From assembly GCA_965200875.1 (NCBI GenBank), contig OZ241456.1, forward strand, positions 1,120,001 to 1,184,000: 64,000 nt of DNA, given 5' to 3'. Both the position numbers and the translations under genes were made by a program. The notes below the pieces were generated by a model, which worked only from the letters and a program-made list of their open reading frames with translations, had not been told where the DNA came from and made no database searches. The DNA is from Bdellovibrionales bacterium. GTDB lineage: Bacteria > Bdellovibrionota > Bdellovibrionia > Bdellovibrionales > UBA1609. Below, one piece after another: positions 1-64,000 of this stretch (position 1 is the stretch's first letter; every line of letters begins with the position of its first letter).

Positions 1-189
1 AAACTCTTTCACTTCTGTTTTAAACTCTTTAAGCTCTTTTTGCATACTGGCTTGGTTTTCCCTTACTGGCTGTAAAAGAATCTTAAACACAAAACCTAAT
101 CCCGCAAATACAGAGCAAAAAGATATGACTGAAGTCAATACCAATGCAATTAAAGCCGTTACCAAAGTTACATTTAAAGTTATTTCCAT
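1..189 (-). CDS. Small membrane-anchored coiled-coil protein, partial (runs off window)
   Basis: Manual translation MEITLNVTLVTALIALVLTSVISFCSVFAGLGFVFKILLQPVRENQASMQKELKEFKTEVKEF; SD-like AAGGTGG upstream; hydrophobic N-terminus then heptad-like repeats. Confidence 0.65.
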   Translation of the reverse strand, partial: MEITLNVTLVTALIALVLTSVISFCSVFAGLGFVFKILLQPVRENQASMQKELKEFKTEVKEF

Positions 190-334
190 AACACCACCTT
201 TTTTTGGATTATTTGATTATTATACCACTGTTTTTTATTTTTACAAGCAAAACAAAACTGGAAAAATTCTATAGACACTGACCGAGACTGAAAAACCAAT
301 AACTTGTCTTTTCAGTTGACTTTTTCACAGAAGA

Positions 335-2980
335 CTAGTGAGTGTCAGAACTAAAGGCTCTTAATTTAATGGGGTATTGATCTGTTAGTTTTTTTGTCAA
401 TTTGTCTTGTAGTTTTTTCAAATCCTCTTCTGCGAGAGTTTTTTTATCGGACTGCAAAGTCAAACGAAAAGAAATGGAGCGAGTGTTCTCTTTACAGGTC
501 TGCTCATTTTCATAAATATCAAAAATTCTAACTTTTCTGCAAACAGGCCCGGCAGAGTTTTTTATCTCTTTTACGATATTATCTGCCGGAAAATCTTTTG
601 GAACCAAAAAAGACAAATCTCTTTCCACCACAGGAAAAGGAGACAAATTTTGAAAGTCCATTTTTACAATATTTTGAGCCATAAGAAATTGTGTGTTTAT
701 CTCAGCTAAAGCCATATTGACTCTTATTTTGTAAGTTTCTGCGTAAAGAGGATTAAGAGAACCTATATAAGCAACAGTCTTCCCCCCTACTTTTAACACC
801 ATATACTGACTAGGATGAATAAACGAAGGGTTGTCTTTTTCTTCTACAATCCATTTATAATCACAAACTCCAAAAATTGCCAAAAGAGAATTTAAAGCTG
901 TTTTTAAATCATAAATACAAGATCTGGACTGTGAAAAGTCCCCTTCCCGTGCACGGGGTTTTAACCATAAATCCTCTTCCTGCCCCCAAGCAACAAGACC
1001 AAGATATGAAGATTCTTTATAGCCGTTTTTCTTCTGATCAGATTGTTTGGACTCGCTATCACTAATAAATCTGGAAAATACTTTTCCAAGTTCAAACAAC
1101 CGACCATACAAACGCTCGTGCCTGATACTCCTCTGAGCATTCTTAAATAAAGACGGTGCTAGGCTGACTCTCATCATATTATATTCCGCACTTAAGGGGT
1201 TTTGAATAATCACAGGAACTGATTTTTCCAACAACTTCCCTGAAAACGAAGACTGATCATATCGAGTAGAATCCGCAGAACTTTCAGTAGGAGCAGAAAA
1301 TTTACCACCTGGGTTCAAAAAAGAATCTGAAAATTTCCGGGAAATAAAACTATGATTAATGGCCTGATAAAAACCCTCATGCACCAAAATACGCGCTATT
1401 TTCAAAGAAACTGTGTGTTCATTTTGATCGGGTTTAGGAAAAGTGCTTAAATAAGATATTTTTTCAGGGATTTTATCGTAACCTTCTAAGCGTGCATATT
1501 CCTCTATAAGATCTTCTTTTATCTTCAAATCAAAACGAAAATATGGTGGCGTGATTTTTATTCTGTCGTCCGTAGCAGAATGTGTTGGACTGTTGTCTAG
1601 CCCTGAAAAAGAACTGTTACTTTGAACCACACAACCCAGACGCTTCATCCAGTCCTGAAATTTTTTGAAGGAAACTTCCATACCTAATCTTTTTTCCAAA
1701 TTCTTTTTTTGAATTTCAATGGGTTTTGGGGGTTCTGTATTTTCCCGGATATCATATTCATCGGGAGAAAATTCTCCTCCTGTCATATTTTGAATTAAAA
1801 CCAATGCTTTATGTAAAATATTTAAGGTATTTTCTGAAGATACTCCTCGGCTAAAAAGATAAGAGGAGTCTGTTTCAATATGAAATCTTTTTGAAGTTCT
1901 GCGCACTTGGGTTGGTTCAAAACAAGCGGACTCTAAAAAAATATTTTTCGTGTTTGAATGAATGCCCGACTTCACTCCCCCTATAACCCCAGCCAAAGCC
2001 AAAGGCTCTTTTCTGTCCCGAATACAAAGCTCTTTTCCACTCAATATAATTTCCTGATTATCCAATGTTTGAAATTTTTCTTTCTCTCTGGAAAAATCCA
2101 CCACGATTTTTTCTTTTAATATATCCAAATCAAAGGCATGTAAAGGTTGCCCCCATTGAATCAAAAAATAATTCGTAACATCCACAATATTGTTTATGGA
2201 TTTTAACCCCAAATTTTCTAAACACACCCTTAACCACAGAGGAGAGGGTTTTACCTTCACTCCATATATCGCCCGACCAGTATACCGTCTGCATAGTTTT
2301 GGCTGATTAACCTCCAAACCTAAACATTTTTGAATGGAAGAACCTGTAGAATTACGAAGAATATCTGAAAAATCCTCTTTTCCGGGGTTGATAAATTCCA
2401 TACACGGCCGGTTTAAAATACAGGAAAGCTCTCTTGCCAAACCAAAATGGCTTAAGCAATCTGCTCGGTTAGGTGTGATATCAATATCAAAAATGATATC
2501 ATTTAAGCGAGCATAAGAAGAAAAATCAGTTCCCACACGAACCTCTGATGGCAAAACAATAATCCCTCCTTTATCTTCTTCCATTTCCATAAAACCCAAT
2601 TCACCAAGAGAAACCAACATACCTTCACTGAGTTCTCCACGAATTTTTCTTATTTTGATTTTAAAAGGGCCTGGCAACACTGCTCCAGGGAGGGCTAAAA
2701 CCACTTTATCCCCTTCTTTAAAATTATCAGCCCCGCATACAATAGAGTGCAATTTATCCTGTCCGCTGAACACTTGACACAAACTGAGACGATCTGCTGA
2801 AGGATGCGATCTCTTGCTTCTTACCTCCGCAATTACCAGATCATTAATTTTTTTTTTCGTCCATTCCTCCACCTCAAACCCGGAATGGGAAAGCTTATCA
2901 AATAAATTATGTGGTTTGTTAAAAAAATCCGATAAGTCAATAAAATCATTTAAAAAATTAAAAGAAAATTTCAACTGCAC
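335..2980 (-). CDS. pheT: Phenylalanine-tRNA ligase beta subunit
   Basis: tRNA-binding OB domain (HPSADRLSLC, IVCGADN), ITPNRADCLSHFGLARE, DLIEEYARLEGYD, C-terminal FDX-ACB (RDLSF); adjacent to pheS. Confidence 0.97.
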   Translation of the reverse strand: MQLKFSFNFLNDFIDLSDFFNKPHNLFDKLSHSGFEVEEWTKKKINDLVIAEVRSKRSHPSADRLSLCQVFSGQDKLHSIVCGADNFKEGDKVVLALPGAVLPGPFKIKIRKIRGELSEGMLVSLGELGFMEMEEDKGGIIVLPSEVRVGTDFSSYARLNDIIFDIDITPNRADCLSHFGLARELSCILNRPCMEFINPGKEDFSDILRNSTGSSIQKCLGLEVNQPKLCRRYTGRAIYGVKVKPSPLWLRVCLENLGLKSINNIVDVTNYFLIQWGQPLHAFDLDILKEKIVVDFSREKEKFQTLDNQEIILSGKELCIRDRKEPLALAGVIGGVKSGIHSNTKNIFLESACFEPTQVRRTSKRFHIETDSSYLFSRGVSSENTLNILHKALVLIQNMTGGEFSPDEYDIRENTEPPKPIEIQKKNLEKRLGMEVSFKKFQDWMKRLGCVVQSNSSFSGLDNSPTHSATDDRIKITPPYFRFDLKIKEDLIEEYARLEGYDKIPEKISYLSTFPKPDQNEHTVSLKIARILVHEGFYQAINHSFISRKFSDSFLNPGGKFSAPTESSADSTRYDQSSFSGKLLEKSVPVIIQNPLSAEYNMMRVSLAPSLFKNAQRSIRHERLYGRLFELGKVFSRFISDSESKQSDQKKNGYKESSYLGLVAWGQEEDLWLKPRAREGDFSQSRSCIYDLKTALNSLLAIFGVCDYKWIVEEKDNPSFIHPSQYMVLKVGGKTVAYIGSLNPLYAETYKIRVNMALAEINTQFLMAQNIVKMDFQNLSPFPVVERDLSFLVPKDFPADNIVKEIKNSAGPVCRKVRIFDIYENEQTCKENTRSISFRLTLQSDKKTLAEEDLKKLQDKLTKKLTDQYPIKLRAFSSDTH

Positions 2981-3033
2981 TCCTTTTTTTATCTTATCTC
3001 ATTAAAGATAAAATCTCTTAAAAAAAACAACCT

Positions 3034-4089
3034 TTACAAGTCCCTTTGGAAATAAAACTGTTCCAAAAAACGAATATCATTTTCCAAAAAAAGTTTGATA
3101 TGAGGAATACCATAATACACTATAGCCAGTCTTTCCACTCCCAAACCAAAAGCAAAGCCTTCCCATTTTTCAGGAGAAATACCAGAAAGCTTTAACACCT
3201 TTGGGTGCATCAATCCACAACCTCCTATTTCCATCCAGCCACTTTGCTTGCACATGGAACAGCCTTTCATCTCACATATAGGGCAGGAACAGTCATATTC
3301 AGCAGAAGGCTCTGTAAAAGGAAAATAACTGGGGCGAAACCGCACTTTTGTTTTATTTCCAAAAAGGGCTTTCACAAAATAAGATAAAGAACCTTTTAAA
3401 TGAGCCATTGAAACATGAGTGTCAATAAACATTCCCTCCACTTGGTGAAAAGTCGGTGAATGAGACACATCATTATCCCTGCGAAACACTTTTCCCGGTG
3501 CCAATACAGCTAAAGGTGGTTTTTCCTCTAACATACTTCTCACCTGAATAGGGCTGGTGTGAGTGCGCAATACATAAGAGGAATCAATATAAAAAGTGTC
3601 TTGAAGATCGCGTGAAGGATGATCAGCGGGAATATTCAAAGCTTTAAAATTATTCCAATCACTTTCAATCAAAGGTCCTGTTCGCACGCTGTAACCCAGA
3701 TTTTTAAATGTCTCCACGGTTTTTTGAATAATCATCTGCACGGGATGCAAGCTTCCACTTTGAGGACTAGGGCCTGGCAAACTTAAATCCAATTTCTCTG
3801 ATTTTATTTTTTGATCCAATTCCCGCACCTTTAACTGCTGAGAGAGTGTGGTATAAAGTTTTTCCAGATCACTTTTCTTCTCATTCATCCATTTGCCAAA
3901 AAGTGGTCTATCCTTTGGCGCAAGGTTTTTCATTTCTTTTATGGTTTTTTGAAAAGAACTTTTACTACCCATAAACTGGGTTTTTAAATCATAGAGTGCT
4001 GAAGAGGTTTTAGCAGATTGAAAAGCTTTTTCAGCAGATTGAACCAGCCCGGACAGCTTGTTTTTAAGATCCTGAACCGAAGCAGACAT
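3034..4089 (-). CDS. pheS: Phenylalanine-tRNA ligase alpha subunit
   Basis: HPSRDLQDTFY, LRTHTSPIQ, FRPSYFPFTEPS, GFAFGLGVERLA motifs. Confidence 0.98.
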   Translation of the reverse strand: MSASVQDLKNKLSGLVQSAEKAFQSAKTSSALYDLKTQFMGSKSSFQKTIKEMKNLAPKDRPLFGKWMNEKKSDLEKLYTTLSQQLKVRELDQKIKSEKLDLSLPGPSPQSGSLHPVQMIIQKTVETFKNLGYSVRTGPLIESDWNNFKALNIPADHPSRDLQDTFYIDSSYVLRTHTSPIQVRSMLEEKPPLAVLAPGKVFRRDNDVSHSPTFHQVEGMFIDTHVSMAHLKGSLSYFVKALFGNKTKVRFRPSYFPFTEPSAEYDCSCPICEMKGCSMCKQSGWMEIGGCGLMHPKVLKLSGISPEKWEGFAFGLGVERLAIVYYGIPHIKLFLENDIRFLEQFYFQRDL

Positions 4090-4697
4090 AAGTTTTCTCT
4101 CTCATTTCAATATGTCAGTCAGAATATGTCAGCCAGAAAGGCTACAAACAACTTGAAAAACTGAAACGAAATTTGTTGCTCCTGTCATTCAAACCATTCT
4201 TCACATTCTGCACTCTTGTTCATATTATCCTCTGCCTGCAACCTGGGAAGCAAAGTGCTTTCATACGTACCCTGTCCCACTTTTTGCTCACCAAAAACTT
4301 TATAGTTATCCCTCTCACATTTTATGGAACTTCCTTAATCCGGCGAGGAGTTGGAAACCATGCCCGGTTTTAGAGCAGAACCAATCATATTTACTTTATT
4401 ACTATAAAGTTTTTTTCACGCCTGAATATTCTTAAATAAGATAGTAAATTACATTTTAACTGTCCAGATAAAAAAACTTATTTTCTTATAAAATTCCCAA
4501 TCTTCATTGGTAAAGACAAATCAAAGTGGACTTTACAAAACGATCGTGAAAGTTCTTAACAATATACAGTGTTTTTCCACAAAACCAGATTTTGTAGTAA
4601 TGCAGTCATGCAGAAAAAAACTGTTAACACATTGTTATTATTTGATTTTTTTATAAAAAGTTTGGGGAAATAATGGCAAGATTTTTTTCACGAAAGA

Positions 4698-5909
4698 CTA
4701 TTTGGTTCTACTAAAAGCCGGAACAAGATAACTTTTTATATGATCTGGAGGTTGCTCAGACCACAAACTCAGGACACATCCTTCAACTCCAGATCCCGTT
4801 GGCTTTACCGCCTCAGCACCATTATCCTTTAAAAATGATATAAGCTTCCGCATATTTTCCCCGACAAGATTCCACTTAAAAAAACAATCCTCCGCCAGAA
4901 AAAATGACTGTTTTAACAAATCAAAACCTTCTTCCCTATTTAATTTTTCCAATCCCTTTTTAGCTGTTAAAACCGCCTGTGTCATTTGTTGATTCAATAT
5001 TTCCGCTTTCTGCGGTTCTTTCTCCCAAAACAATTTCATTTTTTTTATATTCTCTTTTGTTGAATGGGGGACTGACACAGAACGAGATAAGAAAACATGA
5101 GGTTGCCAGCAAGGCCGAAATGCCTGTATATGCGGAATGTTTTTTATGGCAGGAAAATACTCTTCTGAGGTTATCTGTTTTTGTTTTTCAGAAGTATGCA
5201 CTACTTTTTTAGAAATAAGTTTTTCTTCCTGAGAAGACAAGCATTGTTGCCATTTATCCACTGCTACTGATGAATTTCTATGACAAAATAAAATAGGCTC
5301 CCCAGCCAAAACAGCGGCTATATCCACCCCACTGCTTTGGCCATGTAAACTGTTCTCCAAGGAATGGCAAAAATAAAACAGTTCCTTTTCTTTTATCCAC
5401 TTTAGCAAATAAAACAGCCGGCCAATTAAGACACATACTACGGCAGAAGCCCCTAAACCCACGCCAAAAACAATATGGGAGCTGATTTCAATTATTCCTC
5501 TGAGGTCAAAACGGCTTTTGGATATATCCTGAAGAGCTTGATCCAAAACAGTTTGAAAAATCTCCTGAAAATCAAATTGTAAAAAACACCCGTGGAAATA
5601 TTTTTCTGCATGTTCACTATGTTCTGCATGTTCACTATGAAGAACAGCACCCGCCCTCTTCGTTTCTTTTTTGGAAATCTCCAAAAATGGTTTTCCCTTA
5701 TTTGAAAACAAGTCTCCTGAAGACTCGACAATTCTTCGATTGATTATTTTTAAGGAGTTACTGGCTTTTTTCTGATAACTTAACTCGATAAAATGAGAAG
5801 AAAGAGGAAAAACCAAAGCTGGACAAGACTTTAAAACTGCATACTCTCCCGCCCAAATCCATTTTCCAAAAACTTTTACAATTATTTTTTTTTCACTGTT
5901 TTTTTTCAC
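4698..5909 (-). CDS. GHMP kinase, mevalonate/phosphomevalonate kinase-like
   Basis: GKWIWAGEYAV, GxGLGASA ATP loop, HGQSSGVD, KPTGSG motifs. Confidence 0.8.
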   Translation of the reverse strand: MKKNSEKKIIVKVFGKWIWAGEYAVLKSCPALVFPLSSHFIELSYQKKASNSLKIINRRIVESSGDLFSNKGKPFLEISKKETKRAGAVLHSEHAEHSEHAEKYFHGCFLQFDFQEIFQTVLDQALQDISKSRFDLRGIIEISSHIVFGVGLGASAVVCVLIGRLFYLLKWIKEKELFYFCHSLENSLHGQSSGVDIAAVLAGEPILFCHRNSSVAVDKWQQCLSSQEEKLISKKVVHTSEKQKQITSEEYFPAIKNIPHIQAFRPCWQPHVFLSRSVSVPHSTKENIKKMKLFWEKEPQKAEILNQQMTQAVLTAKKGLEKLNREEGFDLLKQSFFLAEDCFFKWNLVGENMRKLISFLKDNGAEAVKPTGSGVEGCVLSLWSEQPPDHIKSYLVPAFSRTK

Positions 5910-5917
5910 TAAAACCC

Positions 5918-6525
5918 AAAGCTGAAGAGCTAGATTTTTCCACTTGCTTCGCAGGTGCTTTTTCCACTTGCTTGGCTTTCCTTGTCTGCGTCTTCTTGTG
6001 ATGTGCTCAAAGCTGGAGAACTGGATTTTTCCACTTGCTCCGCCACCGGGGCGCTTTCCTTGCTCGCGTCTTCTTGTGATGTGCTCAAAGCTGGAGAACT
6101 GGATTTTTCCACTTGCTCCGCCGGTACGCTTCCTCCACTTGCTTGGCTTTCCTTGCTCGCGTCTTCTTGTGATGTGCTCAAAGCTAGAGAACTAGATTTT
6201 TCCACTTGCTCCGCCGGTACGCTTCCTCCACTTGCTTGGCTTTCCTTGCTTGCGTCTTCTTGTAATGTGCTCAAAGCTGGAGAGCTGACTTTTTTCACTT
6301 GCTCCGCAGGTGCGCTTCCTCCACTTGCTTGGCTTTCCTTGCTTGCGTCTTCTTGTAATGTGCTCAAAGCTGGAGAGCTGACTTTTTTCACTTGCTCCGC
6401 AGGTGCGCTTCCTCCACTTTCTTGGCTTTCCTTGCTCGCGTCTTCTTGTGATGTGCTCAAAGCTGAAGAGCTGACTTTTTTCACTTGCTTCGCAGGTACG
6501 CTTCCTCCACTTTCTTGGCTTTCCT
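5918..6525. repeat. ~90-bp coding tandem repeat, about 6.5 copies, one with an internal deletion
   Basis: Recurring ...gcgtcttcttgt(g/a)atgtgctcaaagct... mostly at a 90-bp period. Confidence 0.9.
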
Positions 6526-7153
6526 CTTTCTTTTTCCTTTCCTTTTTTTCTCTTTCTGCTAGTATTTTCTCATAAAATTTAATCTTTCCAGGAGCTTTCT
6601 TAGCGCGAGTTAATAATTCATACATATGGAGTCCGTGATCATTTTTTGGTAAACTATCCTTATTCTCTTCCAACCATTTCCCCATATCTTCACAATTATA
6701 TTTTTTTTCTATCTCTGTGATTGCAGTTTGAAACTTATCTTTTTGGCTTGCTATCTTTCTTAAGTTTTTGAGAATCTTTCTTATTTTCTCTGTAGCTAAA
6801 GGCTTTTTTTCCTTTGCTTTAATCTCTGGTGGCAAAACTTCCGGTTTATCGGGATGCTCCTTATTGTATTTATTCAACTTTTCCTTAAGAACTTTTATAT
6901 AAAACCCTTGTTTCTTACTATTCTCCAACGCTTTATTTAAAAGCTTTTGATTCTGTGGTCTCTCCCAAAAAGGCAGGTCAGGTTTTGGTTCAGGTGGCTT
7001 TTGTTTTGGCTTTGGTTGTTCCAACTCCACCAACTTTCTTATTGCCACTTTTTTAACCACCGGAGTTGTAATGTGACTTGTTTGCTTGCTATGTCTGACT
7101 TTTTTTCTTTCTGTCAGCCTGTCCAGCATTCTGTCTTCGTTTGGATTCCACAT
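5930..7153 (-). CDS. Hypothetical protein with Lys-rich N-terminal half and 30-aa Ser/Ala/Glu/Gln tandem repeats
   Basis: Long ORF; probable ATG at 7153 after a GGGG SD-like run; repeat unit SQESGGSAPAEQVKKVSSPALSTLQEDASKE-like. Confidence 0.7.
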   Translation of the reverse strand: MWNPNEDRMLDRLTERKKVRHSKQTSHITTPVVKKVAIRKLVELEQPKPKQKPPEPKPDLPFWERPQNQKLLNKALENSKKQGFYIKVLKEKLNKYNKEHPDKPEVLPPEIKAKEKKPLATEKIRKILKNLRKIASQKDKFQTAITEIEKKYNCEDMGKWLEENKDSLPKNDHGLHMYELLTRAKKAPGKIKFYEKILAEREKKERKKKEESQESGGSVPAKQVKKVSSSALSTSQEDASKESQESGGSAPAEQVKKVSSPALSTLQEDASKESQASGGSAPAEQVKKVSSPALSTLQEDASKESQASGGSVPAEQVEKSSSLALSTSQEDASKESQASGGSVPAEQVEKSSSPALSTSQEDASKESAPVAEQVEKSSSPALSTSQEDADKESQASGKSTCEASGKI

Positions 7154-7506
7154 ATTTACCCCCTTTTTTTTAATGTTGAACACAAAACCAATTAAAACAG
7201 GTTTTTTTTAGTTTTTCAGGTAACCCTCACCACCCCCGGCATATTTTCGGGTCTCCCACCTCTATATATAATATTATTGAGTATATATATATACGCTCCG
7301 GGCCAATTTTTATGACACACCACTTTTTCCCGTTTTGTCCTTAATATCTCTGTAAAAATCCAAAATTTTGTTGACATGTCGCATAAAATGCTTTTACATA
7401 TTTCTGCTATTACTCTACGCATTAAAAACTAAAACAGAATTTTCTCAACTCAAAAACATGAACCACCTGAAAATTACAGAAAATAACATATTAAGGATTA
7501 TTTAAG

Positions 7507-8802
7507 GTGTTAACAGTTTCCCATCTTCATGGCAGAGAAATTTTGGATAGTCGGGGTTTGCCAGCCCTAGAGGTGGAGCTGACTTTAAACAACAATATTA
7601 CATCTTATGCGTCTGTTCCTTCTGGTGCTTCCACAGGCACATACGAAGCTTTAGAGTTAAGAGATCAAGACCCTAAGCGTTTCCACGGGAAAGGCCTTTT
7701 AAAAGCTCTTGCCCACATAAAAACTCTATCCAAAGAGTTAAAGAATCAATCTTTCAAAAATCAATATGAAATGGATTCTTTTTTAAAAAAATCAGACGGC
7801 ACTTTAAATAAATCCCACTTGGGAGCCAATACTTTATTGGCGGTTTCCCTAGCTTATGCCAAAGCAAAAGCACTAAGCCAAAACCAGGAGCTGTTTGAAT
7901 CTTGTGCAGATATTAAACATAAAAATTACACCCTGCCCGTTCCTTTAATCAATATTCTTAATGGGGGAGCACATGCCAATAATAATTTATCTGTTCAAGA
8001 GTTTATGATCGTACCTTATGGTTTTAAGTCCCTGAAAGAAGCTCTGCGTGCCTCATCGGAGACCTTTCACTTTCTGCGTCAGATTTTAAAGCAACAATGT
8101 TTAAGCACAGCCGTAGGAGATGAAGGAGGGTTTGCTCCTCTGCTGACTCATAATGAATCTGCTCTTAAACTTTTACTGCAAGCTATTGAAAAAGCGGGAT
8201 ACTCATCTGAAACGCAAATTGCTCTGGCACTGGATGTAGCAGCTTCTGAGTTTTATCACCCGGAAAAAGGATATAAGTGGGAAAAAGATTTCCTTACGGC
8301 AGAAGATATTATTAATATTTATAAAGATTGGTCTGCGCGCTACCCTTTGATTAGCATTGAAGATGGTTTGGCAGAAGAGGATTGGCCGGGATGGATTCAA
8401 CTCACAAAAGAGCTGGGAAAAAAAATTCAATTAGTCGGTGATGACTTATTTGTCACTCATGCCAATCGTCTGCAAAAAGGCATCGATTGCAAGGTCGCCA
8501 ACGGCCTGTTAGCTAAAATCAATCAGGTTGGAACACTCACAGAAACTTTTTCTGCTGTTCAGCTGGCAAAAAAAGCCAGATATACTTGCTGTGTTTCTCA
8601 CCGGAGCGGAGAAACAGAAGACAGTAGTATAGCCGATCTAGCTGTTGCTTGGAGAGCAGAACAAATAAAAACTGGTTCTGTCTGTCGAGGAGAAAGAACA
8701 GCGAAATACAATCGCCTGCTGAGAATAGAGGAAAAACTTAAATTTCACGCAGAGTTTCTAGGTAAAAAAGCCTTTCCTTGTTTTTTTAGCAAGGCTTTAT
8801 AA
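7507..8802 (+). CDS. eno: Enolase
   Basis: REILDSRG, VPSGASTG, GDEGGFAP, SHRSGETED, KYNRLLRIEE. Confidence 0.98.
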   Translation: MLTVSHLHGREILDSRGLPALEVELTLNNNITSYASVPSGASTGTYEALELRDQDPKRFHGKGLLKALAHIKTLSKELKNQSFKNQYEMDSFLKKSDGTLNKSHLGANTLLAVSLAYAKAKALSQNQELFESCADIKHKNYTLPVPLINILNGGAHANNNLSVQEFMIVPYGFKSLKEALRASSETFHFLRQILKQQCLSTAVGDEGGFAPLLTHNESALKLLLQAIEKAGYSSETQIALALDVAASEFYHPEKGYKWEKDFLTAEDIINIYKDWSARYPLISIEDGLAEEDWPGWIQLTKELGKKIQLVGDDLFVTHANRLQKGIDCKVANGLLAKINQVGTLTETFSAVQLAKKARYTCCVSHRSGETEDSSIADLAVAWRAEQIKTGSVCRGERTAKYNRLLRIEEKLKFHAEFLGKKAFPCFFSKAL

Positions 8803-8854
8803 CGAACCCTTTTGTTTTCTTGCAAAAAAAACGATTATTTTTTAGATTCTGGTA

Positions 8855-8869
8855 TGTTATAATACAAAT
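8855..8869 (+). promoter_or_regulatory. Extended -10 promoter (TGnTATAAT) 6 nt before ATG, repeated before all four paralogs
   Basis: tgttataat-acaaat-ATG directly before 8870, 9436, 9936 and 10349; no SD. Confidence 0.65.
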
Positions 8870-9391
8870 ATGGAAGATTTTAATACCTTTTGGCCAGCGG
8901 GCCTTTTTCTAATTGCTTATACAGGACTAATCTTTGGTGGCTTTAACTGGATGCTTAAAAACCAAACAAAGCAAATAAATATCAAGTTTGATCAAGTCGA
9001 TATCAAATTTGATCAAGTCAATGCTAAAATCGAGCAAACAAATGCCACGATAGAACCAATAATAAATGCCAAATTAGAACCAATAAATGCTAAAATCGAA
9101 CAAATAAATGAAAAACTAGAGCAAACAAATGCCACGATAGAACCAATAATAAATGCCAAATTAGAACCAATAAATGCTAAAATCGAGCAAATAAATGAAA
9201 AACTGGATAATCATATCACTGACACAAATAAAAAAATTGATAATTTAAGCAATCGTATTGATGACACAAATAAAAAAATTGATAGTTTAAGTGATAACAC
9301 AAATAAAAAGATTGATAACTTAAGTAATCATTTTGATTTGCGGTTTGACCGACTGTATGAACTCCTTTTGCAAGACAAAAAAACAGGATAA
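8870..9391 (+). CDS. Membrane-anchored coiled-coil repeat protein, copy 1 (KID/Bdr-like repeats)
   Basis: N-terminal TM segment, 7/11-aa repeats, conserved C-terminus RFDRLYELLLQDKK. Confidence 0.85.
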   Translation: MEDFNTFWPAGLFLIAYTGLIFGGFNWMLKNQTKQINIKFDQVDIKFDQVNAKIEQTNATIEPIINAKLEPINAKIEQINEKLEQTNATIEPIINAKLEPINAKIEQINEKLDNHITDTNKKIDNLSNRIDDTNKKIDSLSDNTNKKIDNLSNHFDLRFDRLYELLLQDKKTG

Positions 9392-9435
9392 AAAAAGCGG
9401 TTTCCTTTTAGATTCTAGTATGTTATAATACAAAT

Positions 9436-9891
9436 ATGGAAGATTTTAATACCTTATGGCCAGCGGGCCTTTTTCTGATTGCTTATACAGGCTTACTCTT
9501 TAGTGGCTTTAACTGGATGATTAAAAATCAAACAAAGCAAATAAATATTAAGTTTGATCAAGTCGATATCAAATTTGATCAAGTCAATGCCAAAATAGAG
9601 CAAACAAATGAAAAAATAGATGCCAAAATAGAGCAAATAAATGAAAAAATAGATGCCAAAATAGAGCAAACAAATGAAAAAATAGATGCCAAATTAGAAC
9701 CAATAAATGCTAAAATCGAGCAAATAAATGAAAAACTGGATAATCATATCACTGACACAAATAAAAAAATTGATAACTTAAGTGATCGTATTGATGACAC
9801 AAATAAAAAAATTGATAACTTAAGTAATCATTTTGATTTGCGGTTTGACCGACTGTATGAACTCCTTTTGCAAGACAAAAAAACAGGATAA
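9436..9891 (+). CDS. Membrane-anchored coiled-coil repeat protein, copy 2
   Basis: Near-identical termini to copy 1, different repeat content. Confidence 0.85.
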   Translation: MEDFNTLWPAGLFLIAYTGLLFSGFNWMIKNQTKQINIKFDQVDIKFDQVNAKIEQTNEKIDAKIEQINEKIDAKIEQTNEKIDAKLEPINAKIEQINEKLDNHITDTNKKIDNLSDRIDDTNKKIDNLSNHFDLRFDRLYELLLQDKKTG

Positions 9892-9935
9892 AAAAAGCGG
9901 TTTCCTTTTAGATTCTAGTATGTTATAATACAAAT

Positions 9936-10304
9936 ATGGAAGATTTTAATACCTTGTGGCCAGCGGGCCTTTTTCTGATTGCTTATACAGGCTTACTCTT
10001 TAGTGGCTTTAACTGGATGATTAAAAATCAAACAAAGCAAATAAATATCAAGTTTGATCAAGTCGATATCAAATTTGATCAAGTCAATGCCACAATAAAG
10101 CAAATAAATGAAAAACTGGATAATCATATCACTGACACAAATAAAAAAATTGATAATTTAAGCAATCGTATTGATGACACAAATAAAAAAATTGATAGCT
10201 TAAGTGATAACACAAATAAAAAGATTGATAACTTAAGTAATCATTTTGATTTGCGGTTTGACCGACTGTATGAACTCCTTTTGCAAGACAAAAAAACAGG
10301 ATAA
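9936..10304 (+). CDS. Membrane-anchored coiled-coil repeat protein, copy 3
   Basis: Paralog of copies 1-2. Confidence 0.85.
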   Translation: MEDFNTLWPAGLFLIAYTGLLFSGFNWMIKNQTKQINIKFDQVDIKFDQVNATIKQINEKLDNHITDTNKKIDNLSNRIDDTNKKIDSLSDNTNKKIDNLSNHFDLRFDRLYELLLQDKKTG

Positions 10305-10348
10305 AAAAAGCGGTTTCCTTTTAGATTCTGGTATGTTATAATACAAAT

Positions 10349-10687
10349 ATGGAAGATTTTAATACCTTGTGGCCAGCGGGCCTTTTTCTGATTGCTTATA
10401 CAGGCTTACTCTTTGGTGGCTTTAGCTGGATGCTTAAAAATCAAACAAAGCAAATAAATATCAAGTTTGATCAAGTCAATGCCACAATAAAGCAAATAAA
10501 TGAAAAACTGGATAATCATATCACTGATACAAATAAGAAAATTGATAATTTAAGCAATCGTATTGATGATACAAATAATCGTATTAATGACACAAATAAA
10601 AAAATTGACAATTTAAGTAATCATTTTGATTTGCGGTTTGACCGACTGTATGAACTCCTTTTGCAGGACAAAAAAAATAAAGCATAA
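10349..10687 (+). CDS. Membrane-anchored coiled-coil repeat protein, copy 4
   Basis: Paralog of copies 1-3. Confidence 0.85.
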   Translation: MEDFNTLWPAGLFLIAYTGLLFGGFSWMLKNQTKQINIKFDQVNATIKQINEKLDNHITDTNKKIDNLSNRIDDTNNRINDTNKKIDNLSNHFDLRFDRLYELLLQDKKNKA

Positions 10688-10838
10688 AATAATCGGTACC
10701 AATACTTCACCACTCGGTCTCAAACATGTGTTTTGTCCCGCACACAGAAATCAATCGCCAAAAATAAGGCACACTTTTCACTAAGGTGTAATACTTATGG
10801 GGCGACCAAGCCCATGACCAAACACAAAACGCACTTCA

Positions 10839-12455
10839 CTAAGGTGTAATACTTGTGGGGCGACCTAAGGCGCACTTCAGTACATCACAGGTTTTTACTG
10901 TGTTGTCGTTGTTCAATTCATAGTCCACCAGACAATAATGATAAAGGCATTTCTCTTCATCTCCTGTGTCTCTTGCCTCAATGGTATCACAATTCTCGTA
11001 TTTAGTATCATTTTCCTCTACGAGGTTATAATACATGAAAGAGGCTCTTCTTACTTTGCTTTCTTTTGGATCATCAACATTACCTTGTGCTTCAATATTT
11101 CTTCTCCTCATAAAAATTTTAAACTCTGAATGAAACTCTGAATCATCCAAGTCTCCATTCTCAATTATAGATTCACCATCTATAATTTCCTTATCCTTAT
11201 TTAAGAACCAAAAAGTTTGGCCAATGCCTTTAAGCCTGTTTGAATTAAACCGGTTAGCTCTTCTGTCTGGGCCAGTGCCATATATATTTCCCCACTTCCA
11301 TTTATTAGAATTATCATCACGAGCAAATGCACAGTTAGGTGGACCTCCGGAACAATCTGCCCAATTCCAAATTCGTGTTACATCTGCATCGGTGGTGGTG
11401 TCTTCATCTCCAGCTCCATCCGCATTCCCCCCCGCTGGTTTCATATTTTCTTTACAGGCTGCTTCACTAAAATATTTTCTCTGGGTTTCTCTACTACGGA
11501 GTTTCCTCTCCTCGTCTGTTATTTCAACTTCCAGACGACAAAAGTCTTTAAAATCTCCCTTTAGTTCTTCTTTCCAAATATAGTCCACAAAATCTTTGGA
11601 ACCGGAACTCACGGTATATTCATAATCAGCACTCTCCACCACACTTTCGTATCTATCCTCAAAAAGATCTGCATCGGATATAAATTCCTTCCATTTTTTG
11701 TTCTTATCCTTAGTGTAAGTGGTTCCATCCAAGAAGACTTTACAATAAGCCCCTAATTCATCAATGTCATCATAGCCCGGACAATCTGAAGGAGAATCTT
11801 CACAATGATCACTGACATAGCTTTCAAACCATTCAAAGGCAGGTTCATTTTTTTCTTCTGCAGAAAGCCAAAAAAACGGCTTACTATCTTCAATATCAAC
11901 TCTTAAAAATTCTTCAAAATTACTACTGTTAGCGGCTTCTTTAAAAAGTTGTTTAAGTATATTAAATTCATCATCTTCTTCGTATAGGATTTCTGCTATA
12001 TCTTCTTTATCGCTGATATGCGCTAAAAATTTCTTGGCTTGTCTGGAAGACATGTCTTTGATTGCTGAAACAAACTCCTGATCATCCAGATCCAAAAGAC
12101 AGTTTAGAGCTGGAAGGTTTAATTTTTTCAAATCTTTTATGTCTCCATCTCCAGTATCCTTAATAATTTTTCTAAAATCCTTGACAAGACTTTCTGATAA
12201 TTTTTCACAATCTTTTTCTGCATCTCCGGAAAAAATATCATCACAAATTTCTTTGCAGTTTTTGTCACATTTTCCAGAACCCAATTCGCTACATTTGACC
12301 TGTTTTTTAGGATCTGCTTTCTTTGGTTTTTCTCTTGTTGTGTCTCCAGCTGTTGTCTTCGTTCGCGTAGTGGGCGCGGACTTAGAACAGCTGAAAAAAG
12401 CCAAAGCCACACCAACAATTAAAACAAAAGCCAAAATAAACCTGTAAAGTTTCAT
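10839..12455 (-). CDS. Cys-rich acidic lipoprotein of unknown function
   Basis: SD AAGGAG before ATG at 12455; signal peptide with lipobox-like FFSC; many Cys. Confidence 0.75.
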   Translation of the reverse strand: MKLYRFILAFVLIVGVALAFFSCSKSAPTTRTKTTAGDTTREKPKKADPKKQVKCSELGSGKCDKNCKEICDDIFSGDAEKDCEKLSESLVKDFRKIIKDTGDGDIKDLKKLNLPALNCLLDLDDQEFVSAIKDMSSRQAKKFLAHISDKEDIAEILYEEDDEFNILKQLFKEAANSSNFEEFLRVDIEDSKPFFWLSAEEKNEPAFEWFESYVSDHCEDSPSDCPGYDDIDELGAYCKVFLDGTTYTKDKNKKWKEFISDADLFEDRYESVVESADYEYTVSSGSKDFVDYIWKEELKGDFKDFCRLEVEITDEERKLRSRETQRKYFSEAACKENMKPAGGNADGAGDEDTTTDADVTRIWNWADCSGGPPNCAFARDDNSNKWKWGNIYGTGPDRRANRFNSNRLKGIGQTFWFLNKDKEIIDGESIIENGDLDDSEFHSEFKIFMRRRNIEAQGNVDDPKESKVRRASFMYYNLVEENDTKYENCDTIEARDTGDEEKCLYHYCLVDYELNNDNTVKTCDVLKCALGRPTSITP

Positions 12456-12476
12456 TTTATACACTCCTTACAAATT

Positions 12477-13589
12477 CTACATCATTTCCACAAAATTTTC
12501 GTATTCACAACCTGCTGATTTTACACTTTCATCCAATTTTCTCCAAACCCGTTCAGAATCTATTGAACAATAAGCCAGACGAATGCACTCACTGTTTCCT
12601 CCACAAGCGTTGGAAATCACATCGTGGCCAATTTCAAAAGCAGGTTGATTTTCAATTTCCACAGCCATTTCACTGAAGGCTCTGGTTTTGTGCCCAAAAC
12701 ACTTTTTAATAAAACCCCTGAAAATCGGAAAATTAAACTGTATAAGCATGCTTCCATCCACAATTTTTTTATTTTCCTGAACTTCCTGGCTGGGTCTATC
12801 AGCTGCTTCTTCCTGTGCATCATCTACCGAATCCTCGCGTGCATTACCATTAAATTCTGTGATTGTAATTTCTTCATCTAACTCTGGCCATTCAAAGTCT
12901 TCATAGCTTTTTTCTGGTTCACTGGGAAATCTTTTAAGCTCATCATCTTCTGATCTCTTAGCTGTATATTCCTCTTTTGTTTTGATATTTTTTTCGTTGA
13001 TAACAATTTCTTCAAACTCCTCCAATGATGGAAAATCAGGTTCGGATTCAGGACCTACTAAAGCAGGACCTATATATAAAGAAGGTTCAGGTGAATATTG
13101 GTAAAGGATATTCTTTTCACCCATTGGACAATCCGCAGAAATGTTCAAACTGAAAAGCGCGCGTGCAACATGGTGATCCTGATCCTCATTTTTTAAAAAA
13201 GCAGAAACTTTAGGGTCAGTGGCAATCAAATTCAAATCTTTTTCAGCTTGTGACCATTCCGTATATGAACCGATTTTACCTAACCAAAAAGAAATTACCT
13301 GATCAACAGAAAACTGTTTACATTTTTTATAGTCAAAATAATTACACACATGCAAACATCCATCAACTCCACGACAAATAGCCTTCATTTTCTTATTCTT
13401 ATTTTTTCGTCCTCTCATAAAATTTATAGAAACTTTTTGCTGGGAAATATCCACATCCATAAAAGTTAAATTTCGTATTTTTCCTTCATCTCCTGTGTCT
13501 CTTGTATCGTCCCTTAAATTTCTAAATCCTCTGTTACAGGAAACCAAACTTAAACTGAGAAACAAAACTGATAAAATTAAAAGTTTCAC
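12477..13589 (-). CDS. Cys-containing lipoprotein of unknown function
   Basis: GGAGG SD then GTG at 13589: MKLLILSVLFLSLSLVSC lipobox; acidic central segment. Confidence 0.75.
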   Translation of the reverse strand: MKLLILSVLFLSLSLVSCNRGFRNLRDDTRDTGDEGKIRNLTFMDVDISQQKVSINFMRGRKNKNKKMKAICRGVDGCLHVCNYFDYKKCKQFSVDQVISFWLGKIGSYTEWSQAEKDLNLIATDPKVSAFLKNEDQDHHVARALFSLNISADCPMGEKNILYQYSPEPSLYIGPALVGPESEPDFPSLEEFEEIVINEKNIKTKEEYTAKRSEDDELKRFPSEPEKSYEDFEWPELDEEITITEFNGNAREDSVDDAQEEAADRPSQEVQENKKIVDGSMLIQFNFPIFRGFIKKCFGHKTRAFSEMAVEIENQPAFEIGHDVISNACGGNSECIRLAYCSIDSERVWRKLDESVKSAGCEYENFVEMM

Positions 13590-14066
13590 TTTTACCTCCC
13601 TTTTATAATCAGTTGCCCGGGACTTTATTGTTATTCCCTGCGAAGAAAGAGGCGAAAACCCCATCACAAAAATACTTTTTCACAGGTAACCAATTAATGT
13701 TATTTTAATTACCTATCGTAACATAACCCGGATTACTTAAGTAAAGTTTTATTTCAATAAACACTATACATAATAAAATATCATTTTATCAGATACTATT
13801 CATTTTTTTAATTTTTTTTAAAGTACCAATAATATATAATTATTACACACTACCAAGTAATTAGTCTTGAAAAACCTGGAACTAGGTGTGAATAAGTCCC
13901 TGTTTAGAAAAGTATAAACCTGACTTACGCATTATACGCTGTACCAAATCAATGATTTCAAGGGTTTATAAAAACCAAAGGCACTTCAGTTCAGTCTGAA
14001 GTCGTGTATTTTCTTTCATGATAAAAACTAAGAACAACAACGGGATTGGCCACCCGTAGGAGTTTA

Positions 14067-14140
14067 TGGAGGTGGCGGCCGGAATTGAACCGACGTAAAC
14101 GGATTTGCAGTCCGCTGCCTAACCCCTCGGCCACGCCACC
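14067..14140 (-). tRNA. tRNA-Cys(GCA)
   Basis: Reverse complement GGTGGCG...GCGGA-CTGCAAA-TCCGT...GGTTCAATTCC...CGCCACC-T-CCA; complete cloverleaf. Confidence 0.96.
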
Positions 14141-14411
14141 AATCAATTCATTGTATGTCATACCATGCGTAAAGTTTGTTATCCTACAAAAATCGTCAGT
14201 AAAAAAGCTTTTTATCAATACTCGACCTTGAGATGCGACAAAATCTGCCCAGATATTCGGCTTTGAGCACAAAGCGTCCTTGAAGAAAGATCCCCATTCA
14301 GCACTTGGCATGAAGTCACCAGTGGAGTATATTAAATCAACAAAAGTGTGGTAGCCAAAAAATAGAAGCCACTCCACAATTTTAAACACTTAGGATAAAA
14401 AGCTCAAGAAA

Positions 14412-15719
14412 ATGAAACCAAATAAAGAATTTTCCAAAGTGATACTTTGTGAATATCTTTTGTCCATGCAAAAGGAAGAGGCGCGAATAGAAAAAAATCA
14501 AATGATTTTAGTGGATGAACACAAAATTCACTCTGTTGGCCCCGAACCGGAGAGCCTCCCCAAGGCAAAAGAGATTATTCGCTTAAATAACCACCTTGTC
14601 TGTCCCGGACTAATTAATACGCATACTCACCTGCCTATGACTTTGTTTCGTGGAATAGGAGATCACCTCACTTTAAAAGACTGGTTGGAAAAGGTAATAT
14701 TTCCCTTGGAAAAAAAGATGATAAACCCGGACTTTATTCGTGTGGGAACAGAGCTGGCCTTATTAGAATTGATTAAAAATGGCATTACCACAGTTTGTGA
14801 TATGTACTTTCACACTCCCACTATGGCAGAAGTATTTGAATCTTATGGACTCAGAGGAGTACTGGCCGTGGATATGCTCAACTCCTTTTCCGATTGGAAA
14901 AAAGACCTAGATAATCTGTGTCGTAAATACAAAGACAAAAAAGAACCTCACATATATCCTGCTATAGCTTGTCATGCTCCTTATACCTGCCCTCCAGAGC
15001 TATTAAAATTATCAGCAGAAGAGGCTCGCAAAAGAAATATCTCACTGACTATTCATGTGGCGGAAACTCAATGGGAAATATCAGAAATAAAAAAGAAGTA
15101 CGGGAAAACTCCTGTTGCTCATCTAAAAGACTGTGGAATTTTCGGCCCCCATTGCCTGTTTGTTCACTGCACACATATAAATGATAAGGATATGAACCTT
15201 ATGGCAAAGACAAACACTCCCCTTTCCTACAATCCCGAAAGCAATATGAAGCTCAGCTCCGGCATTGCTCCTATTTTGAGGGCAATGGAAAAAGGCATTG
15301 TCATTGGCTTGGGAACGGATGGATCAGCCAGTAACAATAACCTGAATTTGTTTACGGAAATGGACACGGGAGCAAAACTGCAAAAATTGAATAATCCTAG
15401 AAAGACTGTTTCTGCAAAAGATATTTTTGCCATGACTACCTCTTCTGCGGCGAAAGCCATCAATCTTGCTCATTCTGTCGGGAGAATACAACCCGGATTC
15501 TTTGCCGATATTATTGCTTTGGATTTAAACCACCCTCACCTTTATCCCAGAAATGATCTTCTCAATCATCTTGTGTATTCCGCTACAGGTAGAGAGGTGG
15601 ACTTTATGATGTGCCACGGGAGAGTGCTTATGAAGAATGCTGAAATTCAGGGAGTGGATGTATGCAGAGTATATGCCTCCGCAGAAATGATAAAAGAACA
15701 AATAAAGCAAAATTTTTAA
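14412..15719 (+). CDS. mtaD: Amidohydrolase, MTA/SAH deaminase-like
   Basis: PGLINTHTH, HAPYTC, HVAET, NPESNMKL, GLGTDGSASNN. Confidence 0.8.
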   Translation: MKPNKEFSKVILCEYLLSMQKEEARIEKNQMILVDEHKIHSVGPEPESLPKAKEIIRLNNHLVCPGLINTHTHLPMTLFRGIGDHLTLKDWLEKVIFPLEKKMINPDFIRVGTELALLELIKNGITTVCDMYFHTPTMAEVFESYGLRGVLAVDMLNSFSDWKKDLDNLCRKYKDKKEPHIYPAIACHAPYTCPPELLKLSAEEARKRNISLTIHVAETQWEISEIKKKYGKTPVAHLKDCGIFGPHCLFVHCTHINDKDMNLMAKTNTPLSYNPESNMKLSSGIAPILRAMEKGIVIGLGTDGSASNNNLNLFTEMDTGAKLQKLNNPRKTVSAKDIFAMTTSSAAKAINLAHSVGRIQPGFFADIIALDLNHPHLYPRNDLLNHLVYSATGREVDFMMCHGRVLMKNAEIQGVDVCRVYASAEMIKEQIKQNF

Positions 15720-15727
15720 CTGGTATA

Positions 15728-17119
15728 ATGAAAAATCTTTTATCCTCTTTAACTTTTTTTCATCGTTATCTTTTTTCCAAGAGAGCAAACTCTGTTATCA
15801 GAAGAGTTTCTTTTATATGTTTTTTAGGTTTAGTTATTTCCATTGGCAGTTTATTAATTATCTTTAATTTAATGGGTGGTTTGGGCCAATCCATTAAAGA
15901 TCGGTTTTTAAAGACAGAACCTCATATTATTATTTCTTTGAAAAAAAACTCTTCTGATTCTTTTATACAAGAGCAAAAAAATAAAATTATGTCAGTGTTG
16001 GAATCTGCCAAGTTGGATTCTGGAGTATCTTCTTTTTATTTTTTTGAGAGTGTGGAATTGGTGGCACGAGCCAGAAAAGGAGTTTTTGCGGGAGTTGTGG
16101 CCAGAGGATATGATGCCATTCATTTAAAAAAATTTTTAAGCAGTCTGCAAGGAGATGACAAAATATTTTCAACAGGGGATATCTTGGATGAAACTTTGTC
16201 AGATAAGAAACAAGAAATAAAAGTAAAAATTCCAAGAAAAAATTCACTTAAGCTAGAGACAGTGCGAATGGGGAATGAGCAATTGTTTTTTGTTAAACAA
16301 AAAACAGACCCTGAGAAAAACCTTATTAAAAAAAAACAGAAAGAAATTATCATAGGCTTGGAGCTTGCGGGCGAGCTGGATTTATACGAAGCAGAAGAGG
16401 CCCTATTGATACCTGCAGAAAATCTTCTACTTCCACCTGGAGAACCTATTAACTTTGAATCCGCTTATGTAGCTTCCATTATCTCCACTCAGAATGCAAT
16501 ATGGAACTCCAGTTATATTTTTTATGATCGAGAAAATTTTCCCTCTTTCCGCGAAAACAGTTCTTATGAAGCTGGTTTTGAAATGCGTTTAAAAAAACCA
16601 GAGAATTTTTTATTGTATAAAACTACATTACAAAAAAAAGGGTTTTCTGTAGAGGCGTGGCCCGAAAGAAACTCTTCTATTTTTTTTGCTCTTAAAGTGG
16701 AAAAAGCCATTATGAGCCTTTTTTTATCTTTAGCAGGGTTTATTACTTTGTTGGCTGTTTCCTCTTTATTGGTTTTGCTCATTGTGCAGAAAAAAAGGGA
16801 AATGGGAATTTTAATGGCTATGGGCCTTCCTCTGCGAAAAATTCAAAACTTGTTTATAGGCATTGGGTTGCTGTTATGTTCTTTTGGTATGGCAGGCGCT
16901 TGGCTGTTTAGTTTATTTGTTTGTTTGTTTTTAAAATATTCCAACATTCCTTTGTTGTCTCAATTTCATGCGGAATCCCGGTTTCCCATAGAGTTTAATT
17001 TTCTTTTTATGTGCTGGCTGTTTGTTGGTGTTTTTTTACTAGCTTGTATAATGTGTATGTTGTCTGTACGGTCTCAACTTCGCTATTCTCCATCAGAACT
17101 GCTAAAAACAATCAAATAA
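15728..17119 (+). CDS. LolC/LolE-like (FtsX/MacB family) ABC permease
   Basis: N-terminal TM, large periplasmic loop, FFALKVEK, KKREMGILMAMG, C-terminal TMs; start moved to ATG at 15728. Confidence 0.85.
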   Translation: MKNLLSSLTFFHRYLFSKRANSVIRRVSFICFLGLVISIGSLLIIFNLMGGLGQSIKDRFLKTEPHIIISLKKNSSDSFIQEQKNKIMSVLESAKLDSGVSSFYFFESVELVARARKGVFAGVVARGYDAIHLKKFLSSLQGDDKIFSTGDILDETLSDKKQEIKVKIPRKNSLKLETVRMGNEQLFFVKQKTDPEKNLIKKKQKEIIIGLELAGELDLYEAEEALLIPAENLLLPPGEPINFESAYVASIISTQNAIWNSSYIFYDRENFPSFRENSSYEAGFEMRLKKPENFLLYKTTLQKKGFSVEAWPERNSSIFFALKVEKAIMSLFLSLAGFITLLAVSSLLVLLIVQKKREMGILMAMGLPLRKIQNLFIGIGLLLCSFGMAGAWLFSLFVCLFLKYSNIPLLSQFHAESRFPIEFNFLFMCWLFVGVFLLACIMCMLSVRSQLRYSPSELLKTIK

Positions 17120-17141
17120 TAACAACCTTTTTCACAGGCGA

Positions 17142-18266
17142 CTAGCCAGCTTTGGGAAGAGGTTTTTGAAATTTTTGTTTTGGGAAATTAAACTGATGAT
17201 CTATAATCTCCTTCATAAAAGAAGGTATCTCACCTGTAGGATAAATAGACCCAGAGTAATTGCCATCGGCTCTCTTGACAAGACGATCCAAAGAGTAAAT
17301 AGCTTTTACTTGGTATATGCCTTTATCATTGACCCCTAATACCTCTGCGACAGATCCAATACGGCGTGAACCATCCTGATACCTAGAAATTTGCACAATA
17401 ACATCAATAGCAGAGCTGATTTGATGTTGTAAAGCTTTTTCACTTAACTGTGAGTCAGCCCCCTGAGCCAAAGCCTCCAGTCGCACGATAGCATCATGAG
17501 GAGAGTTGGCATGTACAGTGCCCAAACAACCTTTATGTCCTGTATTCATAGCCTGCACCAACTCCAAAGCTTCACCGCCACGAACCTCACCAACAATAAT
17601 TCTGTCCGGCCTCAAACGAAGAGAGCTTTTCAACAGATCCTGAATAGTCACTTCTCCCTCTCCCATTTCATTAGCCATACGGGTTTCAAAAAACACAACA
17701 TGCTCATATTCAATCTGCAATTCACTGGAATCCTCTATTACAATGATTCTCTGACCTTTGGGAATGCGATTGCATAAAACAGAAAGCAAAGTGGTTTTAC
17801 CGGAACCTGTCCCTCCACTCACTAACACATTTTTTCCAAGTTTCATGCAAATATCTAAAAAACGAGCTACATCCAAAGTCATCGTACCAAAACGAATATA
17901 ATCTTCAAAAGTAAACTGAGTGGTGGAAAATTTACGAATAGCTATAGCTGTACCTTTTCTGGCACAGGGAGGAATCACAGCATGAATACGATAACCATTT
18001 GGGAGACGCGCATCTAAACGAGGGCTTTTATCATCAATTCTTCTGCCAACACTTTGGGCGATATTATTAGCCGCGGCTCTGACAGAATCCTCATCAGAAA
18101 AACAAGCTTCAGATCTATACACTTTTCCTGCTTTTTCAATCCAAATTTCGTCATATCGGTTAATCATCACCTCTGTCACGCTTTCGTCTTTAAGAAGACC
18201 CCAAATAGGAGATAAAAAATTCTTAATGGCGGACTCAAAAACACCTTCTTGGCTATTCTGGTTCAT
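17142..18266 (-). CDS. cpaF: CpaF/TadA family pilus/secretion ATPase
   Basis: Walker [36 protein letters not shown]. Confidence 0.92.
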
Positions 18267-18502
18267 ATTATCAAACACCTCATAATTTTATTTTCGGCTG
18301 TATGCTCGAGAAACTAAAAAAAAACTTTCAGATAAATTGCAATTTAAGCTTATTTTCAAAGATTCCGGGAGATATTCCTTTTTGTAGCATTTTTCTTAAG
18401 TCTGACACAGTTGATTTATAATATCCATATATGCTATGTTTTAAGTATTAAATAATGAATCAACCTGCATTTGACACACTTTCAAACCACAAGCCTTTGT
18501 GA

Positions 18503-19939
18503 ATGTATTTTAAAAGTATTTTTTTATTGTTTTTCATTACCCACCCCTTGCTTTCTTATGCTCTGAATCTCTCCCAAAAATCAGTGGTACAAACTGTGTT
18601 GCAAAATTCCCTAGAGTACCAAAAAATCAAAACTGAGGAAAAAATCAGTGAGCAAAACCTTATAGAATCAGAAGCTTTTCTGGATTGGCGTCTATTCACA
18701 CAAGCCCATCTTAATACACAAGAGCAAAACACTTTAAATTTTTTTGAAAATCCCTCTCAAAAAAACTGGTCTATTGTATCTGGCGTGGAAAAAAAGTTCC
18801 TCACTGGGTCTTCTATAAAAATGCGATATTCTTATCTTAAATTCGAAAAAGATTTTAACCCTGAGTTTGAAAAAATCAGCTCTTCTCCCAATGTCACTTT
18901 TCGGCAAAAAGTAAAACTGGAAGTGGAACAGGATATGTTGAAAAACATCTTCGGCTACGCAGATAAAATGAAACTGAACATTGCCAATACACAAGCTTAT
19001 GCACAAAATTTAAAACTCCTAGAGAAAACAGAAGATTTAATCCTTCAAGCCATTCAACAATTTTGGTCCACTTACACCAGCTGGCTTTCTCTCAAATTAA
19101 AAGTCGCAAAGAAAAAAGATTATGGAAACCTCCTGCGTATCACAAGAAAAAAAAAGACATACGGTTATGTAAAACCCGGAGAACTTTACCAGATACAAGC
19201 TGAATGGGAGAAAGTAAACCAAGAATTGATTTTGCAACAAATGGATTACGAAGATCAACTCACAAAACTGCTCAATCTATTAAATATTCAACAAAAAAGT
19301 GAAGTTCATTTTACTGTCAATAACAAGCTTCCCCCACCTCCTGTTTTAAACAAAAATCTGCAAAAAACTTCCAGAACAGTTTTATTAATGCAAAAAAATC
19401 TTTTTATTGAAAAGCAAAAGCTCAGTCTGCAAAAATCAAATGCTTGGCCAACTCTTAAGTTGTTCGGTTCTTATGAAATAGGAGGTTATGATACAAATTT
19501 TTCTTCTTCTTTCAAAGGACTTACTGATATACAAAATCAAGAGCACTCCTTTGGAATAAAATTCAGCTATCCTCTGCCCTCCACCAGAGTCAGGCAAAAA
19601 CGCATTGCTATCGGCGAAGAAGCGGTTTTTGTCGCTGAATTACAAACAAAAATCACAGAAAAAGAGTTTAACCGGCTCATCGACACTACACAAAAAACTC
19701 TGCAAGCCCTATACTCTGCCCTTAAAAGCTCTAAAAAAGTCCATAAACTGAGAAACAGGTCCTATAAAGAAATAAGAAAAGCGTTTTTACAGGGCCGATT
19801 GAGTGTATTTGAGTTGATTTCTGCCAAAGAATTTTCTTTACTGGCAGAGATGGAAAAAATAAAGCTTAAAGCTCAATATCATCAGGCATTGGCGTATGCT
19901 CAGGCCGTAAGAGATAAACTCATCACTGAATATCAATAA
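18503..19939 (+). CDS. TolC-family outer membrane efflux protein
   Basis: Signal peptide; two helical OEP-like repeats; WPTLKL and GRLSVFELI motifs. Confidence 0.75.
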   Translation: MYFKSIFLLFFITHPLLSYALNLSQKSVVQTVLQNSLEYQKIKTEEKISEQNLIESEAFLDWRLFTQAHLNTQEQNTLNFFENPSQKNWSIVSGVEKKFLTGSSIKMRYSYLKFEKDFNPEFEKISSSPNVTFRQKVKLEVEQDMLKNIFGYADKMKLNIANTQAYAQNLKLLEKTEDLILQAIQQFWSTYTSWLSLKLKVAKKKDYGNLLRITRKKKTYGYVKPGELYQIQAEWEKVNQELILQQMDYEDQLTKLLNLLNIQQKSEVHFTVNNKLPPPPVLNKNLQKTSRTVLLMQKNLFIEKQKLSLQKSNAWPTLKLFGSYEIGGYDTNFSSSFKGLTDIQNQEHSFGIKFSYPLPSTRVRQKRIAIGEEAVFVAELQTKITEKEFNRLIDTTQKTLQALYSALKSSKKVHKLRNRSYKEIRKAFLQGRLSVFELISAKEFSLLAEMEKIKLKAQYHQALAYAQAVRDKLITEYQ

Positions 19940-19967
19940 TCCCTGAAAAACGAGGAGTAACTATTCA

Positions 19968-21317
19968 ATGAATACACAGTTTGACATAATTATAAAAGAT
20001 GGAATTGCTTTGCTTTCCCATCCAAAGGACCTTCACACATTGGTGGAAGAATCCGTGGATATAGGCATTGCCCAAGGATGTATTGTTAAAATTGGTTCTT
20101 TAGGAAAACAAAGCGCGAAACATATCTTTAAAGCCAAAGGGTTATATATTTTACCGGGACTTATTGATAGCCAAGTGCACTTTCGCGAACCGGGTATGGA
20201 ACACAAAGAAGACATAGAATCAGGTAGTCGATCCGCGCTCTTAGGAGGCATTACCGCATTTTTTGAGATGCCCAACACCACCCCCCCCACTACCACAAAA
20301 TCAGCCTTGAACTATAAACTAAAAAAAGCGGAAGAAGTTTCTTGGTGTGATTTTTCCTTTTTTGTTGGCGCGTCTCCTGAAAACATCCATGAATTACCTG
20401 CACTTGCAAGCGAAAAACACTGTTGTGGCGTAAAAATTTTTATGGGAAGCTCCACTGGTTCTCTTTTACTGCACGAACCGGATAAGCTGAATTATGTGCT
20501 CAAAACCCTGTCCAAAAAAACAGCTATTCACAGTGAAGATGAAATCCGCTTGAGAGAAAGAAAAAAAATTGTGCTGGCAGAACCCGGGAAGGTTCACCTG
20601 CATCCCGTATGGAGAGATCCTGAATCCGCTCTCATATCCACAAAAAAAATTGTGGAATTGGCAAAAAAACATAAACGACAAATACACATTCTACATGTCA
20701 CGACTGAAGAAGAAATGCTTTTTTTATCTCAGCATAAGGAGAACGCCACTGTGGAAGTCACTCCTCAACATCTTATCCTCAAAGCCCCGGAATGCTATGA
20801 TCGCTTGGGGACTCTGGCTCAAATGAACCCTCCTATTCGAGAAGAAAGACATCGTCAAGCTCTTTGGAGAGGAGTGCGATCTGGTGTAGTTACCATGCTG
20901 GGTTCAGATCACGCACCACACACCTTACAGGAAAAACAAAAAACTTATCCTCATTCTCCTGCCGGAATGCCTGGTACGCAAACCATGTTGCCCTTAATGT
21001 TAGACTGCGTAAATAAAAAAGAACTCAATCTGAAAAGGCTTACTGAATTAATGGCTGTTAACCCTCATCGCTATTATGGCATACAAAACCAGGGATTGAT
21101 TCGGGAAGGCTTTAAAGCCAATATCACTTTCGTGGATTTAAAGAAAAAAAGAAAAATCACTCAAAAATGGCTGGCTGGAAAATGCAAATGGTCTCCCTTC
21201 GAAAACCAAGAAACAACAGGCTGGCCTTTTGCAGTCTTGCTAAATGGAGAATGGGCCATGCGGGAAGATGAGCTTATTGGCTCCGCAAAAGGACAACCCA
21301 TTTCTTTTTCCTCTTAA
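19968..21317 (+). CDS. pyrC: Dihydroorotase (long type)
   Basis: PGLIDSQVHFREPG, EMPNT, MNPPIR, GSDHAPH. Confidence 0.9.
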   Translation: MNTQFDIIIKDGIALLSHPKDLHTLVEESVDIGIAQGCIVKIGSLGKQSAKHIFKAKGLYILPGLIDSQVHFREPGMEHKEDIESGSRSALLGGITAFFEMPNTTPPTTTKSALNYKLKKAEEVSWCDFSFFVGASPENIHELPALASEKHCCGVKIFMGSSTGSLLLHEPDKLNYVLKTLSKKTAIHSEDEIRLRERKKIVLAEPGKVHLHPVWRDPESALISTKKIVELAKKHKRQIHILHVTTEEEMLFLSQHKENATVEVTPQHLILKAPECYDRLGTLAQMNPPIREERHRQALWRGVRSGVVTMLGSDHAPHTLQEKQKTYPHSPAGMPGTQTMLPLMLDCVNKKELNLKRLTELMAVNPHRYYGIQNQGLIREGFKANITFVDLKKKRKITQKWLAGKCKWSPFENQETTGWPFAVLLNGEWAMREDELIGSAKGQPISFSS

Positions 21318-21556
21318 TGTAATCGCCTAGGTCGTGAAAAAGTCTTTATATGTGGCTTATTTTCTCATATTCCAAAAAAAACAGGAATTTTCGGCAAAAT
21401 ACGCCCTAAAAGTCCCTTTTTTGAGGGATTTTGTCCACTTCCAAGGTTCTTTCCCATGATAAAATATAACAACTATCAAAAGGAAATCATCCTCTGTTTT
21501 CTCCAGATATTGTCAGAAAAATAGCCGAAAAATGGTTATGCGAGAAAAAACTGTTA

Positions 21557-22876
21557 ATGCACTGTTATAACTTGACTTTTTTTATAAAATATTTGAAAAA
21601 TAATCGCAAATTGAAAGCTGAAATTATGAAAAACCAATCTCTATGGAGACAGGCGATAAAAGATTTTTGCCCATATAGTGGAAAATTAAGTATATATGAG
21701 TTAAAAGAAGTATTCCACTTATTACCACTAGATAAATTAAAAAAAACCATAGATCACCCTTAAAAAAACATAATGAAAGAAATTGAAGAAAAATTAGTTG
21801 GAAAAATTGTAACTATATCTGAAATTGCCGGATATTTAGGAATGAAAGTTTCAGAAAAGTTAAAGAATAAAGAATGTAAGAAAATCGTGGACACTCTACT
21901 TCATGAAAATATAATTATTGAACCAAATGCAGTGTATTTTAAAAAAAATTATAAAAAAAATGATTGCGTCCTTTTATCAAAAACAAAAAAGGCTTCCATG
22001 TTAAATACCAATAATTATGAATTAGCCGCCACATTGGTTGATCTTGGAGTTGACTTAGTTTACTCTGATGATGATTTTTCAGATGAAGAAGCGCGGAAAA
22101 TTTATTTCACTGTTGGTTCTGACTTTTTGAATACACCTCTTGAATTTGAACACCTTAAACTCCGAATAGAACTTTACAAAACTCAAAAACCAAATATATC
22201 TGGTGTGATTAATAATATTTCTAAAAATCTTGAAACTAAAAACCTTGAAACTCTTAGTGAATATTTGGTAAAATTAGCTTTGAATGATAAAAAACATTTT
22301 ACAAATGAAGAAGATAAAAAAATTAAAAGGTTTTTATCAAAACTAGGAGTAACAGAATTTTATATAGAAAAAATATATAAGCAATTTGGAATCAACGAAA
22401 TATTAAAAAATGTAGAATTAAAAACCTCTCAAAATAATATTCAACAAGGAAGTTTAATACCAAAAAACAATGAAGTTGTATTAGATCGAACTGAATTTAT
22501 TTTAGATCAGGAGAAACTCCATCAGATTAAATCAGATACAGAAACAGTAAAATTAATTCTTTCAGAAATAATAACAGAAGAAGAAGAAAATGATGATATA
22601 CCAATAGTCAGAGAAGTGAAGGAAAATGAAAGTGAACTGGATAATAAGTATTTGCCATTTTTAAATATTATTACTCAACAAAACAAATGGGATAAAAAAT
22701 CTCTTAGAGATAAGGCAAAAGAACATAAGTTTATGGTCAATGCCGCTATATCAAAAATAAACGAATGGGCTGAAGAAAAATATGGTGACTATCTATTGTT
22801 TGAAAATGATAATAATTTTGAAGTCAATACATTAATTTTGGAGAATATAAAAAATGATAACAATCAAGCCTCGTGA
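21557..22876 (+). pseudogene. sngA: TerB/TerB-C domain protein, Shango SngA-like; N-terminally truncated, with an in-frame stop at 21761-21763 (367-aa ORF 21773-22876 remains)
   Basis: TerB-like DDDFSDEE segment; TerB-C tail (IKSDTETVKLILSEI...AISKINEWAEEKYGDYLL); the 68-aa upstream ORF is in the same frame; operon context. Confidence 0.65.
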
Positions 22877-24116
22877 AAGAGATTCCATTATTACATCACT
22901 TAGAGCTGGGGTAGTTCCCAGAATAGGGTTACATCATATTCAAGTCGGACGTTTGCACGAAATTCAAGCCGTCATAAATGATTTTGAAAAAATAAAAAAT
23001 AGTGGCTCCACTATACGGTTTATTGTCGGTGATTTTGGTTCTGGTAAAACCTTCTTTCTTACTTTATCCAAGGTACTGGCTCATAAGAAAAATATTATAT
23101 CCACTAATGCTGATATAACTCTTGAAAAGACACTCTATTCGAGAGACGGAAAAGCGAAAGCCACTTTTTCAGAATTAATACAAAACCTCTCTATTAAACA
23201 AAAACCTGATGGAGGGGCACTAAAATATATTATAGAAAATTGGTTATCAGAATTCATGGAGTTAGAGGAGAAAGAAAGGAAAAGTCAACTTAGACAAAAA
23301 TTGTCACCTTTAAAGGATTATGTTGCTGGTTATGATTTTATTGAAGTTTTAGATCATTATATAGAAGCCTATAATAAAGGAAATGATGATCTGCTTGATG
23401 CTTGTTTAAGGTGGTTAAGAGGAGAATTTAAAAATATTACATCAGCTAAACAAGAACTTCCAAATATAAAAACATTTATAAGTGACAATAATTATTATGA
23501 TTACTTAAAATTATATTCTGCTTTTTTTAGAATTACAGGGTATGATGGATTTTTAATTTGTCTTGATGAATTAGCAACTTTAACTCGACAAAAAGCAGAT
23601 ATAAGAAAAAAGAATTATGAAACAATTCTTAAAATTATAAATGATTCCCTTCAAGGAATGAGCAAAGGGTTGATGTTTGTATTTGGAGGCACACCAGATT
23701 TTGTATTTTGTGATAGAAAAGGATTATACAGTTATGGTGCCTTAAAAACACGATTAGCAAAAAATACTTTTAAAAATGATAAACTTAAAGATTACAATGA
23801 TCCACTAATTGAACTGGATAAGCTTACACCAGAGGAGTATTTTCAGTTATTTGGAAATATAAGGATGGTATTTGCAAATGGGATACAAACTGATTTTTTA
23901 ATTACTGATAATGATATTCATCTGTTTTTAAAAAAAATGTATAATAAATTAGGCGCAAAAGAACATATAACCACTAGAGATGCTATCAAAGAGTTTATCT
24001 CAGCTCTCAGTGTATTGGAACAAAATCCTGGAGTTACCTTTCAGGAAGTTATTAATTTTTCAGCCCCCAAGAAAAAACCAGAACCTATAAATAATGAGAA
24101 TATAGTCTATGAGTAA
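22854..24116 (+). CDS. sngB: P-loop ATPase, DUF2791/BrxD-like, Shango SngB-like
   Basis: SLRAGVVPRIGLHHIQVGR, Walker A GDFGSGKT, Walker B ICLDE; overlaps both neighbours. Confidence 0.85.
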   Translation: MITIKPRERDSIITSLRAGVVPRIGLHHIQVGRLHEIQAVINDFEKIKNSGSTIRFIVGDFGSGKTFFLTLSKVLAHKKNIISTNADITLEKTLYSRDGKAKATFSELIQNLSIKQKPDGGALKYIIENWLSEFMELEEKERKSQLRQKLSPLKDYVAGYDFIEVLDHYIEAYNKGNDDLLDACLRWLRGEFKNITSAKQELPNIKTFISDNNYYDYLKLYSAFFRITGYDGFLICLDELATLTRQKADIRKKNYETILKIINDSLQGMSKGLMFVFGGTPDFVFCDRKGLYSYGALKTRLAKNTFKNDKLKDYNDPLIELDKLTPEEYFQLFGNIRMVFANGIQTDFLITDNDIHLFLKKMYNKLGAKEHITTRDAIKEFISALSVLEQNPGVTFQEVINFSAPKKKPEPINNENIVYE

Positions 24117-26250
24117 TAATTACGATACTTTTAAACTCCTTCATCCTGAAGTTGGAAAAGCTATATATGATTTAAATTGGGATACATTTCGGCCTATTCA
24201 AGATGAGTCAATAGAAAAAATTATTAAAACAAAAAAAAATATAATTATCTCTGCTCCAACAGCAGGAGGAAAAACAGAAGCGGCTTTTTTACCAGCAATT
24301 AGTGAGTCTATTCCAGAAATTAATCAATCTCTTAAAATTGTATATATTTCTCCTTTAAGAGCGTTAATAAATGATCAAATTTTCAGAATAGAAAATTTAT
24401 GCCAATATTTAAATTGCAAAGTAACCAGATGGCATAGCGATGCTTCCCTAAGTAAAAAAAAGAGCTTTTTTAAAAATCCAAGTGGAATAATATTAATTAC
24501 ACCGGAAAGTCTTGAATCATTTTTAATCAATCGTAGCTCTGTAATATACAAATTGTTTAAGTCAGTTGACTTTTATATCATTGATGAAGTTCATTATTTT
24601 GTAGGCAGTTCACGGGGAGAACAACTCAGATCAATTTTAAATAGATTTGACAGCATTATCAAGAAAACTCCCAGAAGACTTTTATTATCCGCGACAATGG
24701 GTAATCTGGAAAATTATAAAATCTGGTTGAATGATAACGAACCTTTTCTCATTAAAGATACAAATGAAGGAAGAGGAATAAAGGGTTCAATCAGGTTTTT
24801 TGAAGAAGATGATGATGAAAATGATAAAAATGATAAAAATGATAAAAACAATGCTTATTTAAGGGAGTTAATAAATATTACCTCAAGTGGCAAAAAATTA
24901 ATATTTGCAAATTCAAAAAGACAATTAGAAAAAACATGTGCTGATATAAAATCAATAATTAAAAAGTCTTCCACAGCCAATTCAAATATTGATATCCATC
25001 ATGGTTCTTTAAGTAAAGAACATAGAGAAGATGTTGAAAAACGCCTGAGAACTGAAGCTGATATATCTGTCTTTTGCACAACCACTCTTGAGTTAGGAAT
25101 TGATATTGGAGATATTGATGAAGTGTTATTAATCTCTGTACCTTGGTCAGTATCTTCGTTTATACAAAAAATAGGTCGTTCTGGAAGAAAAGAGAACACC
25201 CAAACGGAATTTAGTTTTGTATTAAAAAATCTACCGGTAAAAGAAAACTCTCATATCTGTGATGGTCTCAGATGTGAGTTAATCCACTCAATTGCTTTAA
25301 TAGAATTGATGCTCAGTGGTTGGTGTGAACCTGGAAATGTACAAACAAATTCATATTCCACCTTTGTTCATCAGGTAATGGCTTTCCTGGCACAAAAAAG
25401 AGAAACAACAGCAGAAGAGATTTGGACAGAAATCGTTCAACAAAGTTTTTCCAATAAAATTTCAAGTATGGATTTTGAAGATATAATAAACTATTTGATT
25501 GAGAAAAATTATATAAGTAACTCTTTAAACGATGTTTTCATTTTAGGGCATGAAGGGGATAGAATGACAGAACACTATGATTTTTATAGTGTATTTTTTA
25601 CACCTGAGCAATGGGTTATATGTAATGGATCACAAAAAATAGGAATAATCCCTTTACAAAATATTTTTAGTAAAGAAGACACTATTTTATTTGCTGGTAA
25701 AAAATGGAAAGTGAAAGATATAGATTATGAATCTAAAGTACTCCAAGTTACAAAAGCTAAAGAAGGTAAAATTCCTTTATTTGGCGGATATGGTGGTCTA
25801 ATACATTATCAAATTCATAAAAAAATGAAAAATATTTATGAAGGTAAGGAGTATTACAAGTATTTAACATTTTCCGCAGAAAAGTTTTTAAATCTATCTA
25901 AACAGACTTATCAAGATTTGATTCAATCAGAGAATTTTTTACCCATCTTTAAAGGATCAGGAACTTGCAACTTAGTATCTTTTATATTGAGATCAAAAGA
26001 TATTGATTTTGATGAAATTAATACAAACATTGGTATTTATTTAAAAGATTTTAATAAGGATAAAGCCATTAAACTCTTAAAAGAATTTAACGACATTCAA
26101 AAAATTGATTCTCTTTTAGACAATTTACCTTTAGATAAATTATATTTGGATAAATACGACTATTTGTTACCTGAATCTATTTTAAGAAAATCATTTATTA
26201 ACAGCACTTTTGATATAAAGCATTTCTTGGAATACATAGATCAAGTCTGA
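24109..26250 (+). CDS. sngC: Lhr-like DEAD/DEAH helicase, Shango SngC-like
   Basis: APTAGGKTEAA, ITPESLE, DEVH, LSAT, HHGSLS, TLELGIDIG, QKIGRSGR. Confidence 0.88.
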   Translation: MSNNYDTFKLLHPEVGKAIYDLNWDTFRPIQDESIEKIIKTKKNIIISAPTAGGKTEAAFLPAISESIPEINQSLKIVYISPLRALINDQIFRIENLCQYLNCKVTRWHSDASLSKKKSFFKNPSGIILITPESLESFLINRSSVIYKLFKSVDFYIIDEVHYFVGSSRGEQLRSILNRFDSIIKKTPRRLLLSATMGNLENYKIWLNDNEPFLIKDTNEGRGIKGSIRFFEEDDDENDKNDKNDKNNAYLRELINITSSGKKLIFANSKRQLEKTCADIKSIIKKSSTANSNIDIHHGSLSKEHREDVEKRLRTEADISVFCTTTLELGIDIGDIDEVLLISVPWSVSSFIQKIGRSGRKENTQTEFSFVLKNLPVKENSHICDGLRCELIHSIALIELMLSGWCEPGNVQTNSYSTFVHQVMAFLAQKRETTAEEIWTEIVQQSFSNKISSMDFEDIINYLIEKNYISNSLNDVFILGHEGDRMTEHYDFYSVFFTPEQWVICNGSQKIGIIPLQNIFSKEDTILFAGKKWKVKDIDYESKVLQVTKAKEGKIPLFGGYGGLIHYQIHKKMKNIYEGKEYYKYLTFSAEKFLNLSKQTYQDLIQSENFLPIFKGSGTCNLVSFILRSKDIDFDEINTNIGIYLKDFNKDKAIKLLKEFNDIQKIDSLLDNLPLDKLYLDKYDYLLPESILRKSFINSTFDIKHFLEYIDQV

Positions 26251-26293
26251 AAAAGAGACAACTACTATTGGAAAAGGGTTAAGAAATAAATTG

Positions 26294-26680
26294 TTATCTG
26301 AAGTTTTCATTTTTCAGCTGTTTTATCTCTTCTTCCGAAAATCCCGTCACTTCAGAAATAAGATCAGCAGAAAGTTTTTTCTCCAGCATATTTAAAACAA
26401 TCTGTTGTCGTCCCTGTTGCATGCCCTGTTGCATACCCTGTTGCATGCCCTGTTGCATGCCCTGTTGCATACCCTGTTGCATGCCCTTCTGTATTCCTTC
26501 TTGTCGACCTTCCTCTTTAATATGTTCTCTTATGTTCATATAACCTCCTTTTGAAAAAATACCCTTAATAACAGCTTCATGTTCCAACTTCTCCCATAAT
26601 TCCTTTGTCATACCGGAAACAGACGACCAAAAATAATCTCCCAACATAAATCCATACTTGAAGTAAAACTTTCCGCGCAT
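26294..26680 (-). pseudogene. Rpn/YhgA-family C-terminal fragment containing an intact small ORF 26294-26539 (RpnS-like)
   Basis: EEGRQEG and (GMQQ)n repeats, tail ISEVTGFSEEEIKQL; AAAGGAGG-TTAT-ATG at 26539; nuclease domain absent. Confidence 0.75.
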
Positions 26681-26833
26681 AAAATTTTGAGAAACTACTA
26701 TGATGTTCTAAAATAAGGGTGATTCAGTATACCCTTAATGGAATTTTCTGTCAAGATAAAAAATAACTTGTCATATAGAGGTCAAGGGAGTAAAATATTT
26801 TAAGCGAAGGAGATGAAGGGAACTGGTGACATT

Positions 26834-27517
26834 ATGAAAACTATAATAATATTGATCACTATATTTTTTTATATAGCTTCCGGGCAGGCAGATACTTCAC
26901 CAAAAACAAAGTTGTCATACGAAAAATTCAAAAATACAGAGGGTATAATCTCTACAACAAAAAAGTCTGGTTTTTTAACTCTGGGTATCGGTAATGAATT
27001 TATCCCTTTGGACAATTTTATACATGACAGGTTTTCCATATACTTGAGATATGGTCGCTATTTATCAAAACAAAGTTTCTTTTCAGCAGGTATTAAATCT
27101 GCTTATTCAGATTTTTTTAACAATGCTTATTTTTTGCAATTAAAATATGGGTACGATTTGATCAAAAATGGAGCATGGATTCCAGGATTGGATTTTTCAA
27201 TTTTTCTGGGAGTGGGAAATAAGAAATATTTGACATCCAGACCTCTTTATCCCTATAGAAATGAAAGTATTAGCGAGCAAGAGTATCAGAAAAAGATATT
27301 GGAATACGATAAAAAACTTGATAACTATGAAAAAGAAAGAAGAAGATTTCTTGCCTTGGGCTTTGATTTAGGCACATATATCAAGTCCTTTGTCTCCCCT
27401 ACTACAGCTCTCGTTTTAAGAGTGGGAGCTGGACATGACAGCTCTGAAGGGTGGGATAATTTTGATCTGATGGATACTAAAATATATATCAACCTAGCTT
27501 TGCAATGGTATTTTTAG
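26834..27517 (+). CDS. Exported protein, possible outer-membrane beta-barrel
   Basis: Signal peptide MKTIIILITIFFYIASGQA, amphipathic strands, terminal aromatic motif LALQWYF. Confidence 0.65.
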   Translation: MKTIIILITIFFYIASGQADTSPKTKLSYEKFKNTEGIISTTKKSGFLTLGIGNEFIPLDNFIHDRFSIYLRYGRYLSKQSFFSAGIKSAYSDFFNNAYFLQLKYGYDLIKNGAWIPGLDFSIFLGVGNKKYLTSRPLYPYRNESISEQEYQKKILEYDKKLDNYEKERRRFLALGFDLGTYIKSFVSPTTALVLRVGAGHDSSEGWDNFDLMDTKIYINLALQWYF

Positions 27518-27545
27518 GGTTTTTCACGAGCAACTATTTAAAAAA

Positions 27546-27629
27546 GCCTCGGTGGCGGAATTGGTAGACGCGTGCGACTCAAAATCGCATGACCGCAAGG
27601 TCGTGGGAGTTCAAGTCTCCCCCGAGGCA
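27546..27629 (+). tRNA. tRNA-Leu(CAA)
   Basis: GCCTCGG/CCGAGGC acceptor stem, TGCGA-CTCAAAA-TCGCA anticodon arm, long variable arm, GTTCAAGTC; CCA not encoded. Confidence 0.96.
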
Positions 27630-27657
27630 CTTTAACTTAAAAAAGAAAAAAACAAAT

Positions 27658-30600
27658 TTGAAAAAGCTATTTTATTACTTCATCCAGCACTACAAACTTA
27701 ATTTTGTTATTTTTGTTGCAGGCACTATCTTAGGTATAGCGGGTCTATTGGGATTACAGCGGGAAGCACGACCACCTGTGGATTTCGCACGAGTCATAAT
27801 CACTACAGCACATCCTGGAACCAGCTCTGAAGAAGTGGAAGAGCTAATTACCAACAAATTGGAAGAAAAACTACAAAATATTCGTGGAATCCGGCACAGT
27901 TATTCCACTTCTTCACCCGGATTAAGCCAAATTACCATATACCTAGACCTAGATAACACAGATACAGAAAAAACTGTGGATGAAATTTACCGAGCTGTTC
28001 AAAATGTAAATGATCTTCCTCCTGATCTCCTAGAGTTACCATCTATTCTTCATGTAAAAGCTGAAGAAATACCTATAATGAGTATAGCTATCATCGGGCC
28101 AGATCAAAAGCGAAATCGCATGGCGCATGAATTAAAAATTCTCCTGCAAAACCTACCGGATGTAGCCAATATTCGGCTCACCGGATTTCAAAAAAGAGAG
28201 TATCAAATTCTGCTCAATACACAAAAAACTGAAAAATATTCCATCAGCCCTTCTGAAGTGGCGACAGCTGTAAAATCACATTCCTTGGATATTTCCGCAG
28301 GGCGGGTTCGTTCAGAAAAAACACAAAGTTCTGTGCGTATTTTTGGAAAAATAAGACAAGCCAAAGAATTAGAAAACATAGTGGTGCGTTCCAATTTTTC
28401 GGGAAAACAAATTTTTGTAAAAGACATTGCTTCTGTAAAAGACGCAGAAGAAGATAAGACTGCCTCTTTTTTTGTCAAAGGTAAATCAGCCGTTGTTCTT
28501 CAAGTTAGTAAAAAAGCAAAAACAGATATGCTGAAAACTGTCCGGCAAATCAAAAAATTTTTATCCTTATATAAAAAAAGAATCAGCTCCGACACAAAAA
28601 TTGTTATTCTCTTTGATGAATCAGAAAAAACTTCGAAAAGACTTAATATAGTCATAAGCAATGCTTTATTTGGATTGATACTGGTATTACTGATTCTTAT
28701 AATTTGCCTGCCAGGTTGGCTAGGGGTTGTAACAGCTTTCAGTCTTCCTTTTTCCATTCTTTCTACTGTTGCTCTCTCTGCCTCTATGGGAGTCACTTTT
28801 AATGTTATTACCATGTGTGCCTTTATTATATGTATTGGAATGCTAGTGGATAATTCTATTGTTATCAGCGAACGTTACGCCCAGCTGAGACTGCAAAACA
28901 TTCCACCTGAAAAATCCGCCCTGCAATCCGTATTGGATCTTTTTCGGCCTGTTTTTGCCACCACTATTACCACCATATTGGCTTTTTTACCTATGCTCAT
29001 CACCAAAGGGGTTATGGGGCAATTTATACAATGGTTACCCATTGTCGTCAGCATGGCTTTGATGATTAGCCTCATAGAGTCCTTCTTTTTGCTTCCCTGT
29101 CGACTTAAATTTACAGTTTCTTCCCAAAAACACAGACGAGATTCCGCTTTATTTTTAAAAGTCAGAAATCGATTCGAGTCCTTTATACTGCAAGCTTTAA
29201 ATAAAAAATACCTTTCTCTTTTTATTATTGTTTGTGTTGTACTTGGAAGTTTTTTTGTGAGCAAGTTTAAAAATCGCTGGATTCTTTTCCCAAAAGAAAA
29301 TGTGGAAGTATATTCTGCGATTTTTGAAATGAACAAAAGTGATTCTCTCAAAGAAATGGAAAAAAAATCTCTTAACCTAGAACAACAAATCAAAACCCTG
29401 ATAATAGAAAAAAACATCAAACACACTTACATAGATATCAACAGTCTGACCGGCAAAGGAACTTTAAATATGGAAGTCCTCTCGTCTGTCGCCAGAAAAT
29501 GGAACCATAAAGAAGTGCTGAAAAAACTAAGGACTATAGACGATTCTCCTTTCAAAAAATTACGATTTGAAGCTTTACGCTTAGGTCCGCCTATTGGACG
29601 TCCCGTGGAATTAATTTTATTTTCCAAAAATGAGCAACAACTGGAATCCTCCGCAAAAGAAACATTAAAAATGTTTTCCTCGGTGAAAGGGTTGTTGAAC
29701 ATTGAAGATAGTCGTGAATATTCAGGACCGGAATACGCCATTTACCCAAATACTTCCCTGCTTTCCCGACTGGGGTTGAACACAAAGATTGTTGGTTCTG
29801 TTTTAAGGACGGCTCTTCATGGAGATATTGTCAGTGAAGTGACAGAAAATGGTGAAAGCTTCTATGTACGGGTAAAATACGAAAACAAAAGGCGATCCAA
29901 TATTGATTCCTTAAAGCATGTTAATATTTTTTCGCCAAAAGGAGGAGAGCTTATTCCCATAAACCAGCTTATTCGGTGGAAAAAAAGAGAAAAAGGTGCG
30001 GAAGTAAAAAAGCATTACTTTTTCTCCCCTTCTGTCACTTTTTACGCTGATGTGGATCTGAATCAAACCACCAGCATTACAGCTAATGCAGAAATCAAAA
30101 AAAAGGTGAAAAGCCTGCTAAAAAAATACCCTTCTGTGACTTATAAACAAACCGGTGAACAGGAAAGTACACAGGAATCCCTTAATTCTCTTGTGCAAGC
30201 TATGATTCTGGTTGTGTTTGGTATTTTTGCTGTTTTGCTCTTGATGTTTAACAGCTTCTCCATATCCATATTGATTCTCAGTAATGTTTTTCTGGGGTTG
30301 GTTGGCATCAGCTGGTCTTTTTTACTGCACTCAAAGCCTCTTTCTTTTTTTGCCATGATTGGAACAGTAGGGCTGGCAGGTGTGGTTATCAACTCAGCCA
30401 TTATTCTAGTAAGTTTTATTGAAAAGCTAAAACGAGAAAATAAGACGAAAAATCTCAATAAAGTTTTGGCAAAAGCCTCAGCAGACCGATTACGACCCAT
30501 TTTTATCACAACCATCACAACGGTTTTGGGCCTGTTTCCAACCGCGTACGGCATCGGGGGGTATGATTCTGTTCTCATTCCTGTTACTTTATCCTTAACA

Positions 30601-30726
30601 TGGGGTTTAATCAGTGGAACCCTTTTAACTTTAATTTGGACTCCCTGCGGGTACGCTGTTATTTATGAGCTTACGGATAAAATAAAGAACCTGATAAAGC
30701 GTGTTTGTGAAAAGACAAAAAAATGA
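27658..30726 (+). CDS. RND efflux transporter permease (AcrB/CzcA family)
   Basis: GMLVDNSIVISE, GVVINSAI, RLRPIFITTITT; start moved to TTG at 27658 because the longer ORF overlaps tRNA-Leu. Confidence 0.93.
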   Translation: MKKLFYYFIQHYKLNFVIFVAGTILGIAGLLGLQREARPPVDFARVIITTAHPGTSSEEVEELITNKLEEKLQNIRGIRHSYSTSSPGLSQITIYLDLDNTDTEKTVDEIYRAVQNVNDLPPDLLELPSILHVKAEEIPIMSIAIIGPDQKRNRMAHELKILLQNLPDVANIRLTGFQKREYQILLNTQKTEKYSISPSEVATAVKSHSLDISAGRVRSEKTQSSVRIFGKIRQAKELENIVVRSNFSGKQIFVKDIASVKDAEEDKTASFFVKGKSAVVLQVSKKAKTDMLKTVRQIKKFLSLYKKRISSDTKIVILFDESEKTSKRLNIVISNALFGLILVLLILIICLPGWLGVVTAFSLPFSILSTVALSASMGVTFNVITMCAFIICIGMLVDNSIVISERYAQLRLQNIPPEKSALQSVLDLFRPVFATTITTILAFLPMLITKGVMGQFIQWLPIVVSMALMISLIESFFLLPCRLKFTVSSQKHRRDSALFLKVRNRFESFILQALNKKYLSLFIIVCVVLGSFFVSKFKNRWILFPKENVEVYSAIFEMNKSDSLKEMEKKSLNLEQQIKTLIIEKNIKHTYIDINSLTGKGTLNMEVLSSVARKWNHKEVLKKLRTIDDSPFKKLRFEALRLGPPIGRPVELILFSKNEQQLESSAKETLKMFSSVKGLLNIEDSREYSGPEYAIYPNTSLLSRLGLNTKIVGSVLRTALHGDIVSEVTENGESFYVRVKYENKRRSNIDSLKHVNIFSPKGGELIPINQLIRWKKREKGAEVKKHYFFSPSVTFYADVDLNQTTSITANAEIKKKVKSLLKKYPSVTYKQTGEQESTQESLNSLVQAMILVVFGIFAVLLLMFNSFSISILILSNVFLGLVGISWSFLLHSKPLSFFAMIGTVGLAGVVINSAIILVSFIEKLKRENKTKNLNKVLAKASADRLRPIFITTITTVLGLFPTAYGIGGYDSVLIPVTLSLTWGLISGTLLTLIWTPCGYAVIYELTDKIKNLIKRVCEKTKK

Positions 30727-30826
30727 TTTTACCTATGAAATAAAAGATTATTTTACAATTTCATATATGATAAAATTATAATCAACAAACTTTGAAAACA
30801 ATTTTAAGCTTACAAGAGAGGTTAGT

Positions 30827-31906
30827 GTGTTTCATGGAGTTTTGCTTATTAATAAGGAAGCGGGAGGTACTAGTCACGATATCGTGAGTGCGGTAAGGCG
30901 TATATTGGGTCAAAAGAAGGTTGGACACGCTGGCACTTTGGATCCTCTGGCAGAAGGTCTGATAGTTATTTTACTGGGATATGGCACCAAGCTATCTGAT
31001 TATTTACTGACAAACGATAAGAAATACCACTTCATCCTACGTTTGGGAGTTGTAACAGACACTCTGGATAAAACCGGTAAAATTATTGAAAAAAAAGAAG
31101 TCCGAACTACCAAGGAGCAAATTACACAGGTTCTGCAAAAAAGCCAAGGTCAGATTTCTTTACCCGTGCCTTTGGTTTCTGCCGTAAAGGTAAAAGGAAA
31201 AAAACTGTATGAATATAAAAGAGCGAATCAGACTGTTACCACTCCCCTTAGAGATATGTTTTTTCGTGACCTAGAAATAAAAAATGTTCAAAAGGAAACA
31301 GCAGAGGTAGTGCTTTCCTGCAGTAAAGGAAGTTATGTTCGATCTTGGGTGTCTTTTGTGGGGGAAAAACTTGGAACAGGTGCCTGTTTGGAAAACTTAA
31401 CCCGTTTGGAGTCTTTTCCTTTTAAGGCTAGTTCTGCTCTTACTTTGCGTGAAGTGGAAAAACGAATAAGGGAAGAATTATGTGAAACTGATTTGAAAAG
31501 CACACAACTTCCCACACAGCCCAAAGGTCAGCTTCCTGATCCAACATCCGAAGACAGTAATAATGAAACAATAGAAAAAAAAGGTAAAAAACCTGCAAAC
31601 TTTCTGAGAGCAGAACAATTTTGCAAAATATTGGAGCCAGCTTTTATACCTTTTTCTCAAGCTATTCCTCATATTCAGTCAATAAACGCAGAAACGCGAA
31701 ATGATGAAATACAGCTGAGACAGGGAAAAATATCCCGCAATCTTAAGATGCGATTAATGGAAGAGCAGAAAACTGTTAATAAGAATAAAAAAAACCGCAC
31801 TGTTCGGGTAATGAATTACAATAATGGAAAAATGCTGGCTTTGTTGGAGCTTAAGCCCTTTGTTTCTACAAAGTGCTTAAAAGTATTCCCTTCCGAGTTA
31901 TCCTGA
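30827..31906 (+). CDS. truB: tRNA pseudouridine(55) synthase
   Basis: KKVGHAGTLDPLAEG, SAVKVKGKKLYEY, CSKGSYVRS. Confidence 0.96.
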   Translation: MFHGVLLINKEAGGTSHDIVSAVRRILGQKKVGHAGTLDPLAEGLIVILLGYGTKLSDYLLTNDKKYHFILRLGVVTDTLDKTGKIIEKKEVRTTKEQITQVLQKSQGQISLPVPLVSAVKVKGKKLYEYKRANQTVTTPLRDMFFRDLEIKNVQKETAEVVLSCSKGSYVRSWVSFVGEKLGTGACLENLTRLESFPFKASSALTLREVEKRIREELCETDLKSTQLPTQPKGQLPDPTSEDSNNETIEKKGKKPANFLRAEQFCKILEPAFIPFSQAIPHIQSINAETRNDEIQLRQGKISRNLKMRLMEEQKTVNKNKKNRTVRVMNYNNGKMLALLELKPFVSTKCLKVFPSELS

Positions 31907-32093
31907 TGTCTGAGAAAGTGGTCACTCATTAGTGGTCTGTGAAATGTAAGTGTTCAGTAATTCGTTGACAAAATCATTTTTTGTATTGACAGGCGAAAAA
32001 AAAGCTTTTATTATTAAATAATAGACAATAGTCAGGGTTTAGTTGAAAGCAAAAAACTAACGAAACCTTATAATGTTAAGAGACTTTAAAATT

Positions 32094-32357
32094 ATGAACA
32101 AATCAATAGTGGAAAAGACAGTGAAAATGCTTGCGCGTTCAGACAAAGACACAGGAAGCTCTGAAGTACAAATAGCTCTTCTTACTTCCAGAATAAATAT
32201 TTTAACAGAACACTTTAAAAAACATAAAAAAGATTATCATTCCAAACGAGGGCTTTTAAAAATGGTGAGCAAAAGAAAGAAATTGCTCAGCTATATTAAA
32301 AAATCCTCCCCGGAAATCTATCAAACAACCATTCAAAAGCTTTCCTTGAGAAAGTAG
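32094..32357 (+). CDS. rpsO: 30S ribosomal protein S15
   Basis: [28 protein letters not shown]; upstream of pnp. Confidence 0.97.
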
Positions 32358-32433
32358 TGAGAGTATAATTATCTGTCGTCATTTTCTATAAAACAATAAA
32401 ATAAACAATCCACCAACCAACAAAGGAACATTT

Positions 32434-34539
32434 ATGTCTTTTTCTCCGTTTATATCTTCCGCAAAAGCAGGAAGCAAAACCATTACAATAGAAACCGGTG
32501 CTTTAGGTCGACAGGCAGACGGTGCTGTGATTATTTCCTGTGGCGAGGACAAAGTCCTTACCACTGTTGTTTCAAGGAGAGAAGAATCTGACCTAGATTT
32601 TTTTCCTATGACAGTGGAATATCAGGAAAAACTTTATTCCGCCGGTAAAGTACCAGGGGGGTTCTTTAGAAGAGAAGGCCGTCCCTCTTATGAAGCAACT
32701 CTCATTTCCAGAATGATTGATCGGCCTTTGCGCCCCTGTTTTCCCGAAGGGTATCGTAACGACACTCAAATCGTAGCCATAACGCTTAGCTATAGCGGAC
32801 AAAATCCTATAGGGGTGTTAGCAAGTATTGGAGCTTCTGCCGCTTTGCATGTCAGCGATATTCCGTTTGATGGGCCTGTAGCTTCTGTACAAGTGATTAA
32901 AAGTGGTGATGGCTTTCTGATCAATCCACCTTTTGAGGACGCAAAATCAGCGACTTTGAATTTTATTGTGTCCGGTACCCGCAAAGGTATTCTGATGGTG
33001 GAAGGGGAAGCGAAATTTGTGTCTGAAGCAGAGTCCTTGTCTGCTTTAAAGTTTGCTCACCAAAGCCTGCAACCCCTGTTGGATATGCAGGACGATCTCA
33101 GAAAACAAGCCGGTAATATGGAAAAACGAGTTTGGAGCGGTTTTAAAGTAGAGGAAAGTCTGGAAAAAGAAATTACTGACTTTGCAGAGGACAAGGTAAA
33201 AGAAAACTTGAATATCCCGGAAAAAACCAAGCGCTATCGGGATTTTGATGAAATCAAAGAACAAGTCATGCAACATATTTCCAAAGAGGAAGACAGTGAA
33301 AGTGAAATTGTTACGAAAAAAAAGAGCCTGTCAGCGGTGTTGGATAAATTAAAATACAATCTAGCTCGTTCGGCTATTTTAAATGATAAAAAACGCATTG
33401 ATGGAAGAAAACATAATGAAGTGCGTCCCATTTCCTGTCATACAGGCTGGTTGGCCCGTGTGCATGGTTCTTCTTTGTTCACCCGTGGGGAAACGCAAGT
33501 TTTGGGAGCAGTGACTTTGGGCACGGGAGAGGACGAGCAATCAGTGGATGCCCTTTATGGTTTTTCCAAAAAACATTTTCTGCTTCATTACAATTTTCCA
33601 CCCTACTGTGTAGGAGAAACAGGCCGAGTAGGTCCGCAAAGCAGAAGAGAAATCGGCCACGGATCTCTGGCGGAAAAGGCTTTAAAAGCCATTCTTCCCA
33701 CACATGAAGACTTCCCCTATACTGTCAGAGTGGTAGGTGAAGTTCTAGAATCAAACGGCTCTAGTTCTATGGGAACAGTATGTTCAACCAGCCTAGCTTT
33801 AATGGATGCGGGAGTACCTGTAAAAGAACCAGTAGCTGGAATCGCTATGGGTCTGATAAAGGAAAAGGATCAAGTGGAAATATTGTCCGATATTTTGGGT
33901 GATGAAGATCACTTGGGAGATATGGATTTTAAAGTGACGGGAACAAAAGAAGGTATTACTGCTTTGCAAATGGATATAAAAATAGACAGTCTCTCCTTTG
34001 AAGTGATGGAAAAAGCCCTAGCCCAAGCTAAAGAAGGAAGGCTTCATATTTTAAATGAGATGAACAAGACACTTAGTAAATACAGAGAACAGCTCTCACC
34101 TTATGCACCCCGTATTGAACTGATGCACATCAAGCCGGATAAAATCGGAGAAGTTATTGGAACTGGAGGAAAAGTTATCAATAAAATTATTGAGGAGACA
34201 GGAGTAAAAGTGGACATTGAGAGTTCCGGCCAGATATACCTTGCCTCCCCAGACAAAGAAAAAATTAAACAAGCGAAAAAAATGATCGAAGATATTTGCG
34301 AGGAAGTGGAGGAAGGGAAAATTTATGACGGGAAAGTGATAAAGGTAGCACCCTTTGGTGCTTTTGTAGAGCTTATGCCTAATGTCAGCGGTTTACTTCA
34401 TATTTCTGAAATTGCTAATCGCCGGATTAACGAGGTTTCTGATATTTTAAACGAAGGAGACACAGTAAAAGTAAAAGTGCTTCAAATAGGTGATAACGGT
34501 CGTATTCGCTTAAGCCGAAAAGTTCTTCTGGACAAGTAA
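32434..34539 (+). CDS. pnp: Polyribonucleotide nucleotidyltransferase
   Basis: Two RNase PH domains (FTRGETQ, ESNGSSSMG, GDMDFKV), KH and S1 domains. Confidence 0.98.
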   Translation: MSFSPFISSAKAGSKTITIETGALGRQADGAVIISCGEDKVLTTVVSRREESDLDFFPMTVEYQEKLYSAGKVPGGFFRREGRPSYEATLISRMIDRPLRPCFPEGYRNDTQIVAITLSYSGQNPIGVLASIGASAALHVSDIPFDGPVASVQVIKSGDGFLINPPFEDAKSATLNFIVSGTRKGILMVEGEAKFVSEAESLSALKFAHQSLQPLLDMQDDLRKQAGNMEKRVWSGFKVEESLEKEITDFAEDKVKENLNIPEKTKRYRDFDEIKEQVMQHISKEEDSESEIVTKKKSLSAVLDKLKYNLARSAILNDKKRIDGRKHNEVRPISCHTGWLARVHGSSLFTRGETQVLGAVTLGTGEDEQSVDALYGFSKKHFLLHYNFPPYCVGETGRVGPQSRREIGHGSLAEKALKAILPTHEDFPYTVRVVGEVLESNGSSSMGTVCSTSLALMDAGVPVKEPVAGIAMGLIKEKDQVEILSDILGDEDHLGDMDFKVTGTKEGITALQMDIKIDSLSFEVMEKALAQAKEGRLHILNEMNKTLSKYREQLSPYAPRIELMHIKPDKIGEVIGTGGKVINKIIEETGVKVDIESSGQIYLASPDKEKIKQAKKMIEDICEEVEEGKIYDGKVIKVAPFGAFVELMPNVSGLLHISEIANRRINEVSDILNEGDTVKVKVLQIGDNGRIRLSRKVLLDK

Positions 34540-34568
34540 AAATGTCATTTCTGTTCCTTTTTATTTGA

Positions 34569-34652
34569 TTTTTTCATTAAAAGCATGTTATGGGTGTCGA
34601 TGAGTTTTACGCTTATTACTCTTTGGTTTTTTCATTAAAAGCATGTTATGGG
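34569..34652. repeat. Two perfect 26-bp direct repeats separated by 32 bp
   Basis: ttttttcattaaaagcatgttatggg at 34569-34594 and 34627-34652. Confidence 0.85.
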
Positions 34653-34726
34653 AAGGTATAATTTTATTTTGCGCATTTTTACTGAATTTTTTTTAAATTT
34701 TGCTCCCTGTAAGAAATGACAGTGTT

Positions 34727-36868
34727 ATGTTGAAATTAATAGCTGTTTTTATTGGGCTTTGTGTATTTTTTCAGCAGGGATTTGCCAGTGATGAATCCAC
34801 TGGTGACAAACAATTTAAAGAAAACTTTCCTTTAAGCATTTTTATTCAAACAAACTCCGATCAAAGTGTTGTTGTTGAAAATCCAGCTGAATATTTAAGT
34901 CAGATGGATAAAGATGTTGTAAATTCTATTTTATCTGAAAAGGAGATATGGCATGCACATAAAATTAGGCAGTCAAAAGCAAATATTTATCAGTATATGC
35001 AACAATTTTATACATGGTATTTTAATCAGTTACCCTTGATAATATTTGCTAACAAAAAAGGATTTCCCGATCGGGGAAATTTAGCATCTGCCCTTCAAAA
35101 AGGTTATTTCACAGAAATCAATTTTTTATTTTTAGCGGAAAGTAATATCAAAAGCAACACCTTGATTGCTTTGACAAATCGCTATGAATATACCTTTTCA
35201 GAAAAACTCAATCTTTTCCTTCATGTTTTATATAAAAATATCTCAGAAACGGAAATATTCAAATTACAAAAAGCTTGGGGGATTACAAATAATTCCGCTG
35301 TGTATATTCGTGATTACAAAAAGTATATGAAAGAGTTTTTTCAATATTTGCAAATCCCATCGGATAGTCAAAAAACAGATATTATATCTTTGTTTAGCAA
35401 AGTGGAATCGGCTTTTACTTCTGTTTTGCACGAACTTTTTATAACCGATAAAAAGACACTTTTTACTAAAATGCTTAAGAGACCCGGAATGGATATGAAT
35501 ATTCAGGATTACCTTCTGCAAACTATTGCGCATAAAGTAGCTAATGGAGATTGGAAAAAAGCTTCACATTATCTTCCCTCTTTGCTTAAACACCACAAAA
35601 TTAACTTAAATATACCTGATTACCAAGGCTGGACACCTATATTTTATGCTATAAATCGCAGTGAAAATCGTCTTTCACAGGCTTTAAAGCAGTTTATGAA
35701 CCATAAATCAAAAATAGATATGAATATTATGGATTACAATTTAAGACCTATGACCCTAGTAGCGACAGAATTGAATAAACCAGCTCTGGCTCATTTTTTG
35801 CACTCACAGGGAGCACCTTTGCCATCGCGAGTGAGTTTGTTTAATTCTTATATAACAGAAGATTACAGAACAGTATGGTTTCAACATAGAGTGAAATTTG
35901 ATATAAACAACTTGGCAAATTTATTTAATATGAATAACAATACTCCTTCTTTTGTGGAATTTCAAAATTATGTTTCCAGTGAGAAATTTATAGAACAAAC
36001 AGATTGGAGTAAATTTAAAGATTTTAAATATTATTTTTTATTTCATTTGCTGAGAAAAACTCTCTTACATGAAGAGAATATACGCTATTCCACCATCATG
36101 TCTTGGTTATTTGGTGAAAAAAATATTGTAATGAATAATGGTTTTGATACCCGATTGATAAAGGCCATACACCAAGACATATCTTTATTGAAAAGTATGA
36201 TTTCCAACAAGAGAGATAAAAACATATTGACTGATAATTTATTTTACACTCAATATTCTTTTGAAAAAGGCTGGAATAAAAAAGTGATTTCAGATTTTCA
36301 CTTACTGGAAAGAATAAATGTGGAACCAGTTCCTCAATCTGATGGAACTTTGTTATTTTATGTGGAAGTCAGCTCTTTATTAAATGAAGCTATACGAGCA
36401 AATCGCTCTAAAGTGGTTGAATTTTTATTGAGCGAAGGTGCGGATCCCACTATGGAAACAAAAAATTTTGTGGTGAGAAATGGCATTGTGACAGCTATCT
36501 TTATGGGAAATTTACTCTATAGATACTCTGAGCCTTATAAAGAGCACCTTCGTATTGTGGATATGTTGATGAGTCATCCATTTGTGACAAAAGACTTCTT
36601 AAGTAAAGATGTTATTCCGGGAATAAATTATGTGGACTTATCAGCTTTAAGAGGACATTTCAATATTTTGGAAAAAATGTATGAAAAGGGTGCTCATGTA
36701 ACAGAAAATAAAGATATATGGGAAACAGGCTTTCCTATTGAAACCGCTACTATCAAGTCCAACTTGGCCAAAACCATGAAGTTTATATTGGAAGAAAAAG
36801 CAAAAAGATATCCTTCAGATCAACTTTTAAAAAATAGTCTTCAAAGATGCAGAGAAGCTTTTAATTAA
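34727..36868 (+). CDS. Secreted protein with degenerate ankyrin repeats
   Basis: Signal peptide; NIPDYQGWTPIFYAI, LLNEAIRANRSKVVEFLLSEGAD and SALRGHFNILEKMYEKGA are ankyrin-like. Confidence 0.75.
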   Translation: MLKLIAVFIGLCVFFQQGFASDESTGDKQFKENFPLSIFIQTNSDQSVVVENPAEYLSQMDKDVVNSILSEKEIWHAHKIRQSKANIYQYMQQFYTWYFNQLPLIIFANKKGFPDRGNLASALQKGYFTEINFLFLAESNIKSNTLIALTNRYEYTFSEKLNLFLHVLYKNISETEIFKLQKAWGITNNSAVYIRDYKKYMKEFFQYLQIPSDSQKTDIISLFSKVESAFTSVLHELFITDKKTLFTKMLKRPGMDMNIQDYLLQTIAHKVANGDWKKASHYLPSLLKHHKINLNIPDYQGWTPIFYAINRSENRLSQALKQFMNHKSKIDMNIMDYNLRPMTLVATELNKPALAHFLHSQGAPLPSRVSLFNSYITEDYRTVWFQHRVKFDINNLANLFNMNNNTPSFVEFQNYVSSEKFIEQTDWSKFKDFKYYFLFHLLRKTLLHEENIRYSTIMSWLFGEKNIVMNNGFDTRLIKAIHQDISLLKSMISNKRDKNILTDNLFYTQYSFEKGWNKKVISDFHLLERINVEPVPQSDGTLLFYVEVSSLLNEAIRANRSKVVEFLLSEGADPTMETKNFVVRNGIVTAIFMGNLLYRYSEPYKEHLRIVDMLMSHPFVTKDFLSKDVIPGINYVDLSALRGHFNILEKMYEKGAHVTENKDIWETGFPIETATIKSNLAKTMKFILEEKAKRYPSDQLLKNSLQRCREAFN

Positions 36869-36893
36869 TCTGCTTTCTTGGGCCAATGCCCGA

Positions 36894-37658
36894 TCAATCA
36901 AAACAGGATCTGCTTTCCTCAGCCAATGCCCGACTGGTTTTATTTTCTGAGCTTATGGGAGGCAGAAAATGAACACACACTTCCACGGATTCAAGCTGAA
37001 CCATCCGAAAAAGGTGTTGCATAAAATCCATAGTATTACCGTACCAATACACCTGATCTTTATTATTCGCACAAACCTCTTTATTTTCTATCTTTGTGTA
37101 ACTTATGCGAATGGGCAAAACAGGTTTCTTTGCCCGTATAGCTGTAATGAAAAACGGTGGATGAAAGGGAAGTGTTTTTGAACCATCCGTGCTAGTGCCT
37201 TCAGGAAAAAATACCAAGTGCAAACCTTTCTTTAAAATATCAGTGGTATCTCTTAACTCTTTTCTGATGTTTTTCAAATTCCTTCTCTCTACAAAATACA
37301 CTCCGGCTTTTTTGGCTATTAAATTTAAAAACGGATTGTTTTCCTGCCACTCATAGTGAGTGATAAAACAGTTATGTTGAATAAAGGAGTGCAAAATTGT
37401 GATATCTGTGTAACTTAAATGATTGGCCACAATCAAATAATTTTTGTTTTTTTGCAAATGTTTCAGACCTTTTGCTGTGACTTTAAACCCCATTGCTCGC
37501 ATTAATATTTTAGATAAAAGTCGTATGAGTGCGGACACTTTTTTTTGCTTTTGGACTTTGTTTTTTATTAATATCTCAGCAAAGGAGCTGAAACATACTA
37601 GTGTGAGCACACAGGAAAGAAAAACCCATATTCGATAAACAAGCCTTATTTTTTTCAT
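36894..37658 (-). CDS. Lysophospholipid acyltransferase (PlsC family)
   Basis: NHLSYTD (HX4D), FVER, FFPEGTS; probable start MKKIRL at 37658. Confidence 0.9.
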   Translation of the reverse strand: MKKIRLVYRIWVFLSCVLTLVCFSSFAEILIKNKVQKQKKVSALIRLLSKILMRAMGFKVTAKGLKHLQKNKNYLIVANHLSYTDITILHSFIQHNCFITHYEWQENNPFLNLIAKKAGVYFVERRNLKNIRKELRDTTDILKKGLHLVFFPEGTSTDGSKTLPFHPPFFITAIRAKKPVLPIRISYTKIENKEVCANNKDQVYWYGNTMDFMQHLFRMVQLESVEVCVHFLPPISSENKTSRALAEESRSCFD

Positions 37659-37922
37659 TTTTTCCTCTGTTTCGGTGAGCTGGAATAAATGTTTTTTCTC
37701 TGCTGTTGTTTCTGTACATGAATCTAGGAAAATAATCCACTTTTTTAGCTCATACCGGGGCAAAAAAGAAATAATTTTCCTTATAACCAGTGAACACGCG
37801 GAATATTAAATATTACTGTGTTGCCGTCATAGGTTCTTACATGTATTTTGAGGATTATTTTGTAATGACACACTTTCGCCTAAGGAACACCCGGATAAGA
37901 AAAAAGTAATATCAGTCTCATT

Positions 37923-39485
37923 TTAACCGGAGTCTTTGTATATTACTCTAGGATATTTGCCATAATCGTCTGCTTCCCAGTCATCTAAATCCAACAGGTC
38001 GTTACAGTCAGAGTCTCTTTTAAATAAAGTTTTTTCATCTGAAGTGAAGTAATCACAAAGTGAACCCTCCTCACCGGCAATGTCCGGATCACCACTTGAC
38101 CCTAAAGATTCTTTAAATCTGTTATATTCCTTCTGTGTATTCCATTCCCTAACCATTAAAATAATTCTATGCTTTACTTCCTTTGCCCGGTCCATACAAG
38201 TCCACACAAAATAAGGGTTGCTCCCTATATCATTTTTTATAAAAGGTTTTGGTGGTTCTTCTGAAAAATATACTTTTAACTTAGACTCACTGGATAAAAA
38301 TTCTTTATCTTCTGCATCTTCCCAATGGTTTGCATTAATAAAAGAAGGTATTTTTTTATCTGTACCAGAACCATAACGTCCATCATAAACATTTATGATC
38401 GCGTCCAGTTCATAGGTATCTTTTAACCCGTCTTTACCGGTATTAGTAACTTCTGTAATAGGTTCACCGGCCTTATTATATGAATCCCAAGCAAAACGCC
38501 CTGGTCCTCCAATACATTCTTTAAAATCACCTCCCCATTTACCACTATTTGACGAATCGTCATTTTCGTTTTGGCGTAAATCGTATGATCCAAGACAGCA
38601 ATTACCTAGATCTTGCTCGCTCTTATTATATTCACCGCATATCTCTTGAATTTCCTCGTGACTATTTCCGTATTGACAACTTGCGTATATGACATGCCAT
38701 TCTCCAGGTCCAGCTTCGCCTTTTCCGCAGTTATTAGATATATCTTCACACTTAGGTTGATCGTTACAATTAGTTTCAGAAGTAACATCGTTATTTTCGT
38801 TGTCTCTACAAACACCAGAAGACCAAGTCCCAACTATATTTCCACAATTTGCACTTTCACATTTTGCTTCAGTGTCACATGTAGAATTAACATTATCAGC
38901 ACTGTGTACTGTTTTACCACCTTTTAGACAAACCTCTTCCGCTGTGTTACAGCTATTACTCCCACCGCAATACCGCTCCTCTATCGTGTTCTCGTCAGGA
39001 TCATTTTCATCTTGTACAAGAAACTTACACTTGGAAACCCTATCTGGTCCTTTAACTATTTCTTGATTAAAGTGATATGGAACAAGAAAACCAGAATACG
39101 CGCACATTTCCGGTGGGACATTATATTCTAATACAAGTTTATGAAAAAATAAGTCACCTTCCATAACATCCAGTAAACAATACAGATCTTCTGTGGAATC
39201 TTCATTTACTGATATTTTACAGTCTGTCCCTGGCCCCTCATCCATTGCATAAATAATGGCATCAAGCGGATCAAAGCCTTCTCCATAGTAATAACTTGCG
39301 CTTAAATTCACATAGAAAAAGTCTTCCTGGGGGATTGCGTCTGTGGTCAAACCTTCTGTAGGCACTAAAGAGTATTGCGCGCTTGTACCTATACCAAATC
39401 CTTTTATTACATCACAACCGGAAAAGATAAGGCCCAAACCAATAACAACCAATGAGCTTATAAAAAACATCGGATTAAGTTTCAT
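37923..39485 (-). CDS. Cys-rich lipoprotein of unknown function
   Basis: Signal peptide with FSGC lipobox; dense Cys/Gly/Asn central segment. Confidence 0.75.
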   Translation of the reverse strand: MKLNPMFFISSLVVIGLGLIFSGCDVIKGFGIGTSAQYSLVPTEGLTTDAIPQEDFFYVNLSASYYYGEGFDPLDAIIYAMDEGPGTDCKISVNEDSTEDLYCLLDVMEGDLFFHKLVLEYNVPPEMCAYSGFLVPYHFNQEIVKGPDRVSKCKFLVQDENDPDENTIEERYCGGSNSCNTAEEVCLKGGKTVHSADNVNSTCDTEAKCESANCGNIVGTWSSGVCRDNENNDVTSETNCNDQPKCEDISNNCGKGEAGPGEWHVIYASCQYGNSHEEIQEICGEYNKSEQDLGNCCLGSYDLRQNENDDSSNSGKWGGDFKECIGGPGRFAWDSYNKAGEPITEVTNTGKDGLKDTYELDAIINVYDGRYGSGTDKKIPSFINANHWEDAEDKEFLSSESKLKVYFSEEPPKPFIKNDIGSNPYFVWTCMDRAKEVKHRIILMVREWNTQKEYNRFKESLGSSGDPDIAGEEGSLCDYFTSDEKTLFKRDSDCNDLLDLDDWEADDYGKYPRVIYKDSG

Positions 39486-39572
39486 ATTTTATGTTTCGGG
39501 ATTTTCAGTGAACAAATAAAGTCCTGTTTTTTATTTTTTAAAAAATATATTTACTGGATTATTGGCTGGTTT

Positions 39573-39827
39573 TTATAAATAATCCGACTTTCTGGCTATA
39601 TTTTCCGGCTGAGAAACAATGAAAATGGGATTCATTCCACAATCTCCCAGAATCAGATCGGTGTGAGGAAGTTGCGAATGTGAAATAACCCTATAATCAT
39701 TTTCGCACTCATTATAAGCCTTACAACTATTATGCCACGCTTTTTCAAAATCTGCTTTTACTTCACGCGTCCATTCATATTTTGGTTTTAACATATCACA
39801 CATCTCCCAATATGTAAAAATACACAA
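39573..39827 (-). CDS. Possible small hypothetical protein
   Basis: Short ORF; GGAGA before an internal ATG (MLKPKYEW...); no recognisable motif. Confidence 0.25.
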   Translation of the reverse strand: MCIFTYWEMCDMLKPKYEWTREVKADFEKAWHNSCKAYNECENDYRVISHSQLPHTDLILGDCGMNPIFIVSQPENIARKSDYL

Positions 39828-39978
39828 AAAAGTAGTTTTTAAGACAAGACTGTTTATTAAATTGAAAAACCATAAAATCCTCTTTGCCTATGTTCATTTT
39901 CAAATTTTACTTGTGGATAAAAAAGGCGAACAGGTGTAAAATCTCTTCAAAAGGTTTTTACTTTTTTGCCTTTCTTAC

Positions 39979-40054
39979 GGGGCTGTAGCTCAGCTGGGAG
40001 AGCGTAACGCTGGCAGCGTTGAGGTCAGGGGTTCGATCCCCCTTAGCTCCACCA
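39979..40054 (+). tRNA. tRNA-Ala(GGC)
   Basis: GGGGCTG...TAACG-CTGGCAG-CGTTG...GGTTCGATCCC...TAGCTCC-A-CCA with G3:U70. Confidence 0.97.
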
Positions 40055-40222
40055 TTTATAATTGGTCGTTCGTGAAAATCCAGTTTTTGAAAAAAATTCG
40101 GAATATTCGGAAAAATTCGAATCTCGAATTTTTACTCCCTCAAAACCCCTTAAATCTCCTGTTTTTAATGATCCTGATTTTGCATAAAGAAGAATCAATA
40201 ACTTTTAAACAAGGAGTATATT

Positions 40223-41128
40223 ATGCAAAAAACAAAGAAAAAAATAAGCAAAAACAAAGAAAAAAACCGCGCTTTGTTGGTCAACTTAACTAAAAATGGA
40301 AACTTTAAAAACTACTTTAAACTTTGTAAGCCCGCTTTAAAATCTCTTCTTAAAGCTTTCCTCCCACTCCCTGAAAAAAGCTCCATCCAACAAGTAACTT
40401 TACTGGACTCCTTTCTCCCTTCCATGAAGGAAGAAGACAAAAGTGCTATTATGGACCTTAGACTTCAGCTCAATACGGGTGAATTGGTTAATGTGGAAAT
40501 GCAGGCTTTTTTTCATCCAGGTTTTTCTGAAAGAGTATTGTTCTATTGGGCTAAAAATTATGTATCTCAATTAAAAGAAGGAGAAGAATATACAAAACTC
40601 TGTCCTTCTTATTCGTTGATATTCAGTGTGTTTGATCTATTCCCTGGTCGAGAAGGGTTTTACAATTCTTTTTACATTCGTTCGAGCAAGCCACCACATT
40701 TTCCTTTTAACAAGGATTTGTGTTTTGTGACAGTGGATCTTAGCAAGTTTCATCAAAAAGATGTAAGTTCTTCGATTGATTTTCAGGAGCTATGGTGTTA
40801 TATTTTAAAGAAGTCAAACAGTGTAAAAAATAAGGATTATCAGAAGCTTTTAGATAAAGATTCTGATTGGAAGGAGGCTATGATGTATTTGCGTAAGTTT
40901 TCGTTGGAGGAGCAACAGCAGATTATCGCAGATGCCAAGGAGAAAAACCGCCGTGATCGAGTGGCGAGAGAAACTTATGTCTTTGAACAAGGCAAAGCAG
41001 AAGGCGAAGCCAAAGGCAGAAATAAGCTGATTATTAGTATGTTGAAAAATGGTGTCAATATGAATTTTATCGCCAAACATACAGGGATCTCCGTGGAAGA
41101 AATCAAAAAGCTGAAAAAAGGAAAGTGA
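40223..41128 (+). CDS. Rpn family PD-(D/E)XK nuclease (YhgA-like)
   Basis: DLRLQLNTGELVNVEMQ, RVLFYWAKNY; C-terminal EQGKAEGEAKG...IAKHTGISVEEIKKL. Confidence 0.9.
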   Translation: MQKTKKKISKNKEKNRALLVNLTKNGNFKNYFKLCKPALKSLLKAFLPLPEKSSIQQVTLLDSFLPSMKEEDKSAIMDLRLQLNTGELVNVEMQAFFHPGFSERVLFYWAKNYVSQLKEGEEYTKLCPSYSLIFSVFDLFPGREGFYNSFYIRSSKPPHFPFNKDLCFVTVDLSKFHQKDVSSSIDFQELWCYILKKSNSVKNKDYQKLLDKDSDWKEAMMYLRKFSLEEQQQIIADAKEKNRRDRVARETYVFEQGKAEGEAKGRNKLIISMLKNGVNMNFIAKHTGISVEEIKKLKKGK

Positions 41129-41133
41129 AACAA

Positions 41134-41279
41134 CTATGATGTATTTGCGTAAGTTTTCGTTGGAGGAGCAACAGCAGATTGTGGCAGATGCCAAGGAAAA
41201 AAACCGCCGTGATCGGATAGTGAATGACTTGTCTGTTTATGTGAAAAATCTCCCTTGTAAATCAAGATATATTGTTTAA
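41134..41279 (+). repeat. Partial duplicate of the rpn 3' region forming a 47-aa ORF (41136-41279)
   Basis: 41134-~41215 nearly identical to 40878-~40959; MMYLRKFSLEEQQQIVADAKEKNRRDR then diverges. Confidence 0.85.
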
Positions 41280-41714
41280 CATTTTTCGATAAACATAACC
41301 GGGTCGTCTCAATAAGTTAAAAGTATCAACATAGTAAAGGTTATTGGAGGCTTGATCTCTAGCTTGAGACAACAAGCCATTTTTAGCCTTTTGATTCCAA
41401 AAAGGATGAATAATAATCACATCTTTTTGGCCGATAGAATCAATTAAAGGTCATATATTTTAAAGGGCTGACCATTACTGGGGCACAAAATCATTTTAAG
41501 CCAAAATAATAAAAGTAGAGAAATCTTTAGAAATATCAAATATTTAGTTATATCCAGTAAAAGTGTTTTTGAAAATGATAGAAAAACTAAATTGGACATA
41601 AGAAAAAACCGATATTTCTTTATAAGCTTATAGAATGGGCTTTTAAAGCATTTTACTATAAAGCTCATAATGGAAACAGGAAAAGACAATAAACAAACCA
41701 CTTGGGGATATAAC

Positions 41715-43339
41715 ATGAAAATTATAAAAAAATTACAGCATATAAAACACCAATGGCCTTATTTCTTTTTCGGAGCAACCCTTATATTGTTTGGATTCTT
41801 TTCTGTCTCTACAGTCAAAGAAACTTCCGCCACAAATACACAAACCACCGGAAATAAACAAACAGCAGACACAGGCAACCCACAAGCCAAAAACACACTT
41901 CCACAGGAAGGAAACACCAACCCCCCTTCTTTAAAAAAACAACCTGAAAGACAAATGCAACTGGGAGTGCTAAAACCCACAGACACGCCAGAAAAAGAAA
42001 CCCGTGTCATTATGAATGATACTCTTATGTCAAAGAAATGGGATTTGAAAAAAATCAATGTACAATCTGCATGGCTTCAGTTTTCTCAAGGAAACAGAGA
42101 AATTGTGGTAGCTGTTATTGACACAGGTATTGATGTGCAACATGAAGATCTAAAAGACAATATATGGAAAAATCCAAAAGAAATTCCAGGAAATAACATA
42201 GATGATGATAAAAACGGCTATGTGGACGATGTGCATGGATGGAACTTTGTCAGAAACAATGCCGAAGTACGTGATACCCACGGGCATGGCACACATATAG
42301 CGGGCATCATAGGAGCTGTGGTGGAAATGGTGTTGGTATAAGCGGAGTGGCTCCCAAAGTTAGTTTAATGGCCCTTAAATATTATGATCCTAACGACACA
42401 GGAACAAACAATCTGAATAACACAATAAAAGCTATTGATTATGCGGTAAAAAATGGGGCTCATATTATCAACTACTCAGGAGGCGGGTTGGATGGTAATT
42501 TATGCGAAAAAATGGCTATTCGCAGAGCAGAAGAAAAAGGCATTCTTTTTGTAGCCGCGGCTGGTAATGAAAAATCCAACACAGATAAAAGCGGTTATTA
42601 TCCTGCCAATTACAGTTCGAAAAAAAATGAGCTAAGAATGGCAAATTGCAAGCAAGTATTACCAGACTTATACAAGTACGATAAATTGGACAAAAAAATT
42701 TCTATCAATTTTTTAAATGATGTTCAGAATAAAAAGCTCGGAAATATTCTTCCTGTAACAGCCACTGATCCTTCAGATAAAGTTTTAAAAAGCAGTAACT
42801 GGGGAGAAAAAACAGTCCACAAATCTGCTCCAGGCATTAATATTTTATCCACCCTTCCCAATGGAAAATACGGACGCATGACCGGCACTTCCCAAGCAAC
42901 GGCTGTGGCCACCGGAGCGGCCGTACTGATAATGGACTATTACAAAAACAAAACCTCCCGGTTTGTCATAAAACATCTCACAATGACAGGTGATATTAAG
43001 GATAGTTTAAAAGGGAAAACCAGCCAAAGAAGGCGACTTAATATTATTAAAGCACTACAAACAAGAGGGAGTAAGCTCAATTTTAAAGACCAGCTGGTGG
43101 ATACAAAAGGTCTGGTGTTTCCTTCCGATGGGAATATGGATTCTTTTACAGAAACTCCGTTTGAAAAGGAACAAGCTGAAATACAAATATTAAACAATAT
43201 TATGAATATCAGCAACCAAAAAGGACAAAATCGTAAAACAGCCACAGAAAAAACAGAGAAAAAAGAACGTAATCCTTCTTCTGTTACTGAACAGAAGAAA
43301 ATTCCTTTTCTGAAAAGATGGTTCTTCAATAAAAAATAA
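41715..43339 (+). pseudogene. S8 subtilisin-like serine protease split by a 1-nt frameshift near 42319
   Basis: VAVIDTG and HGHGTHIAG in ORF 1; AAAGN and GTSQA in ORF 2; adding one base restores GAVGGNGVGISGVAPKV. Confidence 0.85.
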
Positions 43340-43461
43340 TACCCTTTAAAGAACAAGCATTTATTAAGATTCCCCTACAGCACCAAATATTTTTGACACT
43401 TGTCAAAAAAACTAATGAATATTTTTGACACCTGTCCAAAATAACCATATAGTATAAACCT

Positions 43462-44571
43462 ATGAAAAGATATTTAACAAAGTATGTTTTAGAAGACTTA
43501 AAAAGAAAAATGGTTTTTATCTCAGGACCAAGACAGGTTGGAAAAACCACTTTATGTCGGGATTTAGCACCAAAAAATGCCCGTTACATAAATTGGGATG
43601 TTTTAAAAGACAGGCAATGGATTCTTCAGCAAAATTTCCCAACTGAAAAATTCATTATATATGACGAAATTCACAAGTTCAAACACTGGAGAACCTATGT
43701 CAAAGGGTTGCATGATACATATAAAGAAAAAAAAATCCTTGTTACAGGAAGTGCGCGTCTGGATTATTACAGGCATTCCGGGGATTCCCTGCAAGGTCGA
43801 TATCATCATTATCGGCTGAATCCATTGACAGTCGGAGAACTGAACCTGAAAAGCCAAGGGGATATTAATGATCTCTTAAACTTAGGAGGCTTCCCTGAAC
43901 CTTTTTTATCCGGTTCAAAGAGACAGGCCCTGCGATGGATGCGTGAATACAACAGCCGGGTTGTAAATGAGGACATCAGTTCATTGGAACTTTCCAGTAA
44001 TCTGTCACAAATGGAACTGCTTTTGCTCAAACTTCCTGAATTGGTATCCAACCCTCTTTCTATAAATTCTTTAAGAGAAGACATGAATATGGCTCACAAA
44101 ACCATTGCGAAATGGCTGAATATTTTTGAAAGAATGTACCTGATCTACAGATTATGCCCTTATCATTCCAACAGGCTGAGAGCGGTAAAAAAGGAACAAA
44201 AGCATTATCATTATAACTGGGCAGAAGTTGCCAATGAAGGAGCTCGGTTTGAAAACCTGATAGCTGGCCATTTGTTAAAATGGACACATTTTCAACAGGA
44301 TTATGAAGGACATAATACGGAACTCTGTTATTTTCGAGACACAGACAAAAGAGAAGTAGATTTTATCGTAACAAAAAACAGGAAAGCGATTTTAGCCGTG
44401 GAATGCAAATTGAAAGCGGGAGATATTTCTCCTTCCCTGAAATATTTTAAAACAAAATTTCCAAAGACAGAATGTGTCCAGGTTCATTTAGAATGCCCGG
44501 AAGAGCACATTTCCAAAGAAGGTATTAAATATTTAAAATGGAGCACTTTTTTAAAAAAATACTGTATATAA
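43462..44571 (+). CDS. AAA_14 ATPase with DUF4143 / PD-(D/E)XK-like tail
   Basis: GPRQVGKTT, DEIHK, VTGSA, GGFPE, REVDF...VECK. Confidence 0.88.
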   Translation: MKRYLTKYVLEDLKRKMVFISGPRQVGKTTLCRDLAPKNARYINWDVLKDRQWILQQNFPTEKFIIYDEIHKFKHWRTYVKGLHDTYKEKKILVTGSARLDYYRHSGDSLQGRYHHYRLNPLTVGELNLKSQGDINDLLNLGGFPEPFLSGSKRQALRWMREYNSRVVNEDISSLELSSNLSQMELLLLKLPELVSNPLSINSLREDMNMAHKTIAKWLNIFERMYLIYRLCPYHSNRLRAVKKEQKHYHYNWAEVANEGARFENLIAGHLLKWTHFQQDYEGHNTELCYFRDTDKREVDFIVTKNRKAILAVECKLKAGDISPSLKYFKTKFPKTECVQVHLECPEEHISKEGIKYLKWSTFLKKYCI

Positions 44572-44727
44572 ACAATATCTACAACAGGCAACCTCAGCGA
44601 TAAAAGGAAGAATATCATAAAAATTATTGCCAAGAGCTGTTTTTTTACACTATGGTAGTATCAGGTTTTTCACAAACAATTATAGGTCAGTCGGAAAGGT
44701 TGAAAAATACCAGAGGAGCACTTTTAT

Positions 44728-46167
44728 ATGAAACAACAAATTACAGTTCCCGCTGTTGGTGAGTCAGTGACACAAGCTACTGTTGGCGAGTGGCAAAAGA
44801 AGACAGGTGAATACATCCGGCAAAATGATGTGTTGGTGGTTATGGAAACAGATAAAGCTTCTATGGAGCTTGTGGCAGAACACAGTGGAAAACTCAATAT
44901 TTTAAAGCAAAACGGGGAAGATGTAACAATAGGAGAAGTAATTGGCGAAGTGGACACTTCCGCGACACCCTCTAAATCAGAAGCTGTAACTTCAGAAAAA
45001 ATATCACCAAATTTAAAGCCTCACGCCCTTAAAAACCAATCTGCACCTCTACTCAATACTGTAAATTCATCACCCTCACCTTCCCACCCTAAAGAAGATA
45101 TACCCCAATTCCCTTCTGACAAAATCATAGCAGACTTGTTAAACCGCCAAGCAAAAGAGAATATGGAAACTTCAAAAAAAACTTTATCGAATCCGTTTCC
45201 GACTGGAGTGCCATCTCCTGCTGAATCTTTGGAAAAACCTTTGGAAAAAACCTCAAGAGGGCCAATGGGCCAAACTCTTTCCCCCGCAGTCAGAAAACTG
45301 GTCACAGAACATAACCTGAATCCTGCGATTATACCAAGAACAGGTCCGAGTGGCAGAATCACCAAAGGGGATGTCTTGCATTTTCTCTCTGATCAGAAAC
45401 ACCAGCAGTCCACAGCTGTTCAGTCACCTAGCTTTGTCACAACCCCTACTTCCCTCCCCTCGCACACGGAAGAAACCACACGAAAAAAAATGACCACTAT
45501 TCGCAAACGGATTGCGGAACGGTTAGTGGAGTCTCAACAGAGTACAGCAACCCTCACCACTTTTAATGAAATTGATATGTCTCAGGTTATGAGTTTACGC
45601 ACCCAATATAAAGAAACTTTTCAGAAAAAACATAACATAAAACTGGGTTTCATGGGATTTTTTATCAAAGCCACTGTTCACGCTTTAAAAGCTTTCCAAA
45701 GAGTAAATGCCTTTATTGAAGACGAAGAAATTGTTTATAATCACTTCTGCCATGTTGGGGTGGCTGTCAGCACAGACAGAGGTTTGGTCGTGCCGGTTAT
45801 CCGCAATGCTGATAAAATGGAATTACCAGAATTGGAAAAAAATGTTTTATTTTACGCGGAAAAAGCCCGGGACGGAAAAATAAGCCCGGATGATTTAATG
45901 GGAGGCACTTTCACCATCAGCAACGGTGGTGTGTTTGGTTCTCTTATGTCCACTCCTATTCTGAACCCTCCTCAAAGTGGCATTCTGGGTATGCACAAAA
46001 TTGAACAAAGACCCGTGGTTGTGGACGGGCAAATTACAATCAAACCCATGATGTATATAGCTTTATCTTACGATCACCGTATGGTGGATGGAAAAGAATC
46101 TGTTGGTTTTCTTCTCAAAATCAAAGAGTGCGTGGAAGATCCCATTCGCCTTCTGATGAATGTCTGA
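44728..46167 (+). CDS. sucB: 2-oxoglutarate dehydrogenase E2 (dihydrolipoyllysine succinyltransferase)
   Basis: Lipoyl motif ETDKA, E3-binding SPAVRK...GRITKGDV, catalytic [22 protein letters not shown]. Confidence 0.95.
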
Positions 46168-46222
46168 TTTTTGATTTGTAAAACTACTGTCACTTCAAAC
46201 ACTTTGTCCAAGCCTCCACCTA

Positions 46223-47689
46223 CTACCTCATGGTAACAAATTCTTCCGCGCTGGTGGGGTGAATGCCAACAGTTTTGTCGAAGTCAGACTTTGTGGCACC
46301 GGCTTTTAAAGCTACAGCCACACCTTGCATAATTTCCGGTGCATCGTCTCCGGCCATAAACACACCTAAAACTTTATTTGTTTTTTTATCCACCACCATT
46401 TTCATAAAAGTTTTTTTATCAATAGAAGTCACTGTGTACTTGAGCGGGCGAAACCGGCAAGTATAAATAGATAAGTCATAACCTTTTTCCCGTGCCTGTT
46501 CTTCTGTTAAACCCACCACTGCTACCGGAGGACGACTAAAAACCGCCGTAGGAATAAACTGATAATCCATTTTTTGTTTTGAACCGGAAAATAAATATTC
46601 AGCTAAAAGCATTCCCTCTGAAGTGGCCACAGGAGTCAGCTGATAAGGCGTATTCGTACAATCTCCAAGGGCATATACACCTTTTGCAGAAGTTTCAAAA
46701 TATTCATTCACTTCAATTTCTCCCCTTTTGTTGGTCCTAATTCCCACAGATTCCAAACCCAGGTTATTCGTCATGGGCGTTCTACCAGTAGCGAACAAAA
46801 CCTTATCCACTGTTTTCATCATTTCCATACTGCTCACCGGCTTTAGACCTTGTTCCACAGGAAATTGACCCTGTCCAGTGCGCACAAGCTCATTATCACT
46901 AGCAAGTTCTGCTCCCCCGGAACCAGAAACCAAATCCTGCTTTCCGGGCTGGTTCAAAGTGACTTCAAATCTTCCGTCCTCTTTTTTAACAATTTTACTA
47001 ACCGTGCGCTGAGGAATAATCTCCACTCCGCGCTTTATCATTTCCTCTTGTAGAAAAGCCCTTAACTCATTATCAAACCCTCTTAAAAGCTTATCCCTTC
47101 TAAAAACTAAACTAACTTTTGAACCAAACCCATTAAAGATGCTGGCAAATTCCACCCCTATATAACCACTCCCCATAATCAAAATAGAGCGAGGTTTTTC
47201 TGTTAATTCAAACAAATCATCAGATGTCAGTGCCCATTCCCTGCCGGGAATATTCAGAAGAGAGGGCTGACAACCCACTGCAATCAAAATAAATCGAGCC
47301 GTATATTTTTTACCATTCACTTCCACCTCATGGGGAGAAATGATTTTGCCATGCCCTTTTAAAACAGTGACCCCTTTTTTAGACAACAGGTTTTCATAAA
47401 TACCTTCCAACCGGGTCAGTTCTTGATCCCGCGCGAATTTTTGAGCCTGCCAATCAAGAGAATACTCCCCCACGGACCAACCACAGGAAGAAAAATATTT
47501 CATACTGTCAGGTAATTCCGATCCCATCAACATAAGTTTTTTTGGAATACAACCTCGCAAAACACAAGTTCCTCCATATCGGTTTTCCTCGCAAATAGCC
47601 ACCTTGGCTCCCAAGCCCGCTGACCATCTACTGGCACGCACTCCTCCTGAACCTCCTCCAATAGTCAATAAATCAAAATCATAAACCAT
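46223..47689 (-). CDS. gor: Glutathione-disulfide reductase
   Basis: GGGSGG, GGTCVLRGCIPKK, GSGYIGVE, HPTSAEEFVTMR; SD AAGGAG before ATG at 47689. Confidence 0.93.
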   Translation of the reverse strand: MVYDFDLLTIGGGSGGVRASRWSAGLGAKVAICEENRYGGTCVLRGCIPKKLMLMGSELPDSMKYFSSCGWSVGEYSLDWQAQKFARDQELTRLEGIYENLLSKKGVTVLKGHGKIISPHEVEVNGKKYTARFILIAVGCQPSLLNIPGREWALTSDDLFELTEKPRSILIMGSGYIGVEFASIFNGFGSKVSLVFRRDKLLRGFDNELRAFLQEEMIKRGVEIIPQRTVSKIVKKEDGRFEVTLNQPGKQDLVSGSGGAELASDNELVRTGQGQFPVEQGLKPVSSMEMMKTVDKVLFATGRTPMTNNLGLESVGIRTNKRGEIEVNEYFETSAKGVYALGDCTNTPYQLTPVATSEGMLLAEYLFSGSKQKMDYQFIPTAVFSRPPVAVVGLTEEQAREKGYDLSIYTCRFRPLKYTVTSIDKKTFMKMVVDKKTNKVLGVFMAGDDAPEIMQGVAVALKAGATKSDFDKTVGIHPTSAEEFVTMR

Positions 47690-47705
47690 ACACACTCCTT
47701 ATACT

Positions 47706-48515
47706 TTAATTAAAAATAAAAAGTAACAGCTGATCCAAAGTTTCCTGCAAACTCTTTTTAACAGATGGATCAAAAAATCTTGGCATCCAACCTGTGGACG
47801 ATAAATGATCTGACACCACTGACAAACAAAAAACCGAAATACCATAATACCAACCTGCTGACATTAAAGCTGATGCCTCCATCTCCACACAATCAACGCC
47901 TTTGGATCGAAAATATTTTACTTCCTCTCCTGTTTCTCTAAAAGGAGCATCTGTTGTCCAGCTGGTAACAGGCTTTAATCGCAATTTTTCAATAAGTTTT
48001 ACGCAAGTCTTGTCTTTTTTTATTTCCAAGTAATCAGAAGGGGCTTTATAATGATAAGAACAACCTTCATCCCGAAAACATTTTTGCAAAAACATCTTTG
48101 TTCCTGTTTTCAGATCCGGGTTAATAGCACCTGCCAACCCCAGACTGAAAATCTTTTTTACTCCAAGAGCACGTAATTTTTCTAAACATACCACTCCTGC
48201 CGGTGCACCTATACCAAATCGACTGACCACACAGACAGACATGAACTTTTTATCTGCCAGCTTTTTTACATACTTCTTTGGTTTGTATATATCAATATTC
48301 ATGCCTGTTTTATGAAAGGGAACAGTTTCCAAAAAGTCTTCCCGACCTCTAAGGGATTTAGCTATACTATCGGAAAAGCACAAAACAGCATAAGAAGGAA
48401 GAGGATTTACATTTGATTCTTTAGTGCCACAGCCTGCATAAGACATCAAAGCTTCTGGAGAAACTAAAGAAGGCTTTTTATATTTGTCGGAAACAAAAGG
48501 AACAGACATAATCAC
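47706..48515 (-). CDS. Nucleoside phosphorylase (PNP/UDP family)
   Basis: GIGAPA, RDEGCSYHY, WTTDAPFRET, VEMEAS, VVSD. Confidence 0.88.
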   Translation of the reverse strand: MIMSVPFVSDKYKKPSLVSPEALMSYAGCGTKESNVNPLPSYAVLCFSDSIAKSLRGREDFLETVPFHKTGMNIDIYKPKKYVKKLADKKFMSVCVVSRFGIGAPAGVVCLEKLRALGVKKIFSLGLAGAINPDLKTGTKMFLQKCFRDEGCSYHYKAPSDYLEIKKDKTCVKLIEKLRLKPVTSWTTDAPFRETGEEVKYFRSKGVDCVEMEASALMSAGWYYGISVFCLSVVSDHLSSTGWMPRFFDPSVKKSLQETLDQLLLFIFN

Positions 48516-48541
48516 CGATTCTTTTTCATAGTTTTATAGAT

Positions 48542-50035
48542 TCATATTCTTGGTACATTTCCAGATCTTTTTTCTTCAGGGGAATAATGAAAAAACAGGA
48601 ATTGTGTTTTCTGCACTTTCCTGAAATTATTATCACTTACCAATACCAACAAATAATTTCTCTCGGAAATTTCCGGCCCTATAGCAATCCCTTCAATATT
48701 ATCCACCTCTTCAGTACCTAGGAAAGAAGATAAGTCAGCCAAAAGACTCTTTCCACAGGTAATAAACCTTCCCGCCTTTAACTCCTCATGCTGTGACACA
48801 TTACTGGCTGAAGCACAATCCGTCAAAAACAAACGAACCAAGGTCATATCAGACTTTCTGTCACTGGAAACCGAACTGTCTTTTAAATATGCTCTTTCCA
48901 CCGTAATCATCTGTCCACCCTCTAAGGAGAGAAAGTCCGTTAACCCATTGGATCCACTAAAGTTACCAATGTTAATATTCATGTCCATTGGATATATGAA
49001 TTGATCTACCAGTTTTGAAGTTTCAATATCAAACCTATTGACACGAATATACTGATTGTTACTACGATCATCCTGATCATCCTGATGAAGAGAAGTCTCT
49101 GTTGCCAAATAAATCAAATTTTTATCTTGGCTTACAGACAAAGCTTCAAAACCTTTATTTTTTTTCACACCCCATTTTCCTACTTGATCGCGATTATCTG
49201 GCCAATACATCCCTGGAAGCTCCCAGTCGAACAATAACCTACCGTTTATATCAAACATAAACAGAGCCGGTGGAGCTAATAAGTCGATCATCTGCGCACC
49301 TTCTGTGCTGATGAATATATGATCGGATTTAAAAAAATCAATCCCTTCCGGATCTATTTGTGAAAGTATTTGACCTTTTTCGTTACGCAAAAAAGTTTGT
49401 TTTATCATCTGTAATTCATATTGTTTCCCCTGCTCCCTTATGTTCAGTTTCATCTCATAAAACCGAGGTGGTGCTTTTGTGCCTTTATCATCCGACAAAG
49501 CAATAAAAACATTTTTCTCCGGATCATAAGAAAGAGCGGATAAACCACCAACAGGCGCACCATTTAATGAAAAATTGTGAGGCAAAATCTGTTCATTTAC
49601 GAATTTTAAAGAAAAAGAAATAACTGGTGACACACCCGCTATAAAAACAGCTTTGGAGGAATCTTCATCCATATCCGAAAAAGGTAAGTTTAAAACCGTG
49701 GAACTAGACATATCATCTGAACGCATACCACCTTTGGAATCTTGTGATATAGCCAATATCTCCGGCCCTCCAACAGCCCGAAAGTTATGAGATGTCTGTT
49801 TTGCTAATGAAGTTTTTCCAATTTGTGTGATTTCACCGGGAGTTGTCCTTTGATTTTCTAGGGTAGGCTTTATAGAAAAAAGATTTGCTTTTTGTTCCGT
49901 TACTTTATCTACTTTATAAACATTATTTGCACTTGTGCTCAGATAGGAATGCTCAGCAGAAGACATTACATAATAAACAGCTACAAAAGTAACTGCTAAA
50001 ATAACAGGGAGGACAACAAAAAACCATTTCCTCAT
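48542..50035 (-). CDS. Esterase-like/phytase-like beta-propeller family protein
   Basis: GGLSAL, ALSDD, DPEGI, NKGFEAL, DNIEGI, VSDNNF. Confidence 0.85.
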   Translation of the reverse strand: MRKWFFVVLPVILAVTFVAVYYVMSSAEHSYLSTSANNVYKVDKVTEQKANLFSIKPTLENQRTTPGEITQIGKTSLAKQTSHNFRAVGGPEILAISQDSKGGMRSDDMSSSTVLNLPFSDMDEDSSKAVFIAGVSPVISFSLKFVNEQILPHNFSLNGAPVGGLSALSYDPEKNVFIALSDDKGTKAPPRFYEMKLNIREQGKQYELQMIKQTFLRNEKGQILSQIDPEGIDFFKSDHIFISTEGAQMIDLLAPPALFMFDINGRLLFDWELPGMYWPDNRDQVGKWGVKKNKGFEALSVSQDKNLIYLATETSLHQDDQDDRSNNQYIRVNRFDIETSKLVDQFIYPMDMNINIGNFSGSNGLTDFLSLEGGQMITVERAYLKDSSVSSDRKSDMTLVRLFLTDCASASNVSQHEELKAGRFITCGKSLLADLSSFLGTEEVDNIEGIAIGPEISERNYLLVLVSDNNFRKVQKTQFLFFHYSPEEKRSGNVPRI

Positions 50036-50082
50036 GGCGACATTATGAAGATGGAAAATAAGAAAGTCAATAAAAAGTGAGC

Positions 50083-50694
50083 TTAGTCGTCGTCTGAACT
50101 ATAAAAGTTACACTCGCTATATGATTCTGTATCTAGGATATCCCGCAAAGCCTCACTTTCTTCCGTGCGCGCCCAACTAAAGAAACGACCGATCCTGTTA
50201 CTACTCTCATCATTTTTATCTTCCCTTCTCACAATATCATCATCTATATCCACAGCCAGCTCATACAGGTTCTGATTGAATTTAAACTGAATTTCATCCA
50301 ACCTAGCGAGAGAATTATCCACTCTAGCTTTGGAATTGTCGTCACGCGCTTTTGCCCTTTTCCTTTCCAATTTGTCACGAGCATCACATATCCGGTCATG
50401 CCCCTCTTCCAATCTTGCCTTTAAACACTCTCTGGCTATTCTAAAAGGGTTCTGCTCACTAACACCGAACATATCTGTTAGAATATCAATAGTATTATCA
50501 GGCACAGACAATTCAGGATCACAGTTTTCCAGAAATCCCTTTAAAGAGGGTTTTTCCACCAGATCATCTGGTAAATCCACATCCCCTTCCCGATCATCAC
50601 TTATGCGATCTGTATCATCATCCAAAGACAGACCACTACAAGCTGTCAAAAAAGTGAAAACCAAAAAAAAGCAAAATAATTTTTTCATGTTCAT
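50083..50694 (-). CDS. Acidic helical lipoprotein of unknown function
   Basis: Signal peptide with LTAC lipobox. Confidence 0.75.
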   Translation of the reverse strand: MNMKKLFCFFLVFTFLTACSGLSLDDDTDRISDDREGDVDLPDDLVEKPSLKGFLENCDPELSVPDNTIDILTDMFGVSEQNPFRIARECLKARLEEGHDRICDARDKLERKRAKARDDNSKARVDNSLARLDEIQFKFNQNLYELAVDIDDDIVRREDKNDESSNRIGRFFSWARTEESEALRDILDTESYSECNFYSSDDD

Positions 50695-50920
50695 TTTTAT
50701 TGCCTACGCATTGTTTTATATCGGTTCAAACAATTAAAAACATTAGAGTTAAAATAACATAAATTACTAAAATACCTTATTAAGTCCGATAGACTTAGGT
50801 CTTCAATTTTATGCCCTTTAACAGGAATATTTAAGCTTTCAAGACTTGAGTAAGGAAAAGGCTCTGCGGGAGAGACTTGGAGGGAATGTGATATATATAC
50901 CTTTGAGGGATTATATACCT

Positions 50921-51613
50921 TTAGAAATTATCAGAGGAACTTGTGTCGTTTTCTGAATCTTCCGTGTCATCTTCTGGGACTTCTTCTCTGCCAAAATTAA
51001 AAAAGTCAGTGGAAAAAGGCACACTCAAGGACAACGCGGCAGAAATGACATTAAAACTCCTAGAAGAAGAACATTGAGCCTCTTCCATACAAGTATAATG
51101 CGCCCACTGAAACTCCAAATTCAGCTGAACATAAAATGAAGACAAGTAGCTTAAACCTGCTTTTATACCATAACCCTGATGACTAACAGTTTTTTTACCA
51201 AAAGTATAAAAGACAGTTCCATAAGTATTAAACAAAAGTGGCAGATCCAAAGCCACAAAGGCACCCAGTGAAAAGGGCTGGAAAGGCTCTCGTACTTCAG
51301 AGTGATGAAATGACACACTCTTACTAGCCTGATTAAAACCTTTATTCGGTTCCGAGGAATAATGTACCTCCACATGCTGTACATTTGAACTGGTTCCTGT
51401 ACCATAGTGAGTCCAAAATAAATCCAAACCCGTACTTACAGACAAAAATTGGTAACCCAAGCGTGCACCTAAAGCGTAATTCATAAACAGAGGGCCAGAA
51501 GAAATTGACGAAGAATAACTGCCTCCTATATTGCCATAAGGCTCAATATGCACTTTCCCCTTTGAAACAGGAACAATACACAAAAAACTCAAAAGAATAA
51601 CACAATATTTCAT
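50921..51613 (-). CDS. Exported protein, probable outer-membrane beta-barrel
   Basis: Signal peptide; IEPYG, GARLGY, GIKAGLSY, LNLEFQ strand patterns. Confidence 0.65.
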   Translation of the reverse strand: MKYCVILLSFLCIVPVSKGKVHIEPYGNIGGSYSSSISSGPLFMNYALGARLGYQFLSVSTGLDLFWTHYGTGTSSNVQHVEVHYSSEPNKGFNQASKSVSFHHSEVREPFQPFSLGAFVALDLPLLFNTYGTVFYTFGKKTVSHQGYGIKAGLSYLSSFYVQLNLEFQWAHYTCMEEAQCSSSRSFNVISAALSLSVPFSTDFFNFGREEVPEDDTEDSENDTSSSDNF

Positions 51614-51942
51614 TTAGTACTCATTGACTGAATTTATTTCCAATAATATCCAACAAACACACACTTGAAAACATAAAAAAACAAACACTATAAAATACTA
51701 AGAGTTTATTTCTAAAATGTCCAACAAACATATACACTCAATCCACAAAATCTGTTCATAATCACACAGATAAACAGATAACCCCTAAAATAAAGTATAA
51801 CAACATATTGATTTGTCGCACCGCTCCTAAAGTAGATTATGACTATTGTCATAGTTACTTTTTATCTTTTTTACCTTTACCAGTGATTCAAAAGAAAAAG
51901 GGCCTTGTCTTTATATGGACAAAAGACTTAAAATTATGACTT

Positions 51943-54186
51943 ATGACTATCCAAACAACCGCTGAAATGCTCAGCAATATTTATGCCAGTAGCAAAAAGA
52001 ACCTTAATCAGGTAAAAAAATGGCACACTAAGCCTTTAACCCTGAGTGAGAAGATTTTGTTTTCCCACCTGCGTGAACCACACAAAAAACCAGAAACGAA
52101 TTTTTTACTCCTGCAACCGGATCGTGTTGCCATGCAAGATGTCACTGCCCAAATGGCACTTCTGCAATTTATGCTTTCTGGGAGAGAAAAATCCGCCGTG
52201 CCAGCCACGGTCCACTGTGATCACCTCATTCAAGCTTGGAAAGGCTCCCAACAGGATATGCAAAAATCCCTGGAGGAAAATAATGAAGTTTTTCAATTCC
52301 TTTCTTCTGCCTGTAGTCGTTTTCATATAGGTTTTTGGAAACCTGGTGCTGGTATTATTCATCAGGTGATTCTGGAAAATTACGCTTTCCCGGGCGGTTT
52401 GCTGATTGGAACAGACTCACATACCCCAAATGCTGGAGGACTGGGCATGTTGGCAATAGGTGTAGGGGGAGCAGATGCGGCCGATGTAATGGCAGGAATG
52501 CCTTGGGAAGTGAAAAAACCCGATATTACAGGTGTTCATTTAAAAGGAAAACTAAAAGGATGGGCTTCTCCCAAAGACATTATTTTAAAATTATTGGGAA
52601 TTTTAACTGTTAAAGGAGGCACCAATAAAATTATAGAATACTTCGGAGAAGGTTCTGCTTCTTTAAGCTGTACAGGAAAAGCCACTATTACCAACATGGG
52701 GGCGGAATTGGGAGCCACCTGCTCCGTATTTCCTTATGATTCTGCCATGTTGGAATATCTCACCGCTACTTATCGTGCCGATCAAGCAGAAGTTATTGAA
52801 AAGTATAAAGATCTGTTTCTTGCTGATGCTGAAGTGACAGCAGATCCTCACAAATATTATAATGAAGTCCTTGAAATTGACTTATCCACTTTGGAGCCTC
52901 AGCTGGCCGGCCCTCACTCCCCTGATGCTGTACGCCCCTTAAGTGAAATAAAACATATCCTTGAAAAAGAAAAATGGCCTGTCAAACTTTCTTCAGCCCT
53001 CATTGGTTCTTGTACCAATTCCTCTTACGAAGACATAGGCCGAGCCGCTCATGTAGCTCGTCAGGCACACTCAGCGGGATTCAAAATGCCCCAGCATTTT
53101 CTGGTAACTCCCGGTTCTGAACTCATTAGAAAAACCATAGAAAGAGACGGATACATAAAAGACTTTTCAGCCATTGGCGCACTTGTGCTGGCTAACGCCT
53201 GTGGCCCCTGTATTGGTCAATGGAAAAGAGAGGACTCCAAAAAAGGGCAGGTGAACACCATTTTAAATAGCTTTAACCGAAACTTTCGAGGCAGAAATGA
53301 CGCCAACCCGGAAACTCTTTCTTTTATCGCCAGCCCGGAAATCACCATTGCTTTGGGCCTTGCCGGACGATTGGATTTTAATCCTCAAACAGATTTTCTG
53401 GAAAGAGAAGGAAAAAAATTAAAATTACTACCGCCGAAATCAGATATTTTGCCAAAAAAAGGATTTTATCAGGAAAAGGAGAAAGGGTATGTTGCTCCAA
53501 AAGGCAAAGATATTCAAATTATTATAAGAGAGCCGTCAGAGAGATTACAGCTTTTAAAGCCTTTCCCTCCTTGGAACAAGGAAGATTTTAAAAATCTGTT
53601 CATCTTATGCAAAGCCAAGGGAAAATGCACAACAGACCATATTTCCCCGGCTGGATTTTGGCTCAGATACCGAGGACATTTGGATCGCATTTCTGATAAC
53701 CTATTATTGGGAGCGATAAACAGCTTCACCGAAGAAAGAGGCACAGGTCTGAATCAACTAACAGGAGAAAAACAACCTTTCTCCAAAATCGCCCGACACT
53801 ATAAATCACAAAACAAACCTTGGGCGATTATTGGTGACGAAAATTATGGTGAGGGAAGCAGTCGCGAACATGCGGCTATGACCCCTAAGTACTTAGGGGC
53901 CAAGGTGGTTATCGTAAAAAGTTTCGCGCGCATTCACGAGACCAATCTTAAAAAACAAGGGATTCTTCCTCTGGTTTTCACACAACCGAAAGACATAAAA
54001 AAACTAAAAGAAAAAGATCAGCTGGATATTTTGGATTTGGAAAATCTAAAACCAAACAGTCAACATAAAATATTGGTTCACCATGAAGACGGGTCTCAAG
54101 AGGAGTTTTTAGTTTCCCATTCCATGAACACAGATCAAATAAAATGGTTCCGGGCTGGTTCTGCTTTAAATCTCATCAGACAATAA
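51943..54186 (+). CDS. Aconitate hydratase (mitochondrial-type)
   Basis: DRVAMQD, HCDHLI, GTDSHT, IGSCTNSS, NACGPCIG, TTDHISPAG, NYGEGSSREHAA. Confidence 0.95.
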   Translation: MTIQTTAEMLSNIYASSKKNLNQVKKWHTKPLTLSEKILFSHLREPHKKPETNFLLLQPDRVAMQDVTAQMALLQFMLSGREKSAVPATVHCDHLIQAWKGSQQDMQKSLEENNEVFQFLSSACSRFHIGFWKPGAGIIHQVILENYAFPGGLLIGTDSHTPNAGGLGMLAIGVGGADAADVMAGMPWEVKKPDITGVHLKGKLKGWASPKDIILKLLGILTVKGGTNKIIEYFGEGSASLSCTGKATITNMGAELGATCSVFPYDSAMLEYLTATYRADQAEVIEKYKDLFLADAEVTADPHKYYNEVLEIDLSTLEPQLAGPHSPDAVRPLSEIKHILEKEKWPVKLSSALIGSCTNSSYEDIGRAAHVARQAHSAGFKMPQHFLVTPGSELIRKTIERDGYIKDFSAIGALVLANACGPCIGQWKREDSKKGQVNTILNSFNRNFRGRNDANPETLSFIASPEITIALGLAGRLDFNPQTDFLEREGKKLKLLPPKSDILPKKGFYQEKEKGYVAPKGKDIQIIIREPSERLQLLKPFPPWNKEDFKNLFILCKAKGKCTTDHISPAGFWLRYRGHLDRISDNLLLGAINSFTEERGTGLNQLTGEKQPFSKIARHYKSQNKPWAIIGDENYGEGSSREHAAMTPKYLGAKVVIVKSFARIHETNLKKQGILPLVFTQPKDIKKLKEKDQLDILDLENLKPNSQHKILVHHEDGSQEEFLVSHSMNTDQIKWFRAGSALNLIRQ

Positions 54187-54247
54187 ACAAAACTCTGTCA
54201 GCGAATTATTGAACATCTACAACAATGACACACAAATACTGGAATAG

Positions 54248-54511
54248 ACTTTTTGATTGGACCAACCTTAAAACAGAAGCCACAACTTTTATTGACAAAT
54301 CCGCAAAAGAAAAACGCATGGATCTCCTTTAAATGTGTCAAAGGAGGCCAGGGATTTGATAACTCGTCCTATTTTGTATATTTTAAAACATATCTGGCGA
54401 CTTGATGAATCAAAAGTGAAAGAGCTTTTTACGATAGGTCAGGGTCTTAGTTCCAGTGAGCGAGAGGCATTGATCGGTCGAGCAGTAGATTATATACGGC
54501 GATATGATCCA
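54248..54511 (+). pseudogene. Internal rpn fragment; left copy of a 264-bp direct repeat
   Basis: Matches 60435-60698 with 3 mismatches seen; carries the same KRMDLL-stop junction. Confidence 0.9.
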
Positions 54512-54742
54512 ATAATGGAATCCATATATCATATTTTTAATAAACTTCTTTCCTATTGGAATTTTATTAAAAAACGGTCTAAAAATGGCTTCTTGAAAGG
54601 AAAGAGGCCAGATTCTTTGTTCAATCATTGTACAACCATGTAAAGATTACACTAGTTGTTCTTAACAGTTTCAATTTTTTAACTTTTGAGTATAATCAGT
54701 CGGGACTGAATAATCAAATAAACCCAAACAAGGAGGTTACTA

Positions 54743-55402
54743 ATGAAATTAATAATTACTTTACTATTTTTAAGCTTAGGTGCTTTTAGTTATGGCCAGA
54801 ATGAGGCTGAACAATCTTCTAGAAAGGTGGAAAGTGACACTCCTATTGGTATTATGGCGACTATTTATGATTTGTATGGCCTGTATGACCGGGTCACTGG
54901 CTCTTCTTCATGTAATATAAATAATTATTTTAATGAATATAGATATAAAGAAAGGAAGGATATATTTAAGTGTGATTTGCAAGGAGCGGATATGCGAGAG
55001 GCGAATTTGAGTAATGCTACTTTGAATTTTTCGAATTTAATAGAGGCAAATTTGAGTTTTGCAAATTTACATAAGGCACATGCAGTAGGTTCAAATTTTT
55101 ATAAAGCAGATTTGACTGGTGCAGATTTGCGGGAAACGATATTGGTTGACGCAAATTTTTTAATGGCAGATTTGACTGGGGCGAATATGTCTGGGGCGGA
55201 TTTGCGTTTTTCAGGTTTTAAACTGGCGAATTTAACTGGGGTGAATCTGACTGGGGCGGATTTGCGTTTTGTGTATTTTAGTGACACGAATTTTACTGAT
55301 GTAAATATGAGCAATGCAAAAGTTGATCCAGACTTGGCGACTTTTTTAACTTCACAAGGTATAAGTGGTTTTATTGTTGTTGATGAGGAGGAAGGTAAAT
55401 AA
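54743..55402 (+). CDS. Secreted pentapeptide-repeat protein
   Basis: AAGGAGG SD, signal peptide, two-Cys cap, A(D/N)Lxx repeats, conserved C-terminus AKVDPDLATFLTSQGISGFIVV. Confidence 0.92.
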   Translation: MKLIITLLFLSLGAFSYGQNEAEQSSRKVESDTPIGIMATIYDLYGLYDRVTGSSSCNINNYFNEYRYKERKDIFKCDLQGADMREANLSNATLNFSNLIEANLSFANLHKAHAVGSNFYKADLTGADLRETILVDANFLMADLTGANMSGADLRFSGFKLANLTGVNLTGADLRFVYFSDTNFTDVNMSNAKVDPDLATFLTSQGISGFIVVDEEEGK

Positions 55403-55971
55403 TGAAATTAATAATTGCTTTACTTTTTTTAAGCTTAGGAGCTTTGAGCTATGGCCAGAATGAGGCTACCTGTAATATTGATAATTATCGAGACTATATT
55501 TATACACCCGGAAATCATCAGTGCGATTTGTTCAGGGCGGATTTGACTGGGGCGAATTTACAAGATGCAAATTTTACTGGGGCGAATTTGGGCGGGGCGA
55601 ATCTGACTGGGGCGAATTTGCGAAGGGCGAATTTGTCCAATGCGAATATAGCTGGGGCGATTTTGACCAATGCGGATTTGGAAGGGGCGAATTTGTCCAA
55701 TGCTAGGTTGATAATGGCGAATTTGGTATGGGGTAATTTGACTAATGCGAATATGTACGGGGCGAATTTGATAATGGCGGATTTGACTGGGGCGAATTTG
55801 TCCAATGCTAGTTTGATAATGGCGAATATGTACGGGACGAATTTGTACGATGCGGATTTGACAGGGGTAATTTTAACCTCTGCGAAAGTTAATCCGGCCT
55901 TGGCGACTTATTTAACTTCACAAGGTGTAAGTGGTTTTGTTGTTGTTGAATTTGAGAATTTGAGGAAATAG
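55402..55971 (+). CDS. Secreted pentapeptide-repeat protein
   Basis: Translationally coupled (TAATG); same signal peptide, Cys cap, repeats and C-terminal motif. Confidence 0.92.
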   Translation: MKLIIALLFLSLGALSYGQNEATCNIDNYRDYIYTPGNHQCDLFRADLTGANLQDANFTGANLGGANLTGANLRRANLSNANIAGAILTNADLEGANLSNARLIMANLVWGNLTNANMYGANLIMADLTGANLSNASLIMANMYGTNLYDADLTGVILTSAKVNPALATYLTSQGVSGFVVVEFENLRK

Positions 55972-56033
55972 AAGAATAAACACTTTACTGCCTCTTAGGC
56001 AGTAGAATGTCTACTACTCTCTTTTGGTTTGCG

Positions 56034-56063
56034 AAAAGCCTGTCTACCTCAGACGGGTTTTTT
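56034..56063 (+). terminator. Probable Rho-independent terminator; homologous copies at about 57003-57032, 58064-58093 and 59441-59472
   Basis: aaaagcctgtct-acctc-agacgggtttttt hairpin followed by a T-run after the gene. Confidence 0.75.
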
Positions 56064-56076
56064 CGTTTTCTGGAAA

Positions 56077-56233
56077 GGGAATCATAAGCAACCGGGGTCG
56101 GTTGTATATCGCGAAAGGGGGGTTACGGTTTTCCCCCGTCTCAAAACCCCCTTTTTATGCACTTATTCCCGCGGGAAAAGATGGAGACCCACCCACCGCG
56201 ATATATGATGCCCCCCTTTTCTTTATGATTCCC
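56077..56233. repeat. ~157-bp imperfect palindromic intergenic element, copy A
   Basis: Termini GGGAATCATAA / TTATGATTCCC; inner pairs TATATCGCG/CGCGATATA and TTTTCCC/GGGAAAA. Confidence 0.92.
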
Positions 56234-56340
56234 TATATATTTTTAATAGTCGTGTAAATATTTCACGGGCTTGTTTTTTTATTAAGTGTTTTTCATAAAC
56301 ACCTGTATTATGCAAATAAACCCAAACAAGGAGGTTACTA

Positions 56341-56934
56341 ATGAAATTAATAATTGCTTTATTGTTTTTAAGCTTAGGTGCTTTGAGCTATGGCCAGAAT
56401 GAGGCTAAGGCTACCTGTAATATTGATAATTATCGAGACTATATCTATACGCCAGGAGAGCATAAGTGCGATTTATCAGGGGCAGATTTTACCGATGCGG
56501 ATTTGACTAGGGCGAATTTGACTAGGGCGAATTTGACTAGGGCGAATTTGACTAGGGCGATTTTGACCAGGGCGAATTTGTACGGGGCGAATTTGTACGG
56601 GGCGGATTTGACTAGGGCGATTTTGGTTGAGGCGGATTTGAGATATGCGAATTTGTACGGGGCGAATTTGTACGGGGCGGATTTGACTAGGGCGATTTTG
56701 GTTGAGGCGGATTTGAGATATGCGAATTTGCGAGGGGCAACTTTGCGATGGGCAACTTTGCGATTGGCGAATTTGTACGGGGCGGATTTGTTCATAAGTA
56801 AATTTGGTATTAAAGGGGCATTTTTTTCTGGGGCGAAAGTTGATCGGTTCGCAGCGTATTTTTTATACCCACTAGGTATAAGGGATTTTGTTGTTATTGA
56901 AGACGACCCTGCAGAAAACATAATAAATGAATAA
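56341..56934 (+). CDS. Secreted pentapeptide-repeat protein
   Basis: Same leader and signal peptide; exact 15-bp (ANLTR) and 75-bp internal duplications. Confidence 0.92.
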   Translation: MKLIIALLFLSLGALSYGQNEAKATCNIDNYRDYIYTPGEHKCDLSGADFTDADLTRANLTRANLTRANLTRAILTRANLYGANLYGADLTRAILVEADLRYANLYGANLYGADLTRAILVEADLRYANLRGATLRWATLRLANLYGADLFISKFGIKGAFFSGAKVDRFAAYFLYPLGIRDFVVIEDDPAENIINE

Positions 56935-57044
56935 ACACTTTACTGTCTAGGAGGCAGATAATCTTCTACATTATAATTTTCATAACTTCCTTTGGTTAGA
57001 AGAAGCCTGTTTTAATCTCAGACGGGTTTTTTCGTTTTGAGAAA

Positions 57045-57201
57045 GGGAATCATAATCAACCGGGGTCGGTTGTATATCGCGAAAGGGGGGTTACGGTTTT
57101 CCCCCCGTCTCAAAACCCGCTTTTTATGCACTTATTCCCGCGGGAAAAGATGTGAACCCACCCTCCGCGATAGATGATGCCCCCCTTTTCTTTATGATTC
57201 C
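57045..57201. repeat. Palindromic element, copy B
   Basis: Near-identical to copy A. Confidence 0.92.
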
Positions 57202-57277
57202 ATTTATTTTTTATAGTTTTCGCCGATAATGTAAAAAGATAGGTGGATAATTAATTCACTTTAAAAAGGAGTATTTT

Positions 57278-58029
57278 ATGAAAACTATAATTGCTTTATT
57301 GTTTTTAAGCTTATGTTTTTTAGGTTGTGAGAAAAAAGATAGTGGTTCAAGTGGAGCAACCACCGCCGGTGCTGAAGCTGGCGCGGGATCAACCACCGCC
57401 GGTGCTGAAGCTGGCGCGGGATCAACCACCGCCGGTGCTAACCCTAGTGTAGTGGTTAACACAGCAGGTTCTGAAGCTGGAGTAAATGTTCAATCGGAAG
57501 CGGATGCTCCAGTGTGTAATATCTATAATTACAAAGAGTATATAAAAAAAAACGGAGAGCATAAGTGCGATTTGTCCGGTGCGAATTTGCACAGGGAGAT
57601 TTTGCAAGGCGCGAATTTGCAAGGCGCGAATTTGCAAGGCGCGAATTTGACAGAGGCGGATTTGGGCTATACGAATTTGAACCATGCGAATTTGAGCAAT
57701 GCGAATTTGAGCAATGCGAATCTGTACTGGGCGGATTTGCAAGATGCGAATTTGAGCAATGCGAATTTGAGTAATGCGAATTTGAGAGCGACGGATTTAC
57801 ACAGGTCGGATTTGAGCGGTGCGGATTTGAGCGGTGCGGATTTGAGAAGTGCGAATCTGTACTGGGCGGATTTGCAAGATGCGAATTTGAGCAATGCGAA
57901 TTTGGTTGAAACTATTTTGCGAGGGGTGAATTTCACCGGTGCGAATTTCACCGGTGCGAAAGTTAATCAGAGGTGGCGAATTATTTACTCTCAAAAGGTA
58001 TAGTCGGATATAAAATTGTCGAAGACTGA
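57278..58029 (+). CDS. Pentapeptide-repeat lipoprotein; 1-nt frameshift near 57968 (ORF as read stops at 58003)
   Basis: FLGC lipobox, 33-bp Gly/Ala/Thr linker repeats, Cys cap, ANL repeats; family-like tail EVANYLLSKGIVGYKIVED-stop lies in the shifted frame. Confidence 0.85.
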
Positions 58030-58106
58030 ATTGTATTTATTTTTCATAATTCCATTTGTTGTGAAAAGCCTCTGTATCTCAGACGGGCTTTTTCGTTTTT
58101 AGGAAA

Positions 58107-58261
58107 GGGAATCATAAGCAACCGGGTAGCTGTTATATATCGCTTTTAGGGGTGCACATTTTCCCCCCAGAATAGAGGCGTTTTTATGCAGTTATTTCCC
58201 AGAGGAAAACTGTGACCCACCCACCGCAATATATGATGCCCCCCTTTTCTTTATGATTCCC
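58107..58261. repeat. Palindromic element, copy C (divergent)
   Basis: Same termini; inner arms altered to GGGTGCACATTTTCC / GGAAAACTGTGACCC. Confidence 0.9.
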
Positions 58262-58337
58262 TTTTATTTTTTATAGTTTTCGCCTATAATGTAAAAAGAT
58301 AGGTGGATAATTAATTCACTTTAAAAAGGAGTATTTT

Positions 58338-58592
58338 ATGAAAACTATAATTATTATCTTTTGTCTTTTGTTGTCCATTGGAGCTTATGCTAGTGGGGAC
58401 ATGCAAACATTAAGGGACATGGATGCAATTCAACAGGAATACCAGCGCATACAATCAAATTTAAATGACCTTGATCGTCGGTTTAATCAGGCAATGCTAA
58501 AACTATATGACATGCAAAGTGAAAAAAGAAACCTTGAGCAAAATCTTAATCAATGTATTCAACAGCTTAACCGGCAAAATTCCCAGCAATAA
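58338..58592 (+). CDS. Small secreted Gln-rich coiled-coil protein
   Basis: Upstream leader and SD nearly identical to those of 57278; signal peptide ending AYA. Confidence 0.8.
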   Translation: MKTIIIIFCLLLSIGAYASGDMQTLRDMDAIQQEYQRIQSNLNDLDRRFNQAMLKLYDMQSEKRNLEQNLNQCIQQLNRQNSQQ

Positions 58593-58681
58593 AACTGGCG
58601 TTTTTTGGCACTTATTCCCGCGGGAAAAGATGTGAACCCACCCACCGCGATGTATGATGCCCCCCTTTTCTTTATGATTCC
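58593..58681. repeat. Palindromic element, copy D: right half only
   Basis: ...gcacttattcccgcgggaaaagatgtgaacccacccaccgcgatgtatgatgccccccttttctttatgattcc directly after the stop codon; no left arm or terminator. Confidence 0.9.
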
Positions 58682-58789
58682 TTTTATTTTTTTTACAGGC
58701 GTGTAAAGATTTCACAGTGCTATTTTTTTATTAGTGGTTTTTCATAAACACCTGTATTATGCAAATAAACCCGAAAAAGGAGGTCACTA

Positions 58790-59395
58790 ATGAAATTAAT
58801 AATTACTTTACTTTTTTTAAGCTTAGGTGCTTTGAGCTATGGCCATAGTCCAAAGCCCGCGCCATTTCCTGTTATGCTGTTCCAATTTGATTATTGGCTA
58901 TTCTCTGACTCTTCATGTGATATCGAGAATTATTTTGATGAATATAGATATAAGGAAAGGGCTGATATATTTAAGTGTGATTTGCAAGGAGCGGATTTGC
59001 GAGATGCGAATTTGAGTGATGCTACTTTGAATTTTTCGGATTTGGAAGATGTAATTTTAACCGATGCGAATTTGTACAAGTTACATGCAATAGGATCAAA
59101 GTTTAATAAAGCAGATTTGACTGGTGTAGATTTGCGTGAAGCGGTATTACAAAACGCGCTTTTGCTCTGGGCGAATTTGAGCAATGCGAATATGGCCGGG
59201 GCGAATTTGACTTTTGCGAGTTTTGCAGAGGCGAATTTGAGTGGTGCAAATTTTACAGGTGCGCTTTTGCGTAATGCGTATTTTGGAAATGCGAAATTTA
59301 TTAACGAGGCGATTTTTACCGATGCGAAAGTTGATCCGGATTTGGGTGCTTATTTAACCTCACATGGTGTAAGTGGTTTTATTGTTGTTGAATAA
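58790..59395 (+). CDS. Secreted pentapeptide-repeat protein
   Basis: Closest to 54743 (EYRYKERxDIFKCDLQGAD); conserved C-terminal motif. Confidence 0.92.
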   Translation: MKLIITLLFLSLGALSYGHSPKPAPFPVMLFQFDYWLFSDSSCDIENYFDEYRYKERADIFKCDLQGADLRDANLSDATLNFSDLEDVILTDANLYKLHAIGSKFNKADLTGVDLREAVLQNALLLWANLSNANMAGANLTFASFAEANLSGANFTGALLRNAYFGNAKFINEAIFTDAKVDPDLGAYLTSHGVSGFIVVE

Positions 59396-59485
59396 AATTA
59401 CTCTGATTTTTATATAATTTTCATAATTCCTTTTTTGGTGAAAAGCCTGGCCCATATCCTGTCGGGTTTTTTCGTTTTTAGGAAG

Positions 59486-59642
59486 GGGAATCATAATCAA
59501 CCGGGTGCGGTTGTATATCGCTAAGGGTGGGTGACCATTTTCCCCCCGTCTCAAAACCCCCTTTTTATGCACTTATTCCCGCGGGAAAAGATGGTGACCC
59601 ACCCTAGCGATGTAGATTGCCCACCCTCTCTTTATGATTCCC
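59486..59642. repeat. Palindromic element, copy E, adjacent to the recombinase
   Basis: Same termini; best arm symmetry (AGGGTGGGTGACCAT / ATGGTGACCCACCCT). Confidence 0.92.
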
Positions 59643-59649
59643 ATGATAT

Positions 59650-60178
59650 TTACTCCAGGCCGTTTCTGTCTGCCACCCGCAACACACTTGTTTTGTGCCA
59701 GCGTTTTCCCCACCTTGAGGGTTCGCCTTGTTCGTTTAAAGCATCGGCTATTTCCTGAAATGTCTTTCCCTGACGCCTTAGAAACTTAATGAATGGAATA
59801 ACCCGCTTGTCCTCTCTTTGGGCCTTAGTAAGCTTAGGTGGTGGTGGTGGTTCTTTCTTTGCCTTTTTCTTTTGTTCTTTTACAATAGCTTTGTGTTGTT
59901 TTTTATATTCTCTCCAATACCGGTGTAACCCCCGTCTCACAGCCGGGATATGATACCCAAGCTTTACACCTTGTCTCTTTTTCTCAGCCAGGGCCTCTTT
60001 GGTTCGCTTGGCTATTTGTTCACGCTCCCACCTGGCCATAACACCCATGAACCCGATTGTTTCACGGGTCGCCTCCGGCATATCACAGCACACAAATTTA
60101 ATAGCAGTGTTTTGCAACCAGCCGATAAAAGCCAAGTCACGGCTTAAGCGATCGAGCTTGGCCACAATCAAAGTGCAC
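59650..60178 (-). pseudogene. Serine recombinase (resolvase/invertase-like with C-terminal recombinase-type DNA-binding region), 5'-truncated
   Basis: TLIVAKLDRLSRD, EREQIAKRTKEALAEKKRQGVKLG, GKTFQEIADALNEQG...GKRWHKTSV; N-terminal YxRVS catalytic-Ser motif not found. Confidence 0.88.
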
Positions 60179-60324
60179 AATAAAGATAGCCTAGAACGAT
60201 TTTCTGTAAATACCTCTTTTTTTGACTCTTCCAAAGAAGTTCAGGAGATAAGTCTTCTTTAATTCCTGCCAAAACTCTTTTATTTTATTGACAAAAATCT
60301 TTTTATATTCCATTTTCCAGAGCT

Positions 60325-60980
60325 ATGAAAACAAAAAGAAATTTTTTACATGATCATTTATTCAAAGAAGTCTACTCGCAAACCAAATATTGTGTGGACA
60401 TATTAAGTCTTGTTCTCTCAAAAGAGGAAATGAAACTTTTTGATTGGACCAACCTTAAAACAGAAGCCACAACTTTTATTGACAAATCCGCAAAAGAAAA
60501 ACGCATGGATCTCCTTTAGATGTGTCAAATGAGGCCAGGGATTTGACAACTCGTCCTATTTTGTATATTTTAAAACATATCTGGCGACTTGATGAATCAA
60601 AAGTGAAAGAGCTTTTTACGATAGGTCAGGGTCTTAGTTCCAGTGAGCGAGAGGCATTGATCGGTCGAGCAGTAGATTATATACGGCGATATGATCCAGC
60701 ATTTAATTGGGAGATTGTAAAAGAGATTGAACAAGCCACAGTGAAAGAGGAGGGAAGAATTATGATGCCATTATTAAAATCTTCGTATGATGAAGCTAGG
60801 CAGGAAGGCATGCAACAAGGCCGTCAGGAAGGTATACAGGAAGGCATGCAACAAGGCCGTCAGGAAGGTCAAAAAGAGCTGATTGCAAAATTACTTAAAA
60901 CTGGAGTGGATTTGCAAGCTCTTTGTAAAGGTACAGGACTTTCCGAAGAAGAAATTAAAAAACTTAAAACTGACGACTAA
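60325..60980 (+). pseudogene. Rpn/YhgA-family gene with internal deletion and stop; small C-terminal ORF 60762-60980 intact
   Basis: N-terminal HDHLFKEVYS...FID...RMDLL-stop; C-terminal QEGMQQGRQEG repeats and GTGLSEEEIKKL; GAGGAGG upstream of ATG at 60762. Confidence 0.85.
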
Positions 60981-61031
60981 TAATCAGATTACGCTTGATG
61001 GAACAAAGGAAAATTATATTCAAAGTAAAGC

Positions 61032-61520
61032 TTATTCAACAACAACAAAACCACTTATACCTTGTGAAGTTAAAAAAGTCGCCAATTTCTGATCAACTTT
61101 CGCACCGGTGAAATCCGCCCCATTCAAAATCGCACCGGTAAAATGCGCATAACGCAACCACGCCTCGGAGAAATTCGCCCCGATCAAATTCGCATTCGCA
61201 AAATTCACCCATTGCAAAGACGCATAACTAAAATTCACCATTTGCAAAAATGACCCTTGAAAATTCGCATCAGCCAAATCCGCCCAGCTAAAATCCGCGC
61301 CGTTCAAATCCGCGACACTCAAATTCGCATTACGCAAATTCGCATAGCTAAAATTCGCCCCTTGCAAATATAACTCGTTTAAATTCACTTCTTGCAAATT
61401 ACAATTATGCCGGCCCGGCTGAGTCACAAAATCCAAAAAGTTATCCTTAGTACATCTTTCATTTTGGCCATAACTAAAAGCACCTAAGCTTAAAAATAAT
61501 AAAACAATTATAGTTTTCAT
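61032..61520 (-). CDS. Secreted pentapeptide-repeat protein of the same family, outside the array
   Basis: Same AAAAAGGAGTATTTT-ATG leader as 57278 and 58338; signal peptide, two-Cys cap, AKVDQKLATFLTSQGISGFVVVE. Confidence 0.9.
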   Translation of the reverse strand: MKTIIVLLFLSLGAFSYGQNERCTKDNFLDFVTQPGRHNCNLQEVNLNELYLQGANFSYANLRNANLSVADLNGADFSWADLADANFQGSFLQMVNFSYASLQWVNFANANLIGANFSEAWLRYAHFTGAILNGADFTGAKVDQKLATFLTSQGISGFVVVE

Positions 61521-61677
61521 AAAATACTCCTTTTTAATTTGTAAAAAGTCCTATTCAATCAGGATATTTTTCCAGACTAACGGGGGGGGGTAAAAATCAA
61601 GAAATAAATTCAGAAGAACAAATGTGAGTAAAAAAAAATACTTAAAACTAGCCTTTAGTTGCCCATCTTTTTTTTAT

Positions 61678-64000
61678 CTATTTGCACGAATTAATGGAAG
61701 AACGAGCTGATATCAAACGAGCCACCGGCACACGATAAGCAGAACAGCTGACATAATCCAAACCCAAACGATTAAAAAAGTAAATACTGTTTTGTTCCGC
61801 CCCGTGCTCACCACAGATACCTATTTTTAAATCAGGTTTTTTTCCACGACCCAACTCAATAGCTCTTTGAATCAAAAAACCTACACCTTTTTGATCCACA
61901 GTAGCAAAAGGATCTTCTGACATGAGGTTTTCACTCACATAAACTGGAAGAAATTTACCACAATCATCTCTGGAAATACCTAAAGTGGTTTGAGTGAGAT
62001 CATTAGTTCCGAAACTGAAAAAATCCGCATGATCAGCCAATTCATCTGCTATCAAAGCTGACCGGGGCAGTTCAATCATAGCACCAATTAAGTACTTAAA
62101 GTTTTTCTTTCTTTCCTCCTGAACCGCTTTTATCTCTCTTTCCACCAAATCCTTAATAAAAATTAATTCCGACTTCATCATCACGAGTGGAATCATAATC
62201 TCCGGCACAGGAAATTCCTTATGATCCATTCTTTCACAAACAGCCTCAGCAACAGCCCGCGCCTGCATCTGATAAATTTCAGGAAAAGAAATAGCCAGAC
62301 GACAACCTCTATGCCCTAACATGGGGTTGGTTTCTCTTAAAGCTGACACGCGCTCTCTTATTGTTTCCTCTTTGTCGTTTGTCTTTTCCGCTAACTCTTT
62401 TATCTCACTTTCTCTCTGAGGTAAAAATTCATGAAGAGGAGGATCCAGAAGGCGAATAGTCACCGGAAGTCCCCGCATTGTGGAAAACAAAGCGATAAAA
62501 TCCTCCCTCTGCATAGGCAATAATTCTTCCAGAGCAGAGCTTCTTTCGCTTTCCTTCCCCGCCAGAATCATTTTTCTGACAGAAATAATACGATCATCTC
62601 CAAAAAACATGTGCTCTGTTCGACACAAACCAATCCCCTGCGCGCCAAAAAGACGAGCTGTTTCTGCCTCTCTGGGGTGATCGGCATTGACCCTAACCTT
62701 CATATCAGAATATTTATCCACGATAGACATAAACCTTTGAAAATTCTCATCCAGCTGAGGCTCCAGAGTAGGCACCTCACCCATAAACACCTCGCCTGTA
62801 GCACCATCCAGAGAAATCATATCTCCTTTTTTCAAGTAATGTTTGCCTGCTCTCATTTTTCCGGTGCTCTCATCCAACATCACTTCATCACAACCAACCA
62901 CACAACATTTACCCATTCCTCGCGCCACCACTGCCGCATGAGAGGTAATACCTCCTCTGGTAGTTAAAATTCCTTCAGAGGAAATCATGCCTCTAATATC
63001 TTCAGGAGAGGTCTCGGAGCGAACTAATATTACTTTTTCCCCTCTGGAATGACATTGAAAAGCCTCTTCGGAAGAAAACACAATTTTCCCTGACACTCCT
63101 CCGGGACTGGCGGCCAACCCCTGAGCTATCCTTAACTTTGACGCTTTTGGATCCAAAGAAGGATGCAATAGCTGTTCAATAGAAGAGGGAGACACCCTGA
63201 ATAAGGTTTCTTTTTTTGTAATCAATCCTTCGTCCAGCATATCCAAAGCCACCTTTAAAGCCGCCTTGGCCGTTCTCTTGGCACTTCGGGTCTGCAAAAT
63301 CCATAACCGATTTTTTTCAATGGTAAATTCAATATCCTGAATATCTTTATAGTGTTTTTCCAAACGATTACACACCTGATTCAAATCCTGAAACACAGTA
63401 GGGAAACGCTCCTCTAAAGTCATTTCCACCTTACCGTTTGCCATCGCTTTGGTAACAGGATAAGGAGTTCTCACACCTGCCACTACATCCTCCCCTTGAG
63501 CGTTCACTAAAAATTCACCGACCAAATGCTTTTCCCCACTGGAAGGATCCCGGGTAAAAGCCACACCTGTAGCACAGTCTTCTCCTTTATTGCCAAACAC
63601 CATAGCCTGTACATTAACAGCCGTGCCCCAGTCATGACGATAATTGTTTAATTCCCGATAGGAAACTGCCCGGGAGTTATTCCAGCTATCAAAAACGGCA
63701 GAAACAGCAGAATAAAGTTGCTCAGCTGGATCCTGTGGAAAATGTTTTCCTGTAGCTTGAAGTACCTGATCCTTAAAACAACCAACCAACTTTTTTAAAT
63801 CCTCCACTGTCAAGTCTGTGTCTTTTTTATAATTTTTCAGACGCTTTAAATCCTCCAGAAAAAACACCAACAAGGAAGCATCCACGGAAAGAACAACATC
63901 CGCATACATTTGTATAAAACGGCGATAGCAATCGTAGGCAAATCGCTCATCAAAACTTTGATTCGCCAAAGTCTCCACCACCTGATCATTCAGCCCCAGA
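61678..64000 (-). CDS. ppdK: Pyruvate, phosphate dikinase, 5' end outside the window
   Basis: NAQGEDVVAG, GGITSHAAVVARG, GIGLCRTEHMF, SFGTNDLTQ, GICGEHG. Confidence 0.97.
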   Translation of the reverse strand, partial: LGLNDQVVETLANQSFDERFAYDCYRRFIQMYADVVLSVDASLLVFFLEDLKRLKNYKKDTDLTVEDLKKLVGCFKDQVLQATGKHFPQDPAEQLYSAVSAVFDSWNNSRAVSYRELNNYRHDWGTAVNVQAMVFGNKGEDCATGVAFTRDPSSGEKHLVGEFLVNAQGEDVVAGVRTPYPVTKAMANGKVEMTLEERFPTVFQDLNQVCNRLEKHYKDIQDIEFTIEKNRLWILQTRSAKRTAKAALKVALDMLDEGLITKKETLFRVSPSSIEQLLHPSLDPKASKLRIAQGLAASPGGVSGKIVFSSEEAFQCHSRGEKVILVRSETSPEDIRGMISSEGILTTRGGITSHAAVVARGMGKCCVVGCDEVMLDESTGKMRAGKHYLKKGDMISLDGATGEVFMGEVPTLEPQLDENFQRFMSIVDKYSDMKVRVNADHPREAETARLFGAQGIGLCRTEHMFFGDDRIISVRKMILAGKESERSSALEELLPMQREDFIALFSTMRGLPVTIRLLDPPLHEFLPQRESEIKELAEKTNDKEETIRERVSALRETNPMLGHRGCRLAISFPEIYQMQARAVAEAVCERMDHKEFPVPEIMIPLVMMKSELIFIKDLVEREIKAVQEERKKNFKYLIGAMIELPRSALIADELADHADFFSFGTNDLTQTTLGISRDDCGKFLPVYVSENLMSEDPFATVDQKGVGFLIQRAIELGRGKKPDLKIGICGEHGAEQNSIYFFNRLGLDYVSCSAYRVPVARLISARSSINSCK

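Follow-up and report, generated by a model that had tools for sequence, protein, structure and literature searches.

The locus described here raises the question of how a row of genes for secreted proteins came to be separated by similar palindromes, and whether the serine recombinase sequence at its edge has had any part in this. The array spans positions 54743-59395 of the window, by which we mean the whole 64,000-nucleotide stretch of a Bdellovibrionales genome that was analysed, and its features as first described are confirmed: five co-oriented pentapeptide-repeat protein (PRP) genes, one 84-aa coiled-coil gene, four imperfect palindromes of ~157 bp and one right-arm half (Table 1). All five PRP ORFs match the Pfam Pentapeptide model PF00805 (E 1e-24 to 1e-43), the 84-aa ORF has no Pfam match above the curated cut-off, and five-sixths of the cargo is a single family. 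The N-termini resemble Sec or lipoprotein signals (MKLIIALLFLSLGALSYG/QNEA; lipobox FLGC in gene 4) as read by eye from the sequence rather than by a predictor. In gene 4, 33-nt tandem repeats (repeat family D15) encode a TTAGAEAGAGS repeat linker, and the leader and first codons of this gene are common to the 84-aa ORF (90% over 113 nt; repeat family D16). An earlier note on this DNA had placed the palindromes at exactly the starts found here. Its division of the array into units of gene plus element captures the modular layout but fails for genes 1 and 2, where the stop of one overlaps the start of the other and no element intervenes; its six genes do all lie on the same strand, but a seventh family member is encoded on the other strand and has no flanking palindrome.

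Table 1. Features of the array and its surroundings, in window coordinates
Feature	Position	Strand	Details
Rpn/YhgA-like (Transposase_31) pseudogene, left copy, internally deleted	54246-54511	+	tblastn; repeat family D6
PRP gene 1	54743-55402	+	219 aa; signal-peptide-like N-terminus; PF00805 E 1.4e-32
PRP gene 2	55402-55971	+	189 aa; PF00805 E 9e-39
Intrinsic-terminator-like hairpin and T run	56033-56063	+	terminator scan, 13 pairs; repeat family D13
Palindromic element 1, full	56077-56233	.	157 bp
PRP gene 3	56341-56934	+	197 aa; PF00805 E 4.6e-37
Palindromic element 2, full	57045-57201	.	DNA fold z = -3.66
PRP gene 4	57278-58003	+	241 aa; lipoprotein-type signal FLGC; PF00805 E 8e-43
Palindromic element 3, full	58107-58261	.	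sequence variant; left arm common with copy at genome 1326 kb
Coiled-coil-like ORF	58338-58592	+	84 aa; signal-peptide-like N-terminus
Right arm alone	~58597-58681	.	alignment rows w4h (this copy) vs c1511
PRP gene 5	58790-59395	+	201 aa; PF00805 E 1.7e-24
Palindromic element 5 (last), full	59486-59642	.	own-genome search and alignment
Serine recombinase relic	59650-60234	-	194-aa ORF; PF00239 model positions 66-144
Rpn/YhgA-like pseudogene, right copy, internally deleted	60325-60980	+	PF04754; aa 1-64 joined to 152-323
Seventh family member, PRP	61032-61520	-	162 aa; inverted repeats I1-I24; Pfam match

The termini of the palindrome are GGGAATCATAA ... TTATGATTCCC; the terminal 10-11 bp form perfect inverted repeats in nearly all copies, the interior is variable, and a loop of ~40 nt separates the arms. 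In a search of the genome that carries it, copies are 77-93% identical over ~160-176 nt (E 3e-29 to 2e-70), and the DNA fold of element 2 has an energy of -31.3 kcal/mol, which 1 of 200 shuffled sequences equalled. The palindrome belongs to a longer intergenic module that runs from the stop codon through ~80 bp that include a terminator, the left arm, the loop, the right arm and ~90 bp of leader with a ribosome-binding site to the next start codon. Next to family genes, its left edge lies 31-100 bp past the stop and its right edge 57-99 bp ahead of the start, and homology continues past both ends into the terminator and the leader. The terminator hairpin in Table 1 sits between gene 2 and element 1; a homologous sequence, CTCAGACGGGYTTTTTCGTTTT, lies upstream of elements 2 and 3, and a diverged one, CTGTCGGGTTTTTTCGTTTTT, before element 5. 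Genes downstream of an element are each preceded by a leader and a ribosome-binding site of their own. Neither promoter-like matches (19 in the region vs 18.7 in shuffles) nor terminator-like matches (9 vs 7.5) are in excess.

A genome-wide nhmmer search located the palindrome at 26 sites (43 matches counting both strands), comprising 10 full and 16 partial copies; four of the latter are left arms only and 12 keep the right arm, with the left lost or degenerate. Twenty of the 26 sites lie within 300 bp of a PRP-family ORF, where 3.2% would be expected from 20,000 random positions. All 10 full copies are downstream of a family gene or the coiled-coil gene, and none of them lies outside a family intergenic module; at 913 kb, where the next gene downstream is an unrelated one, a gutted PRP remnant lies between it and the palindrome. 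Right-arm-bearing partial copies beside a family gene stand before its start, two of them (w4h and c704) also after a gene, and solo left arms are found downstream of family genes. The family itself is large, with ~50 ORFs and fragments in the 1.87-Mb genome by motif screen, its units spread over 15 or more separate loci, and many of its genes, such as the one at 61032-61520, have neither arm.

The reading that we consider reasonably probable is that the locus belongs to a lineage-expanded multigene family of secreted or lipid-anchored PRPs that has been reshuffled through conserved flanks, with the palindrome as a repeat tied to the family and part of its intergenic module. Arrays would have grown and been rearranged by tandem and segmental duplication, with unequal crossing-over and patchy gene conversion between similar modules. 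Several blocks recur elsewhere in the genome: the deleted Rpn-like gene with genes 1 and 2 at 1236.4-1238 kb (84%; for the gene 1 region, the block is 1236609-1237968), gene 3 with element 2 at 1238.5-1239.4 kb (81%), and the right arm of element 5 with the recombinase 3' end at 1326219-1326557 (88.5% over 340 nt). Small deletions may also have contributed; judged against the full copy that follows a coiled-coil paralogue at 1511 kb, the left arm missing at ~58597 appears to have been lost through a deletion between two AAAA runs. Across the family, DNA conservation is strong only in the signal-peptide codons (mean 81%, vs 59-65% in the flanks and the core; random 60-mers give 55%), and therefore "conserved flanks" holds for a subfamily only.

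That the palindromes mark recombination junctions is supported, because left and right arms assort independently. The copy at 1326 kb (c1326) is 100% identical to element 3 at its left end and to element 5 at its right end, and among the 10 copies on which the comparison rests, relatedness of the outer left and outer right ends is uncorrelated (r = 0.02). The coiled-coil gene, too, stands between elements at two loci whose neighbouring genes differ, the second copy being a diverged paralogue at 1510.8-1511.2 kb with an element on each side. The modularity proposed earlier is supported. Relatedness decays along the element (r = 0.46-0.57 for adjacent blocks) and nearest neighbours also switch inside one arm, and the patchy-looking breakpoints seem to fit homologous exchange better than a single crossover site, although linkage inside arms and independence between them, in 10 copies, would also be expected from crossing-over at the centre. 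The right arm is apparently older than the left, since at 1251 kb and 647 kb it precedes family genes in a variant that is not palindromic, in which a terminator and then ~100 nt of different sequence stand to its left. An inverted duplication of the right arm is the probable origin of the palindrome. Its candidate present roles are those of a recombination hot spot and of a transcriptional boundary between independently expressed genes.

Other findings count against this preferred reading. Conserved termini around a variable interior are the pattern of transposon ends rather than of a drifting spacer, and four partial copies lie far from any family gene (512.7, 558.4, 1015.3 and 1075.4 kb), for which duplication of flanks alone is insufficient. 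The palindrome could instead be a classical MITE like Correia or ERIC elements, a non-autonomous transposon moved in trans and inserting preferentially just past the terminators of family genes. Its size, non-coding nature, 26 copies (partial ones included) and perfect terminal repeats agree with such an origin, as do the partial copies adjoining unrelated genes at 558.4 and 1015.3 kb. So does its restriction to one lineage, which is common among MITEs; in 40 relatives nothing was found beyond 26-48-nt matches at E > 1e-4. As far as the available part of PMC10969869 describes them, Correia (Neisseria), ERIC and other prokaryotic MITEs are likewise non-coding imperfect palindromes of ~100-200 bp whose inverted termini are conserved, and they occur in tens of copies within one lineage, between genes and near gene starts or ends. 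Such small palindromic repeats can, by the same partial source, carry promoter-like hexamers and form DNA or RNA hairpins, and the outward sigma-70-like matches reported there for Correia elements have a counterpart in three left arms here (TATACA-16-TATGAT). Unlike those elements, however, this one shows no consistent target-site duplication at the ends of the copies examined, its full copies are confined to the spacers of one family, it keeps constant distances from the stop and start codons, and the homology runs on past its two ends. No arm match among the nhmmer sites lies at the end of a transposase gene, and no cognate insertion sequence was found, a result obtained without a dedicated search for insertion-sequence ends. 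Mobility is a candidate property, and we regard a MITE origin as unlikely.

Another possibility, which we hold to be quite improbable, is that right arm, leader, gene, terminator and left arm together form a mobile insertion cassette moved in trans, the full palindromes being abutting cassette ends. The right arm upstream and the left arm downstream do bracket each gene at the spacings given above, a single-gene unit at 1508366-1509176 has the right arm before it and the left arm after it, and the coiled-coil gene is bracketed twice. Precedents, each from a source available in part, are the passenger genes of mobile insertion cassettes, among them the pentapeptide-repeat gene qnrS2 of Aeromonas plasmids (PMC5444012), and the TALE genes of Xanthomonas in Tn3-like cassettes (PMC4337579); as far as these describe, the likeness covers a pentapeptide-repeat gene between inverted repeats and tandem units at several loci. 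The earlier note had offered terminal inverted repeats of tandem elements as its second reading, and the geometry does fit this better, but target-site duplication, a matching transposase or insertion sequence and a defined outer terminus of the gene-bracketing units were not found. Moreover, cassette ends would fall at the variable centre of the palindrome, and the best-conserved bases would lie inside the bracket, whereas transposon ends, and such cassettes as partly described, show the reverse. Five of the full palindromes stand at the end of an array and are followed by no intact family gene, solo left arms end at differing points, and the many unbracketed family genes also argue against this origin.

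The palindromes could also be former crossover sites of the adjacent serine recombinase, in a shuffling platform now inactive through decay of the enzyme. The recombinase ORF does end 7 bp from the last palindrome (59643-59649), as the earlier note had it, but it is a fragment, not an intact gene: it comprises the C-terminal half of the Resolvase domain and the HTH region and has lost ~80 N-terminal residues. Its alignment to an intact 247-aa homologue is confined to residues 81-247 of the latter, and the ORF therefore lacks the catalytic serine, which lies near residue 25 of the homologue by alignment to gamma-delta resolvase. A whole-genome PF00239 search returned three Resolvase fragments and no intact serine recombinase, and model positions 1-36 were left without any match. 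At two loci (the window and 1326 kb) a palindrome directly adjoins the 3' end of the recombinase, but these junctions are not independent because they are copies of one, and the other 24 of 26 sites lack the relic. Independent assortment of the arms, and the deletion and inversion that palindromic sites would permit, suit a crossover site; nearest neighbours that switch within arms and cargo mostly of one family, each gene with its own leader, do not. In five same-genus genomes the recombinase is open over ~223-256 aa, and no PRP gene or palindrome terminal motif occurs within ~1.5 kb of any of these copies.

Tail-to-tail recombinase fragments and secreted-family arrays in congeners speak for former crossover sites. 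In congener G009, six of nine recombinase-fragment loci lie tail-to-tail (32-737 bp) with tandem arrays of Cys-rich lipoproteins, a secreted family different from PRP, and the geometry occurs once in G010. Against this, the G009 arrays have no palindromes, their breakpoints vary, with stretches of 25-115 nt from the recombinase 3' end at the unit boundaries, and no intact serine recombinase was seen in that genome, where a 23-bp tandem repeat precedes the best copy and this copy starts at the catalytic serine. Surface-protein loci that adjoin a site-specific recombinase, such as Mycoplasma vsa/vsp/vpma, the R64 shufflon and Hin/Gin/Min, have an intact recombinase, short inverted sites (~20-35 bp) and one expression site. 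The array resembles them in its secreted or lipid-anchored genes, common 5' end (leader and signal peptide) and recombinase gene at the edge, but it has a recombinase fragment and six genes in one direction, each with its own start signals. We judge former crossover sites very improbable.

The interpretation in the earlier note is overall partly supported, but the array is not a working integron-like system, since the neighbouring recombinase is a dead fragment without the catalytic serine and the genome holds no intact copy. Integrons use the tyrosine integrase IntI and attC hairpins with RYYYAAC/GTTRRRY ends. The array is like them in its co-oriented genes and in the folded imperfect palindrome after each of several genes, but no IntI was found nearby (the two tyrosine recombinases of the genome are at 440 kb and 1734 kb), the termini are not attC core sites, the genes have their own leaders and terminators, the cargo is of one family, and the element also occurs singly elsewhere in the genome.

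Under the multigene-family reading, the serine recombinase and Rpn-like genes would be remnants of decayed mobile elements, duplicated together with segments of the array but not driving these. By tblastn against an intact 323-aa copy, the left Rpn-like copy retains aa 37-64 and 153-222, its block is also present at 1236.4 kb, and it forms a 264-bp, 99% direct repeat with 60435-60698 in the right copy, which is divergent from the recombinase relic.

In three congeneric species, arrays of genes for secreted proteins have recombinase relics next to them in tail-to-tail orientation, an observation that the multigene-family reading leaves unexplained. Congeners have an expanded PRP family as well (25, 16 and 16 tblastn matches), alike in the design of its signal peptide and C-terminus, and at two congener PRP loci examined there is no flanking inverted repeat.

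The best-supported account of this locus is that a multigene family of secreted pentapeptide-repeat proteins (PRPs) has been expanded and reshuffled by way of a conserved intergenic module bearing a palindrome (the element), with decayed mobile-element genes alongside. The punctuated array described in the earlier note is real, and its element starts had been placed correctly. The array lies in a 7.5-kb block between two large ORFs which, reading them by eye, we take to be aconitase on the left and pyruvate,phosphate dikinase on the right. Six window ORFs match PF00805 (Pfam Pentapeptide) with 85-144 bits against a cut-off of 20.2, and their tandem A(D/N)LXX repeats, which exceed the family cut-off, place them among the pentapeptide-repeat proteins. 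The stop codon of PRP gene 1 overlaps the start of PRP gene 2. Each gene that follows an element has a leader of ~90 nt that includes a GGAGG ribosome-binding site, and most of these genes are followed by a terminator-like hairpin. In five species of the same genus (congeners), the 12 kb around the left-hand ORF did not include the right-hand ORF, and so no empty site is definable.

Features of the array block, in order from left to right, and of related loci elsewhere in the genome and in the congener G009
Sequence	Position	Strand	Feature
Window	51943-54186		Left-hand ORF, 747 aa
Window	54248-54511		264-bp direct repeat, left copy
Window			Rpn/YhgA-like fragment
Window	54743-59395	plus	Array (PRP genes 1-5 and coiled-coil ORF)
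Window			PRP genes 1 and 2
Window			Element 1
Window			PRP gene 3
Window			Element 2
Window			PRP gene 4
Window	57353-57480		33-nt tandem repeats in PRP gene 4
Window			Element 3
Window			Coiled-coil ORF, 84 aa
Window	58597-58681		Lone right arm (half element)
Window			PRP gene 5
Window			Element 5
Window		minus	Serine-recombinase ORF
Window			Second Rpn-like gene, internally deleted
Window	60435-60698		264-bp direct repeat, right copy
Window	60792-60863		12-nt tandem repeats in Rpn-like gene
Window		minus	Seventh PRP gene
Window	61678-63981	minus	Right-hand ORF, 767 aa
Large contig	704481-705191		236-aa ORF with non-PRP body
Large contig	852297-853007		Zinc-ribbon-like gene
Large contig	1246611-1247321		Zinc-ribbon-like gene
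Large contig	1250893-1251015		Non-palindromic module
Large contig	1326219-1326557		Copy of element 5 right arm and recombinase 3' end junction
G009, L077	3108-3818		Zinc-ribbon-like gene, 236 aa
G009, L077	3821-3931		Four 23-bp tandem repeats
G009, L077	3987-5931		Recombinase tail-to-tail with lipoprotein array
G009, L078	3959-8877		Recombinase tail-to-tail with lipoprotein array
G009, L079	4258-7691		Recombinase tail-to-tail with lipoprotein array

All full copies of the element run from GGGAATCATAA to TTATGATTCCC over 155-157 bp; they are non-coding and have perfect terminal inverted repeats of 10-11 bp together with longer imperfect arms. The window copies are 77-93% similar to one another (E down to 2e-70 in a search of their own genome), and the fold of element 2 has a z-score of -3.66, with one of 200 shuffles as good; both the similarity among copies and this fold are far above chance. 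When the whole genome was searched with a profile (nhmmer) built from the four full window copies, the 43 matches, counting both strands, resolved into 26 sites; five of these belong to the window and the other 21 to the rest of the large contig. Ten of the sites are full palindromes and 16 are partial, comprising 4 with the left arm only and 12 in which the right arm is kept and the left arm is lost or degenerate. A motif screen of the genome recovered 52 PRP-family ORFs and fragments (48 with at least seven A[D/N][L/F/M] motifs and 32 with the shared signal-peptide motif), and tblastn with PRP gene 2 returned 79 matches. A family ORF lies within 300 bp of 20 of the 26 element sites, as compared with 3.2% of random positions. 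The element tracks the gene family and not the recombinase.

Where a family gene is the neighbor, the left edge of the element falls 31-100 bp past a co-oriented stop codon and the right edge 57-99 bp ahead of a start codon. Partial copies that bear the right arm beside a family gene stand upstream of its start, and solo left arms occur only downstream of family genes. The half element of the array and a copy at 704 kb additionally follow a gene, and are simple left-arm deletions still positioned behind a stop codon or terminator. Homology extends past the left end of the element into the terminator CTCAGACGGGYTTTTTCGTTTT and past the right end into one of two leader types, which indicates that the repeated unit is the whole intergenic module, ~330-370 bp long and centered on the palindrome. 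At 647.6 kb and at one other place on the large contig, a non-palindromic module consists of the usual terminator, ~100 nt of unrelated conserved sequence and the right arm. This arrangement suggests that the right arm is the older part, and we infer that the palindrome arose by inverted duplication. At 913 kb, what stands between a full palindrome and an unrelated gene is a PRP remnant, gutted but with its usual leader. Four partial copies (512.7, 558.4, 1015.3 and 1075.4 kb) are away from any family gene, and our main reading leaves them unexplained.

The elements are recombination junctions. In an alignment of the 10 full copies, in which relatedness was compared block by block along the element, adjacent blocks were correlated (r = 0.46-0.57), relatedness fell with distance, and the outer left and outer right blocks were uncorrelated (r = 0.02). 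The copy at 1326 kb is identical to element 3 in its outer left block and to element 5 in its outer right block; the sequences upstream of this copy and of element 3 are dissimilar. Nearest neighbors also switch between the outer and inner halves of a single arm. We read this pattern as exchange by patchy conversion, not at a single core. Crossing-over at the center of the palindrome would likewise explain the exchange between arms, which is evident in the block analysis; one single crossover point is not evident among these 10 copies. On a larger scale, the loci are patchworks, built from a few families of secreted proteins in differing order. Downstream of PRP gene 4, the window has the coiled-coil gene and the 1327-kb locus another PRP gene, and the coiled-coil gene lies between elements at two loci, in the window and at 1510.6-1511.4 kb, with different neighbors and with the two gene copies diverged apart from their last 40 nt. 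Logan contigs of four sequencing runs, at 90% likeness, contained many joints that are indistinguishable from paralogous loci elsewhere in the genome and are therefore uninformative on active rearrangement. The 236-aa ORF near 704 kb has the lipoprotein signal and TTAG-rich linker of PRP gene 4 and a non-PRP body, and looks like a mature domain swapped behind the common front end.

The element was not found in 40 relatives searched, 14 of them of the same genus, in which the only matches were of 26-48 nt in three genomes (E >= 1.6e-4). PRP genes are expanded in some congeners (25, 16 and 16 tblastn matches) and have the same design, in which a signal peptide and an N-terminal motif with Cys are combined with a ...SQG.SGF.V tail at the C-terminus; flanking inverted repeats were absent from the two PRP loci inspected in the congener G005. 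The presence of the family in relatives in which the element was not found argues that the family is the older of the two and that the palindrome was added to it recently, at species level. A 20-nt left-arm pattern, searched against one genome per prokaryote species, gave six single matches in unrelated metagenome-assembled genomes, which fit chance by a rough estimate from the collection size, and two gapped patterns for the left and right arms had no match in JGI metagenome contigs. A search of sequencing runs found the sequence in eight runs of four studies, none of them RNA among those listed. Arm sequence also turned up, with 2-5 differences in 82-118 nt, in short Logan contigs from three other studies; the element is therefore not confined to one assembly.

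The serine recombinase beside the last element is a relic. Its PF00239 (Resolvase) match spans positions 66-144 of the 145-position model, and from its own residue 20 it aligns at 61% identity with residues 81-247 of an intact 247-aa homologue in G005. Residues 20-170 of that homologue align with residues 5-157 of gamma-delta resolvase, which places the nucleophilic serine near residue 25 of the homologue, a region missing from the window copy. The assembly searched for the recombinase is 94.5% complete in two contigs; tblastn found only two further pieces, at 683.6 and 1326.1 kb, and none of the three fragments recovered with PF00239 covers the first 36 model positions. NCBIfam assigned the recombinase to no named equivalog, the best match being the Mpi invertase at 43 bits against a cut-off of 272. 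The recombinase stop codon does lie 7 bp from the last element, as the earlier note had it. The junction between the right arm of element 5 and the recombinase 3' end recurs near 1326 kb with 88.5% identity over 340 nt; the two are one copied junction and not two independent associations. The 5' break of the recombinase adjoins an Rpn-like gene both in the window and at 683 kb. In five same-genus genomes, a recombinase copy is open over ~223-256 aa, that of the congener G009 being without the first 24 residues. Neither a PRP gene nor the terminal motif occurs within ~1.5 kb of those five copies, and with the element itself not found in the 40 relatives, the expected co-occurrence of a recombinase with its sites did not materialize.

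What our main reading does not explain is that recombinase relics stand tail-to-tail with secreted-protein arrays in three species and with two different cargo families. G009, the closest relative by its aconitase-like protein (86%), has the recombinase at nine loci, every copy truncated at a different 5' point. In six of them, the recombinase converges tail-to-tail, across a gap of 32-737 bp, with a tandem array of genes encoding small Cys-rich lipoproteins (C-terminus ...DCDECKECEPID), and one locus of the congener G010 has the same geometry. The G009 loci are probably copies of one another within that genome. In the G009 arrays, which have no palindromes, the boundaries between units repeatedly carry pieces of 25-115 nt from the 3' end of the recombinase, each followed by a short hairpin. 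Such pieces would be the expected residue of repeated duplication with variable breakpoints, and not of one crossover site. The secreted arrays could be cargo of a mobile element that bore the recombinase; a less likely possibility is that the flank 3' of the recombinase gene was once a capture site. We consider it very unlikely that the genus has a capture platform in which units are added at the 3' end of a recombinase lying tail-to-tail with secreted arrays, with the palindromes here as present or past exchange sites; if it did, secreted repertoires would be shuffled by a serine enzyme instead of an integron integrase. G010 has its recombinase homologue on a second contig. In L077 of G009, the four tandem repeats (CGCATGTTGCGGGGGACAAAGCT) lie exactly at the place expected to code for the recombinase N-terminus, including residues before the catalytic serine. 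A zinc-ribbon-like gene lies upstream of the recombinase in the same locus; its two counterparts in the window genome adjoin a truncated left arm and a PRP gene, as if an intervening recombinase had been deleted.

The element is best called a gene-family-linked palindromic repeat that is MITE-like in form and fails tests of free transposition. It shares with MITEs its short length, lack of coding capacity and terminal inverted repeats. No direct repeat flanks the copies, the flanks are the family terminator and leader, and the off-family sites are partial only. The nhmmer search gave no match at the end of any transposase ORF that would point to a parent insertion sequence, and the IS3-like copies near three element sites have other ends. 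The alternative offered by the earlier note, that gene units are bracketed by inverted repeats, holds for the geometry and fails in that the outer ends would fall at the variable center of the palindrome and have no target duplication. A mobile insertion cassette was rejected on the same grounds, and because solo arms stop at differing points.

The integron-like, serine-recombinase mechanism that had been proposed for the array is unsupported, and several of its predictions fail. As that proposal itself acknowledged, there is no IntI beside the array, the two PF00589 matches in the genome, both tyrosine recombinases, being at 439.8 and 1733.5 kb and the window at 1120-1184 kb, and the element termini are not the RYYYAAC/GTTRRRY ends it gave for attC. 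Moreover, integron cassettes are mostly promoterless and of unrelated functions, whereas five of the six array genes encode PF00805 proteins and have their own leaders. An active small serine recombinase system was rejected, with the nucleophilic serine missing from the window ORF and only fragments present genome-wide. A Xer/dif-like site, considered since the termini end in CATAA/TTATG, was dismissed because no 11-6-11 arrangement as in the dif consensus was seen on reading through the sequence.

By analogy with Correia-type repeats, which contain promoters, undergo cleavage by RNase III and adjoin gene starts (PMC10969869), it is plausible that the element may serve as a boundary or expression element. 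Three left arms contain an outward TATACA-16-TATGAT match, and the hairpin preceding element 1 is a good predicted terminator; consensus promoter and terminator scans were at background level overall. At gathering thresholds, Rfam matched only three tRNAs over the whole window, none in an element or leader, and at E <= 1 over 55950-59700 the elements and leaders were again without a match. For the 10 full copies, RNAalifold predicted 31 pairs, of which only 3 showed compensatory change, and its covariation term was +0.83 kcal/mol; a conserved RNA fold beyond the inverted repeat itself is thus unsupported.

Secreted repeat-protein repertoires usually face a host or prey, and the locus shows a small-genome bacterium building and reshuffling a large one. 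Its gene units combine a shared signal-peptide front end with a palindromic spacer, specific to the family and serving as a recombination junction. For genome scans, the locus is a caution that a recombinase ORF beside a repeat-punctuated array can mimic a cassette platform; in this case the enzyme is decayed and the repeat goes with the family. If anything new is to come of the locus, it would be through the pairing of recombinase relics with secreted arrays, which recurs in three species.

Several smaller features accompany the array. The second contig (43,099 bp), which has neither the element motif nor a recombinase match, is slightly higher in G+C (39.7% vs 37.0%) and may be a plasmid. 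The 264-bp direct repeats (99%) bracket the whole array and are parts of two copies of one Rpn/YhgA-like gene with an internal deletion that joins aa 1-64 to 152-323; exchange between them would delete or amplify the 6.2-kb array. The Rpn-like window ORF matches Transposase_31 (Pfam). PRP genes of an array at 1236.4 kb are likewise preceded by this same deleted gene, and 13 of the 31 tblastn Rpn matches are within 500 bp of PRP genes. The tandem repeats in PRP gene 4 encode a low-complexity linker, TTAGAEAGAGS, and their number may differ between strains. Those in the Rpn-like gene encode a (Q/E)GxQQGRQEG run, and their number is unequal among the Rpn copies of this genome.
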